Shown one piece after another: positions 1-64,000 of a stretch of 64,000 bases of DNA. Numbering within the stretch: the first letter of the stretch is position 1; each line of letters starts with the position of its first letter. The DNA comes from Mobula hypostoma (lineage: Eukaryota). Position numbers and translations under genes: made by a program. The stretch is from contig NC_086097.1 of NCBI RefSeq assembly GCF_963921235.1, forward strand, positions 112,904,001-112,968,000, read 5' to 3'. The notes beneath the pieces are model-generated. The model worked only from the letters and a program-made list of their open reading frames with translations, made no database searches and was not told where the DNA came from.

Positions 1-309
1 CTTTTCAAACTTCTCTGATGCTATGTGCTCGTGATGCCACTGTAAGTAAATTTTCCATTGCACCTGTGTGTATAGTACAATAAACTTGATTTTGAATTGT
101 AATTCCTGAAATAAAATTCAGAGGTATTTACTTCCATGTCAAACCTCTGGAATTCTGATGTGGTTTGTGTTGGCTATGACTCTGTGTACACTCTTTACTC
201 TGTCGGAAGGTTATAAGTTCAAATCCAGAAATACAAACACAGAAGTTGAGTCAAACACTTAAGAATAGAACAGTATGTGCTGTACTGTCTTTTGGAACTG
301 AGGATTTAT

Positions 310-585
310 TTTTTATTTTATTTAGATCTACGATGTGAAGCAGGGCCTTCTAGCCCACAAGCCGTGCTGCCTAGCATCCCACCAATTTAACCCTCGCCTA
401 ATCACAGGGCAATTTACAATGACCAATTAATGTACTAACTGGAATGTCTTCAGACAGTGGGAGAAAACCGGAGCACCCCGAGGAAGCACACGCACACAAC
501 AAAGAACATACTTTTTCACAGAGGGCGCTGGAATTGAACTCTGAACTCTGACACCCTGACCTGTAAAAGCATTCCGCTATCGTGG
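310..585 (-). mobile_element. V-SINE-type (tRNA-derived) SINE
   Basis: Minus strand has a B-box-like gagttcaattcc, the central ttcctcggggtgctccggttttctcccac domain and an (aaat)n tail. Related copies at ~6835-7090 (-), ~32925-33135 (+), ~35255-35470 (+) and ~43490-43780 (+). Confidence 0.7.
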
Positions 586-883
586 GCCCAAAGCCTTGAA
601 TGCTCACTCAGAAAAATCTGTGGAACCATCTCTAAGAACAGCATGCAAGTTATCTCCTTTGAAATGCTGAACAACCATTCATCAATCAACAACATCCAAA
701 TATACGCATGATGACTTAGAATTTGCCATGTACAATTTGCTAGCTACATTTATTACCTTATAAAGGACTACACCTGAAAAGATCAATGACGAGAGAGTGT
801 TTTCACTTGAGGGGAAGCACAGAGCCGTAAGCTATCTATAAGACATGAAGTGTCGGAGTTGAATAATATAGATATACTTTAGA

Positions 884-963
884 GAAGGGTTCCCAACCTG
901 GAGTCCTTGGATTCCTTGGTTAATGATAAGGGTTCATGGCATATAAAAGGTTGAAAACCCCTG
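884..963. mobile_element. 80-bp hAT-type MITE
   Basis: Imperfect TIRs gaagggttcccaacct / aggttgaaaacccctg. An inverted 80-bp copy lies at 32374-32453. Confidence 0.65.
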
Positions 964-1399
964 ACTTAAGTGAAGGCAAATGAAGAATTATGTGTAACCA
1001 GGTGACGGTTGAATATTATTTTTATTGTTAAAAGTGCACATATGTATTCACAACAGTAATGATACAATAGCTGCCTGTGCCTTTAAGAAAAAATGGTAAC
1101 ATCATTGTGCACGTGTGGAGTAGAAAATAAGGGTTACAGTGTTCTAGAAAGCATGGGAGTGCTGGGAGCAGCTTTTCCCCAATGTGCTGGTCGTATGGTA
1201 AGGAAAGATTTTCACATGTAAGGTATCGGCACTGGAGATCATGGTCGAACGAGTTCCTTATCGGCCTAGTAGCGTAAGCAAGAAGAACTGGTTTCAAGGT
1301 CTAGCCCAGGCTACAAAATATGGAAAAGAGGTTTACACTGACAGTCTAACGTGAGGAAGAATCTTCAAATGAACCATAAATGCCTATATTGCATGGTCG

Positions 1400-1720
1400 G
1401 TTTCATAGAGTCATAGAACATTATAGCACAGAAACAGGCCCTTCAGCCCTTCTACTCCATGCCAAACTGTTATTCTACTTAATTCCATCAATCCACACCA
1501 GGCCCATAGCCCTCCATGCCCTTCTCATCCAAATACCTATCCAAACTTCTCTTAAAAGTCGCAATTGAACCCACTTCCACCACTTCTGCTGGCAGCTCGT
1601 TCCACACTTCCACCACTCTCCGAGTGAAAAAGTCCGCCCCCACCCCTGCAGGTTCCTCTTAAACATCTCACCTTTCACCCTTAACCTTTGACCTCTGTTT
1701 TCAGTGCCATACATTCAATC
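1400..1720 (-). mobile_element. CR1 LINE 3' end fragment
   Basis: RGQRLRVKGEMFKRNLQG...FSL is a CR1 ORF2 C-terminus; (ctatgact)-type tail. Confidence 0.7.
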
Positions 1721-1737
1721 ATGGTTGTGACACTGAA

Positions 1738-1837
1738 GCAACACACACAGAATGCTGGAGGAACTCAGCAGGCCTGGCAGTATCCATGGAAAGGAGTAAA
1801 CAGTCAACGTTTCTGGCTGAGACCCTTCATCAGGACT
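1738..1837 (-). mobile_element. Short PLE terminal-repeat copy carrying a hammerhead motif (1801-1837)
   Basis: Minus strand AGTC CTGATGA AGGGTCTCAGCCA GAAA C GTT GACTG, followed by the same 3' terminus as the PLE at 5500-5597. Confidence 0.75.
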
Positions 1838-3079
1838 TCATCTTGAATATAATACTCAGACTCTTTAGACAACAACTCACTCACTCTTCACAGTCAGGTG
1901 CAGGATACAAAGACAATGGCACACGGGATCCCTAATCTCAACACGTCATGGCACTTTCAAGATTTATGCACATATGGTATTCTTAGCTCTTCCAGCCCTG
2001 CCCAATCCCATGAATGATGTTACTTAGTCGCTGACATCAATCCTCAGTTTCCTTCCTTCAGTATGTACTGTATCACTTCACATTACTTTATTTTGAACTT
2101 CATCTGCCAATTTCCTACTCAATCTGCCTGGATCAATATAGTCTATTCCTCTATTTCACATATACTATATGGTGTTGTTCAAGACAACATATCCAGTCCT
2201 AGCACTGAACCCTGTGGAATGTCACTGTCTATAATCTTCCATCTGAAAATCGAGTGTTTACCCTTATCAGCTGCTTTGTGGGACAGGACACTCCACAGAA
2301 CACTCCTTTATCAGTTTTGTTCACCAACTTGTTCACCAATTTAGTCAAATAATTTCTTAAAATTCACACGGATGGCACTTTCTGTATTCCATCATGAACC
2401 TTCCCTATTATCAAAAAATTCTGTCAGGTCAGTCAGACATGATTCACCTTCTACAAGTCTGTGCTGGCTACCCTTATTACCTATCTATCTATGCACAATT
2501 TGTCATCTTTTGTAAATTGGATGTTTGTCAGTTTTTGTTTATGCATAGTTTTTCATAAATTCTATTGTATTTCTTTATTTTCCTGTAAATGTCTGCGATA
2601 AAATGAATCTCAAGGTGACCATATATGTATTTTGAAAATAAACTTACTTTGACTTTATCAATACAAACTCCTCTAAGTGCCAATTACTTTTTATCTGGAT
2701 GATCGTTTCAAAAGCTCCCTCACCACTGAAGTTATTCTATTCAGTTTGAAATGTCTGGGAAAGACAAGATTGTCTTTCTACAGTACTCTAGTGCCTCCTG
2801 CCAGTCTTTTGTTTCAACTTACCTTGGCCAAGTTCCATTCTATTAGATTTCCTAAAACAAGAAGATCAACTTCAAATTTCTCCTCATCCTTCTCCAGTTC
2901 TGAGATAAATCTCACAATTTGATGATCAAGTATTCTCCCAATAATATTTCACTTTCTAGGCCATTTAATTCCTCAACACCAGATCCAGGCCCACCACGCT
3001 CTCTTTCGGGCCCAAACCATATTGGTTCTGGAAGATATTCTGAACATAGCTCAGAAGTTCCACGTGTTCTTTGAACTAA

Positions 3080-3545
3080 AGATGGTGCCTGGACTAGAGA
3101 GCATGCCTTATGAGCATAGATTGAGCAAGCAAGACCTTTGCTCTCTGGAGAATGGGAGGATGAGAGGTGATTTGCTAGAGGTGTATAAGAGACATAGAAT
3201 GAGTGGATAGCCTGAGACTTCTTCCCAGGATGGAAATGGCTAATATAAGGGGGCATAATTTTAAGATGATTGGAGGAAGGTATGGGGGAGGGTGTGGAGA
3301 AGTATGTCAGTGGTATGATTATTTTCTACACAAAGGCTGGTGGAGCATGGAACTCACTGTCAGGAGTGGTGGTAGAGGCAGATACATTAGGGGCATTTAA
3401 GAAATTCTTGCATAGGCACATGGATGATTAAAAATGGAGAGCTATGTAGGAGAGAAGGGTTAGATTCATCTTAGGGTAGGTTAAAAGGTCGGCATATATC
3501 ATTGGTCAAAGGGAGTGTGCTGTGCTTTTCTCTGTGCTGTGTGTT
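3080..3545 (+). mobile_element. CR1 LINE 3' fragment
   Basis: MVPGLESMPYEHRL...SLENGRMRGDLLEVYK and RGHNFKMIG are CR1 ORF2 C-terminal motifs. Confidence 0.75.
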
Positions 3546-4351
3546 GTAATGCTGACATTGAAGTTAATGTTGGTGTATTTGAAATCCTTGAGCATCATTG
3601 TTTTACACTTTCACATCTCCATTAGTCTCCTCTACACTTTCTCTTATTTTGCACTTCTATCTCCAGAAAAAAGCATGACAAAACCCACTCGAATTGCATG
3701 AACATTGGTCCATATCCTGTTGAGGTGTGTCGCACATGTCTGATCTATTTGACCAAAGAATCTTGCCCTACACACCTCTCAAGCACTACATTAATTCAGC
3801 TTATGCTTCTATTTTGCTCCTGCACTGAGAGCATTGAAAAGATTCCTACTGAAGGATGTACCTTCCTCTTCCTAGCTCCTGAAGGAGAGAGACATTATGT
3901 CCTGCTTTTTCTATGTCCTTGTAACAATGTATTCTAAGTGTACTGTCCTGGTTCACATCTTTACTGTTATACTGTAGGTAGTTCATTTAGCAGTTCTGTA
4001 AGAGCAGTCTGTTCTGCTGTCAGCCTGTTTGGGTTATTGTTGAAGATAATGATGTGGAATGTGTGCCATCCAATTACGATGGTGGAACTGGGGGGAGTTT
4101 TTTTTTGGTGAGGGGCACTAAGTTTGGTCTTGGGTCTTTTGTTCGACAGGGAATAAAAAGAGAACTGGTCATATGATATGACCCGGTGGTAGACCCGTTT
4201 ATTCGAGATAGATTGCGAGCAACAGTCAGAAGATGGTGTGAGCTTTCACGCAGACCGAGGGCCCAGCATGTGAGTGCCAGAGAAGTTCAAGATGAACTCC
4301 AACTTGTGCACATTTGACTCTTTATTTAGAATGGGCCCATTTTGTCTTTTC

Positions 4352-5597
4352 ACCCTGTCTCTTGCAAAAACGCCATCCCCTTCTCGCAATTCCTCCGTCT
4401 CCGCCGCATCTGCTCTCAGGATGAGGCTTTTCATTCTAGGACGAGGGAGATGTCTTCATTTTTTAAAGAAAGGGGCTTCCCTTCCTCCACTATCAACTCT
4501 GCTCTTAAACGCATCTCCCCCATTTCACGTACATCTGCTCTCACTCCATCCTCCCACCACCCCACTAGGAATAGGGTTCCCCTGGTCCTCACCTACCACC
4601 CCACCAGCCTCCGGGTCCAACATATTATTCTCCGTAACTTCCGCCACCTCCAACGGGATCCCACCACTAAGCATATCTTTCCCTCCCCGCCTCTCTCTGC
4701 ATTCCGCAGGGATCGCTCCCTACACAACTCCCTTGTCCATTCGTCCCCCCCATCCCTCCCCACTGATCTCCCTCCTGGCACTTATCCGTGTAAGCGGAAC
4801 AAGTGCTACACATGCCCTTACACTTCCTCCCTTACCACCATTCAGGGCCCCAAACTTCACCTGTGAGTCGACTGGGGTGATATACTGCGTCCGGTGCTCC
4901 CGATGTGGCCTTTTATATATTGGTGAGACCCGACGCAGACTGGGAGACCGCTTTGCTGAACATCTACGCTCTGTCCGCCAGAGAAAGCAGGATCTCCCAG
5001 TGGCCACACATTTTAATTCCACATCCCATTCCCATTCTGACATGTCTATCCACGGCCTCCTCTACTGTAAAGATGAAGCCACACTCAGGTTGGAGGAACA
5101 ACACCTTATATTCCGTCTGGGTAGCCTCCAACCTGATGGCATGAACATTGACTTCTCTAACTTCCGCTAGGCCCCACCTCCCCCTCGTACCCCATCTGTT
5201 ACTCTTTTTAATGCACACATTCTTTCTCTCACTCTCCTTTTTCTCCCTCTGTCCCTCTGAATATACCTCTTGCCCATCCTCTGGGTCACCCCCCTCCCGT
5301 CTTTCTTCCCGGACCTCCTGTCCCATGATCCTCTCGTATCCCCTTCTGCCTATCACCTGTCCAGCTCTCGGCTCCATCCCTCCCCCTCCTGTCTTCTCCT
5401 ATCATTTTGCATCTCCCCCTCCCCCTCCAGCTTTCAAATCCCTTACTCACTCTTCCTTCAGTTAGTCCTGACGAAGGGTCTCGGCCTGAAACGTCGACTG
5501 CGCCTCTTCCTATAGATGCTGCCTGGCCTGCTGCGTTCACCAGCAACTTTGATGTATGTTGCTTGAATTTCCAGCATCTGCAGAATTCCTGTTGTTT
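4352..5597 (+). mobile_element. 5'-truncated Penelope-like element (RT thumb/linker, GIY-YIG endonuclease, terminal repeat)
   Basis: KNAIPFSQFLRLRRICS...CKRNKCYTC, then after a frameshift near 4852 GVIYCVRCSRCGLLYIGETRRRLGDRFAEH...E...GMN (GIY-YIG). Perfect 15-bp TSD CCATTTTGTCTTTTC at 4337-4351 and 5598-5612. Confidence 0.93.
5463..5500 (+). ncRNA. Minimal type I hammerhead ribozyme motif in the PLE terminal repeat
   Basis: Stem I TAGTC/GACTG; core CTGACGA (5468-5474); stem II AGG/CCT; GAAA (5488-5491); loopless palindromic stem III ACGT; GUC triplet with predicted cleavage after 5495. Confidence 0.85.
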
Positions 5598-7129
5598 CCA
5601 TTTTGTCTTTTCTTTCTTTTCTTTACTAACCCTTTAGTTAAGTAAGATTCATAAATATAATTCCTTTAATCGTATGCAGTGTGCTGTCTGTTATTTCTTG
5701 GCACTGAGTTGTAACAGGGTAGCAAATGACAGCATCCACACAAACCGGGGCTTGGGTTGGGAGAGCCATCTCAATCGCACGGGTTTGGTGGGACCGGTGA
5801 TGTCTTTCCTAGACTTAGGCAGCCAAGGAAACCAGCGGGGCTTCATAAGATTTCCGGTTTTCATTCTTCCAATGCTTTCTTCCTGCACCAGGAAGGCAAC
5901 ACACCATCAGAAGCTCAGAATAAGAGTGAAAGAAACACTCATCATCTCTTTAACTGTATAATCCTGTTTGACAATTGTATTCGTGCCCTTTGTTATTCCA
6001 ACTAAAGCTGTCCCTGGTCCTTTGGTGACATTCTCTGAGAACATAGAACTTTAAGTTGATGTCTATTGAAACATATTCAAACTGAATACCAGTTTAAGAT
6101 CCTGAAGATTCTTCATTCTTTGCACCCATATATTGTCCTCAACTCTCTGACTGCAGAGAAGTCAACTTTTGGAGTGCAAGATCCAGGAATTCCTCAGCTT
6201 CAAAAACGTTCCACGTTAAAGCCTCAGGCTAGGAATGCTGGAGATGTTCCCCGATCATGCACCGAGTGAACATTCCCAGCTTGAGAGGTGGTTAGGTTTA
6301 TCATGGAACATTTTGGAAGTTAAATATTCTAAAACGTTCCATATTAAATTTAGCCACCCCTTAAGGTAGAAATTTTACACATCCTGAAATTTCTTCATTT
6401 CAGAAACTCAGGCAGTAGGTCTCAAAATATGCATCACATTCTTTTACATTTGCTTTTTTGCTTCTCATTGATCGCATCACTCCTTCCATTATCTTTCCAG
6501 TTTTCAAGCATTATATCAGCTATTTACAATTTTAATCTTGTTAATAACTATCCTTAAATTAATAATTATAAGTTGCTCATTTCTTGCTGTAACTGGTAAT
6601 TTGACCTAGCTGATCGTTTGGTTCTTTTAATAAAATTGTTATTTTGTTTTAACTTAACTGCATGCACAGTATTATTATTTATTTATAATACACAGCAAGA
6701 TTCCAGATCTCCAAATACTGCACTCTGTACCTCACTCTTATTAAGGCATGTTAAAGTTCTCCATGTATTTAGCTATCCTTTGATATCTGTACTTGTTATT
6801 CAAGAAACTTATTAAGTTGACCAAATGACCAGCTATTTATTTATTTATTGAGATACAGTGCAGAATACGCCTTTCCAAACTTTTGAGCTGCACCGCCAAG
6901 CACCCCTTGATTTATCAGTAGCCTATCACAGGACAATTTATAATGAACAATTAACCTTCCAATCGGTACATCTTTGGGCTGTGGGAGAAAACTGGAACAC
7001 CAGGAGGAAACAGGGAGAGTGGACAAATTCCTTACATGCAGTGGCAGAAATTGAACACGGTTCACGAGTACTGTAAAGCATTGTGTTAACTATTAATTAA
7101 CTGCTCACTGCCACTGACAAGCAGTTTTG

Positions 7130-7555
7130 AGTCACAGGGAGAGTTAGGCAGTTTGGGACATCATTTATTGGATTGTTTTTGTGAATGAGAAGTGACCATA
7201 CCAAATTGTATAAAATCATGAAGAGCTTAGAATCGAGTCTTTTTCCAAAGGGAAAGGTTATCAAATTGGAGAGTTTATAGGTTTAAGGTGAGAGGAAAGA
7301 CTAAAAGAGGACCCAGCTAGTGACTGCATCGCACAGAAAGTGATGCATTTATGGAATGAACTTCCAAAGGAAATGGTTAAAGCAGGTACAATAGCAACAT
7401 TGAAAAGACACTTGACAGATACATGCATGGATAGGTTTAGAGGGATATGGTCCAAACATGGGCAAATGGGACTACTTAGATGGGCACCTAGATCAGAATA
7501 AATGAGTTAGGTTGAAGGGCATTTCTTTGTGTTGTATTACTCTATGACTCTATGA
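7130..7555 (+). mobile_element. Degenerate CR1 3' fragment
   Basis: CR1-like C-terminal sequence ending in a (ctctatga)n tail. Confidence 0.6.
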
Positions 7556-8204
7556 GCAGTTTACTATTAGCTAACGCAGTAAAAGAAATTAAAAGCTTAA
7601 ATTGTCACAATGTGCACTGGCAATATTGGAACTCAAGTACAGAGGAATGACAGACTCTGATGTAGAGATGGTGACAAGAGGTTACTCATAATAATTCCAA
7701 AAGAACATTGGTGGTTTGGCCAAGCAACACCATGAGAAGTAATATGCTCGTAACTAGGACCCCATGAATAGCAGCAATCAGGCATCCACTTAAATAGTAC
7801 AATTAACATGCAATCCCCGAGCCTGTCAAAATAAACTTAACAAGCTTAAACAGAAAGCACCAGGAGACTCCATTACAGAGGGTGAGTTGCCTGAGAACAA
7901 GACAAAGAACTCTAAACAATTAATGACTGTTGCTAAACAACAACTAACCATTTCAGGAGCTCTAAAAACCTCGAAGCCCAATGTTTTCCACTGCCACGCA
8001 CAAGCTTGAAGAGCTCATTGCATAAATTAATTACAAGCTAAATTTGTTAATTTCTTCATGTGAAAAAATAAAACTTCATGCCACTCCCCCCCCCACCCCA
8101 CTCAGACGTAACAGGGATAAGGTTTCCCTTGTCTTCACCTATTATCCCACAAGTTTCCACATCCAACGTGTCATTCTCCACAACTTTCACCATCTTCAAC
8201 ACAC

Positions 8205-9400
8205 TCAGAATCAGAACCAGGTTTATTATCACGTGCTTTGTGACAGCATTTTAGTGCGATACATAGCATACACTATAAATAACATCAAGAAATATTTTTA
8301 AAGTAAGTGCAAAACGAGAGGAAAAAAGTGAGATGTTCATAGTCTGTTCAAAAATCAGATAGCAGAGGGGAAGAAGCTGTTCCTCAAATGTTGAGTGTGC
8401 ACCTGCAGGCTTCTGTACCTCCTCCCTTATTATAGTAATGAGAGGAGGGCACATCCTAAACAGTAATGTTCTTAATGCCTTGTTGCCTCCATATCAGACA
8501 GTGATGTAATCAGTCAGAATGCTCTCAAAGCTTCAAAGGTCCAATGTAATGTCAGAGAAATGTATACAATATACATCCTGAAATGCTTTTTCTTCACAAA
8601 CATCTACGAAAACAGAGGAGCGTCCCAAAGTCTGAACAACAGTTAAACATAAGAACCCCAAAGTCCCCCCCAGCTCCCCTCCCTCCCGTGCGTAAGCGGT
8701 AGCAAGCAACCATCCCCCTCCCCCCACCAGCAAACGTCGGCACCGCCACCGAGCACTCAGCGTGAACAAAGCAACAGCGAAGACACAGACTTGCAGTTAC
8801 CCCAAAGACTTTGCATTTCACCCGATATTCGACATACCACAGGTTCTCTCTCTCCCTAATAAGGAAGAGGGAGGTGTCTCACAGCACATCTGTAGAAAGT
8901 TGCTAGTCATTGGTGACAACTAAATCTCCTCAGGCCCCATGTAAAATATAGTTGCTGGTGTGCCTTTCTTGTAATTGCATCAATATGTTGAACCTCGTTG
9001 CAGAGGGAGGTAGAGGGGCCCAGACTTTGAAGCTTATTCATTACTACTGAGGAGATGATAGTGTTGACAACTGAGCTGTAATCAATAAACAACAACCTGA
9101 CATAGGTATTGCTATTGGTCAGGTGATCCAAGGCCAAGTGGACAGTCAAAGAGATTATATCCACTCTAGACCTATTGTGGCGATAGACAATCTGCAGTGG
9201 GTCCAGATCTTTCCTTGGGCAGGAGTTTATTCTGGCCATGACCAACCTCTCAAAGTACTTCATCACATTAAATGTACTTCGCCACTGAGTGATTGTTATT
9301 GAGACAACTCACTCTGCTCTTCATGGGCACTGGTATGATTGATGTCCTTTGGAAGCAGGTGGCGACATCTGATCGAAGCAGTAGAGGCTGAAGATGTCAT
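8205..9400 (-). mobile_element. Rex1/Babar-type LINE fragments (RT and 3' UTRs, nested)
   Basis: MKYFERLV...DPLQIVYRHNRS..D.I....H.ALDHL...NTYVRLLFIDYSS..NTI is the Rex/Babar RT signature; (cagaat)n tail at ~8206. Confidence 0.75.
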
Positions 9401-9419
9401 CCCACCACAAGGTACATCT

Positions 9420-10470
9420 TCACAAGAGATCCTGCAGATGCTGGAAAATCCAGAGCAGCACACACAAAATGCTGGAGGAACTCAGCAGCTCAGCCAACAT
9501 ATACAGTACTGAATAAAGGGTCAACGTTTCAGGCCGTGACCCTTCATCAGGACTGGAAAGGAAGGGGGATAGTGCCAGAAGAAGAAGGTGGAGAAATGGA
9601 GAAGGAGGACAAGCTAAAAGGTAATAGGTGAAGTTCAATGGGCAGCGGGAATGGGGGGGGGTGATGAAGAAAGGAGCAGGGAGGTAATAGACAAATGGCC
9701 ACAGAAGAAAGAAACTGATAGGAGAAGAGAATGGATCATGGGAGAAAGGGAAGGAGGAGGGACACCAGGGGAAGGTGATTGGCAGGTGAGGAAAAGATGT
9801 AAGAAACCAGAGTGGGGAAATGAAGAAGAGGGAAGGGGAGGGGGGAATTATTACTGGAAGCTGGAGAAATCGATATTCATGCCACCAAGTTGGGGGCTAC
9901 CTAGACAGAATATGAGGTGTTCATCTTTCAGCCTATGAGAGGCCTCATCATGGCAGAAGAGAAGGCCATGGACCACCATGTTGGAATGGGGATAGGAATT
10001 GAAGTTGTTGGATTCCGGGAATTTCCACTTCTTGCAGATGGAGTTGAGGTGTTTGACAAAGCTGTCCCCCAATCTACTTTGGATACTATATTTAGAAGGC
10101 CAAATCAGGAGCACCAGATACAATAGACGACCCCAACAGATTTGCAGGTGAAGTGTTGTCTCACCTGGAGCAGGTGTAGTACTTCTGCCACTTGCAGGGA
10201 TAAATGCCAGGAGGGAAATTAGTGGGTCAAATAGGCAAGGGGATCATGGATGGAGCAATCCCTGCAGAAAGCTAAGATTGGGGGAGGAGGGAAAGATGTG
10301 TTTGGTGGTTAGGTCCCGTTGAAGATTATGGAAGTTGCAGAGAATGAAGTGTCGGATACAGGAGCTCATGGGGTGGAAAGATGTCCAGGAAATGAAGGAG
10401 ATACAGATAAAGATAGCATCAATAGTGGAGGAAGGGAAACCCCATTCCTTGAAGAAGGAGGACATCTTCA
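9420..10470 (-). mobile_element. Degenerate Penelope-like element with hammerhead motif (9518-9555)
   Basis: ORFs MSSFFKEWGFPSSTIDA and HLIFCLGSPQLGGMNIDFSSF are homologous to 4352-5170. Minus strand CAGTC CTGATGA AGGGTCACGGCCT GAAA C GTT GAC. Confidence 0.85.
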
Positions 10471-11330
10471 CCCCCTCTCCTCTTTCTGCTTTACACGGGG
10501 ATCACTTTTCCCACTCGTTCCTCCACACAGTTGTCAGTGTTACACCTACCCCAATCCCTCTTCCCTTACCACCAATCAGAACCCAAACAATCCTCCCAGG
10601 TGAAGCAGTCCTCCACTTGTGAATTTATTGCCATTATTTATTGCATTCTATGCAATTTCATCAATATCGGTGAGACATGATGCAGATTAGTGAAAATCAC
10701 TTTGTTGAGTATTTTCACTCCATTCCCTGTGGCAGGCAGGATCTCCTGGTGGCCAGAAATCTTACTTCCACTTTCCACACATACACCGATCTGTCTGACC
10801 ACAGCTTGAAGGAGTAGCACCTCATAGACGTGGTAGTCTCCAGCCACATGGTATGACCATGAATTTTTCCAACTCCTGGTAACCACTCCCCTCTCCCGTA
10901 CTCTCCATGTTTTCCCTTGTCTTACCGGCACCAATACCTTATCTCCTTCCCCCTCTCCATCCCTCTCGATCTGCCTATCACTCACACATTTCTCCTTCCA
11001 GTTCCCTTTCTCACCTCCTTCCCTTTATTCCATGGTCCACTATCCATTCCTATCAGACTCTATCTTATTCAGTCCTTTGTCACTTCCATCTATTACCTCC
11101 CAAGTTCTTACATCATTCCCATTCCACCCTCCTTATTGTCTGGCTCTCAGCTGGATCCACCTGTCACCCTCCAGCTCTTCAACCCCTCCCTGCACCATTT
11201 TACACCAGCTATCTCCCCGCTTCTTTCTCAGTCTTGAAGAAGGGCCTCGATCCAAAACGTCGACTGTCCTTTTCCCTCCATAGATGCTGCCTGAATGGCT
11301 GAGTTTCTCCAGCATTTTGTGTTTTGCTTT
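10466..11330 (+). mobile_element. Degenerate Penelope-like element 3' part, head-to-head with the previous copy
   Basis: Decayed GIY-YIG region, CT-rich UTR and the same terminus. Hammerhead core mutated (TTGAAGA...AAAA) at ~11229-11266. Confidence 0.75.
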
Positions 11331-11334
11331 ACAA

Positions 11335-12300
11335 TGAGTCTTTAGCTTCCCAGGGCTTTCTCAGTCCACCAAAAATTATTTAGCTCCCTCACCCTGCGCT
11401 GGACATTAGCTTTGACCTTGAGGTAAGCTTCTCTTTTGGCCTTGCTGCCAATGTCATTCTACCAGGCACAAAAGTCTTTCCTTTTCTTGGAGATAAGATG
11501 TTCTATCTCCATGCTGTTATCATCAGACCAATCCTGATGTTTTCTGAACTTGTACTCAAGAATGTTTTTGCAGGTATTAAGGATGGTACATTTAAGCAGA
11601 CCTCAGTGTTCTTCGACATCCTTTGCATATTCCCATTGGAGGTTTTCCCTAAACGGGGCCCGAAGGTGCTGCTGGGTGGCAGCGTCAAGCAGGCTTGCAA
11701 TTTTTAGTCTTGGCCTGGTCTGCTTCTTATGAACTCTCTTCTTTCTCATGAGTCTACTGGACATGAGGAAGCGGATCAGAAGAAGATATGTCCTGCAGTA
11801 ATCTGTGCTAATCATGGCTCTTGTAATATTCACATCACGGTGGTCCCCAGCTTGGACAAGGACCTAGTTAATGAGATGTCACTGCTTAGATTGGGCTGCC
11901 AAGACCCCTTGAATTTGTTTTTCTGGCAAAGAGAGTGTTTATGAAGGTAAAATTGTGCTTAGCACACATAGTGAGAAATAGTTCTCCATTTGAGTTGATG
12001 TTGCCAGTGCCTTCCTTTCCTATGGTACCCATCCAAAGTTTGAAGTCCTGACTGACTCTGGCATTGAAGTCCCCTAAGAGAATTATCTTATCCTCCTTGA
12101 AGATGCTTGACAGTGTCACATCTAGGCGAGCGTAGAAGACCACTTTTTCATTATCATGTGAATCCTGAGTAGATGCATAAGCACTCACGATGGCTGCCAT
12201 CTAGTTGTTGGAAAGCAACAAATGGATCGTCATGAGATGTTCACTGGTCCCCATGGGAAATTCAGAGTTGGCTAACAGACTAGTTCTTTATAGGAAACCC
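11335..12300 (-). mobile_element. RTE-clade LINE fragment (APE endonuclease)
   Basis: IVSAYAST...FYARLD...DKIILLGDFNARV...GTGNINSNGELFLTMCAKHNFTFINTLF is an RTE/BovB-type endonuclease. Confidence 0.8.
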
Positions 12301-12307
12301 AGTACCA

Positions 12308-13255
12308 TAAGATATAGGAGCAGAATTAGGCCATTTCGCCCATCGAGTCTGCTCTGTCATTTCATCATAGCTGATACAATTTTCTTCTCAGACCCAATCT
12401 CCTGCCTTCTCCCCGTATCCCTTCATGCACTGACCAATCAAGAATCTATCTACCTTTGCCTTGAATATACATAAAGACTTGGCCTCCACAGCTGCCTGTG
12501 ACAAAGAATTCCACAGATTCACTACTCTCTGGCAAAAGAAATTCCTCCTCATTTACATTCCAAAGGACGCCCTCTATTCTGAGGCTGTGTCCTCTGGTCT
12601 CAGACTCTCTCACCATATGAAACATCCTCTCCACATACTCTATCAAGTCCTTACACCATTTAATGAGGTTACCCTTCGTTCTTCTGAATTCTAGTGAATA
12701 CAGGCCCAGAGCCATCAAACGCTCTTCATATGACACGCTATTCAATCCTAGAATCATTTTTGTGAACTTCCTTTGAACCCTCTCCAGTTTTAGCACTTCC
12801 TTTCTAAGGTAAGGGACCCAAAACTGCTCACAATACATGAAGTGAAGCCTCACCAGTGCTTGAGACAGTCTCAAAATTACACCCTTGCTTTTACTTTCTA
12901 GTCTTCTTGAAATGAATGTTAACATCACATTTGCCTTCCTCACCACAGACTTAACCTTCAAATTAATCTTTAGGGAATCCTGCACAAGGGCTCCCAAGTC
13001 CCTTTTCACCTCAGTTTTTTATATTTTCTCTCCATTTAGGGAATTGTTAACTGTTTCATTTCTTCTACCAATGTGCATGACCATACACTTCCTGAGAGTG
13101 TATTCCATCTGCTCTTTACTTGACCAATCTGTCTAAGTTCTTCTGTAGCCTCTCTACTTTCTCAAAACTACCTGCCCCTCCACCTATCTTCATATCATTT
13201 ATAAACTTTGTAACAAAACCATCAATTCCATCATCAAAATCATTGACATATAATG
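12308..13255 (-). mobile_element. CR1 LINE RT C-terminus and 3' UTR
   Basis: RDLGALVQDSLK...ALVRLHFMYCEQFWVPYLRKEVLKLERVQRKFTKMI; (cttatgg) tail. Confidence 0.9.
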
Positions 13256-13269
13256 ATATCATTGCAGTC

Positions 13270-14760
13270 ATTAGAATGAGTTGCAATGTAAAAGGTGGAC
13301 AAAATTGAAAAGGGTAAATACAGTACTGAAGGTGTTACATTTGAAAGCATGCAGTATATGGAATAAAGTAGATAAATTTGCAGCACAGTTACAGATTGGT
13401 GTATATGATGTTGTAGGCATCACTGAATCATGGCTGAAAGAAGGGTATAGCTGGGAGCTTAATGTCCAAGGATACACACTATATTGAAAGGATAGGCAGG
13501 AAGGCAGAGGGGGTAGCATTGCTCTATCAGTAAAAAATGAAATGAAATAATTGGTAAGAGCTGACATAAGGTTGGAAGGTGTTGAGTCATTGTGGATAGA
13601 GCTAAGGGACTGCAGGGGTAAAAGGAAACCCTGATGCAGTTAAATACAGACCCCCAAAAAGTAGTAAGGAAGTGGTCTACAAATTACAACAGGAGATAGA
13701 AAATGCATGCCAAAAGGGCAATGTTACAATAGCCATGGGGGATTACAATATGCAGTGTGGAAGACACTAACAGTATGGCGGAAGTTCCAGGTGTTAGGGG
13801 TCATGAAGTGTGTGAAGTTACTATAATTAGGGAGAAGCTTCTTGGGAAACTAAAAGGTCTGAAGGTAGATATGTCACCTGGACTAGATGATGTACACACC
13901 CGGGTTCTGAAAGAGGTGGCAGAAGGGATTGTGGAGGCATTAGTAATGATCACACAGGAATCACTAGATTCTGGAATGGTTTTGGAAGATTGGAAAATTG
14001 CAAATGTCATTCTACTCTTCAAGAAGGGAGAGAGACAGAAGAAAGGAAATTATAGGCCAGTTAGTGTGACCTCGGTGACTGGGAAGATGTTGGAATCAAA
14101 TGTTAAGGATGTGGTTTCGGGATACTTGGAGGCACATGATACAATAGGCTGTAGTCAGCATGGCTTCCTCAAGGGAAAATCTTGCCTGACAAATCTGTTG
14201 GAATTCTTTGAAGAAATAACAAGCAGGATGCACAAAGAAGAATGGGTTGCTGTTCTGTGTTTGGATTTTCAGAAGACTTTTGACAAGGTGTCGCACATGA
14301 GGCTGCTTAACAAGCTATGAGCCCATGGTATACAGAGAAGATTCTAGATTGTCTAGCTGACAGTCCTGGCAGTCAATCTAGCTGACTGACAGGAAACAAA
14401 GAGTGGAATTAAGGTAGCTTTTTCTGGTTGACTGCCATTGACAAGTGGTGTTCCACAGAGGTCTGTGTTAGGACTGATTCTTTTATGTTATATGTTATTG
14501 ATTTGGATGATGGAATTGATGACTTTGTTGCAAAGTTTGCAGACAATGTGAAGGTAGGTAGAGGGGCAGGTAGCTTTAAGAAAATAGAGAGGCTACAGAA
14601 GGTCTTTGACAGATTAGGAGAATGGGCAAAGAAGCAGCATATGGAATAAAGTGTCAGGATGTATAAGGTAAAAGTAATGAAAGAGTTGACTATTTTCTGA
14701 ACGGAGACGAAATACAAGAAAACTGAGGTGCAAAGGGACCTAGATTCCCTAAAGGTTAAT
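13270..14760 (+). mobile_element. Internally deleted CR1 ORF2 (endonuclease N-terminus joined to RT)
   Basis: LHLKACSIWNK...YDVVGITESWL, then WKIANVILLFKKG..GNYRPVSVTSV..K.LE, QHGFLKGKSCLTNLLEFFE and KFADNVK. Confidence 0.88.
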
Positions 14761-16534
14761 TTGTAATAATTCCCTTTACTCCATTGCAATACTAATACGT
14801 CTGACTTTAGCTACTCCTTCTCAAATTTCAAGGTGTATTCAATCATATTATGATCACGTTCCCCAAGTGTTCTTTTACCTTAAGCTCTCTAATCACATCT
14901 GGTTCATTACTCAACACCCAATCCAGAATAGATGATCACCTGGTGGGCTCAACCACAAGCTGCTCTAAAAAGCCATCTCACAGGCACTCTAGAAATTTGC
15001 CCACCTGAATCTAGCACCAACCTGATTTTCCCAATCTACCTACGTACTGAAGTCGCCCATGACTATCGTAACATTGCCCTTTTGGCATAAGTTTTCTCTT
15101 TCCCATTGTAACTTGTAGACCACACCCTTACAACTGTTTGGAGGTCTATATACAACTCCCACCAGAGTTTTTTTTATCCTTGCAGTTCCTTAGCTCTACC
15201 CTCAATGATTCAACCACTCCCGAACCTATTTCACCTCTTTCTAATGATTTCATCTCATTTTTTACCAACAGAGCAACACCACACCCTCTGCCTTCTTGTC
15301 TGTCCTTTTGATACAATGTGTATCCTTGGACATTAATTTCACAGCTATAATCTTTTTCAGCCATGATTCAGTGATGCCTAGAACATCATACAAGCCAATC
15401 TGCAACTGCATCACAAGTTCATCTGCCTTATTCCATATACTGTGCGCATTCAAATATAAGACCTTCAGTCTCATATTCACCCTTTTCAATTTTCTCTGCC
15501 TGTTACATTGCAACTCATTCTGTTGACTGCAATATTGCCCTGTCAACAGCCTCTCCTCACTACACATTGCCCCTGTTTGTAAACCAGCTACCTCACCTTC
15601 AGCACTATCATCCACCTTTCCTACAATAATTCTTGCTTTGAATTATACACAGCTCAGGACACTAGTCGCATCATGCTCAACCTTTTGATTCCTAACTTTG
15701 TCTGAGGTTTTACCAACATCTGTCTCCACAACTTCTCCACTAACTGTCCATTCAATCTAGTTTCCACCCCTCTGCAACTCTAGTTTAAACCCAACCATGC
15801 TGCATTAACAAACCTTCCTGCTATGATACTACTCCCCCTCCAGTTCAGATGCAAGCTGTTCCTTCCTTCTTTTCAGGTTCCATCTTCCCTGGAAGAGAGC
15901 CAAATGATCGAAAAAAAATGTTATGTCCTCCCTCTTACACCAACTCCTTAGCGACGTAGTAAACTAGATAATCTTCCTATTTCTGGCCTCACTAGCTCAT
16001 GGCACGGGTAGCAATCCAGAGATCGCAACTCTAGAGTCCTACCCTTAAACTTAGCACCTAACTCCCTGAACTCCCTATGCAGAACCTCATCACTTGTCAT
16101 TACTCATGTCATTGGTACCTACTTGGATCACCACTTCTGGCTGCTCACCCTCCAACTTAAGAATGCTGAGGACTCGATCCGAGATACCCCAGACCCCGGC
16201 ACCCGGGAGGCAACATACCATCCAGGAACCTCGTTCTCACCCACAGAAACTCCTGTCTACTACCCTAACTAATGAATCCCCTGTCACCGTCGTATGCCTC
16301 TTCTCCCTCCTTCTCTTTTGAGCCGCAGAGCCAGATTCAGTTCCAGAGACCTGACCGCTGTGACTTTCCACTGTTAGGCCACCCCACCCCCCCAACAGTA
16401 TCCAAAGTGATATTACTGCTGTTGAGGGGGGTGGCCACAGGAGTACTGAGCGCTGGCCTCTTAATTCCTTTCCCTTTCCTGACTGTCACTTAGTTTTCTG
16501 CGTCCTGTACTTACTGTGTAACTACCTCTCTATA

Positions 16535-16728
16535 GGGGTGTATCGGGTGTCAGGGAGGGGTAGCACCTCTGGTGGGGGAACATGTCGCGTCCTTTTCAGG
16601 GCGGTTTGTCCACCTTTGGTCCCCACCTGGCACTCAACTCTCACCTGTGGCTCCCCATAGCTGTTTGCATGCGACAGCAGCCACATCCCAGGCAACAGCT
16701 TCGACAAGCCGGCTAAACCAGGTGAGGG
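16535..16728 (+). ncRNA. HDV-like self-cleaving ribozyme fold (decayed copy)
   Basis: P1 GGGGTGT/ACATCCC; P2 CTCTCACCTGT/A(C)CAGGTGAGGG; P3 GGC/GCC; L3 TCCCCAT plus an inserted hairpin; (A)GGCAAC-P4(GCTT-CGAC-AAGC)-GGCTAA with the catalytic-C equivalent at 16713. Confidence 0.75.
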
Positions 16729-17085
16729 TAGCCAATGGGTCTCAAACCCTTGGTGAGATAGCGAGTTGTCTATCCCAGAATATGAACACAGACTCCGGTG
16801 GATTGAGTGGACGAGACCAATGGAAGATCCAACGGTCAAGAACGCAGTCTCTGCAAGCGTTGTGGAACGTTTAGAGCAGGACAAGACACAGAAGACGTCC
16901 TGGTCACCCACTGCGCCTAGTCCCATCTCCAGCCATCTCGACTCTGTCTTGCCACTGGATCCAGATGGGAATTGGGAAGAGAGGGTGAGGCTGAAGCTGC
17001 ACAACTCTCCCTCACTTAAATCCAAATCATGCATCATAATGGTGTTGTGGTCCTCATCGACGACAATGATGGACGAACATGACTG
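16535..17085 (+). mobile_element. 551-bp non-coding retroposon (probably RTE-mobilised) with a 5' HDV-like ribozyme
   Basis: Exact 11-bp TSD ACCTCTCTATA at 16524-16534 and 17086-17096 splits CR1 ORF1. No credible ORF inside. Confidence 0.85.
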
Positions 17086-17739
17086 ACCTCTCTATATGTC
17101 CGATCTGTCACCCCCTCAGCCTCCTGAATGATCCGGTGTTCATCCAGTTCCAGCTCCAACTCCTTAATGCAGATCGTTGGAATCTGCAGCTGGATGCACT
17201 TCTTGCAGTTGTAATCGCCAGGGACACTGGAGGTCTCCCTGTCTTCCCACATCCGCAAGAGGAGCATTCCATTATCCTGCCTGGCAGCTCTACTGTCCTA
17301 GCTGAGGAGATATAAAGAAGAGAAGGGAAAAAAACTTCTTAACCTTAAGCTTTTCTTTCCTCTTCTTTAATTTCTCTGTCTGAAGTCTCCCTCTGTTGAA
17401 GCCTCGAAGAGCTAAAGCCTCAAGATCACCTCTCTGACTCTGTCCACTCTGACGATGGCCACTGTAACAATGGCCGCTGCATTGGTCCCTGCCTTCCTTT
17501 AATTTGCTTTTGCTAATCAATCCCAAACACCAACTGGTCATTGGTCAAAGCTTTCTTTCACTGTAGCGACCCGCTGCTGGCTTTTCGATTTGGGCAGTGG
17601 ACCTGAGTGAAACCCTCTCCTCTCAAAATTTCTGATGTCCGGATTGGTCACTAGTCAAAGCTCTTTTTCATTGGCACTCACGTGGCCCACCGCTATGACT
17701 GCCTTTTTGTCAGAGACATGGAACAGTCCATGTTCTGTG

Positions 17740-18570
17740 TAACACACACAATGCACTGGAGGAGCTCAGCCTGTGAAGACTAATGAAGGATCTCAGCCCG
17801 AAATGTTATTTATTCCTTTCCAAAGATACTGCCTGACCTGCTGATCTCCTCCAGAACTTTGTGTCTATTGCTTTAGATTTCCAGCATCTACAGTACCTCT
17901 TGCATCCACATTTGTAATGCTCCCCAACTCCTTCTCTGCTACATTTACAAATGCATTGGTGCTGCTTTCTGCACCTATGCTGAGCTCATCAATTTCATCA
18001 ACTTTGACTCCAACTTTCATCCTGCCCTCAAATTTACTTCGTCCAGCTCTGACTCCTCTTTCCCATTTCTGGATCTTGATGTCTCCATCTCTGGAGATAG
18101 ATTATCTGTGAACATCTTTTACAAACCTGCCTACTGATTCTCACATTGATTTGATGACACTTCTTCGTAGCCTATCGCTTGTAAGAATGCTATTCCTTTC
18201 TCTCTGTTCCTCTGCCTCCACTGCATTTGTTCTTAGGATGAGGGTTTCCATACCAAGACATCTGAGAGGTCCTTTTTTCAGAAAACAAAGTTTCCCCTTC
18301 CATCACAATCAATGCTACCCTCATCTGTATCTTCTCCATCTCTCACACACCCTATCAGCCACCACCCACTAACATGACAGGTCTAGGGTTCCCCTTGTCT
18401 TCACCTACCACCCTACGAGCCTCTGCATCCATCATTCTCTGAAAACTCTGCCATCACCAGTGGGATCCCACCACCAACACAGTACTCCCCCCTTCCCCTC
18501 TCTGCTTTCCACAGGCATCGGTTTCTCCATCACTCCTTTGTCCACTCTCCCTCTCCCCGATCACCTTTCA
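17740..18570 (+). mobile_element. Degenerate PLE: short inverted terminus, terminal repeat and RT remnant
   Basis: The terminal repeat with a decayed hammerhead (~17778-17806) precedes NFHPALKFT...PFLDL.VSISGDRL...CKNAIPFSL, the PLE RT C-terminus. Confidence 0.7.
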
Positions 18571-19313
18571 GCACTTGCAAGGCCACATTCACAGAAGGCC
18601 ACCAATCTGTTATGACTATACAACCTCAACCTTAGTCGAATGCAGAAAAGATCAATATTCAAATATCTGGCAGAATTGATAGATTGATGTGATTTATTCT
18701 ATTTCAAATCAAACATAAGTTCAACAAGAAATAGAGAGTAAACTGAACTAATGCTGGTAAAATGGCTATTTGAGCACATTCATTGATCTTGTGCCAAGTT
18801 CCTAAAGGGAGATCGTTGTTCTTAAATCAAACAGTGGTGTCAATCCAAATTTTCTAAAGTGAAACCTAAGAGTGAAATCAGGGTTGAAGATATATGCTTC
18901 CCTCCATAGTTCCAAGTGTAGCGAAATAAGATACAAATCACAAAAGTACAGGGTGTAAATAAACATTCTGGAATTTGCATACATGTAAAGTGCTTTAGTG
19001 TATTCTATAAATATTAAAGGCTTTCTCCCCCTCACACACTTCCAAATATAGTTTTTTTTCACTAGGGTGGTCACAGAGATTTGCTTTTCATTCTCATGGC
19101 AAAACTTATCACAGGTTATCTTGGATTCAGAATATTTTGCCAGAGGCTGAGGCAAAATGACCTGCCATCCCAATAAAACTTCACAATTAATCATTTTTAA
19201 CCTCATCAACCATTGGAATAAATATGTATGCTACTATCAAAAAGAAGCATGAAGTATATAACGAGCATTTGGTAGAACTGATTTGGTAATTTTATAAGTA
19301 TGTACAGTATATT

Positions 19314-20965
19314 GGGTGGCGGGGTGCCAATACTTCTTTACCAGTGTAAGGCACTCCTTCCCTCTGTTAGCCTACAGTCACCCTTGGGCAAAGTGTAGAA
19401 CCTGCTTTGCACCCCTCCACCCCCGATTAGGGTCACATGAAGCATGGGAGCAGGTAGTGGATAGTCTTAAGAGTAGCTGGTGCATATCACAAGTACTGGT
19501 TATGCGACCACTGATGCCAGGCAATCTCTGAAGAACATTGATAATGGCAGTGTTGTAAAGACTCTGCCCAGAAGAAGGCAATGGAAAACCACTTCTGTAG
19601 AAAAAATGGTCAAGAAAATTCATGGTCATGTTTTCCTTAAGGGAAAATCTTGTCTGACAAAGCTGCTGAAATCCTTTAAGAAGTTTACAAATAGGATAGA
19701 TAAAGGGAATGCCATGGATGTTGTATATTTGGATTTTCAGAAGGCCTTTGTCATAATGCCACACATGAGGCTGCTTACCAAGTTGAGAGCACAAGGTGCT
19801 ACAGGAAACTTACTAGCATGGCTAGAATATTGGCTGATTGATAGTAGACAGTGAGTGGGAGTAAAAGGATCCTTGTCTGGTTGTCTGCCAGTGACTAGTG
19901 GTGTTCTGCAGGGGCCGGCGTTGGGACCACTTCTTTTATGCTGTATATCAATGATTTTTTTGTGAAGGAATAGATGGCTCTGTTGCCAAGTTTGCAGATG
20001 ATACAAAGATTGGTGGAGGGGCAGATAGTGTTGTGGAAACAGGAAGGCTGCAGAAGGACATAGACAGATTAGGAGAATGGGCAAAGAAGTGGCAAATGAA
20101 ATACAATGTTGGAAAATGCATGGTTATGCACTTTGGTAGAAGAAATAAATGCGCAGACTAATTTCTAAACAGAGAGAAAATCCAAAAATCAGAGATGCAA
20201 AGGGACTTGGGAGTTCTTGTGCAGAACACCGTAAAGGTTAACTTGCAGGCTGAACCTGTGGTGAGGAAGGCAAATGCAATGTTAGCATTTATTTCAAGAA
20301 GTCTAGAATACAAGAGCAGGGATGTGATGCTGAGTCTTTGTAAGGTACTGGTGAGGCCTCACCTTGAGTTTTGTAAACAGTTTTGGGCTCATTATCTAAG
20401 AAAAGATGTGCTGGCATTGGAGAGGGTTCAGAGGAGGTTCACACGGATGATTCTGGGAATAAAAGGGCTGTCATATGAGACACATTTGATTGCTCTGGGC
20501 CTGTACTCACTGGAATTTCAAAGGATTAGGGGGGGATCTCACTAAAACCTTTTGAATGTTGAAAGGCCTAGACAGGGTAGATGTGGAAAGGATGTTTCCC
20601 ATGGTGGGGGAGTGTAGGACAAGAGGCCACAGCCTCAAGATAGAGGGGGATCCATTTAAAACAGAGATGTGGAGAAATTTCTTTAGCCAGAGGGTGGCGA
20701 ATTTGTGGAATTTGTTACCACAGGTAGCTGTAGAGGCCAAGTTGCTGGGTCTATTTAAAGCGGAGATTGATAGGTTCTTGTTTGGCCACAGTATCAAAGG
20801 TTATGGGGAAAAGGACGGTGAGTGAGGCTGAGGAGGGGAGAAAGGGATCAGCTAAGGGAATGGCAGAGAAGGCATGATGGACCAAATGGCCTAATCTTAC
20901 TCCTATGTCTTATGGAAAGGCCATGATCACCTACATCATACGACACAGCACGTAATTAATGAACT
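19314..20965 (+). mobile_element. RTE-related SINE (19314-19630 and 20915-20965) split by a CR1 insertion
   Basis: Contains gaagaaggcaatggaaaaccacttc, a BovB/Sauria-SINE-like motif. A contiguous second copy at ~53120-53490 spans the insertion point catggtcatg|gaaag. Confidence 0.7.
19631..20914 (+). mobile_element. 5'-truncated CR1 LINE (RT to 3' UTR)
   Basis: FLKGKSCLTKLL...DVVYLDFQKAF, KFADDTK, LVRPHLEFCKQFW, FFSQRVANLWNLLP. Confidence 0.9.
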
Positions 20966-21430
20966 AACAGTACATTATATTTCAAACAGTATTGTATTAA
21001 AAATCTACAATGAGGAAATTGACAATAAGTAAAATGTGATATGGGGATTTGCATGGCATTTAAGAAAAAGTATTGCCTACTGCAGAAGATTTGTAGTATT
21101 GCTGGTATTTCAACAGCAACAAATCTAAAACTCAATTTAATATTAATTTTTCAAATATGACTGTCTCAGTAGTATAGCTACAAATTGATTTATCAACTGT
21201 AGAATCAAATTTCTGTTTCTGACATTTGATCTTATACATCTAACACATCAACACTCTAGTTACTTAATTTAAAAAACTAGTATAAAAATGTCAAAATCTA
21301 CTGATGTGTAAACAGCTAATTAATTATTTCACAATTCGTTAAACCTGTTTTAGAAACTTTACATATATAACACACATATAACAATAAGATTTAAATACTG
21401 AATATAATATAGAGAAAAATAGATTCTGAC

Positions 21431-21442
21431 CACTTTGTCTTC
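21431..21442 (-). CDS. RIMS2: RIMS2 12-nt alternative microexon encoding EDKV
   Basis: Minus strand reads ...cttgctttctgggattccag|GAAGACAAAGTG|gtcaga. Phase 0 matches the upstream exon ending in SNK. EDKV is the known optional insert in RIM zinc fingers before VMWVC. A long polypyrimidine tract lies upstream. Confidence 0.88.
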
Positions 21443-21829
21443 CTGGAATCCCAGAAAGCAAGATGATGGAGATAGGCAGCAGGAAACAAAAGGGAAAGAA
21501 AAGAAAATATTTATTCGAGCACGGTAGTTTAGAATAAAACATTCAAGTAACAGCATTCACAGAATATAAAACACTCAAGATTCAAAGTACATTTATTATC
21601 AAAGTATGTATGCAGTATACAACTCTGAGATTAGTCTTCCCACAGACAGCCATAAAACATTGAAAACCATGGACCATTCAAAGAAAAAGATCAAATCCCC
21701 ATCCCTGCACAAAAAAAATCAGAGAAATGGCAAAAGAGAGCCAAAACACAGAATATAAAATACAAAATTGAAAGAGACCAGGCATATTCAGTTCAGTTAA
21801 GTTCAGTTCAATCTTGTGCAGTCAACGTT

Positions 21830-21932
21830 CGGGTGTCCTGCCCAAGGGTTTCAGCTCGAAACGTCAACTGTACTTTTTTCCATAGATCCTGCCTGACCTG
21901 CTGAGTTCCTCCAGCATTTTATGTGTGTTGTT
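21830..21932 (+). mobile_element. Short PLE terminal-repeat copy with mutated hammerhead
   Basis: gtc CTGCCCA AGGGTTTCAGCTC GAAA C GTC AACTG followed by the family 3' terminus. Confidence 0.65.
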
Positions 21933-22439
21933 GTGCACCTAATATTTTCTGTTTCTTTATTTTTTTTGTGACGTTATTGAATTCCAAAATAATCATGTTT
22001 GTTCCTCTGTTCAAAATCATAAATATGCTGAACAAGCAAAGTAGTTATAATGCCTTGGTGCATTAAAAGCCAATCCATTTTATCCTTATAAGTTTAATAA
22101 GTCATTAATTAACCAGGACACTCCATCAGCAAACTTTGGAATTACACTATGAATTATGGGGTCAATATCAATGGGATATTTATGTGTTGCAGTTTATGGT
22201 GGGAAGAATATTATTTTATGTATTTAAGCACAATTCCTGAAAATGTATTGAAGTCCATAGAGAATTTTGTCAAAACTACAAATTCAGATAAAATGGGAAT
22301 TAATAGTCCTTGTTCCCCTTCTTGACATTTTCAAAGGAGCATCTCAGAATTTTTCTAAAACTTTAGGTCAATCTGGCCTCAAAATTTCCATGTTCTAAGC
22401 AATTCCAAGACCTAACTAATATGATTGGGACTCAATAAG

Positions 22440-23174
22440 CAGGAGAGCTAAGGTACCGGTGACCCGTTTTCATCCAGGGGGTCAGTGTGGACATGGTGGA
22501 GGATCACAAATACCTGGGGATACGAATTGACAATGAACTGGACTGGTCAAAGAACACTGAGGCTGTCTACAAGAAGGGTCAGAGTCATCTCTATTTCCTG
22601 AGGAGACTGAGGTCCTTTAACATCTGCCGGACGATGCTGAAGATGTTCTATGAGTCTGTGGTGGCCAGTGCTATCATGTTTGCTGTTGTGTGCTGGGGCA
22701 GCAGGCTGAGGGTGGCAGACACCAACAGAATCAACAAACTCATTCGTAAGGCCAGTGATGTTGTGGGGATGGAACTGGACTCTCTCACGGTGGTGTCTGA
22801 AAAGAGGATGCTGTCTAAGTTGCATGCCAGCTTGGTCAATGTCTCCCATCCACTACATAATGTACTGGGTGGGCACAGGAGTGCATTCAGCCAGAGACTC
22901 ATTCCACCCAGATGCAGCACAGAGCGTCATAGGAAGTCATTCCTGCCTGTGGCCATCAAACTTTACAACTCCTCCCTTGGAGGGTCAGACGCCCTGAGCC
23001 AATAGGCTGGTCCTGGACTTATTTCATAATTTACTGGCATAATTTACATATTACTATTTAGCTATTTATAGTTCTATTACTATTTATTATTTATGAATCA
23101 ACTGTAACGAAAACCAATTTCCCCCGGGATTAATAAAGTATGACTATGACTATGACTATGACTATGACTATGAT
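22440..23174 (+). mobile_element. Young 5'-truncated Rex1/Babar-type LINE
   Basis: Open 172-aa frame KYLGIRIDNELDWSKNTEAVYKKGQSHLYFLRRLRSF...SHPLH...RKSFLPVAIKLYN; AATAAA followed by a (TATGAC)5 tail starting at 23139. Confidence 0.88.
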
Positions 23175-23429
23175 TATAAAGTAACAGACTTCTAGAAATT
23201 ATTCTGTGAAAATAACTTGAAGCAATTTATTTTTTTAACCTTAAATAAAAAGGGACAATGATTTATAATGCAGCAGGTCAGGCAGCTTCTATGGAAAGAG
23301 AAAGAGTTAACATTTCAAGTTTAAGATTGCCAGTCACATGTTTCAATCTTTTTATGTGTTGAACTTAAACTCGTTACCTTTAATAATAATAAATTGCCAG
23401 ATTTTACCCAGTGTAAGAAATACTCAAAA

Positions 23430-24260
23430 AGCGTAAAGAGCCCATGAGATCGATAGGAGTATGGTAAATTAAATTCGAAACTGGCTTAACAGTAAAACCT
23501 AAAGATGGAAAGGTAATTTTCTGACTGGAAGACTGTTACCATTGATGTTCTATTGGACTGAAAACTCAGTACTTTGATTTGAACTTAAGTAACACAATAA
23601 AGACATTTGCTGATGATTCAAAAGATGGACATGTGGTTGTTAATGAAGACAAAAACTTTAGAGGACAGGATCAGTTGAGCGGAAAGGGGGCAAATGGCAT
23701 TTAATCTAGGGAAATGCAAGGTAATACATATGGGGAGGGACAATGAGGCAAGGGAATATATAATATAGAGGATATTAAGTGCTGTGGAGAAAAAGGATGT
23801 TGGACAGTATGACAGATTTAAAAGGTACTAAAGCAAAATAATAAAATGCTTAATACGGGTGTTATCCTTTATTAGCCATTACATGGGATATAAGAACGAA
23901 GAGATTATGCTAAAACATTTTCTAATACTTGTTAAAACACTGTGTATAGATAAGGTTTAAAAAATAGATCTGACTGCAATGGAGAGGGTCTACAGAAGGT
24001 TTATAAGGGTGTGGCCGGACAGGAACTATGTGGAAAGATAAATTTCAAGAAAAATTAGAGAGAAGAAGAAGAAAAATATATTCATGTAAATGGGAATATC
24101 GGTCTGGAATTCACTCCCTGAAAGGGTGGAAGAGGCAAAAGCTACAATCACGTTTACATAGTACTATGGTACGTACTTAAAGAGCCATGATCTGTACTAG
24201 AAGATAAGACTGGGTTACCACAAATATGATGGGATGAATCACCTCCTTCCGTGTCGGAGA
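23430..24260 (+). mobile_element. Ancient CR1 fragment
   Basis: Decayed tttgctgatgattcaaa (FADD) and gaaatgcaaggtaatacat (KCKV.H) motifs, and a WNSLP-coding segment. Confidence 0.55.
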
Positions 24261-24797
24261 TACCCTGATTATTTAATATACTTTGTAGATACAGTTACAG
24301 TTTGTGCATAATCAAAATTCTATATCATATTCAAAGGGACTAAGAGCAGAACCATGTTTTTATGTTGTTAATGAGATGCCAGCCTCACTGGTAAGACCAG
24401 CATTTATTGCCCATCCTTAATCATCACTGAACTGAGTTCTTTGTTAACCCACTTCAGAGGGCAGGTACAGGTCAATGGGTTTGCAGTTACAAATGAGCCA
24501 GACCAAGAAAGGGAGTTTATTTCCTTCTTGAAACATTCTCATAAACAAGTTGAGTTGTCATTATCGTTCGGCTATTTCGTCATTACCAAAACTGAATTTG
24601 ATTCTAAATTTACTTGACTAACTGAATTTAAATTCTTTTGCTGCTACTGTGAGCTCATAACCCTCATCACCAGTCTAGGACAATAGATTATTAATGCAGT
24701 AACATGAGAAACTTGCTGCCATGGGATTACCATTACTGGAGTTATACTGACTGGATAGATGTGTGTCCGGTGGGTTAATGTGTAAAGTATCCAATTT

Positions 24798-27620
24798 TCA
24801 AAGTTCAAAGTAAATTTATTATCGCAGTACTTGTATGTCATCATATACAACCCTGCGATTCATTTTCTTGCAGGCACACTCAGTATATCCAGTAAACATG
24901 ATAGAGTCAATAAAAGACCACACCCTACATGGTGAATAAATTTAGGGCAAATTCAACAAACTGTGCAAATACCAAAGAAATAAAAGAAGTAATAATAATA
25001 AATAAATAAACATTAAATATTGAGAACATGAGATGAAGATTCCTTGAAAATGAGTCCACAGTTGTGGAAACAGTTCAGTGATGGGGCAAGTGAGGTGAGT
25101 GAAGTTATCCCCTCTGTTGAAGGGTAATAACTGTTCCTGAACCTGGAGGTGTGAGTCTTGCGGCTCTCATACGTTTTTCCTGATGGAGGCAGCAAGAAGA
25201 CCTGGGTGGTGGGGGTCCCTGATGACGGCTGCTGCTTTCCTGCAACAATACTCCGTGTAGGTGTGCTCAATGGTAGGGAGGGCTTTATCCATGATGGACT
25301 GGTCCATTTCCACTATTTTTATAAGATTCTTCGTTCAATAGCGTTGGTGTTTCCATACTAGGTCAATAAGCTCTCCACCACACATCTAAAGAAATCTGTC
25401 AAAGTTTTAGATGCTATGCTGAATCTTCGTAAACTCTAAAGAGGCACTGCTGTGCATTCTTCAAAATTGCCTTTACATGCTGGGCGCAAGACAGATCCTC
25501 TGAAATAGTAACACTGGGGAATTTAAAGTTGCTGATCCTCTCCACCCCTGATCCCACGATAAAAACTGGCTCATTGACCTCTGGCTTCCTCCTCCTGAAG
25601 TCAATAATCAGCTCCTTGGTCTTGCTGACACTGACTAAGAGGTTGTTGTTGTGGCACCACTCAGCTAGATTTTCAATCTCCCTCCTATATGCTGGTTCGT
25701 CACAACCTTTGATTTAGCCAACGGCAATGGTGTCATCAGCAAATTTAAAACTGGCATTGCAGCTGTGCTGAGCTACAGAGTCATAAGTATAAAGTGAATG
25801 GAGCAGGGGCTAAGCACACAGCTTTGCGGTGCAGCTGTGCTGATGGAGATTCTGGAGGAGGTTTTGTTGCCAATTCAAAGTGACTGGAGCCTGTAAATGA
25901 GTAAACCCAAGATCCAATTGCACAAGGAGGAATTGAGGCCTTATTGATAAGCTTTGAGGGTATCATCATGTTGAATGCCAAACTGTGGTTGATAAAGTGA
26001 GAGGTTAAAGATCTGAGTGAACACAGCAGCCAGTCAATCAGCACAGGTCTTTAATACTCTACCAGGTACCCCATGTGGGCTGGATGCTTTCCATGGATTC
26101 ACCCTCATGAAGGATCCTCTCACGTAGGCCTCAGGTACTGAAATCATAGGGTCATCAGGATCTATGGAAGTTTGTGATGGGGTTCCTCCATGCTTTGATG
26201 ATCGAAGTGAGCATAGAAGGCATTGAGCTCACCTGGAAACAAAGCCCTGTATGTCTCTTGATTTCACTTGGTAATAGGTGATAGCATTGAAACCTGTTGA
26301 GCTTACTTCATTGATTCAAGTTTAGTCCAGAATTGTTCTGTTGCCCATCAGTTGGCTTTCTTGAGATTGTACCTGGAACTCTTGTAACTTTCTTGGTCAC
26401 CAGATTTGATTGCCTCTGGTCTGGCCCTCAGCAGATTGCAGATTTCGTGGTTCACCCATGGCTGCTGGATGGGCAAGACTGAATGATTTTGTGGGGACAC
26501 ACTCATCTATAACTATTTTTATAAAGTTCATGGTAAATGTGGTATATTCTTCCAGATCCAGAGATGAGTCCTTGAACACAGCCCGGTGTACTGTCTCGAA
26601 GCAGTCCCATTCCTCCTGCAGCACCTCTCTGTTGTCCTAATCTCTGGAGCCTTGCCGTCTAGACACTGCCAGTAGCAGGTAGGAGAAGGATGGCCAGATA
26701 ATCAGATTTACCGAAATGAGGCCTGGGTATGAAACGGTAAGCATTCCTTATTTTAGCATAACAGTGCTCTAGTGTGTTGAGACCTTTGGTGCTACAGGTT
26801 ATATGCTGAAGGAAACTGGGCAGGGATTTCTTCAAACAAGCCTGATTTAAATCTCTGAATATGATTTGAAATGTGTTGGAATGGACTATATCTTGTTTGG
26901 AGATGGCATCATGCAGCAGCTCAAGCGCCTGATTATAGTTGGCAATTGGTGGTTTGTAAACTGCAGTTAGGGTCACAGAAGAGAACTCTCTTGGTACATA
27001 GAATGGTTGGCATTTGATCATGAGGTGTTCCAGGTCGGGAGACACAAGTATAACAAAAGCGCCACATCGGAGCACCACAGAGATTATCATGAAACACACC
27101 CCCATATTTTGGCTTTTCCAAATCTGCAGTTCAGTCCACCCTATGTATTGAGAAGCCTTCGGGTCGGATTGCTCTAGCTGGTGTACACAGAGCAAGCTAC
27201 GTCTCAACACAACACAGACTGCGACAATTCTTCATTTCCCTATGATACTTGCCTTTAGGTCTTCAATTTAGTTCTACAATTGCTATCAAGATGCCTGGTC
27301 GAGGTGGCTTCATCCCTCTGCATTTCAACCTGGCTTGGAGTCCCCCAACACCACCCCCCCCAACCTCCTGCCTTGCTTCCGGCCATAGTAATGAACCTTC
27401 GTCCGCTTAAAGCTGCTGAACCTGCTTGCTTGAGAGTTAAGTCCGTCGAGTCCTTCAGAAGATCGTAAAATCTATAGTTCATTTTGCTGGTTCGAAAGTC
27501 CGTTGCTTAAAGGGAAATTACATGCTAAAGATTACAATGAGAGTAATTCAAAAGAGATACATTTAGAAGTTTTGTATGTAGCCCATAAAAGGTCGCCATG
27601 GTTCACTGTTGCCATCTTAG
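24798..27620 (-). mobile_element. Degenerate, internally deleted Rex1/Babar LINE spanning 5' end to 3' tail
   Basis: Endonuclease PDLEHLMIKCQPFYVPREFSSVTLTAVY.PP...HFGKSDY; RT remnants (AFNMMIPSKL, KFADDT); C-terminal TSRFRNSYYPST; ...tttgaactttga tail. Confidence 0.82.
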
Positions 27621-28859
27621 AATCAATTTTATGTGTAAAGTATCTTCCAAAAATTTTCAGTCATTTCCTTTGCAGCTGACAAGGGCTAAACATATCAAAG
27701 TTCTTGTTAAGTACTTTAGTCCTTAGTTGTACTTCTGAATGAAAATAATTCCAATATCATGAACTCAGAGTGGTAAGTGGTACTTGGTGGTTGAGGTGAA
27801 TGGTTCTGAAACATTTAAAGGAAAGGTTGGTAAGTGAGTGATGGAGAAAGGAACAGAAACACTTTTTGATAGGATGTGATGCATTAATATAGGAAAAGGA
27901 TGATAAGGAGCATAATTAACCCATTGAACCTGCTGGAGTGAATAGTCTGAATTTGTGCTGTAAAATGTGATATACTTCTGCGTACAGGTAGACCAACCAA
28001 TGTAGCAACTACTAAGGGTGTTCATCTCTTTCTAAAGCTGGCAATGTTCCAAATCAAATTGTTCTTCCTCATCTGTCCATGAATGCAATGGATAGCCAAG
28101 CCAAGGAACAATAACTAAGATCGTTATTGTTTGTCAACGTCCAACACACTGGGACAAAATCATTACCCATTTGTCACTTGCTGTTTTAACCTGAAGTTTT
28201 GGAGATGTGGTTGTCTGAGGTGGTCCTGGCTGGTTTTGAAACAACTCTAAGATGTGTGTAAGATGGCATTGTGACAGAACTTTGTCCAATCAAAGAAATG
28301 TTTCAAATTATGTGAGTCTCTTTACCCTTCTCTGTTCTCACTCCAGCCGTTGGATGCTTCAACAAAAGAGCTTTACTTGGGACTTTGGAAATAAATCTGG
28401 GCAATGGGGAAATTACTAAATCCCTCCAGACTGAATGATGACTAATGTCTTGAAAGGAAGAAGGTGCTGAATGCACCGCTAAGTATTTCATCAGTTCAAG
28501 GTATTTCTCATGTAAACGAATGACATAATAAAAATCATACTTTTATATTTAATTCCATCTTAAATATTTCCAGCTAGAGACACTTCTGAAGTAATTTCAA
28601 GTTGACAGTCAATAACAGTCCATAACGCCAATGCTAAGGCCATCAAAGGAGCAATATTTCAGTGAGATGCTTGCCCCCTCTACTTTGAACAACAGAAGAA
28701 TTACGCCTGGTATTCTGACAATCCTTTCCTTTACTGAAAATCAGGTTCAGTATCACAAAATTTGTTGTTTAGTGGCAGCAGTACGGTGCAATATGTAAAA
28801 AATCACTGCAAATTACATTAAGAAATATAAAAATAAGAGGTGATCGTATAAAGTGTTCA

Positions 28860-29225
28860 TCTAAGAAATGATGTGCTAGCATCGGAGAGGGTGTAGAGGA
28901 GGTTCGTCAGAATCATCCTGGGAATGAAATGCATGAGGAGCTTTAGATGGCTCCTGGCCTAAACTCGCTCAAGTTTAGAAGAACGATGGGAGATTTCATT
29001 GAAACCTATTGAAAGGCTTAGACAGAGTGGTTGTGGAAAGTTTGTTTCCTATAGTGGGGGGAGTCTTGGACCAGAGGGAACAGGCTCCGAATAGAAGCAC
29101 ATCCCTTTAGAACAGAGGTGAGGAGCCAGAGGGTGGAGGATCTGTGAAATCTATTGCCATAGACGGCTGTGGAGGACAAGTCAGTGGGAATATTTAAAGT
29201 GGAGGTTGATAGGATCTTGATAGGT
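28860..29225 (+). mobile_element. CR1 3' fragment
   Basis: Homologous to 20400-20780. Confidence 0.65.
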
Positions 29226-30662
29226 TCAGCCTCTTGTGATGCTGGCTGTTACCTTGGTTTCCTCAGTACACAGGACATGTTCTCCAGCATACACCAAGGG
29301 ATTTCAAGTCCCTTAAATTGAAATAGGAAACTTTTTCCTTCACCCCTGCAACCTCTTTTCCCCAGAACATACACAACAGGGCATCTGCCTTAAAGGGCAC
29401 AGTCTTAAAGTCACACATCTGTCTTCCCCATTAACATATGCAGCACGTTGCCACACCTGAGTTGAATTCAACTTGAACCTGTTGGCAACTCACAGCTCCT
29501 ACTTTAGGGCATATGTTTCAAAGAACTATTTCTCTCGTCTTTTTGGCGAACTTAAACATTTGATGAGGGATCCAATTAGACATAAGTAGTATACAGAGAG
29601 AGGGCTTATTTCTAAGCGAGAATCTCTGGCTGTTATTATATTTGTATCCATTGTGCAGAACTGACCCATCATTTCATTTACATTACAACAGTAGGTACAC
29701 TTCAAAAGGCAGTAACTTTGGGATCTGAAATGGTCCATTAAAATATAGTTTTCTTCATATATTCATAGAGATTAGTTAAATTTGTGTTTTTACATGACAA
29801 TAGAGCCACAGAATCTAAGAGGTTCACCATAAAAACTGCCCATTAAATCTGAATTGTATTGACTTTATTTCTTACATCCTTCAGATACATGAGGAATAAA
29901 AATCCTTACGTTACATCTCCATCTAAATGTGCAATGTGTAATTTATAGTAATTTGTAATAAATAGTATGTACAATTTGTCAGTGTGAATTGATCAGTCTG
30001 ATGGTCTGGTGGAAGAAGCTGTCCCAGTACCTGTTGGTCCTGGCTTTTATGTTGCAGTACCATTTCCCGGACGGTAGCAGCTGGAACAGTTTGTGGTTGG
30101 GGTGACTCAGGTCCCCAGTGGTCCTTTTTTCGCCTACTGACCCTATCCAAGAGCAATCAGCTACTCATCCCCTGCTTTTTAGCTCTGAGTTCCTTTCATG
30201 CAATTTTCCAGTTTCCAGCTTCTTTGGGAATGCCACGTTTGGATCTCTTCCATTAACATTCCAGATCCTCGGCATTCCTTGTGTAGAAATGATATTTTTC
30301 CTATAAATGATAATTCTGGTTCTTTACTGTTTCACCATTAGGGAGAGCTTTTCTATCTCCATGACCTCATCATAATCTCCTCTCTTCCAGGAGACAGGAA
30401 TCTTCCTCCTCAGTCCCCCCTCCCACACACCCTCCAAAGTCTATACGTATTTGTAACTAAAGTATCACTTTGGTAAATCTCATCTATATCCTCTCAATAC
30501 CTTTCAAACCTTCCCTACAATGTTTAGCCAGAGATAGGCACAATATACTGTACGTATTGTGGCAGAGGCCATGCTTTTGTAGGCTCATTATGAATGCCTT
30601 GCTTTGTACTCTATTCCTTCAATTGTAAAACCCAGGAGCAGTTTTTATTAGAAACTGCTTTT

Positions 30663-30980
30663 TACACTCAGTAGCCACATTTTAGATACACCTGTGCACT
30701 TGCTTGTTAATGCAAATGTCTAATCAGCCAATCATGTGGCAGCAACTTAGTGCATAAAAGTATGCAGATGGGGTCAAGAGGTTCACGTGTTCTTCAGGAA
30801 AACATTAGAATAGGGGAAGAAATGACTGAAGTGATTTTGATCATGGAATGATTGTTGATAACAAAAAGGTTGGTTTGAGCATCTCAGAAACTGCTGATAT
30901 CCTGGAATTTTCGTGCACTACAGTCTGTAGAGCTCACAGAGAATGGTGCAAGCAGCAAAAAAAAACCATCCAGTGAGCAG
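30663..30980 (+). mobile_element. Tc1-like element left end with decayed transposase N-terminus
   Basis: TIR tacactcagtagccac...; encodes a SDFDHGMIV...GLSISETADILEFS.TTV.R..REW helix-turn-helix remnant. Confidence 0.7.
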
Positions 30981-31069
30981 CATGCAATTTGCAAATTCTA
31001 TTTAATTGGAAGGGATTTTTTTAATGAAGTGATAGAGTGGATGATGGATCAAGTGTTGTTAGTAAGATA

Positions 31070-31670
31070 GTCAAATGCAAATGTTGGCATTTATTTCAAG
31101 AGTAATAGAAGATAAAAGCAAGGAGGTAACATTGAGGCTTTATAAGACTTTATCAGGCCGCACTTGGAGTATTGTCAACAGTTTTGGGCCCCATATCTCA
31201 GAAAGGATGCATTGTCATTGGAGAGAGTCCAGAGGAGGTTCATGAGGTTGGTTCTGGGATTGAAGGGGTTAACATATGAAGAGCATTTGGAGTTTGGGTC
31301 TGTTCTCATTGGAATTTAGAAGAATGTGCGGGGATCTCATTGCGGTGCACTAGATGTGGAGAGGATGTTTCCTATGGTGGGGGTATCCAGATTCAAAACT
31401 GAGGGGCAACCTTTTAGAACAGAGGTAAGGAGGAATTCCTTTAGCCAGAGAGTAGTAAATCTGTGGAATGCTCTACCACAGACTGCAGTGGAGGTCCAAA
31501 TCATGGGTATATTTAACATAGAAGTTGATAGTTTCCTGATTGGTCAGGGTATCAAAGAATATAGCGAGAAGGCAGGTGTATGGGATTGAGTGGGATCCGG
31601 GATCAGCCCTTATGGAATGGCAGACTCAATGGGCTGGATGACCTAATTCTGCTCCTATGTTGTATGGTAT
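31070..31670 (+). mobile_element. CR1 3' fragment
   Basis: RPHLEYCQQFWAPYLRKD and SFSQRVVNLWNALP motifs. Confidence 0.8.
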
Positions 31671-32204
31671 GGTGATAAGATGAATCTCAGGGTTGTATAT
31701 GGTATACATACTTCGATAATATATTGACTTTGAAGCTTTATAACTTGCTAAATACATGTGTCCAGATCTGGTGCTTCAAACCTAAATCTCAGGTTTTGGC
31801 AAATCTCATTTATTTGCTCTGCTAATTTGGCTACATAGTTTTTTCTTTCGAGTAGGTTGGGATATAAAATTGGTTTGCTGTCATGCCAATAGTGTGTAAT
31901 GATACTAAATTACTTTAGGTGGTTTGTACAGGACAAATAGAAGGAACAGAAAAACAGAAATTGCAAATGTTCTTTGGCAACAGCACATTCAGAAATACAG
32001 ATGCTCAAAGCATCCACAGCTACACTAAATCATTATACATAATTGAAAAAGATCGATATTCTCAATGATTTTATACTGATTTGAAAACTGGTGTATGAGT
32101 TTCTGAAATGGTTTAAAAGATAAACAGTGTATCAATCCAACAATCAAGAAAAAATTCAATATTAATAAACAACTTTGACAGAGAGGACAAAATGAAAGAG
32201 TTAT

Positions 32205-32315
32205 ATAAACACAAACAATTCTGCAGATGCTGCAAATTCAGAGTAACACACACAAAATGCTGGAGGAACTCAGCAGGTCAGGCAGCATCTGTGGAAAGGA
32301 ATAAAGACTCAATGC
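32205..32315 (-). mobile_element. PLE terminal-repeat fragment (hammerhead lost)
   Basis: ctgcagatgctg...cacacaaaatgctggaggaactcagcaggtcaggcagcatc matches the family terminus. Confidence 0.7.
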
Positions 32316-32373
32316 TTTGAACAGTTGAACTTGAGTGAGGTTCAACCTCAGAACTTCAAGGTAATGAAATCAT

Positions 32374-32453
32374 CAGGTGTTCCCAACTTTTTTTATGCTA
32401 TGGACCCCTACCATTAACCATGTGGTCTGTGGCCCCCAGGTTGGAAAGACCTG
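32374..32453. mobile_element. 80-bp hAT-type MITE
   Basis: caggtgttcccaac / gttggaaagacctg; reverse-complement homologue of 884-963. Confidence 0.65.
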
Positions 32454-33228
32454 ATTTATATTCACATGAGAAATGATTTGCGGAAACATATGGCCAGCAC
32501 AGTCAATGTTGCCCAAATTCCCAAATTCTAGATTCTGACTATGTCTTAAGAAAGTAGTGAAGGCAGGAACAAAATAAAGAAAAACGTAACAGGCATTGAA
32601 TCATCGCAAGCTTTGATCACACCGTTCTTCATCTCATCTGCATTGTTAGAAGCAATGTGGGAAGAAGTTTCTCATCCCCTCAGCAAGGGACTGACATATG
32701 ACAGGGGTAGATCATAGGGACAGAGAGGAGAAACCGTACAGACTTTGGAAAATTTGGTTATAATCAAATATAGATTCAAAGAAAAGTAAAAGAAGGAAGA
32801 AGTAAACAATTTTGCTCCACAGATTGATATCAAAATGATCCAAAAAAGTACCTGAATTTTAACTGCAAAATGAGAATCTAAACTAAAAGGTTAATATTCT
32901 CTTTTATTTAATATTTATATTCTATTGTAATGCTATTACAGTACCAGCAGCCCGGGCTCGATTCTGTGAAGAGTTTGACGATGTGGGTTTCCCCTGGGTG
33001 CTTCTGTTTCATCCTACATTCCACAGACATTCGGGTCAGTACCTTCATTGGTCACATGGGTGTAATCGGGTGACATACACTCATTGGGCTGGAAGGGCCT
33101 ATTACTATGCTGTGTCTCTAAATAAGTAAATAAATTCTAATTTTGAGTTTAAGGTAATCAGATTCAGTAGACAATCAACACATCAGTGATATAATCATTG
33201 TCAATTCAATAGTGAAACTCATCTTTAC

Positions 33229-33442
33229 CTTATTCGATCGCAGTGACACCCGTCCTCCACACCGAGCACAGAATTTTGTTTGGCAATATGAACAGATGTG
33301 GCCACAGCCATCGGCAAACTTGGTCTTGTGACAGATTCCACAGGTGGGTGCATCACTAGTCTTCTGTTCCTGTTGTTGCTGGGCTTCATCGCCCATCTTC
33401 TTTACCTGATCCTTGTACATCTCAAACTGCTGGTGCAATTTC
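33229..33442 (-). CDS. RIMS2: RIMS2 (RIM2-alpha) internal coding exon: end of Rab3-binding helix and first part of the zinc finger
   Basis: Translates to KLHQQFEMYKDQVKKMGDEAQQQQEQKTSDAPTCGICHKTKFADGCGHICSYCQTKFCARCGGRVSLRSNK. EMYK, KKMG, QQQQEQK, YCQT and SNK are RIMS2-type rather than RIMS1-type residues. Acceptor cctgcag|G follows a pyrimidine tract; donor AAG|gtaaag. Length 214 nt = 1 nt + 71 codons. Confidence 0.96.
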
Positions 33443-36029
33443 CTGCAGGCGGCAGAAGGACAAAAGAAGTCATTTTGGGAAAAGGAAATTAAAATGGTAT
33501 TTATCTGTATCTATCTTATCTCACCAGCTGCGTCCAAGAAGCCAGCAGATTTCCTAAGGCCCCAATCACTGACAGTCAAGTGTTAAACAGAGTGCAGTAC
33601 AATAGCAGCTAGCTTGCACCCCATCAAAAACATTGACGAGTATCCCTTTAAGTCTGAGAGTCAGTCAGAATTTAATCAGTATCAGTTCTATTTGAAATTC
33701 TTCACATTCATGTATGGCCTCAGTGTTTCTCCAATGTATCGAAGCAATTTATGTGAATAAAGAACACTGACAGCCAAATGAAATGAAAATCTGCTCTGCC
33801 TTCATCTGATAATCTAATATTATTTTATGCTGTATTTTCACTCATTAGTTTGCAGAAAATGAAGTGCTTGAACAAAGAATGGACATTAAAGAGATGAAGG
33901 CAAGCAAAATCCTACTTTCCAAAACTAGATATTGCCAGTTATGTTAGGGCAATGATGTTGCCCTGCGCAATTATTTCAAAGCAATGCTTTCAGAATATTA
34001 TTAATACAGTCAGATTCTGCATAACAAAGATGGGGAGAATAACTATTTTATTCTGCCAGACTTTGTTCAAAAACAAGCAGGTCAAGCCCAGACTTTTTCC
34101 AGTCAGTTAAAATGCATTAAAACAGCAACCTTTTGTGTGCCCTGGTAATGGTTAATATTATGCTGGCTTTTGCACCATTATGCAATTTAAATTATTTTAA
34201 CATGAAGTATACCACATCTGTGACCATTTCTAAGCTAAATCATAGGAACTGTGCAATTTGATCCTGCATGATATCATTCCCCTTGCAATATTCCTTTTAG
34301 GGTATCAGAAGGAAATTTGGATGACGCTGTCTTAGGTTGTCCTGTGATAACGTGATATTAGTCTTACATGCCATCCTGTGATGTAAAATGATTATCTAAT
34401 TTCAATTCGCCCCTCTGCCATGTCCCAAGTCCCTTCATTGGGAATCAGTGGAGGTATAATTTTATTGTGCTGGAGTGAGAATATTATATCAGGTGTGTCC
34501 TCCGAGAGGTACAGCTCTTGCAGATTCATCTGTGATCCCTCCAGTCTGTTTTATCCTTTCTTAGGCAGTTTCCTGATCCCCATCTTACCCAAATATTCCA
34601 ATCCCTTCACTTCCCCCTGCCCCGCCAACATCCCAGTCTAAGCTGCCATCTTCACCTACCAATCTCAAGCCCAAGACTTGATTTTTGAGGCAGTCCCAGT
34701 ATTCTGATTTAAATGACACAGTTTACACAATGTTGGTCATGCACATAAGTATGAGCTACTACCAAGCTTTAGTAAAATTCCTCTGCCTTCCTAATGACCT
34801 GTGTTGTAAAGCCGTGGAGGTGCTCGTTTCTATTCCTGAGTAATAATATTGGAATTAGATGTTTCTTCCTGGAGGTATATATCCTTTCAGATTTCTCTAG
34901 TAAATTTGGGAAATTCAGACATTTATTCTCTGTCATGTGCATTAAACTCGCAATTTACGAGAATAAGTTACATTCTCTGTACAATATTGCTGAATTCAAT
35001 GAAACAAAATTTCACAAGAGGACCACTAAGTACATGTAAAACCATTATAGTGTTGCTAAAATCCTGCTAAGATTGCAATTTTACAGACATTGTAAATTTC
35101 AGAATATTCAGCCACTTCTACAAAAAGGCCATTAGCTGACAAGCTAGCCCACGCATTCTTTGCTCACCGACTTTCTCACACACACAAAAAACCTCGCTGC
35201 TCTGGATGTCTAGCCCAGAAGGGAAAGGGAAAGAAACGGTACAGAAAAGTAGTCCCTGTGACCACATGGGCTCCTTCTGGGTGCTCTATATCCTCCCATA
35301 TTCCCAAGACACATGGGTTAGTGAGTTGTAGGCATGCTCTGTTGGTACCAGAACCCTGGTGGTATTTGTGGGCTACATTGCACAATCCATGCTGATTTGC
35401 TTTGACACACACGACACATTTTATTGTATATCTTGATGTACATGTGACAAATAAGAGTAGTCTTATTGTAAACCTTAAGTGTTCAGCATCTCCTTTTGTC
35501 CAATTCATTCCTTTGATCTACGCTGTGCTTTTGTGGCGCTGACATCCAAAATAGTATCATATGCAGATGTTATGATAAACCTCACACTTCTTCCTGTCAT
35601 GGTCCGGTCCGTGAAGTCCGTATTCCGGTTCACGGTCCGGTCCATCGACCCTTGCTCCAGGTTTTCCTGTCTACCCTGTTTCTGTTCTTGTTGAGCTCTA
35701 ATTGAGGCAGCTGATGCTCGTTGGGGCTGGTTGCATAAATACCTTCAGAGACCAGGGTGTGGCTGCTAGATTGTTCTTGTCCTTACTCCTTGTATCCCTT
35801 CCTCTGCATTCTGTTTCCTCGCCTGAAGCCTTGCCGGTAACTCTCGCCTCGCCTGAAGTTCTCGTTTCGCCTTGCATTGCCTGAAGCCTTGCCTTGCTTT
35901 GCCGGTACCTCTCTCCTCGCCTGAAATTCTCGTTTCGCCTTGCATTGCCTGAAGCCTTGTCTGGTCTTGCTGGTGACTCTCGCCTCGTTTCGCCTTCAGT
36001 CTTGTCCTGGAGCCACCCTGTACCTAGCT

Positions 36030-36393
36030 CCCTTCCTGTCCCTTACCTTCGCTGGGTTAGTCAGGCTGTCTTACCATTACTCTGCGGCTGGTTCTGTCCC
36101 TTCCTGTCCCTAGCCTCCGTCAGGTAAGCCAGGCCATATTGCAGTTACCAACAGTTGGTTCTATCCCTTCCTAACCCATGCCTCCGTCAGGAAAGCCAGG
36201 CCATATTGCTGTTACCTACAATTGGTTCTGTCCCTTCCTGTCCCTTGCCTCCATCGGGTAAACCAGGCCGTATTGCCGTTACCTACAGTTGGTTCTGTCC
36301 CTTCCCAACCCTTGCCTCTGTCAGGTAAGCCAGGGCATCTTGCCATTACCTGCGGTTGATTCTGTCCCTTCCTGTCCCTTGCCTCCGTCAGGT
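36030..36393 (+). repeat. 67-bp tandem repeat, about 5 units
   Basis: tggttct.tcccttcc starts at 36089, 36156, 36223 and 36290, and tgattct starts at 36357. Confidence 0.9.
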
Positions 36394-36460
36394 GGTGATC
36401 TGCACCCTGCCCAGGAGATCCGCGCCCTGCCCAGGAGTACCATGCACTTCCCAGGAGGAG

Positions 36461-39400
36461 CCTCTAGCCTCTGGCCTCCAACAAAGCCTCTAGCTTCAAG
36501 TCTCTAGCCTCTAGCCTGAAGACTCCAGACTCCTGCCTCCTGCCAAGCCTCGCCTCAAGTCTCTAGCCTCTAGCCTGAAGACCCCAGTCGCCTGCCTCCT
36601 GCCAAGCCTTGCCTCAGGTCTCTAGCCTCTAGCCTGAAGACTCCAGCCTCCTGCCTCCTGCCAAGCATCGCCTCAAGTCTTTAGCCTCTAGTGTGAAGAC
36701 TCCAGCCGTCTGCCTCCTGCTAATCCTCGCCTCAGGTCTCAGGCCTCTAGCCTGAAGACTCCAGCACCCAGTCTCCTACCAAGCTTCGCCTTAAGTCTCC
36801 AGCCTCCTGCCAAGCCTTGCCTCAACTCTCCAGCGTCCTGCCAAGCCTTTCTTCAAGTCTCTGGCCTCTAGCCTCCTGCCCAGCCTCACATCAAATCTCT
36901 AGCCTCCTGCCAAGCCTCACCTCAAGTCTCTAGCCTCTAGCCTCCTGCCAAGCCTCGCATCAAGTCTCTAGCCTCCAGCCTCCTGCAAAGCCTCACCTCG
37001 TCTCCAGCCTCCTGCCAAGCCTTGCCTCTAGTCTCTAGCCACTAGCCTCCTGCCAAGCCTCGCCTCAAGTCTCCAGCCACCTGCCAAGCCTCTAGCCTCC
37101 AGCCTCCTGCCAAGCCTTGCCTCAAGTCTCCAGCCTCCTGCCAAGCCTCGCCTCAAGTCTCTAGCCTCCAGCCTCCTGCCAAGCCTCACCTCATCTCCAG
37201 CCTCCTGCCAAGTCTCGCCTCAAGTCTCCAGCCACCTGCCAAGCCTCGTCTCTAGTCTTTATCCTCGAGCCTCCTGCCAAGCCTCACCTCAAGTCTCCAG
37301 CCTCCTGCCAAGTCTCGCCTCAAGTCTCCAGCCACCTGCCAAGCCTCGTCTCTAGTCTTTATCCTCGAGCCTCCTGCCAAGCCTCACCTCAAGTCTCCAG
37401 CCTCCTGCCAAGTCTCTAGCCTCCAGCCTCCTGCCAAGCATCGCCTCAAGTTTCTAGCCTCTAGCGTGAAGACTCCAGCAGCCTGCCTCCTGCTAATCCT
37501 CGCCTCAGGTCTCAGGCCTCTAGCCTGAAGACTCCAGCATCCAGCCTCCTGCCAAGCTTCGCCTTAAGTCTCCAGCCTCCTGCCAAGCCTTGCCTCAACT
37601 CTCCAGCGTCCTGCCAAGCCTTTCTTCAAGTCTCTGGCCTCTAGCCTCCTGCCAAGCCTCACATCAAATCTCTAGCCTCCTGCCAAGCCTCGCGTCGTCT
37701 CTAGACTCCTGCCCAGCCTCACATCAAATCTCTAGCCTCCTGCCAAGCCTCACCTCAAGTCTCTAGCCTCTAGCCTCCTGCCAAGCCTCACCTCATCTCC
37801 AGCCTCCTGCCAAGCCTTGCCTCTAGTCTCTAGCCACTAGCCTCCTGCCAAGCCTCGTTTCTAGCCTCCAGCCTCCTGTCAAGCCTCGCCTCAAGTCTCC
37901 AGCCTCGTGCCAAGCCTCGCCTCAAGTCTCTAGCCTCCAGCCTCCTGCCAAGCCACACCTTGTCTCCAGCCTCCTGCCAAGCCTCGCCTCAAGTCTCCAG
38001 CCACCTGCCAAGTCTCTAGCCTCCAGCCTCCTGCCAAGCCTCGCCTCAAGTCTCTAGCCTCTAGCGTGAAGAATCCAGCCACCTGCCTCCTGCTAATCCT
38101 CGCCTCAGGTCTCAGGCCTCTAGCCTGAAGACTCCAGCATCCAGCCTCCTGCCAAGCTTCACCTTAAGTCTCCAGCCTCCAGCCAAGCCTTGCCTCAACT
38201 CTCCAGCGTCCTGTCAAGCCTTTCTTCAAGTCTCTGGCCTCTAGCCTCCTGCCAAGCCTCGCATCAAATCTCTAGCCTCCTGCCAAGCCTCGCGTCATCT
38301 CTAGACTCCTGCCCAGCCTCACATCAAATCTCTAGCCTCCTGCCAAGCCTCACCTCAAGTCTCTAGCCTCTAGCCTCCTGCCAAGCCTCACATCGTCTCT
38401 AGCCTGCAGCCTCCTGCCAAGCCTCACCTCATCTCCAGCCTCCTGCCAAGCCTTGCCTCTAGTCTCTAGCCACTAGCCTCCTGCCAAGCCTCGTCTCTAG
38501 CCTCCAGCCTCCTGCCAAGCCTCGCCTCAAGTCTCCAGCCTCGTGCGAAGCCTCGCCTCAAGTCTCTAGCCTCCAGCCTCCTGCCAAGCTTCACCTCGTC
38601 TCCAGCCTCCTGCCAAGCCTTGCCTCTAGTCTCTAGCCTCCAGCCTCCTGCCAAGCCTCGCCTCAAGTCTCCAGCCTCCTGCCAAGCCTCGCCTCGTCTC
38701 TAGCCTCCAGCCTCCTGCCAAGCCTCACCTCGTCTCCAGCCTCCTGCCAAGCTTTGCCGCTAGTCTCTAGCCACTAGCCTCCTGCCAAGCCTCGCCTCAA
38801 GTCTCCAGCCACCTGCCAAGCCTCATCTCAAGTCTTTAGCTTCGAGCCTCCTGCCAAGCCTCACCTCAAGTCTCCAGCCTCCTGCCAAGTCTCTAGCCTC
38901 CAGCCTCCTGCCAAGCCTTGCCTCGTCTCCAGCCTCCTGCCAAGCCTCGCTTCATCTCCAGCCTCCTGCCAAGCCTCGCCTTAAGTCTCTAGCCTCCAGC
39001 CTCCTGCCAAGCCTCACCTCATCTCCAGCCTCCTGCCAAGCCTCGCCTCAAGTCTCCAGCCTCCTGCCAAGCCTTGCCTCTAGTCTCTAGCCACTAGCCT
39101 CCTGCCAAGCCTCGCCTCAAGTCTCCAGCCACCTGCCAAGCCTCATCTCAAGTCTTTAGCCTCGAGCCTCCTGCCAAGCCTCACCTCAAGTCTCCAGCCT
39201 CCAGCCAAATCTCTAGCCTCCAGCCTCCTGCCAAGCCTCGCCTCATCTCCAGCCTCCTGCCAAGCCTCGCCTTAAGTCTCTAGCCTCCAGCCTCCTGCCA
39301 AGCCTCACCTCGTCTCCAGCCTCCTGCCAAGCCTAGTCTCTAGTCTCTAGCCACTAGTCTCCTGCCAAGCCTTGCCTCAAGTCTCCAGCCACCTGCCAAG

Positions 39401-42400
39401 CCTCGTCTCAAGTCTTTAGCCTCGAGCCTCCTGCCAAGCCTCACCTCAAGTCTCCAGCCTCCTGCCAAGTCTCTAGCCTCCAGCCTCCTGCGAAGCCTCG
39501 CCGCAAGTCTCCAGCCTCCTGCCAGGCCTCGCCTCAAGTTTCCAGCCTCCTGCCAAGCCTCGCCTCGTCTCTAGCCTCCAGCCTCCTGCCAAGCCTCACC
39601 TCGTCTCCAGCCTCCTGCCAAGCCTTGCCTCTAGTCTCTAGCCACTAGCCTCCTGCCAAGTCTCGCCTCAAGTCTCCAGCCACCTGCCAAGCCTCATCTC
39701 AAGTCTTTAGCCTCAAGCCTCCTGCCAAGCCTCACTTCAAGTCTCCAGCCTCCTGCCAAGTCTCTAGCCTCCAGCCTCCTGCCAAGCCTCGCCTCAAGTC
39801 TCCAGCCTCCTGCCAAGCCTCGCCTCAAGTCTCCAGCCTCCTGCCAAGCCTCGCCTCAAGTCTCCAGCCTCCTGCCAAGCCTCGCCTCGTCTCTAGCCTC
39901 CAGCCTCCTGCCAAGCCTCACCTCGTCTCCAGCCTCCTGCCAAGCTTTGCCTCTAGTTTCTAGCCAATAGCCTCCTGCCAAGCCTTGCCTCAAGTCTCCA
40001 GCCACCTGCCAAGCCTCGTCTCAAGTCTTTAGCCTCGAGCCTCCTGCCAAGCCTCGCCTCAAGTCTCCAGCCTCCTGCCAAGCCTCGCCTGAAGTCTCCA
40101 GTCTCCTGCCAAGCCACGCCTCGTCTTTAGCCTCCAGCCTCCTGCCAAGCCTCACCTCGTCTCCAGCCTCCTGCCAAGCATGCCTCTAGTCTCTAGCCAC
40201 TAGCCTCCTGCCAAGCCTCGCCTCAAGTCTCCAGCCACCTGCCAAGCCGCGTCTCAAGTCTTTAGCCTCGAGCCTCCTGCCAAGCCTCACCTCAAGTCTC
40301 CAGCCTCCTGCCAAGTCTCTAGCCTCCAGCCTCCTGCCAAGCCTTGCCTCGTCTCCAGCCTCCTGCCAAGCCTCGCCTCATCTCTAGCCTCCAGCCTCCT
40401 GTCAAGTCTCGCCTCAAGTCTCCAGCCTCCTGCCAAGCCTCGCCTCAAGTCTCCAGCCTCCTGCCAAGCCTCGCCTCGTCTCTAGCCTCTAGCCGCCTGA
40501 CAAGCCTCGCCTCGTCTCCAGCCAGCTGCCAAGCCTCGCCTCAAGTCTCTAGCCTCCAGCCTCCTGCCAAGCCTCGCCTCAAGTCTTCAGCCTCCTGCCA
40601 AGCCTCGCCTCAAGTCTCCAGCCTCCTGCCAAGCCTCACCTCATCTCCAGCCTCCTGCCAAGCTTTGCCTCTAGTCTCTAGCCACTAGCCTCCTGCCAAG
40701 CCTTGCCTCAAGTCTCCAGCCACCTGCCAAGCCTTGTCTCAAGTCTTTAGCCTCGAGCCTCCTGCCAAGCCTCGCCTCAAGTCTCCAGCCTCCTGCCAAG
40801 CCTCGCCTGAAGTCTCCAGTCTCCTGCCAAGCCACGCCTCGTCTTTAGCCTCCAGCCTCCTGCCAAGCCTCACCTCGTCTCCAGCCTCCTGCCAAGCTTT
40901 GCCTCTAGTCTCTAGCCACTAGCCTCCTGCCAAGCCTCGCCTCAAGTCTCCAGCCACCTGCCAAGCCTCGTCTCAAGTCTTTAGCCTCAAGCCTCCTGCC
41001 AAGCCTCACCTCAAGTCTTCAGCCTCCTGCCAAGTCTCTAGCCTCCAGCCTCCTGCCAAGCCTTGCCTCGTCTCCAGCCTCCTGCCAAGCCTCGCCTCAT
41101 CTCTAGCCTCCAGCCTCCTGCCAAGCCTCGCCTCAAGTCTCCAGCCTCCTGCCAAGCCGCGCCTCGTCTCTAGCCTCTAGCCGCCTGCCAAGCCTCACCT
41201 CAAGTCTCCAGCCATCTGCCAAGCCTCGCCTCAAGTCTCTAGCCTCTAGCCTCCTACCAAGCCTCGCCTCAAGTCTCCAGCCTCCTGCCAAGCCTCGCCT
41301 CAAGTCTCCAGCCTCCTGCCAAGCCTCACCTTGTCTCCAGCCTCCTGCCAAGCTTTGCCTCTAGTCTCTAACCACTAGCCTCCTGCCAAGCCTAGCCTCG
41401 TCTCCAGCCACCTGCCAAGCCTCGTCTCAAGTCTTTAGCCTTGAGCCTCCTGCCAAGCCTCACCTCGTCTCCAGCCTCCTGCCAAGTCTCTAGCCTCCAG
41501 CCTCCTGCCAAGCCTTGCCTCGTCTCCAGCCTCCTGCCAAGCCTTGCCTGATCTCTAGCCTCCAGCCTCCTGCCAAGCCTCGCCTCAAGTCTCCAGCCTC
41601 CTGCCAAGCCTCGCCTCAAGTCTCCAGCCTTCTGCCAAGCCTCGCCTCGTCTCTAGCCTCTAGCCGCCTGCGAAGCCTCGCCTCAACTCTCCAGCCATCT
41701 GTCAAGCCTTGCCTCAAGTCTCTAGCCTCTAGCCTCCTGCCAAGCCTCGCATCAAGTCTCTAGCCTCCAGCCTCCTGCCAAGCCTTACCTCGTCTCCAGC
41801 CTCCTGCCAAGCCTCTCTTCAAGTCTCCAGCCTCCTGCCAAGCCTCGCCTTGTCTCTAGCCTCCTGCCAAGCCTTGCCTCTAGTCTCTAGCCACTAGCCT
41901 CCTGCCAAGTCTCGCTTCAAGTCTCCAGCCACCTGCCAAGCCTCGTCTCAAGTCTTTAGCCTCGAGCCTCCTGCCAAGCCTCACTTCAAGTCTCCAGCCT
42001 CTGCCAAGTTTCTAGCCTCCAGCCTCCTGCCAAGCCTCGCCTCAAGTCTCCAGCCTCCTGCCAAGCCTCGCCTCAAGTCTCCAGTCTCCTGCCAAGCCTC
42101 GCCTCGTCTCTAGCCTCCAGCCTCCTGCCAAGCCTCACCTCGTCTCCAGCCTCCTGCCAAGCTTTGCCTCTAGTCTCTAGCCACTAGCCTCCTGCCAAGC
42201 CTTGCCTCAAGTCTCCAGCCACCTGCCAAGCCTCGTCTCAAGTCTCCAACCTCCTGCCAAGTCTCTAGCCTCCAGCCTCCTGCCAACCCTTGCCTCGTCT
42301 CCAGCCTCCTGCCAAGCCTCGCCTCGTCTCTAGCCATCTGCCAAGCCTCGCCTCAAGTCTCTGGCCTCCAGCCTCCTACCAAGCCTCGCCTCAAGTTCCA

Positions 42401-42965
42401 GCCTCCTGCCAAGCCTCACCTCAAGTCTCCAGCTTCCTGCCAAGCCTCGCCTCAAGTCTCCAGCCTCCTGCCAAGCCTCGCCTCAAGTCTCTAGCCTCTA
42501 GTCTCCTGCCAAGCCTTGCCTCAAGTCTCCAGCCTCTAGCCTCCTGCCAAGCCTCGCCTCAAGTCTCCAGCCACCTGCCAAGCCTCGCCTCAAGTCTCCA
42601 GCCTTCTGCCAAGCCTCGCCTCAAGTCTCCAGCCTCCTGCCAAGCCTCGCTTCAAGTCTCCAGCCTCCTGCCAAGCCTTGCCTCGTCTCTAGCCTCTAGC
42701 CTCCTGCCAAGCCTCGCCTCAAGTCTCCAGCCTCCTGCCAAGCCTCACCTCAAGTATCTAGCCTCCAGCCTGCTGCCAAGCCTTGCTAGTCTCTAGCCTC
42801 TAGCCTCAAGCCTGAAGACTGCAGCCTCCTGCCTCCTGCCAAGCCTTGCTTCTAGCCTCTAGCCTCAAGCTTGATTACTCCAACCTCCTGCCTCCTGCCA
42901 AGCCTCACCTCTAGTCTCTAGCCTCAAGCTTGAAGACTCCAGCCTCATCCTGCCTGCCAGCCAAG
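36461..42965. repeat. ~6.5-kb minisatellite with 31-bp core unit and 29/38-bp variants
   Basis: Unit CCAGCCTCCTGCCAAGCCTCGCCTCAAGTCT, with optional CTAGCCT insertions and larger duplicated blocks. Confidence 0.97.
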
Positions 42966-43879
42966 TCTCATCCTTGCTTAGTTCTGGGGTCCGAGCCAGA
43001 GGCAAGACCCAGTTACTGGGTCCTTGTACAGTCTCTGGCTTGGAGTCCAAGCCAGGGCTCCTATCTCTCTAGTCCAGTCCTGTTCCGGGTTCCCGGTTTT
43101 TGTGTCCATATCCTTGCCCTCACCCTGTATCCTAGTCCAGGCCCTAGTACTTCAGTGTCTGTGTCTTGCACTTAGCTCCGTTCCTAGCCACCTCCGTATG
43201 ACACTTCCTCTATTCTTCATAACAAACTCCTCCTGCTCCTTCACTCTCTGTGGCCTTGATGGCATTTTGTCTATGGTGAGGCTGCATTAATAAAGACCAG
43301 CACAAATGCTTCTCTACAATATATGCTCAACGCCTAGTGGAAAGTGCCTAGTGCACAGAGTGGTCTTGCAAATAGGTGACTAATCTTCACATTCCCATGT
43401 CCATCCACCAAAGTCATGGACCCTGCCAGTGGCAGGCTTAGTGGTCCTGGTCGGTGGTGACAACACAACAGGCAGTGAGGGCCGACATGGTAGCACAGTG
43501 GGTACCACAACACTTTACAGTACCAGCAACCTGAGTTCATTTCCTACTACTGCCTGTAAAGAGTTGGTACACTCTCCCCGTGACTGTATGGGTTTTCTAT
43601 GGGTGTTCCGGTTTCCCCCCACAGGCCAAGGACAGACCAGTTGGTAGGTTAATTGGTCATTGTAAATTGTCCTGTGATAGGCTAGAATTAAATTAGCTGA
43701 TTGCTGGGTGGTGCGGCTCAGAAGGCCAGAAGGGCCTTTTCTATGCTGTGTGTCAATCAATCAATCATTCAATCAATCAAATTTCCCAGGGCCATGATCT
43801 GTTCACTTTAGTCTTAGTAGCAAATCATAAACACAAGAGATTCTGCAAATGCTAGAAATCCTGAGCAACATATACAATA

Positions 43880-44635
43880 TAGAAACATAGAAAATAGGTG
43901 CAGGAGTAGGCTATTTGGCCCTTCAAGCCTGCACCGCCATTCGGTATGATCATGGCTGATCATCCAACTCAGAACCCTGTACCTGCCTTCTCTCCATACC
44001 CCCTGATCCCTTAAGCCACAAGGGCCATATCTAACTCCCTCTTAAATATAGCCAATGAACGGGCCTCAGCTGTTTCCCGTGGCAGAGAATTCCACAGATT
44101 CACCACTCTCTGTGTGAAGAAGTTTTTCCTCATCTCGGTCCTAAAAGGCTTCCCTTTTATTCTTAAAGTGTGACCCCTCATTCTGGACTTCCCCAACATT
44201 GGGAACAATCTTCCTGCATCTAGCCTGTCCAATCCCTTTAGGATCTTATATGTTTCAATCAGATCCCCCCCTCAATCTTCTAAATTCCAACGAGTACAAG
44301 CCCAGTTCATCCAGTCTTTCTTCATATGAAAGTCCTGCTATCCCAGGAATCAATCTGGTGAACCTTCTTTGTACTCCCTCTAAGGCAAGGATGTCTTTCC
44401 TCAAATTAGGGGACCAAAACTGCACACAATACTCCAGGTGTGGTCTCACCAAGGCCTTGTACAACTGCAGTAGCACCTCCCTGCTCCTGTACTCGAATCC
44501 TCTTGCTATGAATGCCAGCATACCATTCGCCTTTTTCACCACCTGCTGTACCTGCATGCCCACTTTGAATGACTGGTGCATAATGACAGCCAGGTCTCGT
44601 TGTACCACCCCTTTTCCTAATCGGCCACCATTCAG
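43880..44635 (-). mobile_element. Young 5'-truncated CR1 inserted into a PLE terminal-repeat copy (43828-43878 and 44636-44750)
   Basis: LYKALVRPHLEYCVQFWSPNLRKDILALEGVQRRFTRLIPG; FFTQRVVNLWNSLP; (tttctatg) tail. The two flanks join into the PLE terminus. Confidence 0.88.
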
Positions 44636-44900
44636 AAAATATGCTGCAGGAACTCAGCAAGTCAGGCAGAGTCTATGTAGAGAAATAAAGAGTTGATATT
44701 TTGGGCCAAAACCCTTCATCAGGATTGAAAAGGAAGGGTGAAGAAGGCAGACTAGTAGCAAATGACTGATTGATCATAGGCATAAGAGTGTTAGGGAACA
44801 TTCTGGGGCTATGAAATGATGGATAGCATAACTATGGTTGAACTAAAATCAGACCAAGTCTTCAGGAAATAATACCCGTTCAAAGTTAACTTCCAACTGA

Positions 44901-45889
44901 GGCTACGTCCACACTATGCCGGATAATTTTGAAAACAAAGCTTTTTCTCTTCTTTTTGACCTTCCGTCCACACTGAAATGGCGTTTTCAGCCCCTGACAC
45001 AGAGATTTTCAGGAACGGTCTCCAGAGTGAATAAATCTGAAAACGCCGAATATTCGTTGCCGTGTGTGCGGGGTAACGGGAGCTTTTTAAAACCACTGTC
45101 ATGACGTGCCAGAACAGACTGCGGCAGCATGGCATTTCATTGTTTTCTTCTTATTATTCTTATTAATATTATTACTACTTTATTGACGCCAAAGAATTGA
45201 TACTAGAGCGTACAATCATCACAGTGATATTTGATTCTGCGCTTCGCAGAGCCTAACAATTTTAGAACAGACAGAAACAAGACTGAAGCCAGAAGAGTTA
45301 GAAATGTACTCACCAAATACTTTGACCCATAGCTTACTGAATAAATAAGTATACTCACTTTGTCCTGTTTTCTGTCCTTGCTTGTATCAAGGTGCTTTAC
45401 CTATTTATGCAAGTACTTCTCTGACAATAGATGTGTAACAGCCTAATGTAACATTGTATGGAAATACAAGATAATACTGATGCAAACATGTTTTATACAT
45501 TTAACAAGGTGCTTTATTAATGCAACGGAGTTAGTCAGTTTTTCAATGTTCATCGTCAGCCGGGTCATACTGTCCGTGAGCTCCCTGTCGGTTGCCTCCA
45601 TATACTCCAGTATTTGTTTTTTTTTTAGTTTTAAGACGTCCTGCGCGAGAGCCAAGAGCAATTCCTTTTAAGTTTTTCTACTCTGTAACTGGACAAACGC
45701 GCACCAGGTATACCATTTCCTCTTCGCTTGTTTTCTGTGTGTCCTGTGCATGCCCAGTAGGAGGAGATTCGCCCAAATATCCGTGTTAGTGTGGACAGAG
45801 ATATCTTGAAAAACACTTAGTGTGGACGCCTATCGTTTTTACTCGAAACCGGCGTTTTCAAAATTATCCGGCGTAGTGTGGACGTAGCC
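44901..45889. mobile_element. Non-autonomous PIF/Harbinger DNA transposon
   Basis: 36-bp TIRs GGCTACGTCCACACTAYGCCGGATAATTTTGAAAAC (1 mismatch); 3-bp TSD TGA at 44898-44900 and 45890-45892. Confidence 0.88.
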
Positions 45890-46649
45890 TGATATTCTGT
45901 GGCCAGTGAAACCAATCATCCTGTTTCTGTCCCATTGAAAGTACCGAGGGAAAGGCAATGAATGACTGTTCCTGCAATTAGCACATTGTTAAAGGTGTAA
46001 CCCTCCAGGACAGATCTACTTTGTCTCATATCCATCTGGTCAGTTGTATAATCATGGATCCATCCTTCAACACAATAACAGAAGGAAGATATTTTGGGTT
46101 TCTGGCTTTTGGAACAGACACCAGTATTGAATATTCAAAAGAGTGCTGATAGTTGGGATGTGATGCCATTGTAAATATGTGATATGTTGAAGAAGTATGT
46201 GTCAGAAGAGTGAGATTTGGTTAGATTCTCCTGGACTCTTCCTCCCCTGGCAGTTCGCTGTGTAAATAAAGACTTCGATATTTCCAGCTTCCATGTGGCT
46301 CAGTTTCAGTCAGATTCAGATTCATTTATTTACCACATACAGTCAAATGTGTCATTTGCATTAACAACTAACACAACCTAAGGATGGGCTGGGGGCAGCC
46401 GCTCGTGTCACCACGTATTCTGGCACCAAAGTGTATGCCCGCCACGTTCACCAACCAACACAAGCAACAACAAGAACAACAATGGGGCAACAACAAAACA
46501 ATGTCACATGGAAAATAACCCCTGTTCCTCCCTTATACCAACCCACCGCGCGCACATACAGACAGTCCTTCAACCCCGACACAGACCCTCTCCATCCTGC
46601 AGCAGACTCACAAACACTGGCCTTCAGCTTCTACAGTGGCTAATCACAT

Positions 46650-47290
46650 CCAAGTGCAAGTTCAAGTTTATTGTCATGTAACTGTATGTCATTATAACCA
46701 AACAAAATAACAATCCCCTGGACCATAGCTCACCCACAAAATATATATCACTCACAGTGCATCAAATAAAATATTAGCATAAATACAGTAAGTTAATACA
46801 ATATAATTCAAATGCAGGTAGTGCGTAGTACAGCTAATCAGTAAACAGTAAACAGCTCACTGTCCTAGTGACGAGACCTCAGTGGTGGCAGGGTATTCAC
46901 TAGTCTCATGGCCTGAGGGAAGAAGCTGTTACCTAATCTAACAGTCCTAGTCCTGATGCTCCTGTACCTCCTTCCTGACAGTATTGGGACAAAGAGATGG
47001 TGGTCGGGATCCTCAACAGTGCTTTGGGCCCTTCATCTGCAGTGTTCTCGGTAAATGCTGCTAATGGTGGGGGGCGGGGGCGGCGGCAGGGGATTGAAGA
47101 AGATGCCAGTGGTCCTCTCTCTCTCACTGGTTTTTACTGCATAGTGTCTTGCAACTTCCGTTTCACCTAATGATGCAGCCAGACAGGGTACCCTCAATGG
47201 TGCTCCTGTAGAAATTTGTTAGAATGGGGGCAGGAGCCTTGTCCACCTCAGTCTCTTTAGAAAGTGTACTTACTGCTGTGCCTTCTTACT
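46650..47290 (-). mobile_element. Rex1/Babar 3' fragment
   Basis: caagttcaagtttattgtc tail, and a gaagaagctgtt...ctcctgtacctccttcctga segment shared with other copies (also ~29843-30120, ~49146-49420, ~49797-50130, ~58330-58625, ~59259-59945). Confidence 0.6.
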
Positions 47291-50200
47291 ATCTGTATCT
47301 GTGTTTTTTGCAAATATAGATGGCTGCCTGGTAAAATAGTTCTTTCCACTGGTAAGACCTTTCAGTCCTGTTCCACGTTTGCCTTTTGGCATAACGATAC
47401 CCACACTAATGAATTCACAAAAGCTGCTTCCAAAATTCTCCACTACTGGCTCCATTTACAGTTAGCCAAGCTGACTGCCAAAAAAAACAAATTCATGTTT
47501 AGCAGCTTGAAAATCTTTGCTGTTCTTTAGTTGCACCCTGGTTATTGCATAGGGCAGGATTTAAAATAAAATGATGAATTTCAAAAGAAAAAGATTCTAT
47601 AGTGTTTTAAGTATATTGTTATATTGATGCTTCAAAATTAGATGGTAAATATTTCAAATGCACGATTTCAACTTCCTCATTTGTAATCCCATTACGGACT
47701 TGTTTCCTTCTGTAGGATTCCTTCGTAATAGATTTCACTCATTAAGTTAGAGGAAACTCATGCAACAGGTGTTGCAGGAGCCATATTGGTGCAGCTACGA
47801 TTGTGCCATTCTTATATTGAATTTGACAACCCATCTCTCTGGGGGGGGGAAGGTTGCTTGCATGCAGCTGGACATGCTGCATGCTGCATTTAAATGTGTT
47901 GATTGGTGGGTTAGAATGGGCTTCCAACATAATGTCAATCACCCCAGTTTCAACACTTACTGCTCCTCCTACTCTAAAATCCATGCTGTCCTTCACAAAA
48001 AAATGTCATGCTTTGCTGACGAAGCTTACCATATCTTGTGTATTATTGGTTTAATATTCATTGAATTACTTGTTCTCAACTCAGTTCTCAATATTATTAT
48101 TTTTTTGTATTTGCACAGCTTGTCTTCTTTTGCACATTGGTTGTTTGTCCATCTGAATAATGCTTGTAGTTATAACATTCAACTATGAACAGCTTTCCAT
48201 CTAACTCTTTCATAATTTGGCCAAAGAAGATAAACAAAGCAGTTCTCAGAAGAATGATAAAGACTGATGGCTACAATTGAACACAAGAAACCTTTCCCAG
48301 TGGACAGAAGGCACACCCAATATTGAGCAACAGGCCCTCTTTCTCTGGACTAACCAAGTTGCAAATTCCCATTGAGGATCCCCAGGCACTCAGCAACAAA
48401 AGGGATGTAAATTTAGGTGACTGTGTTAGATACCTTCTCAAAAAAAAAGCTTAAGCAGAAAATAAAGCAGTTTGGAATAAGAATGGGCAAGCAATGGAGA
48501 GTGAGGGCAAATATTCTAATTCAGATGACTCCCCACATGTACCAACTACATCAGTACTCTGATTAGCACCACCCCACAGGGTGCTCAGTTGCCTGTCTTT
48601 CTGTCTGAACACACCCAGATTGGTAGACTCTATCCTTTAAAGATGGTCTTTGCTGAAACTGCACGCTGCAAAACCAGGAACCAGGTACAAATTCCTGCTC
48701 TGTGCTAGCACTCCCAAAAGCAACAACATCTCGTGTCTCAGCACAGAAAGAGGCTGCCTCTGACCGCCGGTATAAGTTGGGCTGGGGTGAGCTCAGTGAT
48801 GAGACCCAAGGCTCAGGGCTGCTTCCTGGTGTGGATAGTGAAGTGGAGTCACAAATGCAGACAGGCAACATCCACAAATGCACTGACAGACTGCCTGGAC
48901 CTACAGTTTCTGCCACTGTCTCCCAGCAGAAGTTCAGCTGCACAGCTCAGACTCCTATGTGGTAACCAGCAAAATGGCTGGTTTCCCTGTGCTCCCAGAT
49001 CCAGTTTATTGGGGAATTCAGCATACTGAGGATGGCTAATTCCCCTCTTTCCTGCAGTGAAATGTCAAGTGGACATCCAATATTTGAGAAACTCCAGCAC
49101 TTAGAGAAGTGTTCTTTTTTACTGCTTTTACGACCAGTGTTACCTTGAATCAGAATCAGAACCAGAATCAAGTTTAACAACACTGACATAGGTTGTTATA
49201 TTTTATGTTCTTGCAACAGTATTACAGTGCAATACATAAACACACTGTGTGTGTACATATATATATAAAATATGCAGTGTAAAGAGAGAGCAAACGTAGT
49301 GAGGCAGTGTTCATGGGTCGGCTCATTGTCCATTCAGAAATCTGATGGCAGAGGGATAGAAGCAGTTCCTAAAACATCGAGTGTGTATCTTCAGGCTCCT
49401 GTTACTCCTCTCTGAAAGTAGTTGGTAACTTCCAAGACTTTATATATGTGGCAGATTAAATAAATACGCAGTTACTGAAAACTGCCGTCAAGCAGAGTGC
49501 CCTCACTTACTCTGTCTATACCTTTAGGTTGAAGGAGGATATCAGCTGTACTTGAGAATTGGAGCTTAAGCACTGAGCACCAAACTGAGTTGAGGTAGAT
49601 ATCAGCACAATCACTGAGGAATAATTCCAAGGCTAGGAGGCAAAGAGTGACAAGAACCTTGACATCCATAGGCAAAGGGGTCCAGCTATACATGAGGTAG
49701 CATTTGGGCACTTGAGGTTACAAACCTCAATGAGAATAGATAATACAATTAGAATGTAGCTGCTTTAAACAGCACTATTTCAGGGAAAACAGCGTTAGGT
49801 TCAAAGTTCTAAGTAAATTTATTATTAAAGTATAAATATTATATACAGTACAAATTGAGATTCATTTTCTTGCAGGCATCCTTAGGAAAATAAAGAAATA
49901 TAATAGAACCCACAACAAAGACTGACAATCATCTAGTCTGCAAAAGAGGACAAATCGTACAAATAGAAAGAAGTAAACAAACAACAATGAGATTGTTAGC
50001 TGTGGAGTCCTCCAAAGTGAATCCACAGGCTGTGGACTCTGTTCAACACTCAGGCAAGTGAAGCCGTTCCAGGAGCTGATAGCTGCAAGGGAACAACTGC
50101 TCTTGAACCTGGCAGCATGGCATCCAAGGCTTTTGAAGAGAGGGAGATGGGTCAAATACAGGCAGACAAAATGGGCTCAGGTGGGGATCTTGTCTGACAT

Positions 50201-50697
50201 GGAGAAGTTGGGCTAAATACTGGTTCATTGTCCACTCTCAGGCCTCAGTGACTTAATCTGGTTTGAAGACTGCCCCAGTAGTCTCCTCTGGCATTTATGG
50301 CCAAACTTCTTCCACTTCAAGGTGCTGTAGAAACAGGCTATTCTCCTTCACTATCAGATTTCTGAACAGTCCATGAACACTACCTTATTATTTACCTTTT
50401 GCACTATTTACTTTTGTAACTTATACTAATTTTTACATCTTGAACCATAATCACAAAACAGCATAATTCACAATATACATCCAAGATAATAAAACTGATT
50501 CTAGATTTTATTTTTGTTTTGATTTATTTAGAGAAAAACTACACAAGAGCAAATAGATCCCTTTTATTTCCTTCACCTGCATACTTTCTTCTCTATCTTC
50601 AAAATTCTACTTAGTTCTTCTTCAAAGTACACATCCTCAAAATGTTCTCAAGCTGAACTTCATTTGACATGTTGACTCAGCCTATCTATATTCTGTA

Positions 50698-51448
50698 CAG
50701 CGGTCCCCAACCACCGGGCCGCAAAGCATGTGCTACCAGGCCGCAATGAAACAATATGAGTCAGCTGCACCTTTCCTCATTCCCTGTCACGCACTGCTGA
50801 ACTTGAACATACTTGAACTTGCCTACTGTCCCGAATTTGCCGGGACATCCCGTATATTGGGCAAAATTGGCCCTTGTCCCGCATTTCCCCCGCTAAGGTA
50901 GAGCGTTCCTATGAAACCTTTCGTGTTGAAATAGCGTAAAGCAAAGAAGCAATTACCATTAATTTATATGGGAAAATTTTTTGAACATTCCCAGACCCCA
51001 AAAATAACCTACCAAATCATACCAAATAACACATAAAACCTAAAATAACACTAACATATAGTAAAAGCAGGAATGATATGATAAATACACAGCCTATTTA
51101 AGGTAGAAATAATGTACTGTATGTACAGTATAGTCGGGAAGATGAAGGCAAAACCGATTTGTGGGAAAAGAAATCTGCACGTACGCGCATGCACACGTCA
51201 CGCATGGGCACACAGGTGCCTGCGCAAGGTTTCATGGTCATGGTAGTCTTTTCCCGGGGTACAGTGTCCCAGGATTTGACTGCTACTTTTGTCCCTTATT
51301 TGGGAGTGAGAAAGTTGGCAACCCTAACTGTAAAAGACATGTTGAGGTGAGTTTAACCCGACTTGGACACCCACCCCGGCCGGCCGGTCTGCAAGAATAT
51401 TGTCAATATTAAACTGGTCTGCGGTGCAGAAAAGGTTGGGGACTGCTG
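50698..51448. mobile_element. hAT-type MITE containing a second, partly deleted TIR element
   Basis: TIRs CAGCGGTCCCCAACC / GGTTGGGGACTGCTG (14/15 match); ctgtaca on both flanks; internal right TIR GTTGGCAACCCTA at 51314-51326. Confidence 0.75.
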
Positions 51449-51469
51449 CTGTACAAAATCTAAACATTC

Positions 51470-52660
51470 ACACCTCCCAATCACTTTTGTGTCATCAGGA
51501 ACTCGGATACTTGTACTGTTCCCTCCTCTAGGTCTTTAACATAGCTGGTAATTGGGGATGTTCCTCTGTCTCATCTTTCCAGTGTGAGACAGACTCATTT
51601 ATTACAACTCTGTCTTCTGTGCAATAAACTATCTTCAATCCATTTTAAAGCACTTCCCATAATACTATGAACTCTTATTTTGTTCACCAGCTTTTCAGGT
51701 AGTACTTTGTTGAATGGCTTCTGAAAATACAAATACAGGTTTCCCTCTATCTACTCTGCTCATTACAACCTCAGAAATCTCCAACATATGTGTCAAAGAT
51801 GATTTAGCTTTCATAAATTAATGTTGATTTGGTTTCATTATATTAATCATCTCTAATTGACCGGGTAGTTTTTCCTCGAATATAGACTCCAGATACTTGT
51901 CAAAAAACAGTATCCAATCATATCTTCAGTTTTCCAATCTGCTGATACTTTCTTAGGGCTAAGTAAAAAAAAATGTCTAACGTCCACATTCTCTCTGCAT
52001 CTGCTTCCTTTAAAGCCATTAGTTGTGAACCGATGATGATTGACTTTGGTCTCATTATTCTTTCTAATACCTTGTCCTTTGTGATATAAATTGTTAGAAG
52101 TTCGTCCATTGTGTTTGAACTGAGACTTTCAGATATTTTTCCAATGCTTGGTTGTCATCATGAAAGTGAGGCAAAGAATTGGTTGAACTTATTTTCCATT
52201 TCCTTCTGAACCATTATTAATTCCCTAGTCTCATTCACTTAAGAACTCACTCTAGCTACCTTCTTCCCTTTCATATATTCATAAAAGTTTTGCGCTTTAT
52301 TTTGATACTATTTGCCAATTTTCTCTCAAAATTCCATTTCCCCTTCTTATTAACTTGTACATCTCGCACTGCTGCTTCTTGTGCATTTCCAAGACTGTTT
52401 ATCACCACTAGCCTTTGCCACTTGTTTGCTCTAGTCTTCGATTTAATATTTTCCTTAACCTTCTTCAATAACCAACAATATGTAATCTTTCTCCTGGAAC
52501 ATCTCTTTCAAAATAGGATATCTTTCTACTGAGCATCATGAACTAGGTGTTTAAATATCTGTCATCCGACCTCTCCCGTAATCTATAAACCCAGCCCAGT
52601 CAAGCCAACTTTAACTTCATTTTATTGCCCTTACTTAGGTTGAGTATATTGGTTATAGAT
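51470..52660 (-). mobile_element. Ancient CR1 ORF2 fragment
   Basis: Minus-strand remnants of LYF(Q)KPFNKV, ERKLANSIK...F.Y and FADD-like segments. Confidence 0.5.
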
Positions 52661-52695
52661 CCTGGGTATTTGGATCCTAGATAGATCCTCATCTA

Positions 52696-53054
52696 TCTTG
52701 GTATCTCAAAAATTCCTGATCTCCTGGGATTTTCACCCTCAACAGTGTCTAGAGTTTATAGAGAATGATGCGATAAACGAAAGACACTCAGTGAGCGGCA
52801 GTTTTGTGGACAGAAATAGCTTGTTAAGGAGATGGGTCAGAGGGGAATGGCCAAACTGGTTTAAGCTGACAGGAAGGCAACAATAACTCAGAGAACCACA
52901 TATTACAACAGTGGTATGCAGAAGATCACTTCTGAATGCACAACGTATCAAATCATGACATAGATGGGCTACAGCAGCAGAAGACCATGAACATATACTC
53001 AGTGGCCACTTTATTAAGAACAGTAGGTACTTAATAAACTGGCCACTGGGTGTA
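52696..53054 (+). mobile_element. Tc1-like right-end fragment ending in a back-to-back TIR pair
   Basis: Transposase remnant DLLGFS..TVSRVYRE...ADRKAT.TQ.TT.YNSG.QK.; hairpin tatactcagtggccactttattaag...cttaataaactggccactgggtgta at 52994-53054. Confidence 0.7.
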
Positions 53055-53119
53055 TGTCTTTATTGTGTCCCTAGGTACAGTCTGGGGTTCTGTTTTTAAC
53101 CCCATTTCATCTTGACTTC

Positions 53120-53490
53120 AGATGGCAGGATCTCTTTCAAAGGAGCTGTAGGCACTCCTTCCCTCGGCTAGCCAGCAGGTCACCCTTGGGCAAGGTGTAG
53201 TGCCTGCTTAGCCGCTGATCAGAGTCACCTGAAGCCATGAGAACCGGTCGTATGGTTGTATGAGCAGCTGGTGCATATCACAAGTCCAGGTTATGCGACC
53301 GCTGATGCCAGGCAGACAATCTCTGAAGAGTATTGATAATGGCTGGGATCACCCGTCTTGTAAAGACGACAGTGTCTTCAGAAAAAGGCAATGGCAAACC
53401 ACTTCTGTAGAAAAATCTGCCGAGAACAATCATGGTCATGGAAAGACCATGATCGCCCAAATCATATAACATGGCACATAACAAACAAAT
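53120..53490 (+). mobile_element. RTE-related SINE, second copy
   Basis: Colinear with 19314-19630 plus 20915-20965; contains aaaggcaatggcaaaccacttctg. Confidence 0.7.
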
Positions 53491-54384
53491 GAAGCTTTGG
53501 ATCAGATTCATTTCTGTATCTCATGTACATCGAAACACACGGTGAAACATGTCATCTGCAGGAACCACCAACACAATCTAAGGATGAGCTGGAAGAAGCC
53601 TGGTAGTATTGCCACACATTCCAGCTTCAACATAGCATGCCCACAATGGTTAGCAGAACAACACAAGCAGCAACAACAACATCGACAACAAATCAGCAAC
53701 AATATAACTAGCCCCTTTCCTCCTTGCCACCCACTCACGCACTTACAGATAGGCCTCCAACTGCAGGACAGGCCACCTCCGGGCCTCCAACCTGTCCCTG
53801 GCCCGGACTCTCAGATATCAAGCCTTCGACTGCTGGACATGCTGACCAAGGGGCTTCAGCCCTGGCCTGGCATCAACTTCTGGGTTTGCCAAATTTAGGT
53901 CTCAAACTTCATCATTGACCCAGGACTTGCCAGTAACGGTACTTTGAACTCTTGGCTTCAAACTCCTGACTTGCATGGACCCCTGACCCTGGAACTCACT
54001 GATCTGGGAGGGGACACCAGCCCTCATCCACAGGGTGTGCCAGCCTCTGTCATTCACGATGAGGATTACTGGTCTTCGCTGTCAGCCCCTGCTGAATGGA
54101 CATCTGACATCCAAATTAGCACAGCAAACATGTTCACAGGTATAGTTGATCAATTAATAGTTAGGATATTTCTGTTCTCAGAATTAGCCCTGATGATATT
54201 AATTTTGGGTGTCTGGGATTTCTGTACCCAGAAGCTTATAGACCATCTGTGTGAATTACTTTGTCCTAGCAAAGGTGTTTGAACATGCAGGTGTCTCCCA
54301 TTGTAGACATATAACTCAAAAGGAAGCATTGTCAGACTAAAAGTATAGAATGTGGTTGCTCTAAGGACTGGAGAGCCACCGGAG

Positions 54385-54970
54385 CTGGGAGGCGAGGGAG
54401 GAGATTGCTGAGCCTCTGGCGATGATCTTTGTATCATCAATGGGGACGGGAGAAGTTCCAGAGGATTGGACGGTTGCCGATGTTGTTCCATTATTTAAGA
54501 AAGGGAGCAGAGATAGCCCAGGAGATTATAGGCCAGTGAGTCTTATTTCAGTAGTTGTAAGTTGATGGAGAAGATCCTGAGAGGCAGGATTTATGACCAT
54601 TAGGAGAGGTATAATATGATTAGGAATAGTCAGCATAGCTTTGTGAAAGGCAGGTTGTACCTTACGAGCATGACTGAATTTTTTGAGGATGTGACTAAAC
54701 ACATTGATGAAGGTAGAGCAGTAGATATAGTATATATGGATTTCAGCAAGGCATTTGACAAGGTACCCCATGCAAGGCTTATTGAGAAAGTAAGGAAGCA
54801 TGGGATCCAAGGGAACATTGCTATGTGGATCCAGAACTAGCTTGCTCACAGAAGGCAGAGAATGGTTGTAGATGGGTCATATTCTGCATGGAGGTCGGTC
54901 ACCAGTGGTGTGCCTCAGGGATCTGTTCTGGGACCCCTACTCTTTGTGATTTTTATAAATGACCTGGATG
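54385..54970 (+). mobile_element. CR1 RT fragment
   Basis: SQHSFVKGRLYLTSMTEFFE...[39 protein letters not shown]. Confidence 0.88.
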
Positions 54971-57905
54971 CAATCTTGCCTTATGCTGATCAGGCTCTTG
55001 GCTCAGGAATTCCCGTCCTAAATATTCCATCCCTCCTTCTCCTCACTTATGGTATTCTCTTTGGCCCTCCTATGTAGAACCTTGGTATGTCTTAGTATTT
55101 TTTTTGTAATTTATTTTTTATTGTAATGACAATTTATAAATCCAAAGCAATGTCTCTGTTCCAGATGACTGCAATTATACTTTATTGTGTGACATAAGAT
55201 CCATTGAGAGCAATATAATGATCTGCACATGTTGCAGAGTTCAAATCTCCATTGCCCACTTGATCATCGAGGGTACCCCAGCAATAACTGAAAGGAAGAA
55301 AGCTTCAGGAAAGGGAATATAACAGAGAATATTTGCATTCATTTCCCACAGCTCAACTGGTCAGTGGTAGTGTCCTCTATGAGATATATTACAAAATTCC
55401 ATGGAACTTTTATAATTGTAAAATTACGTTTAAAATATGTCCAGAGGAGAAGGATGTTAAAACATAAAACAGCACAGCACAGCACAGCACAAGACATACT
55501 CTTCAGTCCGTGATGTTATGTCAATCCTTTCACCTACTCCAAGATCAATTTACCTCTTACCTCCCATAGAGCCTTCTATTGTTTAATCCATGTGCCTATC
55601 TAATGCCAATAAAATATCTGCTCTACCACTACCACTCTGACAGCTTGTTCCATGCACGTACAACTTTGTGTTTAGGTAACCTACTTTTGGCATCCCCCTA
55701 CACTTTCCTCCAAATAGTTCAAAGTTATAACCCTTTGTAACAGCCATTTCCTCCCTGGATAAAAGGTGCTGGCTGTACACTCTATCTATTGATGTAAGCA
55801 TAATTATCAATGGTATTAGGCTGGTTAAATACTAATGTGTGACATTTTAGCTTTTTATCAGAACAGCAGCACAATAAGTTGTTCAGTGCAAAATTTAGCA
55901 TTCTCGTCTCGAAAAGGACCTCTTCTGACATTTTCATAACCTATTGATATAGAAAAAATGAATCCTTTTTCAATGATTTGTTAAAACAACATAACAAGCA
56001 GTGAAGTGAAAAAAAACATAGCATGCTTCTATTAACCCACACTAGTGAGACTAGTGCCACATCAATCACTAGGTGGAGTTGCTTAAGTACAACAGATTTC
56101 ACTGGAACTTATATATCAAAATATCTTCATTTACAAAAATAAAAGCCCTTCGTAATCTGAGACTAAAATCACTTACCAGTTGCAAGTACATACTGAAAAC
56201 TGAAGTGTGGCATATAGCTGTTGGTTTTTTGGTCTACAAGAATAGATCTGTCTTCGCTCCTTCGTATGTTCTGCCATTTTTAGATTATTTCCCAACTATT
56301 TCACTCAAGTTCAGGAATTAGAGCACAGCATATTGTATTCTTTTGTACTTAGAAGTGCCCAATTTCACAGCTCTTATCCTACTTGTGTAGCCTACATGCA
56401 GATGAAGTTATCCAACATGATGGATAAGATCAGCACCTAGTTGTAACTGAGCACTGTTAATCATAGCCGACATTAAAAAATCAACTCATCAGCACTTTGC
56501 TCACATATTCATCACATCAGCTGACTTTAACAGATCAGGTATCCAAAATATCATGAAACTGACCTGAAACCAGCAATATTCCAAATGTCATGATCTGTTA
56601 TACAATTTTCATGTCAATAAAGTCAGCAAAGACTGAGAAAGTTAAGATGTCCTCATCTGAAAGTACTGAGATAAAAAAAAGTTAAAAGTTGTTCGAAAGG
56701 ATGAAAAGAATGCTTCTTAAGATATAATTTTACTTCCCCAGTTATTGATTATCTTTGGGATATCCTAAATAATATATTCCTAAATAATACCATGTTGTTA
56801 AGTTTCAGTTTGATTCACTTACTTGAAATTAGTGTGCATTAATAGAATTAAGTAAGTTACTTCACTTAAGTAATGATTTTACAGGATGATCCTTAAAAAA
56901 TGAGCCAGACTCTGACTCACCACAGGTAAATGAACTAATCGCCTACTGCCAACAGCTCACCTCATTATCGGTCCTAGTATGCTATGACCTATCAGTACAT
57001 AATATTCACTTGCTCCTTGAGCTAAACAATTCCTTTAGGAAGATGATAACTCCACAGCTTTGCTCTGAATCCCAGGAAAGGATTGGGAAAAATAATCAAA
57101 AGCATTTGATGTTTTAACTTCTAATATTATTTCCCAGAGTATCCTGAGTCAGTTTAAAAAAAGTTGAGAGGTGGCCAGTGTAATCTCCAGTGAAGGGATT
57201 TTGTGAAGCTTACAATTTTGGTTGAATTACGAAACAAACACCATATGTGAAACTAGAGGATGATTCAACCTCAAGTCTTAGAAGAAACTGGAACACCTGA
57301 GCAGTATTAGAGGATATCTACTCAGAAATACCTGTAGTACTCTTCCAAAAGGGTTCCAGGCTCATATTGCTGCAGCCAAATATTTATTTTCCCGAATCAC
57401 ACTCAAGTTAAAAATAGAAATGTAAGTGTTACATTCTTTATGTTTTTAGGTCAATTGCTTCAACTTTTGATAAATGTTCCCTGGCTGATCTGGTATTTCA
57501 GAGACCTTATCCTATTTATTCTGGAAGGGTTGCAGAAAGACAAATTTACCAGGAATGTAAGAATCTACTTACATGTGTGAATATAGAATGTACAGTACTA
57601 ATTTAGTCAATAATGACTTCCTCTTTTATACTCACTAATATTAACGAGGATTCCATTTGCTTGTTTAACAGACAGCTCCTGAGAGAAAAAAAGAGAAGCT
57701 CTAAAAGGATTTCAAACTTCTCAGTTAAAGATCAGGACCTCTCTGCTAATGTGAAGCTTGGCTCTTTGCTAAGGAGAGGGACATATTTGAGACTACCAAC
57801 CTGCAGCCTACCTCTGACCTATGCTGATGTCTAACCACTTTATGAACCAGTAGTGGAGCTTCGCAAAGTTCAAAGTAAATTTATTATCAGAATATGTACT
57901 GTATA

Positions 57906-58326
57906 CAATGCCTTGTAAAACTATTCAGCCTCCAACCCTTTGTTCACTTAAATGAAGTGAACCAGGAATTTTGATCAATTTAACTGAGAATTTTTATTTG
58001 TGCATCACATGCTCCTTTTTTCACAGTACAGCCCCAAAGAGCAGGAAAATTGTAACGCATGAAACACTAAAAATTCAAAACCTAAGTAAGGTAATATACA
58101 GTGCTGCACCTGAGGAAAGTTGGTGAGGTAATGACAGCCTCACAATTTTGTTTTTTAATGCTTAGTAAATTGATGACTGGTTTTGAAATGTTTCCTTTGA
58201 TTTGACACGATGTGCAATATATTGTAGATTAGCCAAAAATCCTATTTCAATATATTTTAAGTTTAGAAAACGAGACAGTAAAATGTGAAAGTAGTTGTGG
58301 GGACTGAATACTTTCCCAAGGCCCTG
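57906..58326. mobile_element. Tc1-like MITE nested in a LINE 3' UTR
   Basis: TA-flanked imperfect TIRs caatgccttgtaaaactattcag / ctgaatactttcccaaggccctg. The flanks rejoin into the common ttcaaagtaaatttattatc...tatgtcaacatata tail. Confidence 0.7.
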
Positions 58327-60966
58327 TATGTCAACATATACTACCTTGAGATATATTTTTTTACAGGTATTCACAGGAAAACAAGGAAATCAATGAAGAA
58401 CTACACACAAAGACAAACTACCTGTGTTCAAAAGAAAACAAACTGTGCAAATAAAACAAAAACAGAAAAAAATACTGAAAACATGATTTGTCGAGTTCTT
58501 GAAAGTGAGTCTGCGGTTTCTGGAATCAATTCCGAGTTGAGGTGAGTGAAGTTGTCCAAATTGGTTCTGGAGCCTTATGGCTGTAGGGTAATAACTGTTC
58601 CTAAACCTGGTGGATAGAGATCTCAAGATTTACCAGCAGGCAAGAAGGCAGTGTTATATTTAGTTACACTTTAAGATTACTGAAATGCCTGTAATGGTAG
58701 CTCCTGGTTTATGAGAAACCAGAAAATAAATAGATGATGCAACGTGTCATCCTGTAATCCAGTGCTGATAAACAATGCTGTATATAACACACTGAGAACA
58801 ACAGCTGCCAGAGTTACATGTCCACATTTCTCATACCATCTCTGCTCTGCTCAGCACACCAGATTTAAAAGTATTGTGTTTGTCTTTTGCAGATTATTTA
58901 AAGAATAAATGTCTTGCAGTTAAATAATTAACTTCAGCTTACACAGTTCAAACTATTACTAAAAATTGCTTCTCTCGATTAATGTCTTGTGCTTCACTCC
59001 CAGTAGCTGCAGAGTTAGTTCAAGTTTGCTGTAGATACTCAAGCTGCATCAAACTGGTGCTTATTTCACTAGTATGAACTACCAAAGGGGAACGAGCAGA
59101 TAGGTGCCAGTGACTGGGGTCACTTTTCACAAATGTGAAAGACACATCATTCCTAGGTATCGTGAATGTGAGGCTGTGGAATAAAATAAGCAAAGGAATT
59201 CCAAGGGCTCACCCTCACAAGTTACAAATTCAATTATCTGTTTGCAGTTACCCAGGAACAAAGTTCAAAGTAAATTTGTTACCATAGTACATATATACTA
59301 CCCTAAGATTCTTTTTCTCACAGGTATTCACAACAGAACAAAGAAGTACAATAGAATGAATGAAAACCTACACACAAAGACCGACAAAGAACCAGTGTGC
59401 AAAAGAAGACAGGCTGCAAAAGCAAAATAGTGAAGAATAAATATATAGATAGATAACTACAGAGAACTTCAGTTGTGTTCTTGAAAGTAAATCCATAAAT
59501 TGTGAAATCAGTTCAGTGTTGAGATGAGTGAAGCTTTCCACACTGTTTCAAAAGACTGATGGTTGATTGGTAATGACTGTTCCTGAACCTCGTGCTGTTG
59601 CTCCTAAGGCCCCTACACCTTCTTTCTGAAAGACCAGCAAGAAGCATGCATATATCTCCATATATTACCTTGAGATTCATTTTCTTACAGGTATTTATAG
59701 GAAAATAATGAAATACAACAGAATTTCTGAAAAGCTATAAATAGTGAAGACTGACAGCCATTGTGCAAAAGACAAATCGTGCAAGTGGATAACAAAGTAA
59801 ATAAATAGTACTGAGTTTAGAGTCCTTGAAAGTGATTCTTTCAGTCATGGAGTCTATTCAGTACTGGTATAAGTCAAGTTCTCTATATTGGTTCAGGAGC
59901 CTGATGATTGTAGAGTAATAGCTGTTCCTGAACTTGATGGTGTCAGAAGTAAGTGTTCCTTCTGGAACAGTGCAATCCATTGAGATTGTTTTATGCACTA
60001 CAAATGTCAAGCATCAAAATTCATCTGTGAAATATTGACCCTCTTAGTGGCAAATCTCAACCACTGGTAAGGTATGGGCATGGATGGAAAAGTATACATA
60101 CTTTAAAGAGAGCTATCAGGTTAACCTATCAGGTTAAGATTTTACTTCTGAAAAATCTGATTGCAATAGCCAATATTTCGGACAACCTGCTCAAGTTGCA
60201 TTGCCCTCACTGCTTATTATCACCTGCACATATTTCACTTACTTTTCTATTTTGAATTCTTAGAGAGTTAGCAGCAGATAATGTTAATACACCTAAATGT
60301 TTTCTATTCCCAGCACAAACTTGACACTCAACCAAAATCTAGGACCTATAGCTTCGTAAAACTGTTAATATCTGACACTGAAAGAGAATACACACTGACA
60401 TCATAGGATCTAGTTCAGAATTAGTTTACTCCACTCCCTTTGCAACATTCATCGGAGTCTTTAATTATTAATTAATGCTATTATTTTACGGCTAGTGTGA
60501 CTTTTAACTCTATCACTTCTAAAGTAACCCTATCCTCTTCTGGCTGTACAGTTAATGATTCGCCCTGCAAAAGTAACTCCAGAGTCTCTCCATCTGGCTT
60601 CTTGTCTGCTTAGTCCCCAGACCTGACATCAGTGTCACAGTCAATAAAGCTACTTTCACTGTATTTTTTTTACTTATTAATTTGTTTGGGAAGTGTGCAT
60701 ATATTTTCTTGAACCAGTGTAGTTTTCCCGGTGAAGGTACTTTTGCAGGGCTGTTGGGTGAGGGATTTCCATGGTTTAGACTTTGCAAAACAGCATGTAT
60801 TTCACTGTAATTGAAAGTTAGGATGGTGTGCAACTTAGAAGGGAAGCTGCAAATGGTCCCATGCAAAGAAAAGCCTTTGGCCAACTTTGTGAAAGATGGT
60901 GTGTGTTTGCCAAGTTTCACTGACATAACTTAGGCTATAATTTCCAAATGCATTGTAGATGGTAGG

Positions 60967-62630
60967 CAGAATCAGAATCAGTTTTATTATCATTGTCTTA
61001 TATGATGTGATCTTTACTGCTCTGAGACAGTGGAAAGACAAAGGGTTCAAGGACCATTCAGAAATCTGATGGCAGGGGTGAAGAAACTGTTCCTGAATCA
61101 CTGAGTGTGGGAGGTCAGACTCCTCTACCTCCTCCCTGATGGTAGTAATGAGAGGAGGATATGTCGAAGATGGTGAGGACTCTTAATAATGGATGTCATC
61201 TTTTGAGGCACTGCATTTTGATGATGTCCTTGATGGAGGGGAGGCTTGTGCCCATGAGCTGGCTGAGTCCGTAGCTGTCTGCAGCCTCTAGTGATCCTGT
61301 GCAATACAGCCTTCATACCAGGTGGTGATGCAACCATTCAGATTATTCTCCTCTTTACACCTACAGAAATTTGCAAGAGTCTTTGGTGAATTATCAAATT
61401 TCCTCAAATTCCCAAGGAAGTAGAGCCACTGGCATGCCTTCTTCATGATTGTATGAATGTGCTTCTGGGCCAGGACAGATCCTCTGAGATGTTAACGCCC
61501 AAGAACTTGATGTTACTCACCCTATCCACTGGTGATCACACAATCAGAACTGGTGTGTGTTCTCTCGACTTTCTCTCCCTGAAATCTTCAGTCAATTCCA
61601 TGGTCTTGATTTTCTGCACGGCTCCTGCTGCAACTCTACTCAACCAGCAGATCTCCCTCCTGTATGCCTTCTCATCACTATCTGAGATTATCTGAGTGGC
61701 ATCATCTGTGAAATTATAAATGGCTCCCGGGCCGCGCTTAGCAACATAGTCATGGGTGCAGACAGAGTAGAACAGTGGGCTAAGCACACATCCTTGAGTT
61801 CTGCCTAGGTCGATTGTCCATGAGCAGGAGATGTCGTCACTGATCTGCACTGACTGTGGTTTCCCATTGATGAAATTGAGGATTCAGTTGCAGAGGAAAG
61901 TACAAAGGCCCAAGTTTAGAACCTTGATAATTAGTACTGGGGAAATGATGGGACTGAACGCTGAGCTGTGATTGATAAACAGCAGCCTGACATGTTTCGC
62001 TGATGTCCAGGTGCTGTAGAGGAGGGTGGAGAGCCAGAGAAATTGCATCTGTTGAGGCAGTAGACAAATTTCAAAGGGTGCAGGTCCTTGCTCAAAAAGG
62101 GTTAATTCTAGTCATAACCAACTGTTCGAAGCACTTCATTACGGTCGATTTGGGTGCTACCAGTCAACAGACATTGAAGCAGCTCACCTTGCTCTTTTTG
62201 GGCACCCTGTCCAAGTAGTGGGAACCTCAGACTGGAGCAGGGAGAGGTGGGTGATGCCCTTGAACACTCCACCCACTTGGTCAGAACAGATTTCCAGTAT
62301 CCAGACAGAGACAAATACAATCTCACGGTCTGATGCCTTGAGAGTTCAGCTTTAAAGGATATTCTGAGACAGATCACAGAGACACCAGATGCTCTGAGGA
62401 TTCACACATGCAGAGTTATTTTCCATTACAAAGCATGCACAAGAGTTTCTGAGCTCACCAGGGAGTGAAATACTTACCATTGGCAATTATGCAGCTAAGT
62501 TTCACCTTATAGGAAGTAATGACATGCAAACCCTACACTGCTATTGTGGCATCTGACAGAGGACCTTAATTTCACATGGGATTGCCATTTTGCTCTCACG
62601 GTGTTAGTTACATCTGGACTTCTTGTAGTG
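60967..62630 (-). mobile_element. Degenerate Rex1/Babar LINE (RT to 3' tail)
   Basis: TQGCVLSPLFYSVCTHD...IYNFTDD...DEKAYRREI..L...KTMEL..DFR; (cagaat)n tail. Confidence 0.8.
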
Positions 62631-62964
62631 TTCTAGATCACTGGTCTTGAGCACCACCAATCTGGCAATGTGCAGTCATGGTGCTCCAGTCTTGGAGGGA
62701 ATGGAATTGGTGGTGGGTGGTGTGCCAATGAAGAGGCTTTGTCCTCGATGATGTTGAGCTTCTATGGTTGTTGGAACTGCATTCAACCAGACAATGAAAT
62801 AGTGTTCCATTATTATCCTGACTTGTGCTTAGTAAGTACAATAGGTCCAGTGAAATTTATGGTTGTTGGTGATCCTAGAACGTGGATGATAAATGTAATG
62901 TAATTGTACTACCACCAGATGCCAACAATAGACGTTTAGACTCTCTCTTCTTGGGAATGCTCAT

Positions 62965-63013
62965 TGTCTGGAACCCTCGTGGTGGAAATGTCTGGAACCC
63001 TCGTGGTGGGAAA
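62965..63013. repeat. 24-bp tandem duplication
   Basis: tgtctggaaccctcgtggtgg starts at 62965 and again at 62989. Confidence 0.85.
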
Positions 63014-63322
63014 ACCTGCCAATTAATCAGCGAGTACCTGACTGTTGTCTTTATCTGTCTGTACATCGATATGGACTACTTCACTGACTGAGGCTCCAAA
63101 GTAGAAACAAAAATTGTAAACTCAGTGAATGTCCCCTCTTCTGAACATGGGGCAGTCAATTATGAGGCAGCTGAAAGCTGGGCCAAGGGCACTGGCCCAC
63201 AGAAATTTTGCAGCCTCGTGCTGTGGCTAGATTGACACACATCCAATTACTACTACCACCTTCATTAATGCAAAATATGCCTTCTTTGAGTGTATTTTCC
63301 CCTTTGTGCCCATCAATATCCG

Positions 63323-64000
63323 TGAAACCCCTTTTTACCGGGTGTCTCTAGGGATGCATCTTGTGGCCTCTCACTAACAGTCAACCAATTCAGTGGTGAG
63401 TAAACTACCTTTCTCAGACCCCATATGTCTTAGGTCCTGCTAAACCATGAGGTCGGGACGTCTCACCCACCCGAAACCTGATTTGAGTGAGTACTGTGTA
63501 ATACAGTATAGCTCTCCCATGCAATCACCTGGCAGCAAGAAATAACAGACCATACACGGCATACGATTATAAAGAAAGTACATTTATGAATGTTAACCTA
63601 ACCAAACAGTTATGAAAGAAAAGGAAAAAAATAAAAGGGCCCATTATAATTGAACAGTCAAATGTGCACTTAAGTTGGAGCTCATCTTAGAGTTGCCTTG
63701 AACTCATGTGCTGAACCCTTGGTCTGTGTGAATGCACACACCACCTTCCGAATGTTGCTCAAAATCTATCTCAAATGAACAGGCTCTCCCATGAAAGCAT
63801 TGGTCCTTCCTCCTTGAAGCCATTCATCTGCACCCAACACCTTCTGCAACAGGGATGGCATCCTCAGCCTTCTTCCCTCCTGGCCTCTCCCAGCTCCCCC
63901 CAAGAAGTCTTCAACCTACACCAGTGTTCATCACAAAAACCTCTCCACCCAGCGTTCCCCGGAACCTTCTCCCAATTCCACCATCCTGATTGGCTGGCGC
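63323..64000 (-). mobile_element. LTR of the same family as 3939-5845, running off the window end
   Basis: The reverse complement shares ccaat...gatggtggaa, ctccaactt..gtgcacatttgac, aatgggccc, aatcgtatgc, tctgttatttcttg and the ...ggggyttCA terminus. Confidence 0.75.

Follow-up and report, generated by a model that had tools for sequence, protein, structure and literature searches.

A predicted HDV-like ribozyme with a hairpin in L3 at the 5′ end of a non-autonomous RTE family

HDV-like ribozymes have been reported in LINEs of the RTE, R2, R4, Baggins/LOA and Ingi/L1Tc groups (Ruminski 2011, via PMC5786205 and PMC6765202), and cleavage in vitro has been shown for the R2 SIDEs (PMC3414825) and for the short trypanosomatid elements NARTc, RIME and SIDER (PMC4035085), as well as for NARTco, a deleted LINE headed by a ribozyme (PMC4035085). 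In marsupials, MAR4_MD, RTESINE2 and WALLSI3 were described as bipartite non-autonomous RTE elements (Kojima 2018, PMC5786205). These papers, together with PMC13708176, PMC6007223, PMC10879173 and those cited below, were used as partial texts, and statements based on them apply to the parts covered.

The element analyzed here lies in a stretch of 64,000 nucleotides (the window). Like the R2 SIDEs, NARTc, RIME and SIDER, it belongs to a family of short, internally deleted LINEs with an HDV-like ribozyme fold at the head; those elements are of the R2 and Ingi clades and come from flies and trypanosomatids, whereas the present family is of the RTE clade, comes from a vertebrate and is dispersed in thousands of copies. 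Ribozyme-headed deleted LINEs are an already known class, of which the family is a new member. It shares with the marsupial elements a part of an RTE 5′ UTR, the extreme RTE 3′ end, a microsatellite tail and the absence of any encoded protein (PMC5786205). Opossum MAR4_MD 347–552 parallels positions 358–560 of the family consensus, in that blocks are shared and the two parts join at the corresponding position (PMC5786205); the present family differs in being much younger and in belonging to another host lineage, the comparison with MAR4_MD covering nt ~345 onward.

Three turtle elements are similar (PMC5786205): RTE-11_PSi 371–529 was ~92% identical by eye to consensus 358–516 (~11 substitutions plus 1 gap over 159 nt), RTE-2_CPB 363–521 contains the same blocks, and RTE-1_PSi 3726–3767 has the same terminal hairpin and tail. 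RTE-11_PSi, RTE-2_CPB, RTE-3_AMi and RTE-1_MD encode endonuclease-RT and were compared over the sequence beyond the first 350 nt (PMC5786205). The similar offset in RTE-11_PSi suggests a 5′ head of similar length; two ribozyme motifs had 0 occurrences in the part of the PMC5786205 supplement that was searched. If the host is not a turtle, the likeness to RTE-11_PSi (window about 16892–17035) is high for DNA that does not code and a possible sign of horizontal transfer.

The element, its host gene and its family

The element is delimited by an exact pair of 11-bp TSDs (Table 1), which sets its first base at G16535, as proposed in a preliminary description made from the letters of the window. 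The positions that this description gave for P1, P2, P3, L3, the hairpin, P4 and C16713 were all correct, and its placement of the element antisense to RIMS2 agrees with the match between a minus-strand exon and the RIM2 zinc finger, the element being on the opposite strand. From this exon, the one located, we infer that the element sits within a RIMS2 intron. The exon marks the host as a vertebrate, and the repeats around the element may be of shark or ray type. The 64-kb window contains no second copy of the element. Relative to the family consensus, the window copy has 33 substitutions, 17 of them at CpG sites, and one 15-nt deletion. Elsewhere in the window are a 6.5-kb tandem array, rich in C and built of short, diverged units, with GC about 0.60 and strong skew (36459–42970), two fragments that we take to resemble the GIY-YIG region of Penelope-type retroelements (4274–5167 and 9854–10501) and, on the minus strand, what is presumably a decayed RTE-like endonuclease fragment (11345–12200), separate in place from the element.

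Table 1. Positions of the element, the parts of its predicted ribozyme and the host exon in the window
Feature	Positions	Strand	Basis
5′ TSD copy, 11 bp	16524–16534	+	same letters as 17086–17096
Whole element, 551 nt, bipartite non-autonomous RTE copy	16535–17085	+	TSD bounds, family consensus
P1 5′ strand; G16535 = G1, predicted cleavage site	16535–16541	+	alignment, descriptor, copy starts
Structured J1/2 domain, P1.2-type, with 10-bp closing stem	16545–16635	+	folding z-scores
P2 5′ strand, 11 bp	16638–16648	+	9/11 pairs invariant in 5 sequences
P3 5′ strand	16649–16651	+	3/3 pairs invariant
Canonical L3 part with the U, the two Cs that pair in P1.1, and the conserved C and G (G decayed to A16657 in window copy)	16652–16659	+	positions per PMC6326823 (part covered)
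Extra hairpin at 3′ side of L3; stem 16660–16664/16674–16678	16660–16678	+	kept in four lineages
P3 3′ strand (16680–16682) and P1 3′ strand (16683–16689)	16680–16689	+	alignment of 5 sequences
P1.1 3′ strand; GG in family, AG in window copy	16690–16691	+	copy counts
P4 stem-loop, 16696–16701/16706–16711; first pairs weakened by A16697	16696–16711	+	pair switch between lineages
J4/2 with predicted catalytic C16713	16713–16716	+	C in 78/81 copies; aligns to RF02682 J4/2
P2 3′ strand, one bulged C	16717–16728	+	alignment of 5 sequences
Remainder of RTE 5′ UTR-derived part	16729–17036	+	likeness to L091, group-2 RTE, RTE-11_PSi
RTE 3′-end-derived part: terminal hairpin and short tail, which is (CAA)n or (CCAA)n in most other copies	17041–17085	+	group-2 RTE 3′ end, RTE-1_PSi 3726–3767
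3′ TSD copy	17086–17096	+	same letters as 16524–16534
RIMS2 zinc-finger exon (host gene)	33229–33441	−	RIM2 zinc finger PDB 2a20, E 5e-26

The genome searched comprised 3.48 Gb in 200 contigs. The element as query returned 5,614 first-look candidates, and the 40 that were scored were all near full length. A pattern for the ribozyme core (P2, P3 and J4/2) had 2,639 exact matches, a mixture of the young family and older relatives, vs 0 for the reversed control. The consensus, derived from 30 loci, is ~560 nt long and ends in a (CAA)n or (CCAA)n tail. Over 88 distinct copies, which were the best matches and hence skewed toward young ones, divergence was 1.8% outside CpG and 9.6% at CpG sites. An older subfamily, known from one copy in L078 (75% identity over 436 nt), short pattern matches and contig loose ends, gave 7,074 genome candidates when used as query, of which 40 were scored. 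A young copy lies ~60 nt behind this older copy in the same orientation (L078:812–2102). In 3/88 copies (L064, L075 and L078), another short element, tRNA-like by eye, was inserted near consensus 514–518, inside a perfect 11-bp hairpin joining the two RTE parts; the shared insertion goes back to a single inherited event or else marks an insertion hot spot. Ten organisms had low proportions of the words of the element in their sequencing data; of the 24 sequencing runs listed, none is recorded as RNA.

The family carries the marks of TPRT, namely variable TSDs, 5′ truncations and occasional 5′ inversions. One copy (L044) has an inverted 5′ piece (nt 1–79), as twin priming makes. Among the 88 sampled copies, 50 started at nt 1 and 2 at nt 10, in line with the expectation that 5′ ends pile up at G1, and the first base was G in 50/50 copies reaching nt 1. 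When copies were chosen by their last 81 nt only (n = 29), 10 began at nt 1 and 16 within nt 1–10, while the other 13 had scattered starts from nt 48 to 411, one of them with a 5′ inversion that reaches nt 1. The 25 bases upstream of the 50 full-length copies had nothing in common beyond an excess of T at −1 (T in 33/50, G in 2/50), which was not counted as ribozyme evidence because this base is supplied by the target site. In sequencing run X19, summed contig depth rose from 928 to 263,278 across the 5′ boundary and 125 contigs switched to unrelated sequence just before G1; the run is possibly from the same or a close species and so not fully independent, and its contigs show no RNA ends or strand. 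From the pile-up of starts, the unrelated upstream sequences and the contig breaks in X19, G1 is the genuine first base of the family.

The predicted ribozyme fold

In the consensus, five helices (P1, P1.1, P2, P3 and P4) occur in nested double-pseudoknot order, with a 7-bp P1 beginning with the pair G1–C155, an 11-bp P2, a 3-bp P3, two C-G pairs in P1.1 and a 6-bp P4. P1 and P3 are thus intact, and no sequence 5′ of G1 is shared between copies, as the preliminary description required of a consensus. J4/2 is C-U-A-A, with the catalytic-C candidate, C179, present in 5/5 aligned sequences. The G1–C155 pair is also present in L091, an autonomous LINE from a metagenome contig, and the L3 U, C and G and the two C-G pairs of P1.1 are present in the young consensus, a group-1 RTE of the same genome and L091. 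Read from its letters, the consensus carries every HDV-like core element, and a ribozyme is predicted.

As in LINE HDV-like ribozymes and drz-Agam-2-1 (PMC4908430), the predicted cleavage site is at the first base of P1, J1/2 is long and structured, P2 is ~12 bp and C is first in J4/2; unlike in the LINE ribozymes, a conserved bulge interrupts P2 close to the core, a C 2 bp from it in 5/5 aligned sequences. The consensus agrees with the conserved positions of PMC6326823, in the part covered, except at the second base of J4/2, this joining segment being C-U-A-A here and in RF02682 and C-R-R-A in the design descriptor of that paper. A UAA triplet occurs in J4/2 (window 16713–16716) of the short element and of both LINEs; Drosophila R2 LINEs retain a stop codon in J4/2, whereas the SIDEs have lost it (PMC3414825). 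J1/2 folded with a z-score of −2.65 in a young copy and −2.56 in L091; the inner sequences of the two align poorly, yet both fold stably. In drz-Agam-2-1, a structured J1/2 and a long P2 raise cleavage speed (PMC4908430).

A strict HDV-like descriptor, which was composed after the sequence was known, matched the consensus and L091 and 0/3,000 dinucleotide shuffles of the first 200 nt of the consensus. Its relaxed form, run on both strands of the window (128 kb of strands), gave one match, at 16535; the window copy passes the relaxed descriptor only, and the single old-subfamily, group-1 and group-2 copies failed. Over the five aligned sequences, 91% of cells were paired vs 37–50% with slid partners. 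On this alignment the core helices are invariant rather than covarying: three pairs change on both sides, which 98/500 shuffles reach in this set of four lineages (three of them single-copy), and the covariation across P1–P4 that the preliminary description looked for was not significant. One P4 pair changes from C-G to G-C between lineages, and does so in contig loose ends as well. With Rfam, the window copy had no HDV family among 17 weak matches, and a young copy matched only RF02682 (HDV-F-prausnitzii), at 12 bits and E 8.9 vs a gathering score of 44. The lack of a significant Rfam match, the weak covariation and a descriptor tailored afterward are what would be expected if the fold were an accidental pattern in a GC-rich retroposon head, a reading considered highly improbable given the 0/3,000 shuffles, the one relaxed match in 128 kb of strands, the same fold and start in a distant LINE and the reports of HDV-like ribozymes at RTE 5′ ends (PMC5786205).

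An endogenous deltavirus-like or retrozyme element was rejected as an identification, since the fold is branched, no hammerhead was matched in Rfam and both ends are RTE-derived. Deltavirus-like agents have a rod-like genome and delta antigen, and retrozymes carry hammerhead ribozymes in repeats.

The departures of the window copy from the ideal fold at A16657, A16690 and A16697 had been ascribed to CpG decay, and this was confirmed: the consensus has CpG sites there, with G in 73/79, 71/79 and 69/79 copies, respectively. Further changes in this copy are A16679 (a fourth CpG decay), T16686 (turning a G-C pair of P1 into G-U), C16544, T16607 and A16637. As CpG decay has cost the L3 G, one P1.1 pair and one P4 pair, the window copy probably no longer cuts itself.

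Derivation from RTE LINEs and proposed mobilization

By its sequence relationships, the element is non-autonomous and derives from an RTE LINE by internal deletion: ~515 nt of RTE 5′ UTR run into the terminal ~40 nt of an RTE. Scanning metagenome contigs with a pattern returned 1 locus, L091, a full-length LINE with a 1,096-codon frame containing endonuclease and RT domains and with a similar 3′ hairpin; its first 15 nt are those of the consensus, to which it is 76% identical over 305 nt (consensus 80–380). The L091 protein gave 44 matches in the genome of the window, which form group 1 (5 rows, 55–60% identity) and group 2 (39 matches, 48–52%, of which 4 are without stops). In one group-1 copy, the ribozyme is shared (82% over 217 nt) and the 3′ end differs. 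One group-2 copy is 77% identical over 282 nt to consensus 232–505 in its 5′ UTR and shares the 3′ terminus and tail (29/35 aligned columns match); its intact ribozyme is lost and only a fold relic is left, so the ribozyme would not be needed for every RTE of the lineage. The preliminary description had linked the element to RTE, which the parts shared with L091, the group-1 and group-2 RTEs and RTE-11_PSi bear out. The autonomous RTE near-identical at both ends that it had called for was not found in this genome, where two junction patterns for such a parent LINE had 0 matches, a result that does not by itself show its absence.

For L091 and the two LINE groups, Pfam gives only endonuclease and RT and the ESM Atlas only generic endonuclease-RT clusters, and they are placed provisionally in the RTE clade by motifs and by their resemblance to the 5′ UTRs and 3′ ends of named RTEs. 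Viral contigs contained 0 matches to the strict pattern, none to the L091 protein and 1 chance match to the loose pattern; 7/7 loose-pattern matches in genome contigs were unrelated. Neither the window nor the first 90 loci contained recognizable RTE protein fragments, the motifs seen there being presumably CR1- and L2-like. The six frames of the element contain no RTE motif. Two open frames of the consensus, one of 116 codons in sense (reached by 352/1,000 shuffles) and one of 186 codons in antisense (12/1,000), were rejected because stops interrupt every one of the six frames in the three tested relatives. A Pol III SINE was also rejected: no tRNA (ARAGORN), no B box and no such Rfam match were found, and there was one loose A-box-like match at nt 195. 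With RTE-derived ends and neither tRNA head nor B box, the element is classed as a bipartite non-autonomous RTE rather than a Pol III SINE; of the earlier term, ribozyme-headed SINE-like family, the ribozyme-fold head is retained and the SINE-like character is dropped.

The young group-2 RTE has as its head a GC-rich, frameshifted fragment similar to methylmalonyl-CoA epimerase (TIGR03081, E 1e-23), seen at L096:600–921 and at L092:1–200 (G000:C50), upstream of an intact group-2 frame. The epimerase-like head had 16 matches at 91–100% with staggered 5′ ends, 7 of which share the strand of a listed group-2 frame and lie ~1 kb upstream of it. The group-2 LINE thus seems to have swapped its ribozyme head for a captured gene piece. 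In L091, the last ~20 nt of the RTE are duplicated after its tail, and about 1250–4740 of the contig (minus strand), head to head with the RTE, is an element with RT, RNase H and recombinase-like frames, which we take to be DIRS-like.

We consider it probable that the family is a deleted RTE derivative whose 5′ end is freed by the ribozyme and which uses RTE protein in trans. Pol II transcription from neighboring host sequence would read through a copy; the ribozyme would then cut 5′ of G1, with C179 as the catalytic base, to release the element's 5′ end; and an RTE protein supplied in trans would bind the 3′ hairpin and (CAA)n tail and copy the RNA into a new site, leaving the insertion products observed in the family (variable TSDs, 5′ truncations and occasional 5′ inversions). 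The likeliest supplier of the protein would be the young group-2 RTE family, which has the same 3′ terminus. Some findings count against this model: among copies, the ribozyme region is no better conserved than the rest (1.7% vs 1.8% non-CpG divergence), and in the older subfamily A replaces the conserved L3 C, a change resembling one in an inactive R2 ribozyme (PMC3774820). The core was fully consensus in 10/50 copies that reach nt 1.

The pile-up of starts at G1 fits cleavage and a promoter start alike, so that release by self-cleavage is proposed here and not read from the copies. The G1 end could stem from a Pol II promoter within the RTE 5′ UTR, with the fold vestigial or mainly protective or protein-binding; in L1Tc and NARTc, Pr77 acts as a promoter as well as a ribozyme (PMC3383444). 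Such an origin would suit the recent spread of the group-2 RTE with only a fold relic in the copy read and the altered conserved L3 base of the older subfamily, and is nevertheless judged unlikely, because the predicted cut falls on the first nucleotide to the base in both the short element and a LINE diverged by 24%, and because little or no variation is seen between lineages in the catalytic C, P1.1 and P3.

The L3 hairpin and the wider meaning of the family

L3 is 28 nt long in the family and 26 nt in L091, vs 7–8 nt in the HDV and CPEB3 ribozymes in the literature covered. The preliminary description had called the extra hairpin unusual and had tied it to the short element, and the latter does not hold: the hairpin is kept, with every cell paired, in the young family, the older subfamily, the group-1 RTE and L091, and on this distribution it is inherited from autonomous RTEs and not special to the short element. 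Its stem has 5–6 bp and its loop contains the palindrome GCATGC. In isolation it was not more stable than shuffles (z −0.9, and +0.7 in L091). The group-2 copy has, at the matching place by eye, a hairpin with two pairs exchanged within its broken core; automatic alignment did not recover the homology, and the match is taken as a lead only. A descriptor that left no room for an insertion in L3 had no match. The L3 7-mer in the core primer for Drosophila R2 (PMC3414825) is identical to that of the group-1 RTE and one base off that of the family; in the primer, P3 closes right after the 7-mer, whereas here a hairpin of 17–19 nt precedes the 3′ strand of P3. Since L3 is not closed directly by P3 after 7–8 nt, the fold was filed as a variant of the canonical short-L3 form.

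In the HDV crystal structure, the L3 bases just before the site of the hairpin face the solvent. This position would explain how the fold could tolerate the hairpin, which is proposed to be an inherited peripheral insertion. CPEB3 ribozymes dimerize in crystals via L3 palindromes (in the part of that literature covered), and by analogy dimerization through the palindromic loop is a possibility here.

P3 can grow to 6 bp at the expense of pairs in P1 and P2, and this competing helix is invariant in 5/5 aligned sequences; the minimum-energy fold of the window copy shows the extended-P3 misfold, which counts against the model of a ribozyme-freed 5′ end. The 7-nt strand of P1 (window 16535–16550) repeats at nt 10–16 in the family and L091, giving a candidate second cut at G10; the window copy is without the repeat (C16544). 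A switchable ribozyme, cutting at G10 via the repeated strand or after remodeling of the L3 hairpin and extended P3 by a protein or a second RNA, would make use of these features and of the loop palindrome, and the descriptor accepts G10 as well as G1 as the start of P1 in both the consensus and L091. We regard such a switch as improbable, since starts at nt 10 are far outnumbered by those at nt 1 among the 88 copies and the G10 strand is engaged in a J1/2 stem.

No hairpin in L3 of an HDV-like ribozyme, and no such family, was found in the full-text literature covered; figures, Repbase, Dfam, Ruminski 2011, Webb 2009 and Webb and Luptak 2011 were outside this scope and may hold the hairpin or a name for the family. 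Within the literature covered, the hairpin may be a new structural variant. A further reading, which we put forward tentatively and regard as rather doubtful, is that a widespread RTE lineage (in this genome, a distant metagenome contig and probably turtles and marsupials) bears an undescribed, active L3-hairpin subclass of HDV-like ribozymes, with the hairpin as a working module for rate control, dimerization or binding of RTE protein.

By itself the family is mainly an annotation result, the type of element being already known. The genome does offer a natural comparison between a ribozyme-headed short element with thousands of copies and a young RTE with a replaced head. PMC5786205, in the part covered, asks if the ribozyme is the reason that only a few LINE clades give rise to deleted derivatives, and this pair makes the question testable. 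RTE-1_MD with its UTRs has been used as a gene-writing platform (source covered in part); as it is also a relative of the family in the 5′ UTR, its 5′ end is worth checking for the fold.

L3 belongs to the active site and is short in the ribozymes characterized so far, and a conserved natural hairpin there would widen the known limits of the fold, would offer a new site for engineering and would point to a class missed by standard searches. If the subclass exists and is active, searches with fixed-length descriptors would miss it, RTE 5′ UTRs used in RNA-based gene writing may contain the same unrecognized ribozyme, and host transcripts in this genome could be cut by hundreds of intact copies.
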